A DNA stretch of 63,190 nucleotides, counting the filler, from Albugo candida (lineage: Eukaryota): assembly GCA_040437565.1 (NCBI GenBank). It is 46 parts of 46 records of this genome, joined end to end, with 100 filler letters (N's around TTAATTAATTAA, not from the genome) between each part and the next. Parts side by side here need not be neighbours in the genome. Positions count along the whole stretch, not along the records: positions 29,361 to 30,635 come from JBDOQK010000576.1; 45 more parts are not named here. One strand, given 5' to 3'. How positions within the stretch are numbered: the stretch's first letter is position 1; the number at the start of each line of letters is the position of its first letter. The position numbers were made by a program, and so were the translations under genes. Shown piece after piece: positions 1-63,190 of the stretch. The notes beneath the pieces are model-generated. The model was not told the DNA's origin. It worked only from the letters and a program-made list of their open reading frames with translations, and searched no databases.

Positions 1-142
1 TAGATATAAATGAAATACGACCAATGTAGGTCGTAATGTAATAACGGGAGAACTGGTGGTAAATGGAATAAGGGAGGTTAATAGCTAGTTATTGAATAGA
101 ACTAGAATAACCTGATTAAGTTCATGACAAAAGCTCCCTCTT
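1..142 (-). mobile_element. Polypurine tract and start of the 3' LTR of a chromovirus
   Basis: On the minus strand the pol stop is followed by AAGAGGGAG (PPT) and then TGTCATG from position 129. Confidence 0.6.
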
Positions 143-1315
143 AAGGTCGAGCTCCGAGAAGACCTTTTGGACTATCAGGATGTTTCTTGTGGAAGTCTTC
201 AATTAGTTCAGTACAGTTGGTGATGTTTTTTATTGGTTCCCAAGTACGGTCCATAGTTGTGCATCCTTTCCAATGAACAAGATATTGTAAAGAGTTGCGG
301 TATATTCTTGAGTCTACTATTTCTTGTACTTCAAATTCTTCATGTTCATTTATAATTTCAGGTGGAGAAAGAATAGAGGTTCTTCCTTCGATAGTATTTT
401 TCTTATATGATTTAAGTAAGCTAGTGCGAGCTGATGTTGGTCTTTGGAATTTGATATGCTTTGAAGATAACCAAACCTTGTCACCTATCTGTTGAGGACC
501 TTCACTTTTGTTACGAAAAAGACAAGTACCGCACGTAGAAACGTAATCCTTTATAAACTTACACATTTCTGGCCAATAGTATTTGCGTTCAACTGTTTCG
601 TAAGTTCTTTTAATTCCTAAATGGTCTGTGATTGAGGTGTTGTGACATTCACTAAGAATGCTTCTTTTAACTTTGTTGTTGTCTGGAATGCAGGCTAATC
701 CTTTAAAAAATAGTATGTCGTTTTTGAAGGTGTATTCCTCATGTTTTTTTAGTATTGCTTACTATGTCTGTAACAGTAGGTGCGAACTGTTTGTCTGTCA
801 ATATTTTAGCATTGGTACTGAGGGTAAGTTTGTTTGTTTTGGTACATCCACCCTCCCCTGAAGGTTTATCTTTCCGAGATAAAGCATCAGATGCTGCGTT
901 GGTTTGGTCACCTGGGTGATAGACTATGGTAAAATTATAATCTGCTAAAATTTCAGCCCATTTTACTTGATGGTGACTCAAATTACTTGTTGCTGTGAAG
1001 TATTCAAGGCTTTTGTGATGCGTAATGACAACAGTGGGCTTTTGTGGAGACTCTAAGTAATGTCGCCAGTGTATAAATGCGGCAATAATAGCTAACAATT
1101 CTTTATCGTACAGTTGATAATTGACCTCTGCTGCTAATAATTGACGTGAATAAAACGCTATGGGGTGTAGGACTCCTTCAGCATCCTCTTGACTACACAA
1201 TGCATTGAGGGTGAAGTCACTGGTATTGGTCTCAATAACACAAGAGAGTTTAGGATTGTAACGTCTTAGGATAGGACTTCTGGTGATGAGGTTTTTAAGT
1301 TCTATCGTTGAAAGA
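141..1315 (-). pseudogene. Ty3/Gypsy chromovirus pol 3' part (RNase H, integrase Zn finger, chromodomain), internally deleted
   Basis: RNase H HPIAFYSRQL..YDKELLAII..WRHYL; CGTC Zn finger joined almost directly to GDKVWLSS; chromodomain EFEVQEIVDSR..YLVHWKG..TWEP; frameshifts; no DDE core. Confidence 0.9.
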
Positions 1316-1415
1316 NNNNNNNNNNNNNNNNNNNNNNNNNNNNNNNNNNNNNNNNNNNNTTAATTAATTAANNNNNNNNNNNNNNNNNNNNNNNNNNNNN
1401 NNNNNNNNNNNNNNN
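1316..1415. other. Artificial contig linker (first of 45)
   Basis: N44-TTAATTAATTAA-N44 (stops in all six frames) recurs about every 1.35-1.4 kb; contig lengths fall from 1315 to 1225 nt. Confidence 0.99.
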
Positions 1416-1622
1416 ACTGCTTATTGACATATCGGTTGTCAAACTTTAATGATATGATTTGTAATCCCTTTTGCTAATGAGTATAATGTGAATTCTCACA
1501 TTATATCTTATTATAAATTATATCTAGAATTTAGACTCCAGTTCTAATATCTGAGTTTAATTGAATCCATTTGTATCTTATATACAATTATCATAGCCAG
1601 TATATAACATAGCTCCCCTCCA
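1416..1622 (-). mobile_element. PPT and partial 3' LTR of a Gypsy element
   Basis: Minus strand GGAGGGGAG followed by TGTTATATAC at 1609, downstream of the chromodomain ORF. Confidence 0.55.
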
Positions 1623-2026
1623 GCCAAGCAATTACCCTGTATTTGCTTTAAGGCGAGAAAATACTCTAGTTATTTCTGCAATGATAAGTCCTAAGGATAT
1701 ACATCCTTAACCAAATTAAAGCCACTTTAATTCGTCTAGCATATTCAATTACTAACACTCTTCTAGATCCAATATTGTACCTGAAATTTTACTTTATCAA
1801 TATCCAAGATTAAGTTTTTTAATCTTCCGACGATATTCTGAATAAAATCCCAAAAAAGAAATAATAAAAATAAAATTAAAAATAAATGTATAAACTAATA
1901 GATCGCTCTAATGCCGACATAAAACACCCTAAAAACCCGCAGTGCGGTAAAAAAACATATATGGGTGAAAGTCCTTATTAGTAAGTCCGAGACTTAAGAT
2001 CTTTCTCTACCACTTCTAGTACGTTT

Positions 2027-2729
2027 TCAGCCTTTGTTAACTGGAACAACGTTATTTTGTTCAGCAGACTTACTAGTGGTCTTTTCCTTGTTATTACCTT
2101 TAATAACTTTTTCTTTGTTACCTTTTGTAACCTTTTCTTTGTTACTTTTTGTAACCTTTTCTTTGTTACCTTTTGTAACCTTTTCTTTGTTACCTTTTGT
2201 AACCTTTTCTTTGTTACCTTTTGTAACCTCTGTAGCTTTTTCCTTTCTCTGCTTCTCTTTATTCTTATACTTTTCTGCAGTTTGTTTTTCCCTATACAAT
2301 TTAGAATTATCGATAAGACCTTTTCTTTTCAGATATTTTCTAATAGGAGCTACAGATTCAAAGTTTTGAATTGGTTCCCATGTATCTTCATCGTCTTCTG
2401 GAAATCCTTTCCATTTCACACGATATAATCTATCTTCAGGATCGTCGCCTTCATGATCAACGACTGCTAAGACATCAAAGCAATTCTCATCGTTATCTTG
2501 TGGTCTAACGTCATCACTGTCAACATATTTCAATTGAGAGATTGATACAGGTCTAGGCAATAAAGCACCTGAAGCGATTGAGGCTACATTATAACTGCCC
2601 CCCCTAGTGACAGACATCACTCGGTAAGGTCCTTCATACCTTCTGATGGATTTCGCATCACGAGTAGGTACCTCAACCATAACCCTAGTTCCAATAAGAT
2701 ACGGTTCATAAATAATACGTTTGCGTTTC
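2027..2729 (-). CDS. Ty3/Gypsy integrase C-terminus with chromodomain (partial)
   Basis: YEGPYRV (GPY/F motif), FDVLAVVDH..YRVKWKGF..DTWEP, then a Lys-rich tail. Confidence 0.88.
2085..2228 (-). repeat. 24-bp coding tandem repeat (KEKVTKGN, about 6 copies)
   Basis: GTTACCTTTTGTAACCTTTTCTTT repeated on the plus strand. Confidence 0.9.
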
Positions 2730-2829
2730 NNNNNNNNNNNNNNNNNNNNNNNNNNNNNNNNNNNNNNNNNNNNTTAATTAATTAANNNNNNNNNNNNNNN
2801 NNNNNNNNNNNNNNNNNNNNNNNNNNNNN

Positions 2830-4142
2830 GTTGAAGTTTTACCCTACTGTCCCTCAAACATGCTTATTGGAAACAACTTCTTACATCGTGTAAAAGCAAG
2901 AATAAACCTTGAAAACAAAACTGTGCGCATCAATTATAAGAATACTATTACCCAGTTTCCCATTAATTTTGAAAACACAAATTCCAAAAACGACCATAGA
3001 ATAAAAAGTGTGGTTACGTTACCCTACCAAACTGATGCTATACGTACAAAGACTACTACTGCTCCAACTACAGTTGAAGTTACCTATAGCAGTGAAGAAT
3101 CAGAAGGATCCTCGTCCGAAGAAGAACTTGAAAATGATGATTTATATGCTAGTCTATCTGAATCTGACACTTCAGAACTGTTACTATGTGATTCGGAATC
3201 TATCATTGGAACAAACTCATTTAATTCTTTACAAGTTATAACATGCAAACAATCTGAAACTACTGAACAATCATATGATGTTTATACCAAAGTACCCATT
3301 ATTATCCCTGCTTTCTTTACAATGATCGTAAAATTTGAAAAAGATCATGTGCTATATCAAAACAAACATCACTTAGGAAATCAATCATGTATCTTTACCA
3401 TGCTAAATGACAAATTTTTAGACTGTGGAAATTCTTATCAAATTAAACGAAATAGAATTTATATCACTAATCATTTGAAAACTGATATGGTATTGGAGGC
3501 CAATACTTTTTTGGGGGTGGGAGAATACTTAAATAAATCTACTGTTGATTTTTCTTACTCTATAAATAAGGATAACATAACAAATCATCTATCAAATAAC
3601 ACGATGATATACAATATGAATATTACCGATACGAATCAAAATGACGTTACATTAAACAATAATTATGATACCTTGCTACCCACTGAATTACAAGAAAAAC
3701 TTGACTTATCTGATGTGCCAAACTCCATAAACGAAGATATATTAAAACTTTTGTCAGAATACCAAGACATTTTTGATTGGGATAATAACAAAATTGGTTG
3801 TTTAAAAAATGCTGAATATAAAATTACATTGAAGCCTGATGCTGTTCCTTTCCGTGCCCGTGCATATCGTCTATCACCACAAGAATCTGAAGGTTTAAAA
3901 ATTGAACTGGACAAATTTTTAAAACTTGGTCTTATTAAAGAAGTTGATGATTATTGTGATTGGGCTAGTCATATAATATTGGTCAAGAAGAAAGACAACA
4001 CCTATCGTATGGTAGCTGATTTGAGAAAACTGAACAAAGCAATCAAAGTGCCGTCACACCCTATTCCACGTATTGATGAGCTAATCGATACTTTGGGAAA
4101 AGCAAAACTGTTTTCTAGTTTTGATCTTAGAAGTGGTTTTTT
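2830..4142 (+). CDS. Ty3/Gypsy pol fragment (protease end, linker, start of reverse transcriptase)
   Basis: LIGNNFL protease tail; PFRARAYRLS, WASHIILVKKKD..RMVADLRKLN, PIPRIDELID, FDLRSGF. Confidence 0.92.
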
Positions 4143-4242
4143 NNNNNNNNNNNNNNNNNNNNNNNNNNNNNNNNNNNNNNNNNNNNTTAATTAATTAANN
4201 NNNNNNNNNNNNNNNNNNNNNNNNNNNNNNNNNNNNNNNNNN

Positions 4243-5553
4243 ATTACGAACGTCGAGTACAACACGAGGCTTGTCGAAAGAATAAAGACCGGTGACAGGA
4301 TCCTTTTTAGAGATGACTAAAAGAGGTGCATTAAAACCAGTATGTGATGGAGCAGCTTCAATAACACCTTCGTCAGACCATTTAGATATTTGAGCAAGAA
4401 CAGCGTCTTTATATGCGTATGGTTGCGGGTATTGTTTTTTAAAGGCTACACAATCTTTTTTGGTGCGTAAAGAGACCATAGAACCTGGTAAGTTACAGAA
4501 TGTGTTTTTGATGTCAATTTCTGAATTTTCTTTGAATAAAGGTTTAAGTGTTTCAGTCATTGTTAAACGTTCAACTGTACTACCGTAAGGACTCTCATTG
4601 GGCTTTAATAATGCAGGATCAACAGGTGAAGGAGGAAAAAGTTTGGATGACATATCGTTAAAGTGAGTATTCACTAAACCGACGAAACCAATTTGAAGTT
4701 TACTAATGTGATCCATTCCAATTAGACATGGGATACTATTAGTGTTACGTGTAGTGAGAATATCAAAAACTTCGAAAGACAACTTCTTAAGTAAGATATT
4801 ATTATAGAAAAGCTTATCAATTATAACTCTGCCAACTCGAGGTTCAACAACCTGTGAATGACCAAGTTGTACAAATTGTGGATCATGATTAGGAATAGAA
4901 ATGATTTTTTTATTAAGAAAATTAACAAATGAAGGAGTAATCATGCTATGTGTAGCCCCGGGATCAAGAAAGGCGTACGTTTTGATGTTTTCTATAATAA
5001 TAGGAATTGTAATCATGTTAGTTTTATGTACTGGAGGTACACTAAAAATATGATGTGACTTACAAAGTTGTGCTTGTTCAGCAATCATGGCCTGAGTATC
5101 CTCATCCATATCTACATCCATGTCATCGGGATGACGTTCTGGAAGAGCAGGAGAGGAACCCGTATTGGCGCTTACAGATGGGCGGAAGAAGAAGCAGAAG
5201 AAGAATCAGATGTCATGACCGGAGTCGCAATTTCAGCCGCAGCCAAAGAAGGAAGAGAAACAGAAGTCACAGAAGAATTGTTAGCAGCGCCAACAAAAGA
5301 AAGAGCAGACAAGTGAGGACCACCTCTAGCAGTGTTACAACGATGATCCCTAGTCCAACCAGGAGCACCACATTTAAAGCATGTAGGCGATTCAGAAGCA
5401 GAATCAGAAGCAGAACCTTGACCAGAAGAAGCAGGAGGATTGTAAGAGACCACCCTACTCTCGGAATGACCACCATTGTCATTAGCACCATCTTCACGAC
5501 GTTTTTGTAAAACGCGACAGTTTTCAGAGGAATGAGTATCTACTTGATGATAC
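4243..5553 (-). mobile_element. Ty3/Gypsy gag-pol junction (Zn knuckle, aspartic protease, RT start) with one frameshift
   Basis: CFKCGAPGWTRDHRC knuckle; AFLDPGATHS protease; FNAPLLVISKK..PRVVLDVR; gag frame stops at 5172 while the pol frame is open across it. Confidence 0.88.
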
Positions 5554-6567
5554 NNNNNNNNNNNNNNNNNNNNNNNNNNNNNNNNNNNNNNNNNNNNTTA
5601 ATTAATTAANNNNNNNNNNNNNNNNNNNNNNNNNNNNNNNNNNNNNNNNNNNNGTGTAAACAACATAGCACACTGATCAATTAAGCAACGTCTCACTTTT
5701 CTTTGATCCGCATGTACTTGATTTGAACCAATAGTAGTATCTGTGTCTTCGCTTAGTAAGTCAGGGTTTAATTCATTCAGCTCAAATTGCAAGTAAAAAC
5801 TATCTTAGACGTGAATGACTGAAGTTGTTGTATCTTGATCTACGATCATATCATTCGGTGTTTAAAGTACAATGGGCCACTCAAAGTGCGACATTCATTT
5901 CACAAGGCGCATTGTTGGTACCAATCTGGCAAAGGTCATTTTATAATAAACATGCAATGTAAATTCAATCGCTACTTTTTGTATACAGAGGCACTGTTCA
6001 GCTTAATTGAAAAAAAAAATGCGATATAAAAAGATTTACGTTTCTCAAATCGAGTGAAACTGATCATCCTGGTTAAAAATAGATCCGGAAAATCGAAACT
6101 GTTGAGCCCAAGCCAGTCAACGCTGATTAAAATAACATCGCATCTTATCAAGAGACTGTTGCAGATCGTATCTCATAACGGAATCCAGAAGCCAGACTTG
6201 TTGATTGTTTCAAAGAAAAGAATAAGATTTTCCTTTTTCTTTTATCTTGAGAGATCTATTTTGATTTACTAAACACTACTATTCATTGCTTCGCATACAA
6301 ATATTCATATCATATGCAGATACAAAAGTAACTTTGCAAAGTTCACTTGAAATTTTTCACAATGGATTTTATTGCTCCGTCGTGCATGTTCAGTAACCGA
6401 TCATTGGCGTAATTTAAATTAATAATATTTTTGTGCAATGTTTAAAAATCTTATTGACAACGTTATATTTGTTTTTACCATAAATAGGGCTATTTATTAT
6501 TATAATGTGTTATGTGTGATAATTCTAAGTTGAAATGCATGTACAGGGTAATATTTGGATGAATGAT

Positions 6568-6964
6568 TTAAAGAGCAAATTTGGCTTTACCAGAGCTACT
6601 GAGAAGACCAAAGTTAGATTCAACACCGGAAGACTTCCATTTAGAATCCTCCCACTCAAAGAAATAATAAGGAAGAGAAGTGGTAGAAACAGCAGAGACA
6701 AACTTTTGTAAATTAGCAGTGCTTGGAACACTCTTACCGGAAGTAGGACCAGCAGAAGGCCACCCAGTTTCAGTAATATACACTTTCTTGGATCCAGCAA
6801 CCTTTTGGAAATTACTATATCTTGTTTGTAAATTTTGAAGAGCACCATTGATATCGACTTGAGCAAAGAAAGGATGAATGTTGGCACATACAATATCAGA
6901 AGCAGCCACCAAATCCTTAGTATAGGTACCATCAATTTCAACAGATCCAACCTTGATTCCTTTA
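6568..6964 (-). CDS. Glycoside hydrolase family 17 (Bgl2/Scw-like beta-1,3-glucanase or transglycosylase), C-terminal part
   Basis: ANIHPFF, VYITETGWPSAG (nucleophile Glu), YYFFEWED..WK..VESNFGLL. Confidence 0.9.
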
Positions 6965-8472
6965 NNNNNNNNNNNNNNNNNNNNNNNNNNNNNNNNNNNN
7001 NNNNNNNNTTAATTAATTAANNNNNNNNNNNNNNNNNNNNNNNNNNNNNNNNNNNNNNNNNNNNAGTTTAAAGTCCGCCATTTTTTTTTTTTATTTGGAA
7101 TACATCTTTCAAGGCCCAAGATATTGACCTTAAAGTAAACTCCCTGAAACCCAAGTTTTTAATAACCTGTTTCTAAAATGATTCCATGCAGAATTTTTTT
7201 CTCTATCTATCTATGTAAATTGTAAATTATTTTTGTATTAAAAATATAAAGTTTTTCGCACAAATTTATATACAGTTTTATCACTGTAGTGAACATTTTT
7301 TCTGATTTAATTTCAATAAAAATACATTCATTGAATAGAGCATAAAAAACTACATATATTTGGTTTATAAACGCATATATCAAAAATGGCTCGATTTCGA
7401 CATACACGTCAAAAAAGATTTTTGAGTTCAAACTCAAAGGGAACAGCTCACAAATTTTTGCGATTTTTCATTTTCGAAAAAAACAATTTTATGCAAGAAA
7501 TTGATGTTATAAATGATCTGTAACATATTTGAGTTATAAACTTGGGTTTAAAAGCTACATTTTATGTAATGGACTTGTGATGTTTAGGTTTTATCTAAGG
7601 AGCGAATGTTATGTATAAATATTGGTAAAATCTGGTCCCTACTACTATGTTTATGTAGAAAAAGTTTCCTCTATTAAAATATTATTATGCGTTATCTATT
7701 TACCTAAAAAAAGATCTGAACAAAGAGAAACGACTATGGTGGTGACATACATTGTTTATTCTAATAAAGCAAGGTGAGAACTCGTTTTCTTTAAAAGTCA
7801 TTCATAGCAACTGTTAGCGATAGACTATTATACTGGTACCATACAGAACATAGTATTATAGTAGCAGTAGTCAGCAGTCAAAAGAACGAAGCAGACAGCA
7901 GTGTATTTTACTATTGTTACGTAAGCCAACATAGAATAGTTTTTTAAGGGTTTTTCTATCTTTACTAGCAGATTCAGAAATCTCGATAGCAATTTTTTTT
8001 TTTACATTTCTCCTATCTACTGCCACCAAGAAAAAAATCTCAGATTGTTATTAGCTATAAAGAAGGATTTTTCTTCTATTACAAAGGACATCACATAATT
8101 GGAATATAACCAATACATGAAAACAAATGTGACTAGTTTCATGGTATACATTACAATGAATTATACAAAAAAGAAAATGTGAGTAGTACTACTTTCTTAT
8201 ATATAAATATTCATGTGCTCTGGTTTTAATAACTATGTCAGTTTATTGTTTATATATAACAACTAGGGTTTATTGATGCAAAGATCAAGATAAAGAAGAT
8301 TTGAAGAGGCATAAAGACAGACAGATTTTAAAGTTGAAGATAAAGGGACATATCCGCGAAACAGTATTTGATNNNNNNNNNNNNNNNNNNNNNNNNNNNN
8401 NNNNNNNNNNNNNNNNTTAATTAATTAANNNNNNNNNNNNNNNNNNNNNNNNNNNNNNNNNNNNNNNNNNNN

Positions 8473-9777
8473 CCAACTATCAACTTGAGAGAGAATAGCA
8501 CCTAGACCAGTAATAGAAGCATCGACCGATAAAACTTGCACCTTATTTTTATCAGGATAAGTAAGAATAGGAGCACTAACGAGACATTTCTTTAATTCCT
8601 GAAAAGACTTTTCTTGAGCATCACCCCAATTGAACACACAGTTCTTTCTTGTCATTTTAGTAAGTGGTGAAGAAATAGTAGCATAACCAGGAACATATTT
8701 TCTGTAATACCCAGACAAACCAAGAAAAGAACGAACTTCAGACACATTACGAGGACTAGGAAAAGCCTTCAATTTCTCAACATTTCTTGCACAAGGAGAA
8801 GTACCATTAGCGCCTAGAACATGACCCAGATACTCGACAGAAGATTCACCAATAAATGATTTCTTTCTTTTCAGCTTTAGATTAGCTTTTTCACAAGCCA
8901 TAAACATTAATTCCAAATGCTTTTCATGTTCTCCCATACTTGAAGAGAAAACCAAGATATCATCCAAGAAATTGTAAATAAAATCACCAATATAATCCTT
9001 GAATATATCCGTAACCACCCTAGAATATTCAGCAACACCCACAGTAACACCTTGAGGACAAACTTTGTACCGGTAAGTGCCAGTCTTAGTGATAAAGCCA
9101 GTAACCTCACGATGATCAGGATTGATCTCCAATTGATGATAACCAGAAGTACAATCAAAGACACTAAACACCTTAGCATTCACCGTGTTCTCAGTCAGTT
9201 CAGAGACAGTAGCCACAGGAAAGTTTGTCTTGACTATTTGTTCATTTGCGCCTCTCAAGTCAACCACCACCCTTTTTGAACCACCTTCCTTCTTATCCAA
9301 AAGAAACAAACTACTTGTCCAAGTACCAAGAGAAGGTTCAATCAGATCCAGTTCCAGCATTTCCTTGACATAATTATTCAAAATATCTTGATCAGCCCAA
9401 GTTAACCGAAAAGGAGAGTTTCTAACCGGAACAAAATTTTCTTTTAAATGAATGTCCATTTGATAACCTTTAATTTTAGAAAGACCGGAGACTTCTGAAA
9501 AACAATGCTTGTACCTTTCAACAACTTGAGATAGCTCCATAGAAACACCAGCAGAAATATTAGATTCATCAAAAGCAACTTCACCAAGAATACCATTAAT
9601 TTTGGGCTTCTTATTAGCATCATTAAAATCATCTTCTAATAGGTCATCAGCTACATTATTCAAATATTTCTGTTCGGTTTCAACTTGATAGATTTTCTTG
9701 ACTTTGGATAATTTCTTGAACCTTTCATTTAAGTTTAGCCTTTTACCATCTTCATCATAATGTTTAGTAAAACATTT
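8473..9777 (-). CDS. Ty3/Gypsy reverse transcriptase to start of RNase H (partial)
   Basis: FDCTSGYHQ, YKVCPQG, FLDDILVFS, VRSFLGLSGYYRKY, VDASITGLGAILSQ. Confidence 0.95.
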
Positions 9778-12041
9778 NNNNNNNNNNNNNNNNNNNNNNN
9801 NNNNNNNNNNNNNNNNNNNNNTTAATTAATTAANNNNNNNNNNNNNNNNNNNNNNNNNNNNNNNNNNNNNNNNNNNNAACCAAAATCAAAACTGCTTTCC
9901 ACTACATGATCAACCTCAACTGTTTGGTGATAATCTCCTTCAGTAGTTCTTTCAATTATTTCAAGATGACTATATTGCGTACTATAATATCTGACTTGAC
10001 CTAGATTTGGAATAGGGCAATTATATTCAGTGCGTACATACTTATTAAAAGTGGAAGAAATAATATTTTAGGTAAGCGTGGTTGTTATGGGATTACAAAG
10101 AGCTAAAATAGACAGGAATATTGTCTTTACATACTTTTATTTAAATAAAAAGTACGATAAAAAAAAAGGAGATCTTCTATAATTGAAATTTTGGATAAGA
10201 TTTGATTGGAATTAGTTATTACCTATTCCACACTGACTGGTTGTTTATTCAACTAAAGCAATTAAATGGGGTGGAATATTCACAGTATTTGATAAATTGA
10301 GAATGTGAATTTTTTACAGTATCAACATGATTAAGTTTTTCTATGGCAGTTTGTATATTTTTAACTTATAACTTTTGTTTAACTTATTAAAAAAAATGGC
10401 ATAGGTACTGAAACTACTATAATTTGATCTATGTACACCAACTTTATCAAGATATCCTGGTTCATTGTTACCATCAGTTGCGTACTGCATGATAACTGTT
10501 GTTTTGATTGTTCCATAATATATATACAACCATTTTTTTCTTTATAACATAGTGATCCACCAGTAATTCGTCAACTTATTTAACAACTATGTAGACAAAT
10601 GTACTAATCGTATAAGTTAATATTTACCTGTTAGAAGGATAAAAATATTTTTTTATTTATATAATAATATTATATTTAGCTTTAAAAAATGATAACATTG
10701 ACGCATATAATAATACATAAAAGATTATATTTTTTTAGTGATATTATTTGTGTAACAAAGTAGCTTCCAACAACAATTTACCACAATCTACTACTGCTTC
10801 ACCGAAACGTTCGGTAACAATAATTACTTTGTTTATTGATTTGCATTTTATTGAGTATGTATGTGAGGTTTCCCCTTTCATTTGCTGGGCAGTAGTATTG
10901 AGTAATGGTTTTTTTTGGGTTGCGTTGCTGTTGATTGTTGTTTTCTTTTAAATTTAATGAAAAGCAATCAATTGTACCTTGTTGTTTATGATTAGTTTCT
11001 TTTATTTTAAGCGTCGCTACGTTAGAAGAATAATCATCTATATTATCCATGAGACTTACATTATTTTTAAGGTGGAGCATATTTATGATAGTATTGTGCA
11101 TGTTTACATGTTTAATTTGGCATCCACATTCTTTTTTTTGACCAAGGTAGTGAGCAGCACTCAAGCTTTAGTGTATCAAGTGNNNNNNNNNNNNNNNNNN
11201 NNNNNNNNNNNNNNNNNNNNNNNNNNTTAATTAATTAANNNNNNNNNNNNNNNNNNNNNNNNNNNNNNNNNNNNNNNNNNNNTATGATAACTTTTACCCC
11301 TTGTTCAGAACTAAAAGATTTACAATTACCTAGAATATTTTTCTAATGATTCAAAAAACAATATTCATTAGATGAGTTTCTCGAGACTAATGTATTTACG
11401 CTGTTAGAGAACAAGGTAAATATTGTGGTGTGTCATTTAATGAATCTAAATTTCGCAACAATCACTAGATCCTCAATAACAGATTGTGTAATTTATATTT
11501 GACGACTTGCTAATTACAGAATAATATTATATTGTTTGTATTCAAGTGCTTGGAACACTTTGAATTATGACGAAAGCCGAGATTAATTTAAGGCGTAATA
11601 GAATGTGCTTACCGGAGCGAGACGCACTCGTATTATAGTCATCAAAAACCTCAAAGAGTAGATCAACCAGCAAACCAGTTAAATCAGCCAGTATAAAATT
11701 GTTTTGCTGAATCCACAACATGCTGATGCGCAAAAACGTCAGATGAGGAACTAGATGGCTCAAAGATGAACTGATTCACCTCATATGCTATAAAACCAAT
11801 TTTAAATGTATTGATTATATACTTGGAAAACAGAAAATTAAAATTTTAGAGAATGAAACAATTGGATCTAGAACTAAAATAGACATGATGAAGATGTAGG
11901 AATGTACTCATTAGAAAAGCTAATCTGTTTAGGATCTCTTTAAAACCTGAAGCCATTATATCTATAGTCGACAGATTTGCAGTTAATAATGTATATACGT
12001 CTATAGTTAGCAGGCCTAGAGACAGTACATAGAATTTGGAT

Positions 12042-12281
12042 CTACTAGATTTCCCACTATTTTTGGGACAAATTTTCAGGTATTTTTGGGAATTACAAAA
12101 TGTGGGAAACTTTGCTCATCAATGCTTATAGGGTGTGCTTGATGTAATGGTAGTTTTTATTTGAAAAAAAAAGGAATTCAAAAAGTGACCCAATAAATAT
12201 TTAATTTTGTCCCAAAAATACATGGAAATTTGCCCCAATAACGTTCATGATTCGTCCCCGAAACAGTGGAAAGCCCAGTAG
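12042..12281. mobile_element. Putative MITE with imperfect ~32-bp TIRs and TA flanks
   Basis: Left CTACTAGATTTCCCACTATTTTTGGGACAAAT versus right-end reverse complement CTACTGGGCTTTCCACTGTTTCGGGGACGAAT; extra internal inverted copy TTTGTCCCAAAAATA near 12206-12220. Confidence 0.6.
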
Positions 12282-12682
12282 GTGAATATACTCGTTTTTA
12301 GAGATAACTATTTTTCACATGATATTGTGCTGAACATAAATTACCAAAGCGGTTACATATAGAGAACGGAAGCAATTATTCAAGCAGATTGAAAAATGGA
12401 TGAACGCTAACGCTGTGTTGTAAGCACACAGATAATATCACTATATTATTTATACATCAACCTCATTACACTCCTGCTAATCAATAGTACATATATATAC
12501 GTACGTGTAACACTAAAATTCTACAGATGCAGGTACGAGATACTCTCAAGTATCACTAATAGTTATGTTGTGTCCGAACACANNNNNNNNNNNNNNNNNN
12601 NNNNNNNNNNNNNNNNNNNNNNNNNNTTAATTAATTAANNNNNNNNNNNNNNNNNNNNNNNNNNNNNNNNNNNNNNNNNNNN

Positions 12683-13319
12683 CAATATCACGGATAGTAC
12701 CATGAGGAGTAAAGGTGGCAGTAAGTTGGTCAAGCAAAGTGGAGTAAGGGAGCAAAGGCAAACCGGAAAGAGCAATCTTAACGAGCCCTTTGCTGGCCGT
12801 GACTGCGGGAGAAGCATGAAAGCGTATTTCCTGATCCTTAGTAGGAATGGAAATAGGTTGAGCGAGAGCGGAGGTACAAGAATCTTCGTCGCACAAAGAG
12901 ACTTCAATAGAGATTTCATTAGTAGTGGCTTGTGTGATATTCAAACCAAGGCCAACATCACGAGGAAACTGTTTACGAATAGCCTTATGAAAAGGAAGTT
13001 GTGAATGATTTAAATCAGCTGAGAGCGTATAAAAAACCGAATGAGGGAAAGTACCGGCCTGAAAAACAGGTGGTGCCTGACCTGGAAGGAGAAGAGATAT
13101 TTCAGATCTCGGTTCAGCAATGGTCGATTTCACGATTGCAGAAAAATTCAATGGTGAGGGCACTTTTGGGGTACCAGGAAGTTGAGGATCCTTAGATCCG
13201 GAAGACATGTTGGAGATGTCAGGTTGGTTGTTGTTATTTACTGGGCTCAAGCTTGGAGAAGCTATGGGCGGGGTTTGAAAGGTACCCAAAGTTTTGGTAG
13301 GTGAGGAAGCCATGTGCAA
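12683..13319 (-). CDS. Non-LTR retrotransposon (L1/Tx1-like) ORF1, N-terminal part
   Basis: Ser/Pro-rich start, NFSAIVKS, then RRM-like VKIALSGLPLL..LTATFTPHGTIRDI, as in fungal LINE ORF1s. Confidence 0.65.
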
Positions 13320-13415
13320 AAAAAAAATTTATTAACATCAAAGTTAAAACACACGGTTGGAATTGAAAATAATTGAGTTTGTAATCTATTTACATTTTTT
13401 CCCTAATTATTGCAA

Positions 13416-13433
13416 CGGTTGGAGATGCTCTTA
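13416..13433. mobile_element. PIF/Harbinger (Tourist-type) terminal inverted repeat plus TTA target site
   Basis: CGGTTGGAGATGCTC|TTA; the reverse complement GAGCATCTCCAA is a typical Harbinger/Tourist terminus. Confidence 0.5.
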
Positions 13434-14081
13434 GAGATGAAAACTTGAATGATTTTATTTGAACATACACACCCAGGGAGTCTCATTAACTTATATGAAT
13501 ACTGTTTCGTCCTTAGCCAATAAACTTGCTTAAAAGTGCTGAGAAATAAAAAAAATCATTGAATCTGCGCTTAAACAAGTCAATAAAGTTAAAGGTGCGA
13601 CACCTTACCAAATAAGTGACATTTGATTACACAAAAAAAAAAGTGACCAAAAGGGAACCAAAAAAAAAGAAGACTTCTGGACTTTAATTCTACTTATGCG
13701 TTTTTTTTTCGATAAGTCTTTATCAAAATAAAACTATAAATTATAAGGAAGGTGTTCGAGCAATGTAGGTACTTAAAGTTTAAATATTAGATTGTGACAA
13801 ATAATAAGTTTTATTTATTTTAAAGATCTTTCTTTTCATGGGATATCGCCCACCAGAGTGTGCCAAACTTACTGGTGTTGATCAAATTGTATTGATTAAC
13901 TTTTCTAGAAATGTCGAGCATCTCAACAAATTGACCTTCAGAAGTACGAATGACCGAGCTTCTTTCAGTTTTCAAAAGAACNNNNNNNNNNNNNNNNNNN
14001 NNNNNNNNNNNNNNNNNNNNNNNNNTTAATTAATTAANNNNNNNNNNNNNNNNNNNNNNNNNNNNNNNNNNNNNNNNNNNN

Positions 14082-15060
14082 GCCAAAACGACTCAATGAG
14101 ATTGTGATGACGACAGTTCAAGATACGGGGCCAACAACTGATGTACAGAAGGGATCGCTGCACCATTTTCATTGTCGTCTGAAACAAATAGCTTACGATA
14201 CCGTGGAGCGTATGGTCAATGATCCTGATTATGGTATTGAACTTATTTATCACGTGCGTGCAAAATGTATCACGTGTGCTGAAGCCAAGGGCACCAGAAC
14301 TAAACAGCCCAAGAAAGACTCGGGTTCGAATGCACCAACGGACCGAATCGGTGGTGTGGTCTGTAGTGATCTAACAGGACGAATCACCCCAAAAGACCTT
14401 CGTGGAAACAGATATTTGGTCATGCTCATCGACGACAAGTCAAATTACGTGCGTGTATTTGCGGCACGGCAGAAAAATGCTGCAGTCAAGATGTCCGAGA
14501 ATTTTTGGCGTGGTTTGAGAACGAATTTAATTGCCGCATCCACGTCTTGCGCACTGACGGCGGAGGAGAATATGAAGTGGTCGGTCTTTTCTGCAAACAG
14601 ATAGGTGTACGACGTCAAGTAACAGTAACAGGTACTCCACAATCCAACGGGAAAGCTGAACGCATGAACCGTACCGTCTTTAACATCGTGCGATTCATGA
14701 TTTTGGTTCAGTTCTAGCGCTGATGTACTAGAGCGGTGCTGCAGAGTACGCTGCTTACATTCTCAGCCGGAGTCCGACTCAAGCAAATTTGAAGCGTGCG
14801 TCGCCGATTGAAGTACTCACCGGGGGGGCACCGAGTTTTCAGATTATCATTGTTCTTGGGTCCCCGTGTATGGTTTGGCGGGATCCTAAAAAGAAGACAC
14901 TTGTGCGTCATGCAGAGCAGGCACTGATCATGGTTATAAGCGAGGAAACGAAGGAATACAAGGTGTTGCTGATCACTTCTCAATTTGCCGGCTACTACGT
15001 AACCCGCCAAATTAGTACAAAACAACTCGAAAAACTACCTTTTTCAACTCTTTCCTCTCG
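14082..15060 (+). pseudogene. Ty1/Copia integrase (GAG-pre-integrase plus rve core), frameshifted
   Basis: HFHCRL..CITCAEAK; VCSDLTG; LRTDGGGEY; TPQSNGKAERMNRT; split over three frames with a stop; oomycete-like sequence style. Confidence 0.92.
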
Positions 15061-15767
15061 AAAACAATGGTCCAAGTCGACATATCGACACAACCAAGGG
15101 TGCTAGCGTCCACTTGTAGTGACGTGGCAACCCTCATGAGTCACCCTGTTTTGGGTGATTGCATGATTGTTGATGAGTCATCACCCCTATGTGATGACGT
15201 GGACAGTACCCCCACCCCCAGTGTGACGGTACAGGGTAATACCGGTACCACCAGTGTAGGATGTGGTACCGGTGGTACATGTGGTACTGTCGTTGCTTCA
15301 TCACAGGGTGACTCAAAGGCAACTGCAAGTGTGGACGACACTAAAAGTCCCACTTTGGCTGACTTTATCAAGTCACAGGNNNNNNNNNNNNNNNNNNNNN
15401 NNNNNNNNNNNNNNNNNNNNNNNTTAATTAATTAANNNNNNNNNNNNNNNNNNNNNNNNNNNNNNNNNNNNNNNNNNNNGAAAGAACTAGCACCAATTAC
15501 ATAAAGTAAAGATGAGAACAACAACGTGCACAGCAACAGTCAACAGCAAGATTAGCAACAGTAGTAATAAAACCTCTTTTTCTTACTATGCATTTGCATT
15601 CACTTTTTTTTGAAATGCTTAACTTGGGGCAGAAAAAAAACGACTCGATACAAAAAGAAGGTTTGTCTTTTTGAATAGAGGTAAATACCTGTTATATATT
15701 AGTTCCTTTATACAAATTTCATTTTTTAATTTCAAAGCAGTATATATAGGAAATTATTTTCTTTTTT

Positions 15768-16312
15768 TACCAAGCTGTGCTTACTTGGTGGCGGAAATTA
15801 TAGTATTTGGAATTCTCAAAAACCTTTATCAACTTTTGAAGGAAAAGTAGCTTCAACTACTAAAAAAAAAGACGAGTTGATAACGCATTTTTTGGTGATG
15901 TAAGAAAACGATGTACATCTTGAGTTAATCCAATATTAATATTTTTTTTTTTAAATAGGGTAAAAATTGAAAGTGCGTTGAAATTGATTTTTTTTTTTAC
16001 CAAGCTGTGTCTACTTGGTGAAAGAAATTGTAGTAATTGAAATTTTCAAAAAACAGTATCGGCTTCTGGAGGAAAAGTAGCTTCAACTACTACAAAAAAA
16101 GACGAGTTGATCCAACAATTTGTCGAATTTCCAGAGAAGGTTATCCATCATGTATTAAATTAAACCCAGTGCCACCAAAATTAAAAAAAATATATTTATA
16201 CCAAGACGTGTGCATTTAGTAGATCAAGTTGTAGTTATTGAAATCCTCAAAAAACCATGTACACTTCTGAAGGAAAAGTAGCTTCACCTGTTAGAAAAAA
16301 AGACAAATTGAT
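15768..16312 (+). repeat. Three diverged ~113-bp direct repeats
   Basis: TACCAAG...GGAAAAGTAGCTTCA...AAAAGAC(G/A)(A/G)..TTGAT at 15768, 15998 and 16199. Confidence 0.85.
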
Positions 16313-16439
16313 ATGGCCAGTTTTCGATTTTATAGAGCACTTCCAGATATATATGGGTGAATTTTACTGCAGAAAAATTCATGATCAATGTATGACCTCT
16401 TTTTTTGGTGGATAAAGACAAGTTTGGATAAAAAAACAA

Positions 16440-16760
16440 TAGAATTTATTGATAAAGTAGATACTCGTGGATCCAATGATGAAGAGTATATAGATATATC
16501 TATTTTTTACGTTGTTCAACAAGAATATCAAAATCAATCCACCACTCTAAAAATGCTCTGATTCAGTTTTATGCAAACAAAGCACTAGACATCACAAAAT
16601 AAAGCATTGTATGCTTTTAGTAGACATAGATCAACTGCAAAGGAAGTTTTTTAAAAAAAAGTGTTAATTTGATTGACTTGTTACATATTTTGAAGAGGCT
16701 GTATGTTATGCTGAAGACTGGAGAGATAATCAATTTGTATTAAATCAACTGTTGGGCGAT
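16440..16760 (+). repeat. Dispersed repeat or decayed gene, homologous to 60760-61040
   Basis: ACAAGAATATCAAAATCAAT(C/T)CACCACTCTAAAAATGCT(C/T)TGATTCA and flanks are shared between two contigs. Confidence 0.8.
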
Positions 16761-17942
16761 AATATACTTTTACTANNNNNNNNNNNNNNNNNNNNNNNNN
16801 NNNNNNNNNNNNNNNNNNNTTAATTAATTAANNNNNNNNNNNNNNNNNNNNNNNNNNNNNNNNNNNNNNNNNNNNATAGGGAAAGTAGAAGGAGGGATAA
16901 GGATGGATCAAATATGAGATCGAGAAAAAAGAAGTTTCTGTTTTGTGTAAAAGACTTTTCGAATGCTATTGTCTGATGGCTAGATTTGTAATATCCCAGG
17001 ATAGGGATGCGATTCGAACGAAGTAATTACAAATATGATCTATTCGAAAATGGGTAGCACGTGCTCTATGACTTTGTGTAATGTTCTAGATCGTAAAAGA
17101 GATTCAAAAAAGATATAGCGAGGAGCAAAGTTTTGTAGTTCTTCTCCCGTTTTGCGTTGAAAATGTCGAAAAAGCTATATACATTGCGTATTGACTTAAC
17201 TGAATGGCATAACACTTTTGCGTGCGATACTTGAAGCTGATAGAAGAAAGGAGAAGATCGTAATTCGCATGCTGCCTCTGTAGAAAGGAAAGCCCTTTAC
17301 AGGTGACATTTATAGGGATAGGATGTCAAGGTATGATTTCTTTTTGAGGCTTAGAGGGTGTAAAGCTTTGGTAAGTAATTGCTAAATGATTCGATAGGCA
17401 GATATTTTTGTATCTATAGCTGCGGAATTTGAGAACGCAAATGCAATGTATAATTCATTTTGTATATGCGGAATGACATGTGATGTGTCGTCCTTCAGAG
17501 TGTCTGTGTAAAAGAGTACTTATAAGTGGAAGGTAATGCGTCCGAAGAGTGTCAATCACAGCTGCGACTCGCCTCCAAATAAGTTGATGCTAAAAAAGAA
17601 ATGCATTCTGTTGTATGAGTCGGAGAGTCTGATAATAATTTTATAGGTCGTACAACAAAATGTGTGCATTTGCTTAGGGAAGCTGTTTAACTCCAAATGA
17701 CAGAAAAACTGCATTCACTTTCATCCGAAAACAATATTTAATCAATGTGACATGCGATACGGAAAATGTAATAGCACACAGCTACAAATTATCGCATCAA
17801 AAGTCTTTCGTCAACGCCGAATACTTGTTAGCGAGTCATTAACCAAGCCTAAGAAATGTCCTTTTATTGTGGTTGATGCATGTTAGATTACTAACTACAG
17901 TACATGTAATATTAGAATCTCCAGCATGACCGTTCGTGTCCA

Positions 17943-18169
17943 ATGTGGTCTACACCATCATCAACACTCAGAACCACTAAAGCTGTTAGCAATATACGCA
18001 CGGCATGGTCGAAACTTGAGCAGCAATGGACGGCTTTAGAGCGTGAAACGCTCTCTTTGATAGAAGCATTCCAAAATGGACATCAAAATCTCACAGCTGC
18101 ATTGAAGAACAGTCAAAAGGAAACTTCTACAGAGACCAAACTCGTTCAAGACCTCTATGAGCGCATTCC
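17943..18169 (+). CDS. Possible N-terminus of a coiled-coil protein
   Basis: ATG-initiated ORF open to the contig end with heptad-like LEQQWTALERETLSL; no family recognised. Confidence 0.3.
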
Positions 18170-21100
18170 NNNNNNNNNNNNNNNNNNNNNNNNNNNNNNN
18201 NNNNNNNNNNNNNTTAATTAATTAANNNNNNNNNNNNNNNNNNNNNNNNNNNNNNNNNNNNNNNNNNNNGGCTTCATTTACTGTTTGATCTTTGTTCTTG
18301 TGTATGGCACTCCAATTTTTGTCTTGTGTGACAATGAGATGTTCACTAACTTCCTCCGCAGTAAGCATGTTTGTATGCAAAAAGGATATAAAAGCTTTTG
18401 ACTGGCAAGTTATGATCGAGCGATCGATCATTTCGACCGCGTCAGATATTGTGCGACGTTACTAAAATTTTGAGGCAAAAAATCGAAATGGGATAGTGTA
18501 GTGTTATGCAGAACGGTGGCACAGGCTTTTCTGGATTATTAAGAAAAACAGCCCCAAGTATGACAAACTAAGTTGTATAAAATAATTAGTATTTTTGCCT
18601 CTTGCAAATTCATCGCCGTGCGCTTCTAGGAGCTATTTCCTGTGTACACAGTACCCTTAATGATGGATACAATACATCCCACTTGCTGAGTTCCAGTTTC
18701 ACATGATATACAAGTACTCTTCAATGCAGTAATGTATTTGAAGATGGTAAAGCGTCGTGCCCATAATCTGCGGCTACTTGATATGTTCGATCATCTGATC
18801 ATGTCGTTAATATCATGCGTCTTCTAAGTATCGGTGAGTTTCTTCCGATGCTTAAATTACGCATGAGGCTTCAACTTTCTTCGCAGCGCAATATCTGGTC
18901 TTGAACCGCTTTTTATTTTAAAAAAAACACTCGAATCCATATGGATTATTTTTTCCACCACGTCTTCTAGCTCGGTCATTATTTTTTTCGGAGCTCGTGA
19001 TTAATCAGTATTGATTATCCCACGCTTAGCCATCTCGCTGGCACGTGCCTGAGACATATTGGGTGTCACCACCGGAGCCTTATACAACTCTATTACTTCT
19101 CTCTCAAGCGATTAAGTGATGTTCGACTCAAGTGCACGATGAACTACGACTGTGTCGACGCCATCGCATTACTGATTTCATCGATTTTGTTTGTACGGGC
19201 TGTAAGAATCTTGCTTGAGACACATCTATAGCCGTTCGCATTAGATACCTCCAGTGACAACGCGCCAACGCGCTTTATGGTGGTCAGTTTGCATACCTGC
19301 TTGATGATATTTTTTTGGTTGTCTTAGCGTTTCGTCTTGATTTTTCGAAAAGTCGCGCTGAGACTTTATGAATGATACTTGAGTCGTACTGAGAATATGA
19401 TTGATGAACGTCAACACTGGATATCGAGAGGACTGGTAACTTTCACTCGAAAGAAGACCATATGTCGACAGAAATGACTTCTAGTTGTTTTCTAAATTAC
19501 TGATCAATCCTAATATCGAGGTTTGGAAAAAGTAGGAATTGTTCTGCCTTTTGCTTGCCGTTANNNNNNNNNNNNNNNNNNNNNNNNNNNNNNNNNNNNN
19601 NNNNNNNTTAATTAATTAANNNNNNNNNNNNNNNNNNNNNNNNNNNNNNNNNNNNNNNNNNNNCACAAATCCAATAACTGCATAGCCCATACATAATATG
19701 AGCATTGTTGCAATTTTTGATATTGATTCTTCTTGCCTCAGCTCTCCAAATTCCCAAGCCATAGGCACTTTTTCATGCTATCGAGAACCAGAACATAAAA
19801 TTCCAACGTGTAATGAGAATTGATAAAATTTGAGATCATCTCTTTTCATTTCAAATCTCCTATGTTTTGAAAAGAGGGTAAGATGCATTTCAAAATAACG
19901 AATTAAATATGAGGACTTGCTGCGGACACATCCTATTTTTGCTACGAACACCCCCCCTAGAATAGAAATTACAAACATAGCCCTACTTTTTGACCGTCAA
20001 TCAAGTAAGTTTAAGAATTTATCTCGCCTGTTACACCTCCAGTCTTCCAACCACTCGGTCCACCACAGCTGGTGCCATGTTCTCAGCTGCAATTTACTAC
20101 ATAATCCACTACTCATTCCACTCTGTCCATTACATCCACCTTGCCCACCGCTCTCTCTCCTGCTGCTCTTCACGCATCAAGTTGCGTTTATTTGCTTGCA
20201 TATACTGCACCTCTAGATTTGGTGAAAAATATATCATTTAAATCTCGAATCGCTATTGATGAGGGAGTAAAACGACATGCACTATTCAATCGGTTGAATA
20301 TAACCATCGCCCTTTCAAAAGACAATGCTGTTCACTGGAGATGCGACCTGGTTGGTGTTTACAAAAAATAATTGGAGATTAACTGAAGATACCCGTCAGC
20401 GGATATCTTCTAGCCATCAACAGGGTTGTCCCTTTCGCTGAGTTGCTTGACTAAAACAAGGGATTTGCTTATTTGATGACGATCGCTGGAGCACAACGAT
20501 GAGATTCCTGCTCACCTCAGTGGCCATTCAGGTGCCATAAAATTATCATCGCTCCATCTGCAACAAATAGCTGTAATGTCAATGAGAAAGTGCCCACTAA
20601 GAGAAATTGCAGCTGTCTTGAGGAAGGTGCCGGCTGAGGCCCTCAAGTCGCGGTCATAAGAAAGGACATTAGCAGCAACAAAGCTTCTATAATTGCAAAA
20701 AGCAAGTGCATGGTAATTCTTGTGGCACTTCTACATCCTACTCATTTGTGAAGCTACGCAAGGGAGGGATATTGGTGGAGGCGCACCACCAGCTTATAAA
20801 TCTAGAACTAATATGCCGCGTAAATCAGCGAAGAGCGCAAATTGAAGAAAGGCAATTGTTCCTGGATTTTCTTTTTCTCTGAAAATGACTACCTGCTAGG
20901 CTAATCTAACTTTAAATCAAAAAGTGTAGCTTTTCTTATGGTGCTACTGCCGCCNNNNNNNNNNNNNNNNNNNNNNNNNNNNNNNNNNNNNNNNNNNNTT
21001 AATTAATTAANNNNNNNNNNNNNNNNNNNNNNNNNNNNNNNNNNNNNNNNNNNNATGCGCAAAAATTGACTGCGTCAACAATACAATCGCACAACTTTGG

Positions 21101-21258
21101 TGCACAAGCATTGGTCCATAGTCACTTGTACCTAGTCCCTATCCCCTTTCGAATTTTTATTGGTGCTCAGATATGCGGCAGCCTGTCTTACTTTTGAATT
21201 GTGTGGTGTAGCGGAACCGATGAATTTGAACTCATTTTCAAATTTACGAGCTGGTAGA

Positions 21259-22095
21259 ATGCTAGCGGGAAAAAGACTCGTTTGGCTTTTTTTGGCATTC
21301 CATTATTCGAATGCGTCAACATTCAATCTCAAACTCTGTCTGTTCCCGGAACCGGCACTTCATTTGGTGGTAATGGTACCAGAAAGAAGAAAGGATTCAT
21401 CTAGAGACTCTTCCGGAGGCACTAGACTTAGCTTGACTGAAGAGGACGCAATCTTATTGCAAAACAGCGACAACGTGGGTAGTTTCAATTATCATGCGTT
21501 GAGCTTCCCAGCGATCATGACTTACTTGGATGAGAAACCTCCACGTGCAGCTGTCATTATACGCTGGTTTAGACAATCTCCCGAGCCTGTAATGGAAATT
21601 CTTCAACACCCTCCTAGGCGCCTAGTCTCAAGAATGTCGCTCCCAATGCACTCGACCCTGAAGACAAAGTTATACATCCGTTTGAAACTATCGTTGAACG
21701 GAGGTGGCGATGTCAATGAAAATTCCATAAATGCAAAAGTCCTACTGTACTTTGGAAATGCTCACAGTCAGTTCCCAGAGGCGGCATATGAACAATTCAA
21801 GAATTCAATCCCTGAAGGCCTCGTCGATTCATCAACTGATGAAATCGACTGCAATGAAATGTCCAGATTAGAGCTTCCGACATTCAGGTTCAGCACAGAT
21901 TCTGGTCAGGAAGTCTTCACACTATCAAACTCAAATTATTTTTTGCGTTTACCCCAGGACGGTAAGTGCTTTTTGGCTGTTAAACGCAATGCTAACTCCA
22001 TGTGGGTCATTGGCGCTGCACTTACCAAGACTTACGAGACCATGCTCATGAAAGACGACGAAAGGGGACATGATATGTTTTTCTTTAGACATTAA
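21259..22095 (+). CDS. Secreted pepsin-fold (A1-like) protein lacking catalytic Asp motifs
   Basis: Signal-like MLAGKRLVWLFLAFHYSNA; C-lobe pattern IDC..LPTFRF..FTLSNSNYF..KCFLAV..WVIGAALTKTY; LLYFGNA in place of IxDSGT; intronless. Confidence 0.7.
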   Translation: MLAGKRLVWLFLAFHYSNASTFNLKLCLFPEPALHLVVMVPERRKDSSRDSSGGTRLSLTEEDAILLQNSDNVGSFNYHALSFPAIMTYLDEKPPRAAVIIRWFRQSPEPVMEILQHPPRRLVSRMSLPMHSTLKTKLYIRLKLSLNGGGDVNENSINAKVLLYFGNAHSQFPEAAYEQFKNSIPEGLVDSSTDEIDCNEMSRLELPTFRFSTDSGQEVFTLSNSNYFLRLPQDGKCFLAVKRNANSMWVIGAALTKTYETMLMKDDERGHDMFFFRH

Positions 22096-22466
22096 TTTCT
22101 CCCTCTAACCACGAAATATGAAATAAACGAGCTTTGATTTTTCTTTTTTTGGACAAGGCTTCACCTTGGTACCCATGGTATAATGTAATTTTTCGTGTGG
22201 AGCCACTTTGTAGTCGAGTATAGTAAAAATTTAATGTAGAGGCTAACTTGAATCTTGACTGCAGACTGCTTGATATTACTTTGTAGTCAATTTACTAATT
22301 TACTTATCATCCATCAGCGTATACGCTCAGTAGATATGGAAAGATNNNNNNNNNNNNNNNNNNNNNNNNNNNNNNNNNNNNNNNNNNNNTTAATTAATTA
22401 ANNNNNNNNNNNNNNNNNNNNNNNNNNNNNNNNNNNNNNNNNNNNGATTCGTGCTTGCGATTTTGT

Positions 22467-23420
22467 CTAAAGGTTTTGTATGTCCTCTTGAGTTAGTATG
22501 CATCGATTCTCGATCGCACTGCTTCGATCGATCGCACATTGTGGTTGAATCTTATCGATGCCAATAGAGGGGCAGTGCGCTTCACCACTAGCGACTCTCA
22601 AGATGTCGACGTAGAATTGATTGCTGATGGAATAGTTTCTCCATACAAAATGGAACGTTTCAAGCAGACGTTGTACATCTGGTTGAGATTTTGTCGTTCT
22701 TCGTTGCCAAGAGGAAGGAGAGTATAACTGACCTTGTAGCATTTTAACCATTGTAGTCCAGCGAGAAACGTAATCAACTGGAGCCTCTCGCCACTAAGCA
22801 AATGTTTCAACGTGAAGTGTCATTCTTGTACAAATCAGTACTACAGCCGCAATTTCCAAGCTTCAAGCAGCTTCCATCCTTTCACATTGCCCATACCATT
22901 TACGCACGTGATCGCGATAGTGCATGAGCAGTATTGCGCTCCATCACAAAGCCGTGAACGGGAGTATTTATTGACGCGTAATAGCTTATTTCTTGCATAT
23001 CAACTTTGTATCCTGCTAATGTCGTATTGCTTATCCTTTGCATTGAGAACAAGACTCAATTTCGCATAATCCCTTACAGTACGCTTTTTTCGGTACATCG
23101 TCCTTCAAACTACGAGGTTTAGTGTTTTTTCACATCCTGATAGTGTTGAAAGGATTCGTTTCTTTGATGGCGAAGCGTTTTCTTCTGGCTACCGTCATAG
23201 CTGCGACGCACCATATCTCTTATGTATTGGATTCTGTAAAGGTCTCTTCGTCAGTTGCATATACGAGTCGATATGACCTGTTTCGACTGCATTGTTGATA
23301 GGAAAAGAATGTAAGTCTTGATGATTCGTCTTTGCTTTCCACGTGTGCATAGAATTCACTCCTCCAAATGTGCGACGTTCACCACTATCCATTATCCATC
23401 TTTCAATATCGCTACTTTAT
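22467..23420 (-). pseudogene. Decayed hAT-family transposase
   Basis: In correct order on the minus strand: KVAILKDG* (about 23395-23418, cf. xTxDGW), CEKTLNLVV (23108-23134, cf. CxxHxLNLVV), DYVSRWTTMVKML (about 22737-22775, cf. DVxTRWNSTxxML); many stops. Confidence 0.55.
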
Positions 23421-23889
23421 TTTTCAATCTGATTCTGTGTTCTTGTCCAAATACTTCAATCGTTGCACAAGCTTTTACATGTTATACAGTTCTGCTAAAT
23501 TGCCGATGGTACTCAATATAAATAAGCTAGAATGCTTGCACTCGGACAGATTCTTCACCTTGTACAAAGACTTTCATGCATCATCTTTACAAGAAATATA
23601 ACGTTTTTGTAGCATGCGAAATAGGCTTCCACTAAGAATATCTACGCTATTCCGATCTTGCGCTAGAGAATTACCTACATAGCAATCCTTCGTAGTAAGA
23701 AAGATTCATTAATGAATGGAGTTGACGAATCTAATNNNNNNNNNNNNNNNNNNNNNNNNNNNNNNNNNNNNNNNNNNNNTTAATTAATTAANNNNNNNNN
23801 NNNNNNNNNNNNNNNNNNNNNNNNNNNNNNNNNNNCATGGACCCTTTGATCGTAATTGTAAATAAGGAAGAAATATAGGCCAGAGTTGT

Positions 23890-25122
23890 AATTTGATAAC
23901 TAGGAGCCTTTGTGCTGGAGTTTATTACAAAGCCGAGTGGACTTTTATCAGGAATCTTAGGAAAAAGTGTGGGAGCCCGGTAAGGATTTGGGGAAACGGG
24001 TGGGATTTTATTTTTAGAAGCCTCAAGAAAACATGAAGGGCTTTATAGGGAAACCAAGGGAATCAGGAGTCGGAATCGGGCAATTCTCAGCAAGTATCCG
24101 TTGAGGAAGCCTTATCTTTCCGCTCGAGCCATACTATCACCTATGTATCAGTCTCGTCTCTTTCATTGTCAAGAATTCCCCTTCATGCAACCAAGATTGA
24201 GCAAAGCAGTACTAACGTCATGTTCCGTTTTCTGCCAACGATTTCTGACCTGGTTAGGGTTTGGCCGGACTTTGTGCAGAGCCAATGAAATTATAGGTTT
24301 CTTGTAGGATCGATCACCCTCGAAAGTATCACTCTCTCAATCTCCGTCTTAGCTATCCTTGTGATTAAGACTACCCATTTCTAGATTTGCTCTCGACTAA
24401 ACATCTCAGATTGGACGAGTTGAGAAGAATGAATCATATTGCTGTTCAATTGATGGGGATCACCGTATTCATGATGATCAATTCGAGTCGGCAGATGGAT
24501 AAGGAAGGTCAAGTGTCTAGGAAGAGGCTCTCCAAAGACACATACTACAATGAGTTGAATCCGGGAAAAATACGTGTAGATCTTTTAGCTCGCACTGATA
24601 TCAACCATCCCGGTATTGTAGCGGCATCAACACCGAATTCTGATATGATGGCCACTGTTTTTATTCATCCATCATTATAGAAAAGCTCAAAGATGAAGAG
24701 CAAGCGGTAGCGTTGTGGCATTTATCCCAGTATGATAAAGCTGTGAGAGACAGTAAGAGCAATACTTACAGTTCTTGTCTATATAGTAACGTTGTTCTCG
24801 CGTGTGTGCTAACGTAGGAGAACCGCCCGAAGTAAGCAGCATTCCTCTTAAACGAGTAAAAGAAATACTCGAGTCATCGAGTCCGGGATCCCCAGATCCA
24901 TGCGTTAGTGACGAGGACTACGATCTCGGTGAGTTGCTGCGGAATAAGTCATTTGTCCCTATAATTGACGAACAATACCCACATAGCAATATTACACATG
25001 ATGATACTTGAGAAAGTGACAAATCCACATGACCCGTGGAATAAAGAGAATTTAACGATCGGGAACATACTTGAAGTATTACATCAGGCTAGAAAAAATG
25101 GACTGAGTATAGTGAATGGGAA
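23890..25122 (+). pseudogene. Decayed intronless coding region of unknown family
   Basis: Series of 60-100-codon open stretches on the plus strand broken by single stops or frameshifts. Confidence 0.25.
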
Positions 25123-25967
25123 NNNNNNNNNNNNNNNNNNNNNNNNNNNNNNNNNNNNNNNNNNNNTTAATTAATTAANNNNNNNNNNNNNNNNNNNNNN
25201 NNNNNNNNNNNNNNNNNNNNNNTAAATTATAAAAGAGCGCGCTTTCCCTTTTTTTTTTTTTACCAAAAAAAAAAAAAAAAAAATCTGGAACATGCGGTTT
25301 CAAGTTTACCAAGATCTTGGTTTCCCACTAAAATTTTAAATTCAATTCCTTTCAAATAGAATGTTCTCTATGCACGATATAAAAGATAGCGCAATCATAT
25401 AACTCGTTGCCATTGGGTTAACAAATAATACAAGCGGCGGTTTTCATTTATAAACTGATAGATAGCTACATACAATTGGCTCTTTACACAATAACGTCAT
25501 TTTTGTATTTGTCTCTTATTGGCTTTCTGTAAAACATACGTCATTTTTATATTTATCATTATTCTGTTTAAACGATTATCCGGATTTTATATTCGTCTCT
25601 CATTGGCTTTACTAAAAAGGAATTAATTGATCTTCAAATCGGTCGTTTTTTATTGGATGGTCAAATGATCGACAGGTTATGCCAAAAAAAAAAAACAGAT
25701 GGATATTTTGGATTATAAAAAATGATTTATTATATTTATTGAATTTAATATATTGTTACTAATACTAATTTATTGAATAAAACTGATGTATCTAAATAGC
25801 GATATAAACATATGTCATCCAGTGTTTATTTTCATTAACAAAGGAGTTACAATATAATTTATTGCACATACCCACACACACACACACACGCACATCTGTA
25901 TGTATATACATATAACCACACATCAATACACTTACTTACTTTGATCCCCAATAGTAAAATACTATTT

Positions 25968-26243
25968 ACCTCATCCACATGAACTTACCAATATAACAAT
26001 TGAAATGAAGAGTACCAACAACAGATAGAAGCAAATAAAGAGAAGTACTTGGATTATTTCTAAATGAACAAGATAAGTATTAATAAATGAAATGATTATA
26101 GCAGAAGAAGATTTAGTCATACATACCAAGTTATATTTGACGTTCAACATACAAAGATTAAGTACTAAAAATAAAAGATGTTAATATATATTTAAATAAC
26201 AAGTATCCTTTATACCAACGACATATACCATCTTCCTTGCAAT
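25968..26243 (-). CDS. Short exons of an intron-rich small membrane-protein gene
   Basis: AG/GT-bounded exons reading CKEDGICR, LNLCMLNVKYN and IIQVLLFICFYLLLVLFISIVY, with GTATGT and GTAAGT donors. Confidence 0.35.
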
Positions 26244-29029
26244 CTAAAAAATAAAACATGATAATTAATATGAGGTTTTTATTTTATATAATAATAAAAA
26301 AGTAAACTTACTTGCTAAATATTGGTAGTAAAAGAAAATGAAAAAAAAAGGAAAAAATGAAAAGTAAAAATTTTCCCTCTTTTTATACTTTTTTTGTATG
26401 TAGAACATTTTGTCACACCATATTTTTATGTCAGTCCCGTGAAAAAAAAAAAAAAAAAAAAACTAGTAACTTGATTATTATTCGCAGAGTTTATAAAAGG
26501 TGNNNNNNNNNNNNNNNNNNNNNNNNNNNNNNNNNNNNNNNNNNNNTTAATTAATTAANNNNNNNNNNNNNNNNNNNNNNNNNNNNNNNNNNNNNNNNNN
26601 NNGGAAAGAATAAACAAGTTTGCAAATAAAACACCATGAAATAAAAAATTGAAAAAAAAAATTACATGCTGCTTACGGTATAGTGAGCAACGTACTTTGC
26701 TTACGACTAGAGTTGTGCCCTTTCATTACAGACCTTATTTCTTATTATAATTGCATGGTGTCTTTACTAAATTCTGTTTGTTATTGCATTGTATGTAGCC
26801 TCTGGACAATCGATTGACCAATTTACAGCGTTTAGCGTGCTTAGTCGTAGAAGATCAGTAATACTTTTTTTTTTTTTCAATCAAAGCAACAAGTGCCTCT
26901 TATCATCGTACTTATCTTCTGGAATCGATTGCTCAGTCTAAATAGCCTTATATAAAAGTATATAAGAATCTTCAACAAGCGGAATGTTTGAACATATTAT
27001 CTCCACTGCTAAAAAGAAATCCTCCTCGTACTTTAAAAAGCGGGACGATTTTTCAAAAATGGTACAAAGGAGAGATATAACAATCAATTAGTTTTCATTG
27101 ACAAAGTAAAGAAAATAAGTTGACAAGTACAAAGATGCTTATTAGCTTACTATAATTCTTCTGGCAATAAAACATATACAACCCATTGCGACTACATAAG
27201 GGGTATAGCAAATGTATATAATGTATATAGTAAATGTGTTCCGAAGAAAAATGATTACCCTTATTTTACTATTTAGAGTTCAACAAAAAGCCGTGTACCA
27301 GGTAATTGTAACAATACCCAATCCATTAAAACTGGATTACTGAGTTTATCGGATATATTTGCTTCTATTTTCAAATAAAATCTAACCGTTATAATAGCTC
27401 AAAGTTCTCCGATATAATTACAACAACAAGAGCAAAAACGTGCCTATGTACTCAGCTTTTTTTTTAGGAAGCTATTTCTGCAGTAGAAATTCATGATTTC
27501 TGTAAATTTTTTAAAATAGAACTACCTAGCAACTTCTCTGTTTATTAATAGCTGGTTTGCTACACAAAAAAAAAAGTTATTTTCAATTGAAACAAAACCC
27601 CAAAAGAAATAAAAGGCGTGACTCATTTGTGTAGCATATAAGCGGAGTTTGCCTCAAAAGCATATAATAAAATTGCAACGTTTTTAAACATGTCCTACAA
27701 CAACGCGATGAATCAGAATGCTTGTTGCCAGATGCAATGTCACTTGCTAATATTAGAAAATATTACTTTATTCGGAATATTTTTTTAGCTTTCAGTACCA
27801 GGGAAGATTCGTGTAAAAGTAACAACGAGCTTCTTTAGTTGCGAATTTCACATACTACAACATAGTGCTCTACCAAGCATACNNNNNNNNNNNNNNNNNN
27901 NNNNNNNNNNNNNNNNNNNNNNNNNNTTAATTAATTAANNNNNNNNNNNNNNNNNNNNNNNNNNNNNNNNNNNNNNNNNNNNGAGTGCGTTAATGCTTTC
28001 AGTTGGCAATCATCAGTCATTATATGCCAACGTTGAGTGTTAGTCGTCGTAATTTTTTTGGATTACTTTCTGGATGAAGCAAAGAAGAAAGAAAAGTCGC
28101 TTATTGTATTATTCAATACTCTTTTGTTATTTACAAGGTGATGTCTGTGTCTGTTTATTATGTTGTGAAAATACGAATCAAGGGTGTTATTTGTTTCTTT
28201 TGGTAATAATTCCTCCTCATCAATTATACAAACAGGTATTAAAAGCTTTTTTAGTTTAATAGCCAAAATCAAGGTCAATCGTTACCTCTATACGTGTTTT
28301 GTCTGTTTTTTTCTTTGCTTATATAGCAATGATCCAAGCCGGTGAATTAGTTTAAAAATCAGTTAATATGATTAGTTTGATGTATGTTCTTCATGTTGTA
28401 TGATACTTCTTTACTACTATTGTATATACTGGTTTGAATAACGGTGTGTTGATATTTTTAGTGTCAATTGGAGGGTAATAAATTCCTTTCTTTCAGTCAT
28501 GAACTAAACCTTGTTTTAACAACTCTTTTGTTTTTTTTTATTATAGTATTTTATGTAATTTAGATGAATGTGAATGGACGAAGGAAACAACAATGATGAA
28601 TCGAAGCAACAAGTGCTTTCATACAGGTAATATTCGAGGGAGGTAAATTATATATGTGGTAACAGTAGCTGGTATAAATTTAAAGCAGTACATTTAATAA
28701 AGTAAAGCAGTAGAGTGAAAATGTAACTGGAAAAAAAGAGCTGAACAGTATTGCAATTATTCACACTTTTTACGAGTTAAATAAAAAAATGAAAAGACCA
28801 TGAACTTTGCACTTTCTCTCTTTCCAGTATTCTTACTCACTAGCCAAAATTGACACGCTTGTTTATTACAATCGTTTTTAGTTGTCTTTTATTACAAGTT
28901 TTGTTCTCTTACCTCATTTTGCATTCCAACATTTGTATATTAACAGTTAAAACAGCTTTTATAGTTCTCCATTTTACAACTGGTTGAGATGCTTCATGAC
29001 AATCTAAATGTTAAGCTCTTAGGAATAAA

Positions 29030-29260
29030 ATGTGCAGTTAAATGAACATCTATGCAGAAAAAATGTTCAGTGTCTACACATTCTTGCATGTTTGTGCTGT
29101 TTTCTGAACATTTAAAGAAAAATATAAAAAAATAAAAACCACCGAGGAGATTTTTATGCAGAAATTAGCACAAATATTCACACAAACGCATAAAATATGC
29201 AGTAAACCTCACAAATGTGCAGTAAGTTTGCGCATTTTGATGAATTGTTTCGCCGTAGTG
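29030..29260. mobile_element. CACTA (EnSpm/CMC) element end: TIR plus subterminal repeats
   Basis: The contig ends in TTTCGCCGTAGTG (reverse complement CACTACGGCGAAA); repeated (G/A)TGCAG(T/A) motifs lie upstream. Confidence 0.65.
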
Positions 29261-29737
29261 NNNNNNNNNNNNNNNNNNNNNNNNNNNNNNNNNNNNNNNN
29301 NNNNTTAATTAATTAANNNNNNNNNNNNNNNNNNNNNNNNNNNNNNNNNNNNNNNNNNNNAACAGCAGTTTTTTCATATATTGTTTGTGTCAATGAAAAC
29401 CATGTTAAAGATTTCTTTGCTTTGAACGAACCCAGACCAGCTTGATAGAACTGAAAGAAAAGTGGTTCCCGTTCAGCTAGGTAACCAGACTAAACTTTGT
29501 AATGTGTTTTGATCAACAATAGTAATGGTCTACAAAAACGTTCTCGAGTATAAAAACTATACTAGACTATAATCTAGGCAGTCTTAGTTGCAGTGTGAGC
29601 TATTTAAGGCTGGAGACCCATTCTTGTTGTTATCGTTATGGTGGGAATTCTGACTCGAAGATTGCGAATAGACCACAGAATATTTTTTTGAGAAAGGCGA
29701 ATTTTAAGAAATAAAGTTCTTATATCTTACAGGATAT

Positions 29738-29945
29738 TGTTGAAGAAAGTCTGATAAGATCAGAGGAGTCGGATACGATAAGAAGAGTCAGATAAGATCA
29801 GATCATTTGTAGTGCGAAAAATTAGATTAGAAATAGGTTACTAATAGCATAGAGTAGCGATAGAGAGAATGGTGTATAGGCTGAGGCTATCTTTTTGAGA
29901 ACTAAGGACCGACAAATATAGTCACTTTCGAACTTGAGTACAAGA
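29738..29945 (+). mobile_element. 5' LTR of a Ty1/Copia element
   Basis: TGTTG...CAAGA (near-inverted ends) directly before a PBS and gag; shares AACTAAGGACC..AAATAT..CACTTT with the LTR at about 36745. Confidence 0.65.
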
Positions 29946-29959
29946 GGTTAACAGCCACA
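29946..29959 (+). promoter_or_regulatory. Primer-binding site complementary to the tRNA-Asn(GUU) anticodon arm
   Basis: GGTTAACAGCCACA is the reverse complement of TGTGG-CT-GTT-AA-CC; it lies between the LTR end and the gag ATG (29997). Confidence 0.7.
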
Positions 29960-29996
29960 ACTCTTGTTTTTCTCAAAACTACCAACTCTAGCAAAA

Positions 29997-30635
29997 ATGG
30001 ATATATTGAGAGAAGACAATTACTTAGGCTGAGACTTCAGTGCTCGAATGCAGCTGCTGCGTAAGGGGTTGCTAGACCACAAAAACCCGGTAAAAACCCC
30101 AAGCGAGGATGACAGAGCGTGGAGATTTGGAAGGTCAAAGACATGAAGGCGTTTGCGATCATTTCGACCATGATCAGCCCCAACTTACAGTCTATGGTTA
30201 GATCAGCATGCAGTGCTACTCAAGCATGGAACATCTTGGAGAACTTTTTCTTGACGCGCTCCTTGCACAACAGGATCCAGAAGAAGTGGGAGTTACATGA
30301 GTTCAAGATGAACGCAGCTGGTGGTAGTACTTGGAAGCATGTTCGAAGATTTCGACCAGATTATCAAGATCATGGAGAATGTTCCAGGGATGGACATGTT
30401 TCAAGCGAAGAAAATGCTTCTTCGCGAATCAGAAAGCATCGGGGCCAAGGAAAAGCATGGCATGGCACTCAAAGCGCAGTATAAGCGGCAAAGCAAAGGT
30501 CGAGCAAATAGGCCGAACAGGAATACAGCGAAGTTCGAGGGAAAGTGTTTCCGGTGTAACAAGTATGGTCACAAACAAGCGGATTGTTGGAGAAGTAACA
30601 AGGCCGACAGCGAGGAAGCCCATGCATTCACAATT
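29997..30635 (+). pseudogene. Ty1/Copia gag (Retrotran_gag_2/UBN2 plus CCHC knuckle), degraded
   Basis: ILREDNY..RMQLLRKGLLDH; WKVKDMKAFAII..AWNILE; CFRCNKYGHKQADC; stop, frameshifts and an internal deletion. Confidence 0.88.
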
Positions 30636-30735
30636 NNNNNNNNNNNNNNNNNNNNNNNNNNNNNNNNNNNNNNNNNNNNTTAATTAATTAANNNNNNNNN
30701 NNNNNNNNNNNNNNNNNNNNNNNNNNNNNNNNNNN

Positions 30736-31900
30736 TATTGTAATAAACTACTGCAGGATACCTTTTTTTATATTTTACCGAATTTTTTAAAACATGTAAA
30801 TATGGATAATGAATAGGCGTCATGTCATTCGAATATTCAATTTTTAAGAATATGCTATCATTTGTTGTTGTTGTTGTTGTTGTTCCATATTGATAAAAAT
30901 GTTTTACATATCTAAACATATCATCTTCTCTTGATATTTTACCAAACAAATCAAAATTGTTCATTTTTGAAATATATTTATAGAATTTTATTAGTACTGA
31001 AGTTGATAATTCAAATTCTGGTTGATGCCTTGAAGCAATAAAGATTGGGTTAAATAATTTTACAACGAGATTGTTTAAATTAGGAAACTTGTGCATTAGA
31101 TACTGAATTGAAGCGTCAGTTACAATAATATTTGATCCTACAAATGATTTGACTCTAGAAAGTATAACTACTGGGGCCAAGTTGTTATTATTATTATCAA
31201 CCACTCTCTCAACAAAATTGTTATTATAAACAGTGTATGTTAGATGAGTGACTGTTGGAGAACATTTGTTTATAATATTTTCTAGCTCAAATACGTTTTT
31301 ATGCGTCAATACAAGCATTTCTAAATCCTCTAATACAGAAAACGAATCTAGCTGATTTACCAGTGTATTATTTTCTATTGCATCCCCATTTGCTTTTATG
31401 TTTCCAATGTAAAGGCGTTTTATTGACTTTTGTAATGTTAATACAGTTTTTATATAATATTGCATATCTTGATGATTTGTTGGTCTTGGTATCTCTTGCA
31501 AGAATTTTAAATAATATCGATTTTTTTCAATCGTTTGATAAAATGGAAATTTTGAATCATGTTGAGCAGAAAGAACTTCAAGATTTGGACAAAGCTTTAT
31601 TAAACTTTCAAAGGTATACACTGTACCTTGTCGGTGAGTAAATTCCATTAAAAAAAAGGTTTCCATATTAATTCTTTTCACTAGTTTTCCTCGATAAGAA
31701 GCCTTTTTAAATAGCTTAATCAATTTTTCTGCAGTTGAAATCTTTCCACCTTCAATAGTAATAGCTTTATAAAATTGTTCTTGTGAAGCTTTATACCAAG
31801 TTGAACAAGTTAATTGTAATTGAGCAAGATCAGTTTTACAATCGACATGAGAAAAGATGAGCAAAAGTATTTCGTATGGTAAATGTATCCAAGAATTCAT
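30736..31900 (-). CDS. F-box protein with RNI/LRR-like region (3' partial)
   Basis: WIHLPYEILLLIFSHV..LQLTCSTW F-box; LIKLCPNLEVL and KFPNLNNL repeats; resembles the expanded Mucorales family. Confidence 0.85.
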
Positions 31901-32356
31901 CGTGTGTGTGTGTGTGTAAATAGTATAATAATAAAGGGTTAAAGCAACAACCATAAATGGTCCAATATTTATTGTAACATAATAAATGTATTACTTTTAG
32001 CCATGATCCANNNNNNNNNNNNNNNNNNNNNNNNNNNNNNNNNNNNNNNNNNNNTTAATTAATTAANNNNNNNNNNNNNNNNNNNNNNNNNNNNNNNNNN
32101 NNNNNNNNNNACTGCCGGATTCACATACCAACCATTCATACTGTAGCATGAGCAGCAAATAGCGAATAAATATGCGAACGTATGGCATAATGCTTTTAAG
32201 TTTATGCGGACTTGATATGCAACTTGTTACTCAAATATTTTCATTCAGACGAGTTCATTGACTATGTTTAGATTATCTACCGATGAGACATCGCTATCGA
32301 CCATGCGGCTGCGTCACGTTTCGCAATTTACGCACAGTGACTACGATGTGAAAGAA

Positions 32357-32429
32357 TATCAGTGGAGGGGATTGAACCCTCGATCTTAAGCGTGTTAAGC
32401 TTACGTCCTAACCACTAGACGACACTGAC
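32357..32429 (-). tRNA. tRNA-Val(AAC)
   Basis: Cloverleaf: GTCAGTG/CACTGAT acceptor stem, TAAGC-TT-AAC-AC-GCTTA anticodon arm, GAGGG-TTCAATC-CCCTC T arm. Confidence 0.95.
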
Positions 32430-33162
32430 CGTTATAACTTTCGGTGAAACGATGTTAACACAAGCAATCTACTACGAAGAACAACGTAATTACCAAATGC
32501 TTTCTTGTTACCTTAGCCGGAGAAGCATCAAAGATCCCCAATGTGTCTTGTGCGCCCAATTTCACATATCAAAGTAGTGATTCTTTGCGCCCTCTTCCCT
32601 CTGCGGTTCTATGCTTTACTTTGCGAGAGTGAATAATCTTCGTGCAGATTACCAAATTACCGATTTATACTCCGACGACGTCATCATGTCAGTTGTAAAC
32701 AGGTTTCGACATTTCAAAATCATCTTCGGGTGCACATCTATCGCACAAAATATAATCTCGATATAAGCAATGCGATTATACAATGGTTGGGATGTATTTC
32801 GTACTCATGAAGTGATGATGAATATAAATGCTAGGTGGTAGCTTGGTCAGCCTTCCTTAGGTTTTGATGAGGATACCGGTGATTTCGAATCTACACTACC
32901 ATCATAATCCTGTTCTACTGTTCTTTTTATGACAAGTCTGTTGTGCTTTGTGCATTCTTCATCCCCTATCTTTCCAAAAGGACCGCATGGACCTGATAAC
33001 GTATGCGCTTCTGCTGTTCATGAATGCATGTACAAGTATCAAGTCTAATATGGTGTATCGAATACTGTGATTTTTGTGCAGTAAAATAAATTGGCTTGTT
33101 TACGCATGTACGAAAGTAGCTTTCTGTTTCTAAATGTTCTTAGACTGTGATGTGTAGTAAAA

Positions 33163-33235
33163 GCGCGGTTGGCGCAATGGATAGCGTATCAGACTTCGAA
33201 TCTGGGGGTTGCGGGTTCGAGTCCCGCATCGCGTA
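33163..33235 (+). tRNA. tRNA-Arg(TCG)
   Basis: GCGCGGT/ATCGCGT acceptor stem, TCAGA-CT-TCG-AA-TCTGG anticodon arm, GCGGG-TTCGAGT-CCCGC T arm. Confidence 0.95.
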
Positions 33236-33733
33236 CATTTTGCATGTTCAACACTATATCGTCCGTCCCCCAATCGCTTGCCCTGGGTACTTTGAATGCT
33301 ACATATAACCTTCTCGACCGAGTTGTATGACATCGTAGTTGAACGGAACAAGGGGAATAGACCACAAACTGAAGTGCCATTCGGNNNNNNNNNNNNNNNN
33401 NNNNNNNNNNNNNNNNNNNNNNNNNNNNTTAATTAATTAANNNNNNNNNNNNNNNNNNNNNNNNNNNNNNNNNNNNNNNNNNNNAAATAGAACAAGGATG
33501 GACTCATGCGTCATCAACAAACGACAACCACGGCGTAGGATTTATTACGGTTTCGATACTAAAGTCAATTCGAAAAAGCGATCAACACTGTCATGGCGTT
33601 GTCCAATGTTTGGGGTTGCTGATCTGGCCGTCGCCTTCTCTGAGCCAATCACTCGTACCGATGATATCCGTAGCCTTTATTTAAATTTGCTCACTTTTGA
33701 ATTTCCTTTTCTCAATAAGTTGCAATCGATACC

Positions 33734-34183
33734 ATGAAGACTATAGCGACTCAGTCTTATCTGTTTATACAGATTATGGGCTTCATTCTCAAGTCAGAAG
33801 GAAACTGCCCCGTCACTGATACTATGTATTGTAAAATGGGTACCTTGAGGCAAGAACCTAATAATTATTTGTCACCCATCCCTGGCTGGCATTTCGATTG
33901 CCTCACCGTAAGCAGGAACACTCAAGTACAGATGTATGTACCAAAAAATCCAACACAAGGAGATTTGGGAACGTGTACAAATCTGCGCATTCATTTTGCG
34001 AACGACATGATGCTTCTTGATACAAGCGTTACTGCAGTCAATGATGCTATCGACATTCCTATCAAGGACATGAATGCACAGATGTGCTGGGGCCAATACT
34101 TAGAGTCTGCTTCTTTCGGCGGGATAGTGGGCAAAACAGTTGAATTTCTTCGCTCGAATTGGAAAATGATGGACTGGCCGTAA
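33734..34183 (+). CDS. Small putatively secreted Cys-containing protein (149 aa)
   Basis: Complete ORF; hydrophobic N-terminus YLFIQIMGFIL..SEG; five Cys; no recognised domain. Confidence 0.5.
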   Translation: MKTIATQSYLFIQIMGFILKSEGNCPVTDTMYCKMGTLRQEPNNYLSPIPGWHFDCLTVSRNTQVQMYVPKNPTQGDLGTCTNLRIHFANDMMLLDTSVTAVNDAIDIPIKDMNAQMCWGQYLESASFGGIVGKTVEFLRSNWKMMDWP

Positions 34184-34855
34184 CTGAGCAGTAGCACAAT
34201 CATCTGAAAGCACAACGGACTGATATTCAATTTGGTTTTGTGACGAAATCATTCAACGAGACGGATGATAAACTGACGTTAGAGGTAATAGTTCCAGATG
34301 GACTAATATATGGAAGACGGGATGGTCCTATGCATTGGGATGGAAAATGATGCAGAAAGCTGGGATTCAACTGATGAAACAAGGCAGCAATTTTATGGTA
34401 AGGTATGTGGGAGGCTCCACTGTCACTCCATCTGACTCCAAACCGAAAAAACGTACGTTTGACTCATTTACCTGATACTTACTTTGGCAGTGTCGAGGTT
34501 GACGGCAAGATAAAGTTCTTCTCATACATGATGATTACCACCTTACTTCATTTTCCATTATCTTTGTACAACGACTGTCCTACACTCGATTTTGCCCCAT
34601 CGGATCTTCTATGTTTCTTCCGCTTTGAAAATGAATTAGACGAGGCTGGATCCGCGAGATTATTCCTGAGAACACTCCGTTTTTTACATCATGATGTGAT
34701 GATAAAGAAGCTGCAGCGAGGCTAAAACACTTAAGACTTGCGGAACACCACTTATNNNNNNNNNNNNNNNNNNNNNNNNNNNNNNNNNNNNNNNNNNNNT
34801 TAATTAATTAANNNNNNNNNNNNNNNNNNNNNNNNNNNNNNNNNNNNNNNNNNNN

Positions 34856-36125
34856 CGTGTACTTTCGTATGCCCTCCGCCCAAGATTTGTATGGGAATCA
34901 AATGTCTTCAAAGCACGCTGCTAATAGGTAATATATATCACGACATCCTTTAAAAGCATCATCTAATGTATCAACTCTTTATAGATATTTTGTAGAGGAA
35001 GGCGTCTTCTATGGCCCAGGACATGGTATGGTCTGTCAAAACGGAGAAGAAATGGCTATGGTGTATAGTAATGACAATTTGCCTAATGGGGAAATTCGCG
35101 GCTTGGTGTGGAGATGCACTAAGCATGGGTGCTGCAACCAAAGCAGAGTTTCTGTTCGTCACCAGTCTTTCTTTGCGTTCAAAAGAGCTCCTTTGACGAC
35201 TCAATTTATGGTTCTTTACTTCTGGTTAGCCAAATGCAGCAACGAGACTATCAACATGATCACCGGTGCTCATGCTCGTACTATCAGAGAACTAATTATT
35301 GATTTTCAATATATGATGGAGGCCGATGTCAGAGATGGTGACATTCGAATTGGTATGTTCATGAATAATGGCATGTACAACTGTAAGATAATAATATAAT
35401 TTATACTATTATTAGGCGGGCCTGGAATTATTGTGGAGATCGATGAGTCGAAGTTTGGTAAGAGAAAGTATCACCGTGGTGCTCGTGTTGATGGTGTGTG
35501 GGTCGTTGGTGGTGTCGAAAGAACTGATGAAAGAAAAGTTTTTTTGACAACTGTCGTTAACAGAACTTCAGATACGATGAGGGGTATCATTGAACAATTC
35601 GTATTACCAGGTTCAATCATCCATACCGATTGCTGGAGGGCCTATAACGTAATTGAGCAAATGGGTAGAAACTATACGCATTACACTGTAAATCACTCTG
35701 AAGGCTTCTTGGAATTCAACAACGGTGTACCCATTCATACCAACACTATTGAAGGTAAACTTTACTGTTCATTACAGAATAAAACATCACTTATTTACAA
35801 CTTTATTTATCATTATAGGCACTTGGTTGGGTATCAAATTGAGATGTTTTCCTAGACATCGCACCAAAAAGAACATGCCTTGGAAACTGGTGGAGTTTAT
35901 CTGGCGTAGAAAACACTTTGGTAACATCTTCGGTGGAATGATTACTACCTTGCGCGAGGTCACTTTGGGAAGAGAACGCCATGACCCTGAGTGGGCTCAT
36001 TACACTCCTTATAGTGAAAGAAACGAAGTAGAAACTGAAGAAGTAGATGAAGAGCAAATTGGTGATCCAGTAGAAGAAGTTGAAGAAGTAATTGAAGAAG
36101 TAGAAGAAAATCCTGAAGAAGTAGA
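34856..36125 (+). mobile_element. Merlin (IS1595/ISXO2-like) DDE transposase with three introns
   Basis: Spliced product gives IGGPGIIVEIDESKFGKRKYHRG, IHTDCWRAY, HTNTIEGTW; GT-AG introns at 34928-34984, 35353-35415 and 35755-35818. Confidence 0.95.
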
Positions 36126-36443
36126 NNNNNNNNNNNNNNNNNNNNNNNNNNNNNNNNNNNNNNNNNNNNTTAATTAATTAANNNNNNNNNNNNNNNNNNN
36201 NNNNNNNNNNNNNNNNNNNNNNNNNATTGCGACCAAGCAATTTCAAAATCTTGTCGGCAATCCTGGATTAGAAATTCCAAGTCGAGGGGGAGTGTTACGC
36301 AAAACAGTCCTGACTCTATGTAGAGGCTTTTAGAAGAATTCTCTGAGAACATTCAGGGAAGTTCTTGATCATAACACATGAAGATTACTAATGTGAGTCA
36401 TGTTACAAATGTAAGTAACGTTGGTAACATTACTTTAAAGAAT

Positions 36444-36809
36444 AGTTGGAATAAGGCTTAGATTAGCTAATAGTGAACTAAGGAACTTAATATTAAGATC
36501 ACTTTCATATTTTCTTCTTTGCACACAAGACTTAATAATGTAGATGTTGGCATCATTTCAGTTCTCTTATGTCGCAATGAAATCAGCCAATGATAAGATC
36601 GGAAAAGGGTTCCGCCAATCGGATGCTGATATTTGAGGTCAAGAAACAATGTAAAGACAGTGCATCATATTCCACCAATCGAGATTGATACAGCGGAGCT
36701 TATAAGACAATGCGTAAAGGCTAGGGCTTAGAATAGTAACAACAACTAAGGACCCTAAAATATCCACTTTCTATTTTACCAACGAAAACAACAACAGGTC
36801 ATGGGCCCA
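36444..36809 (+). mobile_element. Copia 5' LTR (start uncertain) and half-tRNA-iMet PBS
   Basis: ...CAACA|GGTCATGGGCCCA (36797-36809), one mismatch from the copia-type PBS GGTTATGGGCCCA. Confidence 0.75.
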
Positions 36810-36859
36810 AGCTCACTCGAATTGAGATCCAGCGTCAGTCGTAAATACAGTCTTGAATA

Positions 36860-37493
36860 ATGAACGATCCAACAGCGATACTCAATGAAGATAATTAATA
36901 TTTCGTTTGGGAATTTAATACTCGACTCAAGCTGATGAAGACAGGTCTGTTGGACCACATTGATGCAACTAAAGTACCAATTGCTGAAAATCAAGTCCCT
37001 GAATGATGGAGAGTCACTGACTTGTAAAAAAGGCATTCGATACAATATCGATATCAATCGGTATAAGTTTTCAATCATTGATCAGGAATGCTCGTACAGC
37101 CTCCGAAGTGTGGGAAATACTGCAAAGCTTTCATCTGATAAGGAACATCCATAATCGTGTGCAAAAGAAAAAGGAATTACACCAGTTTAAGCTTGTCAAA
37201 ATTGGAAATATAATGCACCACTTTCAAAACTTTGATGATTTATGCCTATCAATGGAAGCATTGGGTGATGGTATGAGCGAGGACGAAAAGTTGGTAATAT
37301 TGCTGGGACGTCTATCGGATGAATATGATCAGATAAGTAAGATCATTGAAAACATTCAAGCGATCAATATTTTACAGGCTAAAGAAATGCTCCGCAGAGA
37401 GCTTGAAGGACTACAAAGAAAGGAAGCTAATGAAGTGGCGTTGCGTGCTACGAAGTACAAGAACAAAGGTCCCCATAGAGAATGGAATGGGAT
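36860..37493 (+). pseudogene. Ty1/Copia gag, degraded
   Basis: ILNEDN*YFVWEFNTRLKLMKTGLLDH; SEVWEILQ..HNRVQKKKELHQFK; EKLVILLGRLSDEY; homologous to the gag at 29997. Confidence 0.88.
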
Positions 37494-37593
37494 NNNNNNN
37501 NNNNNNNNNNNNNNNNNNNNNNNNNNNNNNNNNNNNNTTAATTAATTAANNNNNNNNNNNNNNNNNNNNNNNNNNNNNNNNNNNNNNNNNNNN

Positions 37594-38861
37594 TGTTAAT
37601 TATAGACGACGATGACATATATGACGATGACGAAGAATACGAGGAAGAAGACTACACCCATCTTCCCCAAATCAACAGTTTAAAACAAGAAGAAAGTGAT
37701 TCATCCGCATCAGATTTAGAACATATTCAATACATCAATACGGTTAGAAAGACTCGTCCGCTTCCTCAGATTCCTCAAAGAACTACATCCAAGGAGCTGC
37801 CTAAAAATATGACAGAAGTTTTTGCTGATAGTTTTAAAAATCAAAACAAATTAACTGCTCAGCAATTGTTCGAAATTATGTGTAACAATAGAGTTGACGA
37901 CGATGCACCAGAAGAGGAGTATGATGATGTTAACGAAGAACTTGACGAAGAAGAAGACTATTATGATGGAGTTTATGCATTTAAAACCCAAGTACCTTCA
38001 CCTGAAATTTCAAAAAGAGATCCTATAGTATACTCACCTTATCACCATTATGATCATTTCCACGCACATGCCTACAAGATGATGACTCCAGTAGAAGAAG
38101 TGGATGAAGAAGACCAACTATACGCCGATTATAAATTTGAAGAAGAACAACAAAATGAAGAGCTATCTACCACTCCATTAGAAGCATTGAATCCTTCAGC
38201 TTGCAAAGATGATAGTTTGCGTCCTCAATCCGAACTTTACCTCTCTGCACCTAGTCTTACTAGTGGCTGCACATCGCCATCATCATGTCGCTCAGTAGAG
38301 TCTATTCATAGAGATGATTCAGATTGCAATGACGTAGAGTACTATAATGAAGAACGGAGTCTCGACATGCAGCAACAACAACAAGAGGAGTGTGAATTAC
38401 AACAATATCAAAACCCGCAGCAGCAAGACAATCAGCCTCAAAGTCTCGATGATGACTACTTCAATGAAAAAAGACCAAATCAAAACAATGACCACTTTGA
38501 AACATCACTTGTATCTGACGTCCAAAGACTTTCTCAACTTAATCAAGCATTAATGACTCCAGTTCTTTCAAACAGCGAGATAATCACACATAACCACACC
38601 GAATCAATGCCATCTTTACAACAGACAAAGCCGCCTATTATAGAGAGAACAGTGTCATTTACCACTGAATATAGAAATTCCAAAGCATCTTCACCTTCAG
38701 CAATGACATCCTTTAGTTTGACTCACGATAAAGAAGCTATTAAAACATATCGTCGTATGGCCACTAAAACTCATGATAAAAATGTTCAATTTACATATGC
38801 CAAATATCTTTTGCAACTTGTATCACTTTATAACACCAACTCAAAAGTCAATATCGAAAAC
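37594..38861 (+). CDS. Acidic low-complexity N-terminus leading into a Sel1-repeat (Chs4/Skt5-like) region, partial
   Basis: Open across the contig; ends with EAIKTYRRMATKTHDKNVQFTYAKYLL, the segment preceding Sel1 repeats in fungal chitin-synthase activators. Confidence 0.6.
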
Positions 38862-38961
38862 NNNNNNNNNNNNNNNNNNNNNNNNNNNNNNNNNNNNNNN
38901 NNNNNTTAATTAATTAANNNNNNNNNNNNNNNNNNNNNNNNNNNNNNNNNNNNNNNNNNNN

Positions 38962-39022
38962 GGGTGGGTGCGGGTGGGTGTTGGGTGGCGGGTGGGTGTG
39001 GGTCGGTGGGGGTGGGGTGGGT
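38962..39022 (+). repeat. GGGT-rich tract (potential G-quadruplex)
   Basis: More than 10 GGG runs with short loops in 61 nt. Confidence 0.8.
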
Positions 39023-39324
39023 GAGTGTCGACCATATTTCTAGCAGTTGCGTGTAGGGGGGTTTGGGGGGCTCGCCCCCCAAGAACAATTCAAGCAGTTG
39101 AATGACGACTGTATTTCTGGCAGTTGAGTGAAGATTGTATTTTGAAATTAAACGTGCAGTATTTATAAGCCGATTGCCTTTTATATTTTTTTTTCACGTT
39201 TCGAATTTATTTTCACCCCTTTCTCTTTCGAATATTTTTTTAACCTGAATTAAATACTATTAAGTGAGAACCTATAGCCAATAAACAACTTGAAAAAAAT
39301 AAAACTAACTAATTCTATTTAAAG

Positions 39325-40228
39325 ATGCCAGCACAAAGAATATCATCAAGAGTTTGTCGCGATTGTAACCAATCAGGACATGCAAGCCGTAGAAGTAGAC
39401 CTTGCACCTTAAGAGTGGAATTATTGTGTGGATCGTGTGGTAGATCAGGTCATGCAACTTCAAGATCGCAACATTGTGAAAACTATGCTGCCAACAGTCG
39501 TAATGCCGAAGTAGAAAGTGAACAAGTCGAGGAATTTGAACCAATTGTGGAAACTGAAGATGGAGATGTAGTAATGGAAGATCTTACCTTGAATATTGCG
39601 AAATATTCTAATAGACTTCCGACAGAAAGAGATGATAAAGGGCGTATGTGTGAAGTGTGTGCTGAGTGTGGATCAAATATGTGGTTGAGTGAGAGAGTTA
39701 TTCGATCCTCTAAGAGAAACCCTGTTTTTCATTTATGCTGCAATAAAGGCAACGTTTCCCTTGCTCCTTTAATGCCGACTCCACCTTTAATTGCACGATT
39801 ATTAACTGAGAAATCACCTGTTGCTGAGGAATTTAAAAAACATATCCGTTCTTACAACAGTGCATTGAGTTTCAGTTCAATGGGTGTAAACCTTGACCAA
39901 AGATATGCAAATTCACGTACTGGCAGTTATACGTTTCGTATTCAAGGCAGTGTCTATCATCGCATTGGTGGTATAAATCCTGAAGCAGGTGAAACACCTA
40001 AATTTGCACAAATTTACGTCTACGATGCTGAAAACGAACTTGAAAATCGTCACAGTGCTGTTTCTCATATTTGTAAAGAAACTTTATTGACACTTCAAAA
40101 TTTAATGCACCAAGTAAATCCTTTCGTGCAACATTTTAAAAATATGTCTGAAATTGTAGCAACCCAAACCCAACAAAACAATGAGGATGGTATTGAATCA
40201 TTACCAGAAATAAAAATGGTTTTCAGAG
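39325..40228 (+). mobile_element. Helitron Rep/helicase N-terminal region (partial)
   Basis: Two CxxC..GH..C knuckles; CAECGS.MW..ER..CCNKG; YNSALSFSSMG; FRIQGSVYHRIG; PKFAQIYVYD. Confidence 0.93.
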
Positions 40229-42189
40229 NNNNNNNNNNNNNNNNNNNNNNNNNNNNNNNNNNNNNNNNNNNNTTAATTAATTAANNNNNNNNNNNNNNNN
40301 NNNNNNNNNNNNNNNNNNNNNNNNNNNNGACACTTTCAAACGTCTCCGTATCATTCAGATAAGATATAGCTGGTAGTTTGACCTTATTTGGAGAACGCTT
40401 GATCGCTTCCGACATTTCGGTCGAACCTAAGCGACTTGAGAGACAGTGTTGCTCTTGTGACGAAAGGGAAACTTGAATCGAATCACGTATCTTTTTACAT
40501 TTTATTCACATGGATTATTTGATTCGGTATAGGCGCTATAGATAGAGCCCATGACATCACTTTAATGATCCCTAGAAACAGCAGTATTTATCTTCCGGCT
40601 CAATAGCATAGTGCCACATTGTTTAGTCAGATTTTTCGATCGGCACGCGGCCAGAAGAACTGTTCGGAAGGCAGAATATATGCTTGGAAAAGTTCTCTTG
40701 ATGCTTCACGAGATGAGCGCAACCCTGATTTTGGTTTTATTTGATATTCTTTTCGATTGAAATTCAGTAATGTTTGAGACACTTTTTGAAAAATGTCGTG
40801 ACTGATTGGTGTCTTGCGTGCGATGTACAGCTGCTACGGCTTCCAAAACTAGCTTTCTACACTAAAGAGCACGCCGCCTATCTTGTGCGACATTTTTATT
40901 AACTAATTGTAGCGGTCTATTGATTTCCTTCTTCCAACTTTCCAACATTTTAACATGGACGGTGATAAGAGAATCATAAACGATTCCAAGGTCCAGCCAT
41001 AGATGCCAAAGACAAAACACAAGACTACAAAACGCACCGATAAACGTCTGTGAATGCTTTCATTCACGAGATGAGTAATGAGATCGGTCTATAGTTACTA
41101 GGATCAATTTGTGATCATTCATGTACGACAATGTGAAGGATGAGTGATGTTGTGCGCGAAGTAAGATACCGCTTTCCTGATGAAATTCAACCACGATCTT
41201 CATCTACTCGCCGGAAGCTGATAAAAGGCATCTGGTAGTTCATCTATATCTAGAGACGAACTACTTTGCATGTGTTTGATAGCTTCCGCGATCTCGGTCG
41301 TACTGAAGCAAGTTGAGTGATTCTCTTGCTCTTGTGACGCAAGGGAAACTTAAATCGAATCTAATAGTTTTGTCACTTCTTTATCGATCCATGATTATTT
41401 TTAGACGCTGGTTGGGGTATTCTTTTCATATATATTTGACGATGACTCTACGCTACTGTGGTCAAAGCGGGCACCGTCGTCTCAGTTTTGTCCTAGTATC
41501 AGTTTTTTGATCCAAATAGCACATGAACACACTTGAAGCGTATTGGAGGTCTATTTCACGAGGAAGAGAGTAGTTTTTGTGTAAAATCTCGGTANNNNNN
41601 NNNNNNNNNNNNNNNNNNNNNNNNNNNNNNNNNNNNNNTTAATTAATTAANNNNNNNNNNNNNNNNNNNNNNNNNNNNNNNNNNNNNNNNNNNNCGCTCT
41701 CCCGAATAACCATACTTTAATCAGCTTTGGCCAAGCGTTTCCCACAAATGGTCTACTTGTTAGAAACTTAACTTTATTACAAGCACTTAGAGTTCTATCT
41801 CAGTCTGATCCCTTGCCCTCACGTCCTCTAATGAAGTCAATCTATGATCTCTACATAACATTGACTGGCATCTTGCCAGAGAGTTTCACTTGGTCGATAT
41901 TTTGTACTTGAACAAATTTACATACATCATGCCATAGCAAAGTCGTTATTCCATGGCAGACCTTGAACCTAAGACACGACTTCACAAAAACTCAATATAT
42001 GTAGGTCCCATCACATTTAGAGCACACTCTAGAATACTGCGTATAATATTGTGTGACGCTGCCAAATTGCTACTTTGTTACATAAATCAAGTGAGAAAGA
42101 CAGCGCATTGTCGTGCTCAAAATGCCCGATGGCTTCTTCATTGCTCAATTCCATTAATGTCTGATCAGCTTGTTCTACTAAAAGCGAAA

Positions 42190-42870
42190 CTCTATACTCT
42201 TGCTAAACCAGAGTATCTCATTTGACGCCTGCTGCTCTGTGCTGATACCATTTCCAGTGGATGTGTAGCGAATTGCGACGATCGATGATGTACCATAGAT
42301 GCCTTCATTAATACCTGGAAAGTTCGATGCGTCGCTGATTTCCGTCCAGGACATTCTTTTGTTCCAAGCAAAAAGTCAAACTTGATCGAAGATACTTTTG
42401 TGTCCCACAAAAGTAGATTTTCTCGATTTGCATTGTTAAGCGCCCAATGCATCAATCTATGCCGACACCGAGACAAGCACTTTTAATATTTGCGTCAATC
42501 AAGCTTTACACTTCTGTGTTCTCTAAGGCGGTTTTGGTAAAAAATTGAAGTAGAAATGGAGACTACAGCTTCTTTGAGATTTCGTTCGCTGCTTCTAAGT
42601 TGACTCCGTGAGTTGCTGATCGCTGATCGAACAAACGACGATTCCGATGACATTCGATGATTCCAACTCAATCGAGTGAAATGGCTCGATATTTGGCGTT
42701 CTTTTCGCAATTTGCTTCAATTTGGGACAGAACCACAAATTTCTCTTTCTACAAGCTTTTCAGTGGTGTGTCTGTCATCAGGAATCTTACATTGGTGGAC
42801 TTCCTTCTTCTTTTTGCTGGTTGCCTTAGTCGGTTTGATGTCGACAGATTGATCCTCGGTCAGTAGCCAG
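42190..42870 (-). pseudogene. Possible decayed RecQ-like (telomere-linked) helicase
   Basis: Weak ordered motifs FVVLSQ, SFVRS, SACLGVGID (about 42455-42481, cf. motif V xGMGID) and SRRQMRY (cf. CRR); many stops. Confidence 0.25.
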
Positions 42871-42919
42871 GAGATGATATGATCTGTGCGTGTTAAGATT
42901 GAAGATTAAAGATAGCAGG

Positions 42920-42959
42920 TTTAAGGGTTTAAGGGTTTAAGGGTTTAAGGGTTTAAGGG
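42920..42959 (+). repeat. Telomere-like array (TTTAAGGG)x5 at contig end
   Basis: Five perfect 8-mers with the G-rich strand running 5'->3' into the contig end. Confidence 0.8.
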
Positions 42960-43544
42960 NNNNNNNNNNNNNNNNNNNNNNNNNNNNNNNNNNNNNNNNN
43001 NNNTTAATTAATTAANNNNNNNNNNNNNNNNNNNNNNNNNNNNNNNNNNNNNNNNNNNNCAAACAGACTTGTTAGTGATTTTCATATATTAGTCATGAAC
43101 CCTGCAACTATTCCAAGCAGAATTCAACAAGAAGTCAACTGGCTCTCCAACAATACATTAATTAACCAATTTTTATTCTTTGATGAAAATTAAATATAAG
43201 CAAGTAACTGTTGTTTGTTTTTCTCTCCCTTCTTTTTTTTTTTTTTTCGTTTCATCAAAATATATAATGATGAAGGAGAGGTTTTCTTCATGATGTTGTT
43301 AGCGTTTGGGCTCGTGATAAATGTTGTGAAATATCGGATTATGCCAAAAAAGGGGCACCTTGGTACGGTTGATGAGGTGACGGTTAATTATAATTTGTAA
43401 TACACTTAGCCAATGGTAGGGAAAGGATAATTGAAAGTCTACTTTATCCGAAACCTTTGATTTATATAAATCTCACCATTGCAGTCCATTGAGTGCGTCT
43501 TTTAATCATATATTCACAACAAAACAATATTAATCAGTATAATA

Positions 43545-44183
43545 ATGAAATTATTTATCTTTGGAGGAACTAGTCCTACAGGACAAGAGATGATCAAGAA
43601 GGCTCTTGCACAAAATCATACTGTAGTTGCCTATGTCAGATCACCGCAAAAGCTCGATCAAGACATCGCTTCAAAAATCACAGTAGTTCAAGGCGAACTG
43701 ACAGATGAAGCAGCTATTTTACAAGCCTTAGAAGGAGTTGATGCCGTGTTGTCCTGTCTCGGCCCTAGAATAATAGGTAATCCAAAAGGATTGCCCATTA
43801 CCAATGGCTACAAACTTATTGTTAAATGTATGGAACAAAAAGGTGTTAAACGTATTATCGCCACTGCAACTCCTAGTTTTGCAGATAAAGAAAATGATAA
43901 ATCTGCTATGTTTTCTTCCTTTTTAGTAGGTATGATCAAAACATTTGTCCCGCAGGCTTATTCAGAAATGAATGGCATTGGAGAGACTTTAACAAACTCT
44001 GATCTTGATTGGACTATTGTCAGATTGTATATTCTTACCAACGGTAAAGAAGGAGTTGTCAAAACTGCCTATGTAGGTGATGCAGGTTACTTTATTGCTC
44101 GTAAAGATATTGCTCAGTTTATCTTGAATGAAGTTGAACAAAACCAATATATCAAAAAATCCCCTATCATTTACTCTACCTAG
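43545..44183 (+). CDS. NAD(P)H-binding atypical SDR (flavin reductase/BVR-B-like)
   Basis: Complete intronless ORF; IFGGTSPTG, VAYVRSPQKL, GVDAVLSCLG, SDLDWTIVR, IARKDIAQF. Confidence 0.93.
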   Translation: MKLFIFGGTSPTGQEMIKKALAQNHTVVAYVRSPQKLDQDIASKITVVQGELTDEAAILQALEGVDAVLSCLGPRIIGNPKGLPITNGYKLIVKCMEQKGVKRIIATATPSFADKENDKSAMFSSFLVGMIKTFVPQAYSEMNGIGETLTNSDLDWTIVRLYILTNGKEGVVKTAYVGDAGYFIARKDIAQFILNEVEQNQYIKKSPIIYST

Positions 44184-44580
44184 TTAGCCTTGTCGTCTTG
44201 CTAATTTTAGCTTAATAATTTCTCATTTTCGTAAAGTAGTAAATATCGTAAATAAACTAGCTAATATTCTTATCATTCTTAATCTCTTGTTGAAATGAGG
44301 GAGGAAGTTCAAAAGTATTTATNNNNNNNNNNNNNNNNNNNNNNNNNNNNNNNNNNNNNNNNNNNNTTAATTAATTAANNNNNNNNNNNNNNNNNNNNNN
44401 NNNNNNNNNNNNNNNNNNNNNNGTTGATCTTGTACGACAATCTCTAATTTATTACAAGTAACCCAGAAAAATAAAAAAAAGTTTAAATAGTGATCTTCTT
44501 TTTTTTTTTCGCGCAGTAGTAAATCATTTCACTCCTCTTTTTTTCTTCTCAGATTCATTCTTTTATTCTAGAAGAATAAA

Positions 44581-45684
44581 ATGGTAAAAAAAAGGACGTT
44601 GATAAAAACTATTCTTTTGATCTGACATTTTATTTGTAGAACAACCAAAGCAGTAATTATCAATATACTTACAAGACAGAGGATATTCCTTTGGGCAAAG
44701 TAGATACATTTGACGACGAACAACAACAAAAAGCCTACTATACAGAAAACAATAAACGAGAAAGCGTATATCAAGTCAAGCAAAGTAAATTTTCCTTGTT
44801 TGTTCAACCTCTGTTCAGTGTGATTCTCGCCATCTTTTTTTCTATTGCACTTTTGCTTTTATTTCTTCATGCAGATGGAAAACCTTTGGATTATACTATT
44901 ATTGGAATGAAAATACCTTCACTTGTCTCGCTTTTATTAAGTATCAATGTCATTTTTGTAGCCAGTGGTATATCAAAGTAAAGCATGACGAGACAAAACA
45001 AAAAGTTTCTATTGTTGTACTCACTCTAATCTATTATAGAGCTGTTGCTGAATTTAAATGGGTCAAATTACAACAAGGTGCTCCATTAACCATCATTGAT
45101 ATTTATGATGCATGTACTCGAGGTCTCTCAGGATTTCTCATCACACTGCGTGCCTTACAATTTGATCTTGTCTTGATTATTGCTCTTTTATTCCACCTTG
45201 GTTTACTCGTCGTAAGTCCTGCATCACAAGCTGTGCTTGTCCCCATCCAACGCTCTTACAACAAAACCGGTATATCCACACAATTTTATTATTATAAACC
45301 AAATGAGTCTCTTGGTCGAACTAAATTAGGAGCGACCGGCATGCCTCCTTATTTAAACGGACTGGGTAAAAATGCGTACTTGACAGCCTTAAGTTTTGCT
45401 CAAGCAGCTGTTGGATCCAAATCCGTCCCTAATTTTTTATGTCCAAGCGATGCTACCTATTGCTTATTCAATAACGTGAGTTTTATCAGTACCGCCATGA
45501 CATGTCAACCCTTAACAGAAAATGATAAAGCGTTGGTGTATTATAATAATACGAATTTTGTGGTGGTCTTAAAAGAATATTTTACTACGGAAAATGTGAC
45601 ACGAGGAAGTACTGTAGGTGAATTTCCTAAATTTCTTTACTCGACAGAGATGTTGAATCGTACTTCGTATGATTTGGATAATTA
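44581..45684 (+). CDS. DUF3176-like fungal membrane protein (3' partial, two introns)
   Basis: ATG, intron 44584-44639, exon 2, intron 44978-45039, then KAVAEFKWV..IDIYDACTRG; three hydrophobic segments. Confidence 0.7.
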
Positions 45685-45794
45685 NNNNNNNNNNNNNNNN
45701 NNNNNNNNNNNNNNNNNNNNNNNNNNNNTTAATTAATTAANNNNNNNNNNNNNNNNNNNNNNNNNNNNNNNNNNNNNNNNNNNNCAGAATAATT

Positions 45795-45830
45795 TACAGG
45801 GTCAACGGTACTTTTTTCTCATCCCCCAAA
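45795..45830 (+). mobile_element. Possible Tc1/mariner-type left terminus
   Basis: TA|CAGGGTC start near the contig edge; no partner TIR in the contig. Confidence 0.25.
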
Positions 45831-47540
45831 ATTTTTTATTTTTTTCTCTGTAGTCTACCTTCGTATAATGTTGAAAATGTTACAATCTGTCAAGTAAACT
45901 AAACAAGAACTGTAAATATATTGTAAAGATAGTATAAAAGTATGTTGTAGTAATATTTTGGTTCTTATATAGGTCGAATTCGCAAAGTTATGGCCCTTAA
46001 AATTTTTTGAATTAACGTAATTACATGGGAGAACTATTGCCATTTTTTTTCTAATTTCAATGCACATTTCATGTGCTTTTTTCCCCTCTTTCTCCTTTCT
46101 CTATTGATATTCTATTGTTTAACAGTTGCCCTGTTGTACTGGTAAGTGAATAACTATTTTTTTAACTAATTACTCGAGATTATGGCTTCGACCGTAGTCT
46201 ACGGTACAACGCTCGATCGCTGTCTACGGTGCAACGCTGTACAGGTATCGGCGTTACAACGGTGAACCTCCGTAGGCGGTATAATGCTTACTAAATTTTT
46301 CATTAACTTAATATAATAACCAATAAATGTTAAATACTTTTTAAATACTTTTTAAATACTATAACTCTTTTCATAAACTGATATATACTATTGTTTAATG
46401 TAACCTATACATGCTATTTATAATTTTATCTATACAGAGAGTTACTATGAAGCAACCCTAACCCTAATTTTTTAAGTGTGCTTGTAAGTCCGCTGCTTGA
46501 GCAAAATAAAATTCAACGACTTGATCTTATAAGAAAAGCATTGCATACTTTTTTTGTTTTCTATAAATGTTATTTCTAATGTAAAAGAGAACAATGTTAT
46601 ATACGCTGATATCATATTAATTAATTCATGTTGCATTACGACGTTTTACAAATGAAATTTCAGCGCAGACTCTATATCCTAGAAGTATTGAATCATTAAG
46701 CATAATTAGTAGAGCAACGCTAAAAATATCAGCTATTCAAATATATCAACTAGAGCATTGTTGCTACCTATACAGTTAATTTTAACAACTAGAGATGGTT
46801 GGACGTGCGTCTTTTCGGCTAAGTAAGTTTGTTATTGCTCTAAAATGAGTTTTTTTTAATCGTTAAATTGCAATTGAACTAGAACTGTCAACTAAACCAT
46901 TGCTGAAAATGTTACGTACCGTTTTCAAATACAAAGATACATTAGAAAAGTGGTTTTTTAGAAAAAAAAAGATATAGTTATTAGTTTTTAAAAATATTTG
47001 ATCAAGATCTATACGAAATTTATTTCAATATTATGTTAACATGTCNNNNNNNNNNNNNNNNNNNNNNNNNNNNNNNNNNNNNNNNNNNNTTAATTAATTA
47101 ANNNNNNNNNNNNNNNNNNNNNNNNNNNNNNNNNNNNNNNNNNNNTTTTATTTTAGTAAACTCGCACATGATGTTTTAACATCTTCTTAAAATGATGGCA
47201 TATAAAATAACAATAAGAGGAAGAGCTAATACAAGGTAATGTGCAGCCTTAGACCACCGATGTTGCTCATTCAAAATATTGTGAGGAGGAAAAAAAAGGC
47301 AATTAGAAAATAATATTGTTATGCGATTGGAAGAAAAAGCATACGATCAAGTCATTCATTATAGGAAAGAAGCGTTTTAAATTGATTTATGTAATAATAA
47401 GCATTATGCTACCTATTTACTTTTTATTCTTATGGTGAGATCGTCACAAAACAAAAGGTAATCTCTACATTGAGCTAAAACTATGCAGCATTTAAACGTG
47501 TGCTTCATATTTATTTTATTCTGCAGTCACATATTTTTAA

Positions 47541-48060
47541 CAGTTGAGTGATGACTATATTTCTAGCAGTTGAGTAGAGGGAGGTCTGGGGGCTCGCCCC
47601 AAGAGCAGTTTAAGCAGTTGAACGACGACCGTATTTCTAGCAGTTGAACGACGATCGTATTTGTAGCAGTTAAACGATGACCGTATTTCTAGCAGTTGAA
47701 TGGCAACCATATTTTGAGCTGTAAATTGATCACGTAATGTAACCCGATTTGCTTTTATATTTTTTTTCACGCTTCACATTTATTTTTAATTTATAAAAAA
47801 AGTTACCGATTTATTTTAACTTGTTACTCTTGTTTAAACACTACCAAAATTTATAATTAAAATGCCTAGAACACCTAGAATTATGACAGAAGCCAACATT
47901 AATTTGAGACGTGAAAGATGAGAGATTATCAGAGAGAAAGACGTGCACGTATTTGAGCCGAACAGGGTTATATCGAAGGTGTAGAGCTTACAGAGGAGGA
48001 GCATAGAATCTATATGAGAGATTATATGGCTGAAAGACGAGCAGATTTACCACTGTAATA
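47541..48060 (+). mobile_element. Helitron-like upstream module with 26-bp tandem repeats and a decayed basic ORF
   Basis: Homologous to 39033-39215; GCAGTTGAACGACGACCGTATTTCTA units at 47614, 47640, 47666 and 47692; MPRTPR.. ORF with stops from 47862. Confidence 0.6.
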
Positions 48061-48505
48061 TCAGATATCAAATATAATGAAAGAATATAGTGATTTGATC
48101 AAATAGCAAAACGGGGGCAGAACTTTATTAATTTTATTGTGCCTTTTATATGTAATATCTAACTAGTGCATGAATCACCTCGGTGAATATATTATATCGT
48201 TAAACAAGATCAATTATATGTTTCTTGTATTGTGAATCCGGTAGCGGGAAATTAATAATTAATTAATTATGCAAATTGCTAGCTTAGATATAACAACCAC
48301 AATTAAGACAAAATTAAAGCTGCAAATTGTAGAATCAGCAGAATGGAGAGAATTGAAAACGATAGTAGCTTCTTAGAAAATAAAGCTGGTCAATCTAGAT
48401 CCAACNNNNNNNNNNNNNNNNNNNNNNNNNNNNNNNNNNNNNNNNNNNNTTAATTAATTAANNNNNNNNNNNNNNNNNNNNNNNNNNNNNNNNNNNNNNN
48501 NNNNN

Positions 48506-49764
48506 ACCATTTCACGGTTTCCTCTGCTGTTCAATTTGATATTGTCCAAAATGATTACTCCAAGTGACAATCTGGTCAGGCATCTCCAGCAATCCTGTAA
48601 TGAAAGCCTAGATTCAGCAAACCCGACTATTTGATAGCATTGCGATTGTATAGAAAGAGCTTCAGCTACGGATTGAAAATGGGATTTAAGCGATGGGTGA
48701 ATATATGAAAGCCTTTCTTCAATTGAAAGTGTGCTCATTTTTTGATGGAACGGTGGCGTTCTTCTAGAACGATGCGCTTCTGACGACATCTCATCCTTGA
48801 ATGAGTTGCATTGGTCATTAGCATAAATGAATGTTGGATAATTGCAAATTTCTGTGTCTTGGCATTTCTCTACACGTTATCATATTGAAATCTGCGATTG
48901 CGAACAGGTAGAAGACCATTTCACGGTTTCCTCTGCTGTTCAATTTGATATTGTCCAAAATGATTACTCCAAGTGACAATCTGGTCAGGCATCTCCAGCA
49001 ATCCTGTAATGAAAGCCTAGATTCAGCAAACCCGACTATTTGATAGCATTGCGATTGTATAGAAAGAGCTTCAGCTACGGATTGAAAATGGGATTCAAGC
49101 GATGGGTGAATATATGTAAGCCTTTCTTCAATTGAAAGTGTGCTCATTTTTTGATTGAACGGTGGCGTTTTTCTAGAACGATGCGCTTTTGACGACATCT
49201 CATCCTTGAATGAGTTCGCAATGCTATCAAATAGTCGGGTTTGCTGAATCTAGGCTTTCATTACAGGATTGCTGGAGATGCCTGACCAGATTGTCACTTG
49301 GAGTAATCATTTTGGACAATATCAAATTGAACAGCAGAGGAAACCGTGAAATGGTCTTCTACCTGTTCGCAATCGCAGATTTCAATATGATAACGTGTAG
49401 AGAAATGCCAAGACACAGAAATTTGCAATTATCCAACATTCATTTATGCTAATGACCAATGCAACTCATTCAAGGATGAGATGTCGTCAGAAGCGCATCG
49501 TTCTAGAAGAACGCCACCGTTCCATCAAAAAATGAGCACACTTTCAATTGAAGAAAGGCTTTCATATATTCACCCATCGCTTAAATCCCATTTTCAATCC
49601 GTAGCTGAAGCTCTTTCTATACAATCGCAATGCTATCAAATAGTCGGGTTTGCTGAATCTAGGCTTTCATTACAGGATTGCTGGAGATGCCTGACCAGAT
49701 TGTCACTTGGAGTAATCATTTTGGACAATATCAAATTGAACAGCAGAGGAAACCGTGAAATGGT
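48506..49764. repeat. Fold-back of a 409-bp tandem array: 549-bp inverted arms with a 161-bp spacer
   Basis: 48506-49054 is the reverse complement of 49216-49764; unit period 409 (48506/48915 and 49216/49625). Confidence 0.95.
48818..49198 (-). CDS. 126-aa ORF filling one repeat unit, with a CxxC(x6)G motif
   Basis: QDCWRCLTRLSLGVIIL...YLFAIADFNMITC; the ORF spans 381 of the 409 bp; no signal peptide. Confidence 0.4.
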   Translation of the reverse strand: MSSKAHRSRKTPPFNQKMSTLSIEERLTYIHPSLESHFQSVAEALSIQSQCYQIVGFAESRLSLQDCWRCLTRLSLGVIILDNIKLNSRGNREMVFYLFAIADFNMITCREMPRHRNLQLSNIHLC

Positions 49765-49864
49765 NNNNNNNNNNNNNNNNNNNNNNNNNNNNNNNNNNNN
49801 NNNNNNNNTTAATTAATTAANNNNNNNNNNNNNNNNNNNNNNNNNNNNNNNNNNNNNNNNNNNN

Positions 49865-50722
49865 GAAGTATTATTTTTGAAAAATAATATGCGTGTTCAA
49901 GGATCCTCTCCCGTTAGCGAAGATTTCAAAGCATGGTTAAACAAGATTACATATGATAATTCATACCGCGATCAAGTTTACCTTCCTGAATACATTTACC
50001 GCACTCATTCTTTAAATTCTCTTATTTCAAGAGTTTATCCTCAAGATGTCCTCTCCAATCCTTCCCTTTTAAACAAATCCGTCATCCTAACAACGCACAA
50101 CGATACGGTTGACTCAATTAACCAAGTAGTATTAGATCTGATGCCAGGTGAAGCTGAGGTATTGAATTCTGCCGATGAAGCTGATTTTAGTAGAGAAAGC
50201 AAAAACGAAAATGAATTGTTTCAAGCATCGACTGAATATCTAGCCACTCTAAATCCAAGTAATCTTCCACCTTCAAAACTAACGTTAAAAGTTGGTTGTA
50301 TCGTTATGTTGCTTAGAAATTTAAATCCTCAGCGTGGATTATGCAATGGTACTCGGCTGATTGTAAGGGAAATTGGTAATTATGTGTTGAAGGTTGTTAA
50401 AGTACGAAGTGATGGAACATGCAATGACGATGATGTAGAGCTTATTCCAAGGATAACTTTGACTACGCTTGAAGAGGACCTTCCTTTTGTTCTAATTAAA
50501 AAAAAACAATTTCCTGTGAAATTAAGTTTTGCTATGACGATTAATAAATCTCAAGGACAATCTCTTCAAGTGGTAGGCATCGATTTGAGGTCTCAAGTCT
50601 TTACACATGGTCAATTGTATGTTGCATTCTCTAGATGTACTAATCCTGAAACCATTTTTGTTTTAAAAGAATCCCATTCCAGTCAAATCAACAATGTCAT
50701 TTATCCCGAATTGCTTTTGTAA
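49865..50722 (+). mobile_element. Helitron PIF1-family helicase C-terminus
   Basis: LKNNMR, LPPSKLTLKVG..MLLRNL..GLCNGTRL, QFPVKLSFAMTINKSQGQSL, FTHGQLYVAFSR. Confidence 0.95.
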
Positions 50723-51390
50723 ACTTTTTTTTTATTAATCAAAACTACTATATATATTATCCACGTCCATCTATTCTTTATATTAATCCACAACTATTTT
50801 TTATAAATTAAACCAATATTTTTTATCCCCTAAACAATAAAAATCCATTTTATATTCAAAATAAAGTGGTTACACAAATGACTCTATACACTACATCTTA
50901 GTTTGGCTCAAATAAATGAATGCTATAAAACATTTATTGGCAAATACTAATCTGACTTTAATTGAAATTTACTGATAAAAGTTCATTGGAAAATACTATT
51001 AAAAGATTAAGTGCGCTAGTCATTATATACGACAAAATGCCTATTACTATTGTTTTGAGAAAATGCAAAAAATATGAAATTCCTGAATCTATTGTTCGTT
51101 CGATTGTCGATGTCAAAGGTGNNNNNNNNNNNNNNNNNNNNNNNNNNNNNNNNNNNNNNNNNNNNTTAATTAATTAANNNNNNNNNNNNNNNNNNNNNNN
51201 NNNNNNNNNNNNNNNNNNNNNAGCCAAACTTTTTTTTTTCACTGCTCTGTAATTAAAATCAGTTTTACAACGGAAATTGAAAAAAAAATGAAGAATTTCA
51301 GTAGTATTTCAGTATACTTAAACACTACAAATATTACAACTTCTACGCTGTGTTTCTATTACTGACTTTTTTATAAAACAGACTATAACT

Positions 51391-52140
51391 ATGGTTGCCT
51401 CCTTTTACAATCTCAAACTTTCATCTGTTGATTCCTGTGCTTTCAATGCCTACTTAATGCCATCAAGAAAGGATAATGATTTCACTTTTAATCGTTACTC
51501 TACCATGCGCGAGCTCATCAACAATGAGTCTATTCTTCCTGTGTATGCTGATCGCCAAATCCAAATCTGTAATACAATGAAACTTATCAAAATGTCTCGC
51601 CATTGAACTCTAACATTTCTTATTTAGCACATGTCTTTGAAGAAATTGATCACGCTATGGATCGTGGAGAGAACTGGATTAAATTCCAGAATCTCTAAGG
51701 CCATTTGGAGAACAGGAATGTAAAAAGAATTGTATCTGTTTTGTACAAAGCATACGAACAGGAATTAAAAGAAAGAAACATGGTGGTAATATTCCTAACT
51801 TTTCTTTTATATAAACATCATTACTCACTCACTTTTTACATTAAAGGATTTTAGTTCTCTGGTTCTTAAGACATGCGATCTTCTGAACATCAAGCATGAT
51901 GCTGCGTGTCATGTCGGGGCCGTCTTGGTGGACGAGGTAATAGAAGCAATACAATTACATATACTTTTAAACTAACATATTTTTAAGTTCCAAGACACCA
52001 GCGATGTCCAATATAAGTTTTTGAAACTTTTGTTGAAGCAAGACGGCTCAAGATCTCTTGCTGTAGTTGGTGATCCCGATCAATCCATCTACGGCTGGAG
52101 ATCTGCCAAGAAAAAAATCTTCGAAAAAATGAAAGAAGAT
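51391..52140 (+). pseudogene. UvrD/Srs2-like SF1 helicase fragment
   Basis: VLVDE, intron 51937-51987, FQDT..VVGDPDQSIYGWRSA; no Walker A; upstream stops; truncated after motif III. Confidence 0.8.
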
Positions 52141-52888
52141 TTTTTTTTACATACTTAAAAATAAAATAAACCGTTAATAATTAATACAAACAATTTTGCT
52201 CATTTATTACATTTTTATCTTTGGGGTTTTAGTAAATATACTTCAGTACTTTTACACAAACGCACATTAAAAACTAATGAACACGTGTAATCAGATTCTG
52301 AAAAACATTTATTGGAAAAAAAATGATAAAACATTGAGTGCGCCCATAGTTGCGCCGCAGGCATGCCCACCGCAGGTGCTAGCGCATTTTTTAAGCGTAG
52401 CGTAATTCTACGCAATGAAGGTCAGCAAACACGGAGCGCAGCGGAGGGGATTTGCTACCGCAATGTAGTAGAATTNNNNNNNNNNNNNNNNNNNNNNNNN
52501 NNNNNNNNNNNNNNNNNNNTTAATTAATTAANNNNNNNNNNNNNNNNNNNNNNNNNNNNNNNNNNNNNNNNNNNNATATTGTACACCCTATTGCATATTC
52601 ATTGCTTATACGCGAAATACATTGCTCAGCGTACAGATTCTTTTAAGTGGTGTCGCATAGGAGGTATTTATGTGTTCCAAGCGGATTGGTGTACAAGATG
52701 GCACAGGAACCTTGTGTACCCCTACAACTTATCGCGCTTTCCTGAGTGGAGCATTTTGTGATTCAGTCTCGGATGAAAGGAAGATAGAAAGGATAACTTT
52801 GGGAAGGAAAAGAGTGCAACAAATTGATTGAGCTTGTCGCATTATCAATCGCATTTGACTCAGTCAGCGTAAGAATGTCACCCTACTC

Positions 52889-53575
52889 CTATAGGGTGAC
52901 AATTACAGTATTTGAAAACCTAATATAGTGCCCCTCGTTCGCTTTGCCAAACGTAATGCCCATCAATTCCATACAATCCCGTCCAATGATCCATCCTTTA
53001 TCACTCTCTCGAAGACTGATTGTGCGAAAAATAATTTCGATTATCTTGGTCCCATCACTTGAAAGAAATGTAAATGTCCCTTGTTCCTCTTTTATTCCAT
53101 TGATAGACTCTAGATAGGGAGCAGGTACACCCAGGCCCATATAAGTCATCTGGAAAAATATCCCCTCATTCAACCATTCGCCTTGATAGTTATCTGTCAG
53201 CCACACGACTTTTATCTTATCGATAGACCATTCATCTGATTCTACTTTAAAAGTATGCCCTGATTCATCTCCAACAACCCCCTTCCGCGTTAGCTTCAAC
53301 TTTTTATTGTAAAATGTGTACTGAAAAGTTTTGCAATGCCCATTATCGCCCTCAGGAGCAAGATTTAATGCATCGCTTTTCAACCGATGACCATCCGTTT
53401 TACAGCTGAATAACGCCGCCGTGCCGCCTCTTGTAGTAAACGTCAATGATACGAGGTAATTGTCAGAAGTGTAAACTTCAGGTACATCACAAACAATATC
53501 AGATGAAGGAATGAAGCATTTACCGTATATGTGGGGAAGCAAAAAAGCTAAGCCCGCAGATTTCATCATCTTCAT
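52889..53575 (-). CDS. Secreted, highly reduced pepsin-fold-like protein without D[TS]G motifs
   Basis: Signal-like MKSAGLAFLLPHIYG; C-terminus GVPAPYLESI..TFTFLS..WIIGRDCMELMGITF..IRFS resembles the pepsin C-terminus. Confidence 0.5.
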   Translation of the reverse strand: MKMMKSAGLAFLLPHIYGKCFIPSSDIVCDVPEVYTSDNYLVSLTFTTRGGTAALFSCKTDGHRLKSDALNLAPEGDNGHCKTFQYTFYNKKLKLTRKGVVGDESGHTFKVESDEWSIDKIKVVWLTDNYQGEWLNEGIFFQMTYMGLGVPAPYLESINGIKEEQGTFTFLSSDGTKIIEIIFRTISLRESDKGWIIGRDCMELMGITFGKANEGHYIRFSNTVIVTL

Positions 53576-53925
53576 CGCTTGTAAAAAGGAAAGTGATGTT
53601 CACAACAGACAGCACATGGCTGTGTTTAAAGCACGCTTCGATTTGATTCCAGCTCATCCTCTCGAGCACAATATCGAAGGTGTAACGGGTTGAACTTCAC
53701 AACTATTCTGTTCTTCTCATCCAAACGATCATCGCAAGCCATTCACCCTACTCAAATCTTGATTCATTGGATTCATGAATTGCTGCACACAGCTGAACTC
53801 AAAGACGACAACACTACAGATAAGCNNNNNNNNNNNNNNNNNNNNNNNNNNNNNNNNNNNNNNNNNNNNTTAATTAATTAANNNNNNNNNNNNNNNNNNN
53901 NNNNNNNNNNNNNNNNNNNNNNNNN

Positions 53926-54787
53926 TATTCATCACCATTGAAAAGAGAGCGAGGTTCAGTATTCAGTTTACTTCCATTGTAAACTCTCATGTCATGAGCA
54001 GAGCCAACGTACCCAGTATGCAACATACGAATTTTTTTGTTGTGGTCGCATACAACCAGTCCAGAGATGGCATAGAAGCCTTTTCTTGAGTAAAAAGCCT
54101 TATGAGACCACTGAGGAGTGAAGGCCATTGGAAAAAGAGATCCGTCAACGAAACCAACACAGGAAGGAAAACCGTAGAGTTCTTGTATCTCTTCTTTGAT
54201 TTTAGCCTTTTCTTCTCTTCCAGGCCAGGTTAAATATCTTGTTGACATTGTTTTGATTACTGCACAAATAAATCTTATAGTAAAGTTTTGAACAGATCCT
54301 TCTACAATAAACAATAAAATAATAAAAAGTCAGTGAATTTATAAAAAAAATGTAATGTACGAATCAAGTTACCGCTGACACCTGCTGATCTAGCAATTTT
54401 ACCAACTGAAGTTCCATTTCCATATGTTCCCAATCTTTCCAAGGCAATCATCATTTGGATCTTGACGTTGATTTGAGGTTTTCTACCCTTAGAAATAAAG
54501 ACATTACAGTCTTTGATGAAACTGTAAAGTTTATTGAATGCAGGTAAACTCATTCTAATTTCCTGACGGACACGATTTTCATCCAAGAGAAGAAGCAAAT
54601 CCATCTTAGTGTTTATTGGTACCTTGGGTACAGGAATCCTTTGATGTATGTATCTCTTGTTCAAAACAATTGCGAGTATTTCCAATGCACTAACATAAGA
54701 TTTGTTGTCGGATAACAATAAGCTTTCAGCCAAAGCTAGTTTTTCGAGGTCTTGAATAAGTCGTTGTTTTTCAGAAACGCGAGGCAT
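53926..54787 (-). mobile_element. PIF/Harbinger transposase (HARBI1-like DDE_Tnp_4), 3' partial
   Basis: IRMSLPAF, ALERLG..GVS, intron 54302-54372, EGSV, GFPSCVGFVDGS, FYSRKG..VCDH, GSAHDMRVY. Confidence 0.95.
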
Positions 54788-54898
54788 AATAATCAGTATT
54801 AAAAAAGTTTAAATGTTTTAAAAAAAAATTGAAAAGAAAAGAAAAAGGCGAAATTTAAATTTTTATGTGCAACTATTTATATTTTTTTATTTTTATTT

Positions 54899-55173
54899 TC
54901 AAAGTAATGCATCATTATAAAGTCTCATTCTCTCCAAATTATACTGTTCGAGAGTAATAATACCATCATCAAACAAAGCCTGAAGTTCTACTTTTGCTTG
55001 ACCCATAAACTTTGCCTTGGCCTTTTGTTTTTTCAAGAGTAGCAATTCTTGGTCAATTTTTACCCTCTTCTCGTTTACACTCAACATAGAATGTAAGACG
55101 TCGGCGGGACGAGAACGTTTAACTCCTGTTGAAGAAGTTGAAGAAGAGGCGACAGAAGCAGAAGAAGAAGAGG
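54899..55173 (-). CDS. C-terminus of the probable Harbinger partner ORF
   Basis: Ser-rich then coiled-coil ORF ending 112 nt upstream of the transposase on the same strand, matching the two-gene Harbinger layout. Confidence 0.55.
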
Positions 55174-56881
55174 NNNNNNNNNNNNNNNNNNNNNNNNNNN
55201 NNNNNNNNNNNNNNNNNTTAATTAATTAANNNNNNNNNNNNNNNNNNNNNNNNNNNNNNNNNNNNNNNNNNNNCATAATGCTGGTTCTAGTAGAATCGAA
55301 CATCACTCACAGGAAATGGTTGATGTGAAGCCTAGTAGCCAATCTATGGGACACCACCGAGTGCGTGGAAGTGCATGTGAGTGTGTGTATTTTACTAATG
55401 AGATAAATGTGGTCGTTGACGAACGTATATACGTCGCGTCGTTTGCATTATTCGCAAAATGCGTTTTAGAGCATTTGCACTTTCAGAAGGAAGGATGGGA
55501 GATCATAGGACAGTGAGATTAGATGGTGGGGCGGAGTGAATGTACCTTGCGTTCTTACGATGTTTGTGCTTTTTACGTAAAAAGCATCGTGAAAGGAATT
55601 CGTAAGCATTTAGTGGTGAAAGCCCGCAGGTATTCGGATGATGAGGTGGCTGGTTTACTTGCATTCTGGAAAAAGCTGCCTTGTGTGATGAAATCATCAA
55701 TTCGGTGGATGCTGTCCGTAATAGGAGTGTGTATAGTCCATTGCATGCATCTTCTAGATTTCTGTGGTGGACATGAAATGTTAAATGGTGTGGTGGACAT
55801 AATATATACAATAATCCTAATGTGCAACGCACGGATACATAAGCTTCAAAGACAGTAGTAAATTTTCTATGTGGGTATTGATTAGAGGGTGATGAAGAAA
55901 GGATATCTCATGATGAATTTGTACCGCACAGATGGTCAATGTTTGTTTGATGCCGAAGCTAATCGTATAGAAGCGAATGGCAAGTATGCTGAATTATTTC
56001 GTAATTTAATGCATTGGTCTGACTATAAATGTAGATGCTAGCATGTTGGACAGAGCTTTATGAGAGTTGGAAGACAAGGAATGAGTATCAGAAGTCATCC
56101 CACATATAGTTCCTAAGCCTACACAAAAACACCACGTCGACAGAGCTCGTGGGTGAGGGAACATACTGCTTCAGACATCGCACCCACCACCGGATGTCCC
56201 AGCGTCGACTTGGAAGCGAAACATTGTGTATGAGATCACGTCATATATCATATCAACACAATTCAGCGTTCACACAACATGAAATAAGTGATTATCGAAT
56301 TTTGTGCGTTCCACAAAACCCAACAATTTTTCAACACTCGACGTGAACGCACAGCTTCATTTTGATACGTTCATAAAACACTCCTCGATGTGGTCAACAT
56401 CAGTTGAAGGTGTCTATATTACTAGAATTAGACTAACTGACTTCTCTAGTTGCCTAGGCTATCTTAAATAACATATATACATATAAAAACGTTTCGAGAA
56501 TACCTGTGAGAGTTGATAATANNNNNNNNNNNNNNNNNNNNNNNNNNNNNNNNNNNNNNNNNNNNTTAATTAATTAANNNNNNNNNNNNNNNNNNNNNNN
56601 NNNNNNNNNNNNNNNNNNNNNTTCTTCTCAAAGAAGAAATAATTATTATATAGGTTGCAGTTTTGGTAACAATAGCGACGCCAGTTACACAGTAAAAGCT
56701 TAAATTTTTTTGTATATTCAACATGTCAAATTTGATTGAAGTATACATACATACATACGGCGCGCAAAGAAAAATATAGATTGCAATATAGTAGTAGTAA
56801 TAAGTGTGTAAGTCTAAAGTAAAAAGGAGGTACACACAGAAAAATATCATTTTAAAAAGGATATGTAAGTTGGTAAATTAA

Positions 56882-56883
<2 letters not shown>

Positions 56884-56914
<31 letters not shown>

Positions 56915-56954
56915 TATTTTATGGTGTTTATATGTATTAGTAGTAGTAGTAGTA
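56884..56954 (+). repeat. Microsatellites (GAA)9 and (TAG)5
   Basis: Read directly from the sequence. Confidence 0.85.
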
Positions 56955-58849
56955 TTATATGAAAAGAAGTACAAGTAGTGAAGAGATGGTTTTAATTGTA
57001 AGAGAATAAAAAAAGAGTAACATCTTTTGATGGCAAAAAAGAAATGTAAAAGATATTTATAATAGTAGTATTAGTGTTGTTATTGTACTGGTAATCAAAT
57101 AAAGGGTACTTTTCATTGAAGCAGCAATAATTGTCTTATTATCATTGAAAGACAAATTATGATGCAACTGATTTAAATGTAGTAAATAGTTTGCTGCTTC
57201 TGTTATTTTTATTGTGTATATAGTATGATCAGCAGCTGCTTTACCATTCACTATTTGTTTTGTTGGCTTAACAGAAGATGTGTTTACCATTTAACTCACC
57301 TATTAAATATTTACTATGTCATGGCTAAATAACAATAATACTTTTTTTATTTTGAATGATGATGACAGTTTATATTTGATATGAGATATGTAATAATAGT
57401 ACCTAAATATCACAATAATAAAAAACCAAAAAGAACAATAACAAAAGGTGAAAGTACTTCATCAACAATTAATCCACCAATTTCTGAAGCAGCAGTAGTT
57501 GAATTATTGTTATAAAGTATTGAATCTGGTGTACACTTTCAGATCGAACGACGTTTTTATATTCATTCTCAATACCATCTGATGGCTGCTGAAGGATCAT
57601 AATATATACATAGTTGAAAAGATAAATAATCGATCAGAAAATAATAATAGCAAGGGCGTTTCTTATGTATGTGTAATCCAAGACAAAATTAAACATCAAA
57701 CAAGAAACTTATTATATGGTATCCTTTGGATCTACTGTCGTTTGCTTTATAATAAACCCTAGGAGGTGTTATTATCATGCGTATTTTAGTTATCTTTATA
57801 ATATTATATGAACTATATATTACATGAAATAATGATATGATATTGATTTAAACAAGCAACAGCAANNNNNNNNNNNNNNNNNNNNNNNNNNNNNNNNNNN
57901 NNNNNNNNNTTAATTAATTAANNNNNNNNNNNNNNNNNNNNNNNNNNNNNNNNNNNNNNNNNNNNTAAAAACCTCATGTAGCCTCACCTCACTTCGCAAT
58001 TTATTATTGCGAAATTTTCACTTAAGCCACTTAACCATAATTTGAAAAAGTATTACTAATGTTGAGAACTGGGCTTGACAATCGCAAAAATGCCCGTTTT
58101 TAAAAATGAGTAATTATATAAAATAGACTCACTTTAGTCAAATCATCACTAAAAAGAAAAGCAGGTTGATTATTTGCCCGCATCAAGCTCAATGCATGCC
58201 TCTGCAAATGCCCTCGTTACTCAAAGTCAACACTAGCACCACCAACAACATCAACAAAGCCAACAACAAAACGGCTTTATTTCCAGCAATAGCATATGCG
58301 ACAACAGCGCCATTATGTACATCAACAGCAAAACATTAGACAACAGCTATACTTACAGTAACATCCTCAACAACAGTGGCAGCACATTAAACAACAGCAG
58401 CTTTTTCAGCAGCGACGACAGCAGCCTCAGAAAGCAGTAGACATAATCACTTTTGTAAATATGGCTGTTGATAATAACAGTTTTTCACCTTTCGTTAATC
58501 TATCCTCAAGAGCAGCGAGAAAAACTTATACACCTACAAAAAAAGATCGGACAAGCCTTTACAGAAGGTTGTTCATGATGTGTAATAAAAGTTGCAGACA
58601 CTTAGATTTTAGCGATGAATGACTGTCTTATTATGATAAAGAATAAAATTGCTACTAGTAAGATTCCCCTGAAACAACTGCCAGCATAGTTTCCCTTCTC
58701 GAATACTTTTATGAGAACATTCTTGTTTTAAAAATATCAATGAAAATAGATCAAAATGACAGAAATCAATTACGTAGTAAAAGAAGCACATTTATTTTCC
58801 AAAATAGTACAACATGATATTGTTTAATTAATTAATTAAAAGAATCCGG

Positions 58850-59206
58850 ATATTGAGCGGTGTTCAATGTAACAATCCAACTTAATGTTGCTTGCTTTCT
58901 GCTATGATACATAATCGTAAAACAGTTTCATAATTCAACTTAGTCAAAAGGAGAGAACGATACAAGCACTATGCAACTAACAGTAGATAAAATAACTATA
59001 TGGACCCTTTTATTATTTTAGAAGTAAAACCACCAGGTTTATTAAAACAATTAACAATAGCTCTAAATCACACGACATAATCAATCCCTTTATAGTTGAG
59101 GACAATTCTTACATCAATCTTAAAACCAATGACTTTATCAGCTTCACTTTTGTTTTCAGTAGTATACTTGTTACAAGATTCTGAACTATAATTGAAGTTA
59201 GTTTTG
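58850..59206 (-). pseudogene. Relic of a Mucorales restriction-endonuclease-like (PD-(D/E)xK) multicopy family
   Basis: Minus strand reads DKVIGFKIDVRIVLNYKGIDY, followed by stops and frameshifts. Confidence 0.4.
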
Positions 59207-59419
59207 NNNNNNNNNNNNNNNNNNNNNNNNNNNNNNNNNNNNNNNNNNNNTTAATTAATTAANNNNNNNNNNNNNNNNNNNNNNNNNNNNNNNNNNNNNN
59301 NNNNNNAACGGTCGTTGTCTAATAAAGCAATAGCCGGGAAGAAAAAAATGAAGCTTGATTTATTTATTTTTAATTTAATTTTTAAATCAAACTGTAGGAT
59401 ATACTTATCTTATTTGTCA

Positions 59420-59960
59420 TAGGTCATTTCGGATGGGACAGAGGACAATATCTCGACGTGTGACCATTATGAATTTTGGTAAAACTCCTAATTATCTGGT
59501 TAGTGAGCATTCATACTTTCGCAAGTTCAAAATAGTTTGTGACAAAAAAATCTATACTTAACTACAAGCTCTTTGGCCTATGTTTGAAATTGTAGCTATG
59601 GTCAAGGGTTAGCTGCCTGAAGAGAAATTTATAAATGCATATAACGCGGACGGAATGATTGTTGTGAATGGTTCCTTAGAAGTTTGCATCTTGGAGACTT
59701 TGAGAAAATATATGTTGAATGATAAACGCAAGGTTTGGTTATGATGATAGCAAGGAAGCTTGGGCATTATCGATAATTAGTATTTTTATACCAAGGAAAC
59801 AACTTCACAGGATTCTGTGCATGTGACAGAAAAGTTCATCTATGGTCCGATTGAAATTCCTTAACACATTTCAATTGATGGAAAGGATTGCTCTTAACAA
59901 AGTTACTATGCAATTATCAGCATTAGATGAATGGGTATGGTTTACTTCCTCTCAGATTAA
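59420..59960 (+). pseudogene. Relic of a second Mucorales REase-like multicopy family
   Basis: YNADGMIVVNGSLEVCILET..DKR..FGYDDSK, cf. DG..E.LLLETSG..D..K..DH.K; stops and frameshifts. Confidence 0.45.
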
Positions 59961-60759
59961 TATTTTTTTAGAATAGCTTATTGTACACTGATGTTAAGTA
60001 AATAGAGCTCAATTGAAACTGTACCCAAAAAAAAGTAGTATGTGCATGAATCGCGCTTTTGTGTGGGCGTACCGCGCAATATATATAGTGTAAATAATGA
60101 ATCGCGTTGTTGTGTAAGCGGATGGCGCCCCTGTTCACAGTTTGGCTGAGGAGTTTAAATTTTCAAAAAAAATGGATCCAACATAAGAATTTTTTTTTTA
60201 TGAAAAAATCACGTTGGTGCAAAAAAAAATTTTCGCCCAAAATGAAATACGATTGGGCGATAATTTTGGCTTAAATACTGTAATGAAAAATAATTACCTT
60301 TGGTAGACGATAGAAGATAAAACGAAAAGAGGAGATTAAATAAACAGTGTATACACCACATATTAAGCGTTTACGTATACTCCTCATTGTATTGATAAAT
60401 AAGACTACCCACACAAATACGCAAAAAACCATTTATTTAGAAAAAGAAAAAATTAACGAAACTCGCCCATGATGGTTTCAGAATTCAAATGCAAAATTCC
60501 TATCAATCTTCTGAAACGACGGCCCGAAATGCCATTANNNNNNNNNNNNNNNNNNNNNNNNNNNNNNNNNNNNNNNNNNNNTTAATTAATTAANNNNNNN
60601 NNNNNNNNNNNNNNNNNNNNNNNNNNNNNNNNNNNNNAAATGTCGACTCGAGAGAACAGCCAGTTTTTAATTTTATAGAGTAGTTCAAAAAAAGGATATA
60701 ACAACAGGGGAAATTTACGCACAAAAGTTCAAGTTTAATATGTGGCCTCTTTTGTTGAA

Positions 60760-61040
60760 TAAGATAGAATTGATTGATAAAGTAAATAATTGTGGATCTA
60801 ACGATAAAAATTATAATGTAAATGTATCTGTTGATTACGTCGTTTAACAAGAATATCAAAATCAATTCACCACTCTAAAAATGCTTTGATTCATTACAAC
60901 AATTATTATTTCAAAAAAATTTAGAAATCACAAAATAAAGAATTGTATGCTTGTAATAGACGTAGATTGTCTGCGAAAGAATTTGATAGACATGTTACAT
61001 ATAGAAAAGGATATATATTGTGCTTAGTGGATAATCAACG
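60760..61040 (+). repeat. Second copy of the dispersed repeat at 16440-16760
   Basis: Collinear similarity over about 250 nt. Confidence 0.8.
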
Positions 61041-62044
61041 GTCGGGAACAAGGAATAATAAAAACCTTTGCTAATAATACATTCGTTCTTTTAAAATAGT
61101 ATTTTCTTCGATATTGATTTTAACAACTTTTCCTGTTTATTATTATTTAGTTTACCGCCTCTACTTCATTATCTGGATGTAGACTCTCACGATCGATTTG
61201 GAAGTTTATGTAAGTTTCAAAAAAAGCATAACAGCACTGTTGAAAATAACGCGGTAAAAAAGATATAATATATAATAAAAACTTTTAGTGATACTTTTGT
61301 AACATGATAAAAATAATGGAAACTCGTTTTGAATATGCAATAGAATATTCTGAAAAGTACTGTCATATTTGTAGATTCGATAAATGTAAAAATGTAAAAT
61401 AAGCTTAAAGAATTTTGTTCAATTGCAATTGCTCAAGTGTTAAAGAAAAATCTACTATGAAATAATCTACTTCTATTTGTATGTTTTCTGTTTGAGATAC
61501 TTTAGTATTATTTTTATAATGGTAATCTATTATCAGTAAGTTTTTCTTCTTTGATATTAAATGTCACCTCAGTAGAGATGACCCATAGTATATGTACTGA
61601 CATAATAACGTGAATTCAACTCCTTTAAATCTTTTCTATATAAATAAATGTTGAAAGATCTTTAACTAAAGGTGAATTCATGTTAAGAAATAATTATGTA
61701 TTGTCAGTTAAAATAAAACAGTGAGTTTCTTTCTTCATAAAGTATATTTAGGCGTTATCTGAGATATAGCTCTATCTAAAAATATTATCTCTTCTTGACA
61801 ATATTTGGTTGTGATGCTTTGTATTCTATATATAAATTAATAGCATAAAGAGTCTACTACACGCCNNNNNNNNNNNNNNNNNNNNNNNNNNNNNNNNNNN
61901 NNNNNNNNNTTAATTAATTAANNNNNNNNNNNNNNNNNNNNNNNNNNNNNNNNNNNNNNNNNNNNAAAAAAAAAAAAAAAAAAAAAAATAAGTCACTTGC
62001 AAGGAATTAAGAATTTTTGTGAAAACACTGATTACCATTGCAAT

Positions 62045-62409
62045 AATCGGGATCGAACTCGAAGTCAACGAGATCTTCCAGAAGGGGGGAGACCTCAGTC
62101 ATTTCTTCGTCTTCGTTTACATTGTCGTTGCCAGATACAACTGAAGTAGAAAAGTGTTCTAAAATAGTGTAATAAAAGACCTGTCAGGAACATACACTTA
62201 TTTTTTGCATTTTCCATTTGATTTAATCATTTACCTATTCCTGTTGTTTTTTCGGCATAACAATAAGCAAGTCTTCTAGCAGCAGCAAGAGGATCACTTT
62301 TTTCATGAATGAATCGATGACTTTTGGATATATTCAAGAATCCTTTGCTGTTATCTTTTCTGCAGATTTTGCAAAAACAAGGATAGAGAAGTTTAATATC
62401 TTTAGGCAT
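62045..62409 (-). mobile_element. N-terminal exons of a probable CACTA-type transposase
   Basis: YPCFCKIC..SHRFIH (CxCxxC..H) exon, GTAAAT donor, then an acidic exon NDNVNEDEEM with a frameshift. Confidence 0.35.
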
Positions 62410-62852
62410 TTTTTCGAAATAAAAAGTAGGTTATAAAAGAATAAAAAATAAAAGAGTATACGAATAAATGAGTAACCGAGTAAAAAGCAGACAAAACTGA
62501 TTTAAACGATATGTCAAAAAAAAAATTAGCACTGTATATTGTGTAATTTGCATATCCACCCTTATTTTTCATTTAATGAAGCATTCTTTAAAATTTGGGT
62601 GCGCCGTATACACGTACAATTAATTATTAAATTCATGCATTGTTTTTTTAATATATAATTAATAAAATTTTCATTTTTTATGAAAAGAATGATACTAAAG
62701 CAGTGATATGACTTGAAGTTCTAATCAAGTTAAATACATAAACTAATAACATGTCAGGGTAACATTTGAAAAAATGCGCAAAATTTATAAAAACGTAATA
62801 AGGGTATTGAATTAAAACCTCTCTTTCTTCATTCTTTATTTCATTTTATAAC

Positions 62853-63190
62853 ATGGCTAACAACATTAAATCTCAACGCAAGAAAACTGTTAAAGTTCTT
62901 TCAGAAGAAGAAAAACAAATAAGGGCTGAAAAACAAAAGACAAGACATGCCAAGGCAAACAAAACATATTACCAAAATAAAAAAAGGTACATAAATGGAA
63001 GCGGCAAAATGCATCGATTCAAAACCGACGTTGTAAATGCTATTCGATTATCCAACAGTGATCAAATGTCTCTTCTTTTGCAGTTTGAAATGGAGTTGGT
63101 GAAATGGAAGTCTTTTGTTTTGGGGGATGGTGGAAGCTTTACTCTTCTTCAATCAATCATCCTTTGTTACGCCTATGCAACCACTGTCAT
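62853..63190 (+). CDS. Basic-N-terminus ORF open to the window end, divergent from the CxCxxC gene
   Basis: MANNIKSQRKK..EEEKQIRAEKQKTRHAKANKTYY; 112 codons without a stop; absent from the ORF track. Confidence 0.45.
   Translation, partial: MANNIKSQRKKTVKVLSEEEKQIRAEKQKTRHAKANKTYYQNKKRYINGSGKMHRFKTDVVNAIRLSNSDQMSLLLQFEMELVKWKSFVLGDGGSFTLLQSIILCYAYATTV

What the first reader, a model, noticed from the sequence alone, without database searches (positions are those of the whole stretch)
29738..30635. Copia element apparently primed by a tRNA-Asn half-molecule
Seen: directly after the LTR end (CAAGA) is GGTTAACAGCCACA, with no TGG start, so it is not a tRNA 3'-end PBS. Its complement TGTGG-CT-GTT-AA-CC is an anticodon stem-loop with the Asn anticodon GTT. 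Known: Drosophila copia and yeast Ty5 prime from a tRNA-iMet fragment cut in the anticodon stem, and the copia PBS GGTTATGGGCCCAG has exactly the same register. Inference: this lineage has moved half-tRNA priming to tRNA-Asn. Non-Met fragment primers are known in some Candida elements; I do not know of an Asn case.
Basis: partly seen in the sequence, partly recalled or inferred. Interest (0 to 1): 0.8.

Follow-up and report, generated by a model that had tools for sequence, protein, structure and literature searches.

The report
Copia retrotransposon with tRNA-Asn half-primer site
A dead, cut-off copy of a copia-type jumping gene from a white-rust oomycete carries, just after its terminal repeat, a 14-base primer site that matches the anticodon arm of asparagine tRNA instead of the usual initiator methionine tRNA, a variant of a priming trick already described in other organisms.

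Summary
The sequence is as described. GGTTAACAGCCACA lies at 29946-29959, after a roughly 205-bp LTR that starts with TGTTG at 29738. A frameshifted copia-type gag follows. No TGG-type PBS is present. The LTR probably ends at ...TACA (29942/3), which leaves a 2-3 nt spacer.

The reverse complement of the 14-mer is identical to positions 27-40 of real tRNA-Asn(GUU) genes. These include eukaryote-type genes, one of them on a moss nuclear contig. This is the same register as the iMet half-tRNA site of copia.

The family is multicopy in four sequencing runs. No well-supported variant was listed in the PBS. A second copia fragment in the same window (36797-36809) has an iMet-type half-tRNA site.

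The gag relatives are named Albugo laibachii polyproteins. The host's own tRNA-Asn could not be obtained, so the match to the host is inferred.

Half-tRNA priming with non-Met tRNAs is already in print: Arg in Candida, Lys in FunCo1, Ile in plant Bianca, and Tyr, Ile and "Asn-GTT" in rust-fungus Copia/Helenus.

Verdict: a real feature and a new member of a known kind. Interest is modest.

The parts
29738..29942 (+). 5' LTR (about 205 bp), TGTTG...TACA. The 3' end is uncertain within 29942-29945.
   Evidence: Sequence. In one search, X1 record 2 begins at 29738, and X13 record 12 and X4 record 29 end at 29943. Summed contig depth there is many times that of the contig carrying this locus.
29943..29945 (+). 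[quoted passage not shown] It would be part of the LTR if the LTR ends at 29945.
   Evidence: Gaps of 2-10 bp between LTR and PBS are reported for other elements (PMC4139406).
29946..29959 (+). Minus-strand primer binding site GGTTAACAGCCACA, complementary to tRNA-Asn(GUU) positions 27-40: the 5' strand of the anticodon stem, the loop, and C39-C40.
29940..29967 (+). Inverted repeat ACAAGAG / CTCTTGT that would place the PBS in a 14-nt loop. Not statistically supported.
   Evidence: For the 101-nt fold, z = -1.32, and 21 of 200 shuffles fold at least as well.
29997..30635 (+). Degenerate copia-type gag. It has an in-frame TGA at 30030-30032 where relatives have W, at least two frame changes, and an internal deletion. 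It is cut off by the contig end.
   Evidence: (PF14223, E 1.5e-12).
30540..30587 (+). CCHC zinc knuckle of gag (C-X2-C-X4-H-X4-C).
   Evidence: translation. In one search, PF00098 scores E 0.0072 and 16.8 bits, below the 20.8-bit cut-off.

Best explanation
This is the 5' end of a dead, contig-truncated copy of a multicopy Ty1/copia family of an Albugo-like oomycete. It comprises the LTR, the PBS and a broken gag. In working members of the family, minus-strand DNA synthesis would be primed by a 5' fragment of cytoplasmic tRNA-Asn(GUU) cut in the 3' strand of the anticodon stem after C40, not by the 3' CCA end of a tRNA. The last 14 nt of that fragment (positions 27-40) anneal to GGTTAACAGCCACA. 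Reverse transcriptase then copies the 2-3 nt spacer and U5. The mechanism is that of copia, Ty5 and the hemiviruses, with tRNA-Asn in place of initiator tRNA-Met. Shown here: the sequence, the copia-type gag, the multicopy status, and exact complementarity to real tRNA-Asn genes of eukaryotic type. Inferred: that the host tRNA-Asn has this arm, that a fragment ending at C40 exists, and that it primes. The complementarity stops exactly before position 26. The idea that position 26 is a modified base which blocks copying of the primer comes from my recalled knowledge of tRNA modification and was not tested.
For: (1) The gag is copia-type: PF14223 at E 1.5e-12. Its closest proteins are four 'Putative polyprotein, Albugo laibachii Nc14' entries and one unnamed protein, at 83-91% identity.
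(2) There is no TGG between the LTR and the ATG.
(3) The reverse complement of the 14-mer, followed by a T-loop motif, hits 78 viral-contig loci. Of those, 20 of the 20 examined are tRNA-Asn(gtt). The next 3 nt complete the stem, ACA in 63 of 78 and GCA in 13 of 78.
Of these, 84 have no encoded CCA and a T4 run within 20 nt downstream, and 56 belong to one GCTGGA[AG]T... family. ARAGORN finds tRNA-Asn(gtt) in 19 of 20 loci examined. One locus of that family, L175, lies beside a gene whose best named relatives are Sphagnum proteins at 87% and 78% identity. So a land-plant nuclear tRNA-Asn has exactly this 14-mer at positions 27-40.
(5) Published antisense probes for animal tRNA-Asn contain the 11-nt core GGTTAACAGCC.
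(6) The register agrees with known cases. A published anti-iMet probe reads ...GGTTATGGGCCCA. A second copia fragment in this window has GGTCATGGGCCCA directly after its LTR's ...ACA. Its gag is 40-49% identical to this family's.
(7) The family is multicopy. Summed contig depth over 29920-29962 is 563, 614 and 97 in X1, X4 and X13, against 33, 13 and 5.5 for the contigs that carry this very locus. None of the 40 listed variant positions falls between 29912 and 29977, while flanking positions such as 29911 and 29978 vary.
(8) Anticodon-arm PBSs for non-Met tRNAs are documented in Copia elements.
Against: The host's own tRNA-Asn was never seen. No genome is held, and the element's family is absent from the metagenome and viral collections. 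Animal tRNA-Asn matches only 11 of the 14 nt, so the arm is not universal. One search lists only 40 of 174 variant positions, so rarer PBS variants cannot be excluded. This copy is dead and has no 3' LTR or PPT here, so activity of the family is not shown. The LTR end is not exact, which leaves a 2-3 nt spacer that copia itself (as I recall it) lacks. No RNA data were examined.
Confidence: 0.7

Rival explanations
1. The site is a true PBS, but the primer is something other than a host tRNA-Asn fragment. Candidates are another small RNA, self-priming from the element's own 5' end (Tf1-like), or a hairpin-dependent mechanism like the conserved hairpin site of fungal GalEa.
For: The PBS is flanked by a 7-bp inverted repeat, ACAAGAG/CTCTTGT. 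Fungal GalEa Copia elements replace the PBS with a conserved hairpin (PMC5445492). The host tRNA is unverified.
Against: No LTR sequence is complementary to the 14-mer. The longest LTR-to-leader complementarity is 9 nt, lies outside the PBS, and is reached by 60 of 1000 shuffles. The hairpin fold is not significant (z -1.32). An exact 14/14 match to real tRNA-Asn arms would be an unexplained coincidence.
Confidence: 0.1
2. The resemblance is chance, or this is a decayed Met-type PBS in a dead element. Under this view the 14-mer has no Asn-specific function.
For: This copy is degenerate, with a stop and frameshifts. Only one copy could be read base by base.
Against: The 14-mer differs from the Met-type site quoted in the finding at 6 of 14 positions, yet matches tRNA-Asn at 14 of 14. 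The exact 14-mer occurs once in 63 kb. The region shows no well-supported variant across a multicopy family in 4 runs, while its flanks vary.
Confidence: 0.05
3. The element belongs to, or was recently acquired from, the plant host (contamination or horizontal transfer), and its PBS reflects plant tRNA-Asn.
For: The exact arm was confirmed here on a land-plant nuclear contig. The contig is a 1.3-kb unplaced piece of an assembly of an obligate plant parasite.
Against: All named gag relatives are Albugo laibachii proteins, and no plant protein appeared among the 5 hits. The runs that hold the element best have contig totals of about 29-38 million letters, far below a plant genome.
Confidence: 0.04

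Closest known systems
Drosophila copia, yeast Ty5 and the ICTV genus Hemivirus
   Same: Ty1/copia-type element. The PBS has no TGG, lies next to the 5' LTR, and is complementary to the anticodon stem-loop in the same register (the antisense begins GGTTA...). [quoted passage not shown]
   Different: The tRNA is Asn(GUU), not initiator Met. There is a 2-3 nt spacer after the LTR. The host is an oomycete. The pol region was not available, so phylogenetic placement is untested.
Rust-fungus Copia families and Helenus TRIMs (Kojima 2024, PMC10886601)
   Same: [quoted passage not shown]
   Different: The host phylum differs (basidiomycete fungi rather than an oomycete). The paper is inconsistent, writing tRNA-Asp in two places and tRNA-Asn-GTT in one, and its Figure 3 and supplements were not visible. 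I could not compare sequences.
Candida albicans Tca2 (gamma) and related families
   Same: The PBS is homologous to an internal region of a non-Met tRNA, tRNA-Arg(UCU). Short gaps between LTR and PBS are noted (PMC4139406, passages).
   Different: A different tRNA and a different host.
FunCo1 fungal Copia clade and the plant Bianca lineage
   Same: The FunCo1 PBS is complementary to an internal region of tRNA-Lys (PMC5445492). Bianca uses a half tRNA-Ile (PMC6317226). In both, primer identity is a lineage character.
   Different: Different tRNAs. Neither paper's visible text reports a half tRNA-Asn, and their additional files were not visible.

Membership tests
Ty1/copia (Pseudoviridae) LTR retrotransposon | copia-type Gag | tested here: met
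   PF14223 Retrotran_gag_2 at E 1.5e-12, 47.8 bits against a cut-off of 27. The relative P0001 has PF14223 plus PF22936 Pol_BBD.
Ty1/copia (Pseudoviridae) LTR retrotransposon | Gag nucleocapsid CCHC zinc knuckle | tested here: inconclusive
   The C-X2-C-X4-H-X4-C motif is visible in the translation. PF00098 scores 16.8 bits, below the 20.8 cut-off.
Ty1/copia (Pseudoviridae) LTR retrotransposon | Pol domain order PR-IN-RT-RH | not testable with these tools
   The contig ends at 30635, inside gag. No genome is held.
Ty1/copia (Pseudoviridae) LTR retrotransposon | Two LTRs (TG...CA) with a target-site duplication and a PPT | tested here: inconclusive
   Only the 5' LTR is present. It begins with TG and most likely ends in CA at 29941-29942. 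No 3' LTR is in the window.
Half-tRNA-primed Copia (Hemivirus-type priming) | The PBS is complementary to the anticodon stem-loop (about positions 27-40) rather than to the tRNA 3' end | tested here: met
   14/14 to tRNA-Asn(gtt) genes. Of the loci examined, 20 of 20 (from 78) and 19 of 20 (from 119) are tRNA-Asn by ARAGORN, with the anticodon at position 34-36.
Half-tRNA-primed Copia (Hemivirus-type priming) | Complementarity to the host's own tRNA | not testable with these tools
Half-tRNA-primed Copia (Hemivirus-type priming) | A tRNA 5' fragment ending in the anticodon stem serves as the primer | not testable with these tools
   This needs small-RNA or strong-stop cDNA data. None was examined.
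Classical Hemivirus (copia, Ty5) | The primer is initiator tRNA-Met | tested here: not met
   The anticodon in the complement is GTT (Asn). The site differs from the Met-type site at 6 of 14 positions.

The most novel reading that the evidence does not exclude
The 14-mer was confirmed here only on viral tRNA-Asn genes and land-plant-type nuclear tRNA-Asn genes, and the element lives in an obligate biotroph of plants. If the oomycete's own tRNA-Asn has a different anticodon stem, the element would be primed by a tRNA-Asn fragment taken up from the host plant. That would make reverse-transcription priming depend on a cross-kingdom RNA. A less bold version, at roughly 0.6, is that an oomycete copia lineage switched its half-tRNA primer from iMet to Asn independently of rust fungi, leaving Met-type and Asn-type sister families side by side in one genome.
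Probability: 0.03. Interest if true: 0.9.

Novelty: new member of a known kind. Interest (0 to 1): 0.3.

Why it matters
Which tRNA primes an LTR element is a stable lineage character and a target of tRNA-fragment-based silencing. Half-tRNA priming is still understood only from copia and Ty5, and the nuclease that cuts the anticodon stem is unknown. This genome holds both a Met-type and an Asn-type family with related gag genes. That gives a natural comparison for asking what determines primer choice, and whether the cut after position 40 is generic. The PBS also makes a testable prediction of the host tRNA-Asn anticodon arm. Because non-Met half-tRNA sites, probably including Asn, are already in print for fungi and plants, the result extends a known pattern to oomycetes and does not overturn anything.

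Tried and rejected
- Host genome: none is held.
- Earlier notes of this scan: nothing by place, by words or by sequence.
- Other copies in the window: none. Repeat search and blastn of the LTR found only the LTR itself. The apparent 1.4-kb tandem repeat is the contig linker.
- Rfam and ARAGORN on the window: only tRNA-Val and tRNA-Arg, with no tRNA-Asn.
- The 19-mer spanning spacer and PBS in viral contigs: 53 hits, all in one conserved coding stretch of prophage-like contigs. This is a single coincidence and is irrelevant.
- Gag-based search for related loci: none confirmed in viral contigs (5 pattern hits) or in metagenome contigs (192 pattern hits).
- Self-priming test: negative.
- Leader hairpin: not significant.
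- Extension of complementarity beyond 14 nt into the D arm of the plant-type tRNA-Asn: none in register (read).
- Attempts to find an oomycete contig among the tRNA hits failed. L132 is viral-like, with a 3749-aa ORF carrying Peptidase_S74. L231 carries a compact gene that looks to me like an Asn/Asp-type tRNA synthetase next to the tRNA, and so looks prokaryotic. That is my reading of the translation, with no family search run.
- Literature: the broad searches were mostly off-topic. The Phytophthora tRNA-fragment paper prints no tRNA-Asn sequence in its main text.
- In print or not: the 14-mer and its reverse complement occur in 0 papers of the library. No paper on oomycete copia PBSs was found (21 papers, listing only; 4 papers, listing only; 3 papers).

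Full report
**What the window is.** The window is not a continuous chromosome piece. It is a chain of about 46 small contigs of roughly 1.3-1.4 kb, joined by N44-TTAATTAATTAA-N44 linkers. This explains the "77-copy, 1.4-kb repeat". The finding lies on the piece 29361-30635. Its end at 30635 is a contig end inside gag, so no pol, PPT or 3' LTR can be seen. No whole genome is held for the window.

**The observation.** One search shows TGTTGAAG... from 29738...GAGTACAAGA to 29945, and GGTTAACAGCCACA at 29946-29959. A 37-nt leader and an ATG at 29997 follow. No TGG occurs between the LTR and the ATG, so there is no conventional 3'-end PBS. The exact 14-mer is unique in the window.

**The coding region.** The region is a copia-type gag: PF14223 at E 1.5e-12, and a visible C-X2-C-X4-H-X4-C knuckle that scores below the Pfam cut-off. 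It is broken. There is a TGA at 30030-30032 where relatives have W. There are at least two frame changes and an internal deletion relative to intact relatives. The nearest proteins are four "Putative polyprotein, Albugo laibachii Nc14" entries and one unnamed protein, at 83-91% identity. The host is therefore an Albugo-like oomycete. This fits run contig totals of about 29-38 million letters and the occurrence of the element in plant and soil metagenome runs.

**Boundaries and copy number.** I laid the Logan contigs of four runs on 29361-30635. Two runs were of "organism A", one of B and one of C.
- One contig from another copy starts its match exactly at 29738 (X1 record 2). This supports the 5' LTR boundary.
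- A 1263-nt contig (X13 record 12) and a short one (X4 record 29) end their match at 29943. X13 record 12 then runs on for about 1 kb unlike the window, as a 3' or solo LTR would.
- Together with the TG...CA rule, this puts the LTR end at ...TACA (29942/3). It leaves (A)GA as a spacer, not "CAAGA directly followed by the PBS".
- Summed contig depth over 29920-29962 is 563, 614 and 97 in X1, X4 and X13. The contigs carrying this very locus have depth 33, 13 and 5.5. Summed depth is not a copy number, but it shows many copies.
- Diverged copies span LTR, PBS and gag in one piece (X13 record 13 and X18 record 20, about 87-88% alike).
- None of the 40 listed variant positions lies between 29912 and 29977. 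Positions 29911, 29978 and 29991-29992 differ in most other copies.
- The tool listed only 40 of 174 variant positions, so rare PBS variants are not excluded.
- The sequence upstream of about 29620 is a different repeat with far higher depth.

If TGTGG-CTGTTAA-CC is positions 27-40 of a tRNA-Asn, then tRNA genes with exactly this string should exist and should continue so as to close the stem.

A scan of viral contigs for the 14-mer plus a T-loop motif gave 78 loci.
- ARAGORN calls tRNA-Asn(gtt) at the match in 20 of the 20 loci examined.
- The next three bases are ACA in 63 of 78 and GCA in 13 of 78, which closes the stem.

- 84 of the 121 have no encoded CCA and a T4 run within 20 nt downstream, as Pol III genes do. 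13 encode CCA.
- 56 belong to one family beginning GCTGGA[AG]T.
- ARAGORN finds tRNA-Asn(gtt) in 19 of 20 loci examined.
- One locus of that family, L175, carries a 511-aa gene whose best named relatives are Sphagnum proteins at 87% and 78% identity. So a land-plant nuclear tRNA-Asn has exactly this 14-mer.

Animal tRNA-Asn, read from published antisense probes, shares only the 11-nt core GGTTAACAGCC. The arm is therefore widespread but not universal. Complementarity to the plant-type tRNA ends exactly at 14 nt. The base before T27 and those upstream do not pair in register.

**Register and a local comparator.** A published anti-iMet probe reads ...GGTTATGGGCCCA. The finding quotes the copia site as GGTTATGGGCCCAG. 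In this same window, the contig 36226-37493 carries a second copia gag: PF14223 at E 3.5e-19, and 40-49% identical to the first family. Its LTR ends ...AACAACA and is followed at once by GGTCATGGGCCCA at 36797-36809. That is a Met-type anticodon-arm site with one difference from the probe, at the base facing position 37. So the same genome holds a Met-type and an Asn-type family, both beginning GGT.A in the same register. This is the strongest local support for a switch of primer within half-tRNA priming.

**Rivals.**
- Self-priming is not supported. Nothing in the LTR is complementary to the 14-mer, and the best LTR-to-leader match (9 nt, outside the PBS) is reached in 60 of 1000 shuffles.
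- A 7-bp inverted repeat, ACAAGAG/CTCTTGT, brackets the PBS. The fold is no better than shuffles (z -1.32).
- A decayed Met-type site is unlikely. It would need 6 changes in 14 that happen to give a perfect Asn arm.
- Plant contamination is unlikely, because all named gag relatives are Albugo proteins.

**What remains inferred.** I could not read the host's tRNA-Asn. The family was absent from viral and metagenome contigs when searched by gag. Both the run search and the read-laying run were used once, which is their cap. During replication the plus strand copies the primer. I therefore expect the site of recently moved copies to mirror the host tRNA, and the conserved 14-mer is then a prediction of the host arm. 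This is inference from the general model of LTR-element replication, which I recalled and did not test. The existence of a fragment ending at C40, and the enzyme that makes it, are unknown.

**What is known.**
- Candida families have PBSs homologous to internal regions of tRNA-Arg(UCU) or iMet, sometimes 2-10 bp from the LTR (PMC4139406, passages).
- Fungal FunCo1 Copia elements have a PBS complementary to an internal region of tRNA-Lys (PMC5445492, passages).
- Plant Osser, Bryco and Gymco-II use half tRNA-Met, and Bianca uses half tRNA-Ile (PMC6317226, passages).
[quoted passage not shown] The text calls that tRNA "tRNA-Asp" twice and "tRNA-Asn-GTT" once. The figure and supplements were not available.
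- I found no paper on oomycete copia PBSs (listings only). The 14-mer is in no paper of the library.

**Verdict.** It is a new member of a known kind, a half-tRNA-primed Copia whose primer is Asn, here in an oomycete, and not a new mechanism. Interest is modest (0.3).

Noticed in passing
window 1-63190 (linkers listed): The window is a concatenation of about 46 contigs of roughly 1.3-1.4 kb, joined by N44-TTAATTAATTAA-N44 linkers in descending length. The apparent 77-copy, 1.4-kb repeat is this linker. Features that touch a linker are cut by contig ends.
   Followed up: yes
window 36226-37493 (PBS 36797-36809, gag ATG 36860): A second, different copia 5' fragment. Its LTR ends ...AACAACA and is followed directly by GGTCATGGGCCCA, an initiator-Met-type anticodon-arm PBS with one difference from a published anti-iMet probe. 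Its gag matches PF14223 at E 3.5e-19 and is 40-49% identical to the first family. It also carries stops or frameshifts and is cut by the contig end.
   Followed up: partly
window 29361-29620: The sequence upstream of the LTR is another repeat with extreme summed contig depth: 36,000-103,000 in X1, against about 33 for a single-locus contig. Other copies continue differently after about 29721-29737. The copia copy therefore sits inside, or next to, a very abundant unidentified repeat.
   Followed up: no
window 32357-32429 (-) and 33163-33236 (+): tRNA-Val(AAC) and tRNA-Arg(TCG) genes lie about 730 bp apart on one small contig. These are the only tRNA genes in the window.
   Followed up: no
window 35400-35855 (+); 39313-40227 (+); 30737-31990 (-): An ISXO2-like DDE transposase fragment (PF12762, E 1.5e-13). 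An F-box-like protein ORF of 418 aa (PF12937, E 3.3e-10). An ORF with repeated CCHC-like knuckles that has no Pfam match. The small contigs are rich in mobile-element debris.
   Followed up: partly
L079-L131 (viral contigs): The 19-mer spanning spacer and PBS occurs exactly in 53 prophage-like contigs, always in the same conserved coding context. This is one coincidental match repeated by homology and is unrelated to the element.
   Followed up: yes
L001-L078 (viral contigs): Many giant-virus MAG contigs and large phage contigs encode tRNA-Asn(gtt) with the same anticodon arm as the plant-type nuclear gene. These genes often sit in clusters with tRNA-Ile(tat), Leu(taa), Gln(ttg) and Arg(tct).
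   Followed up: no
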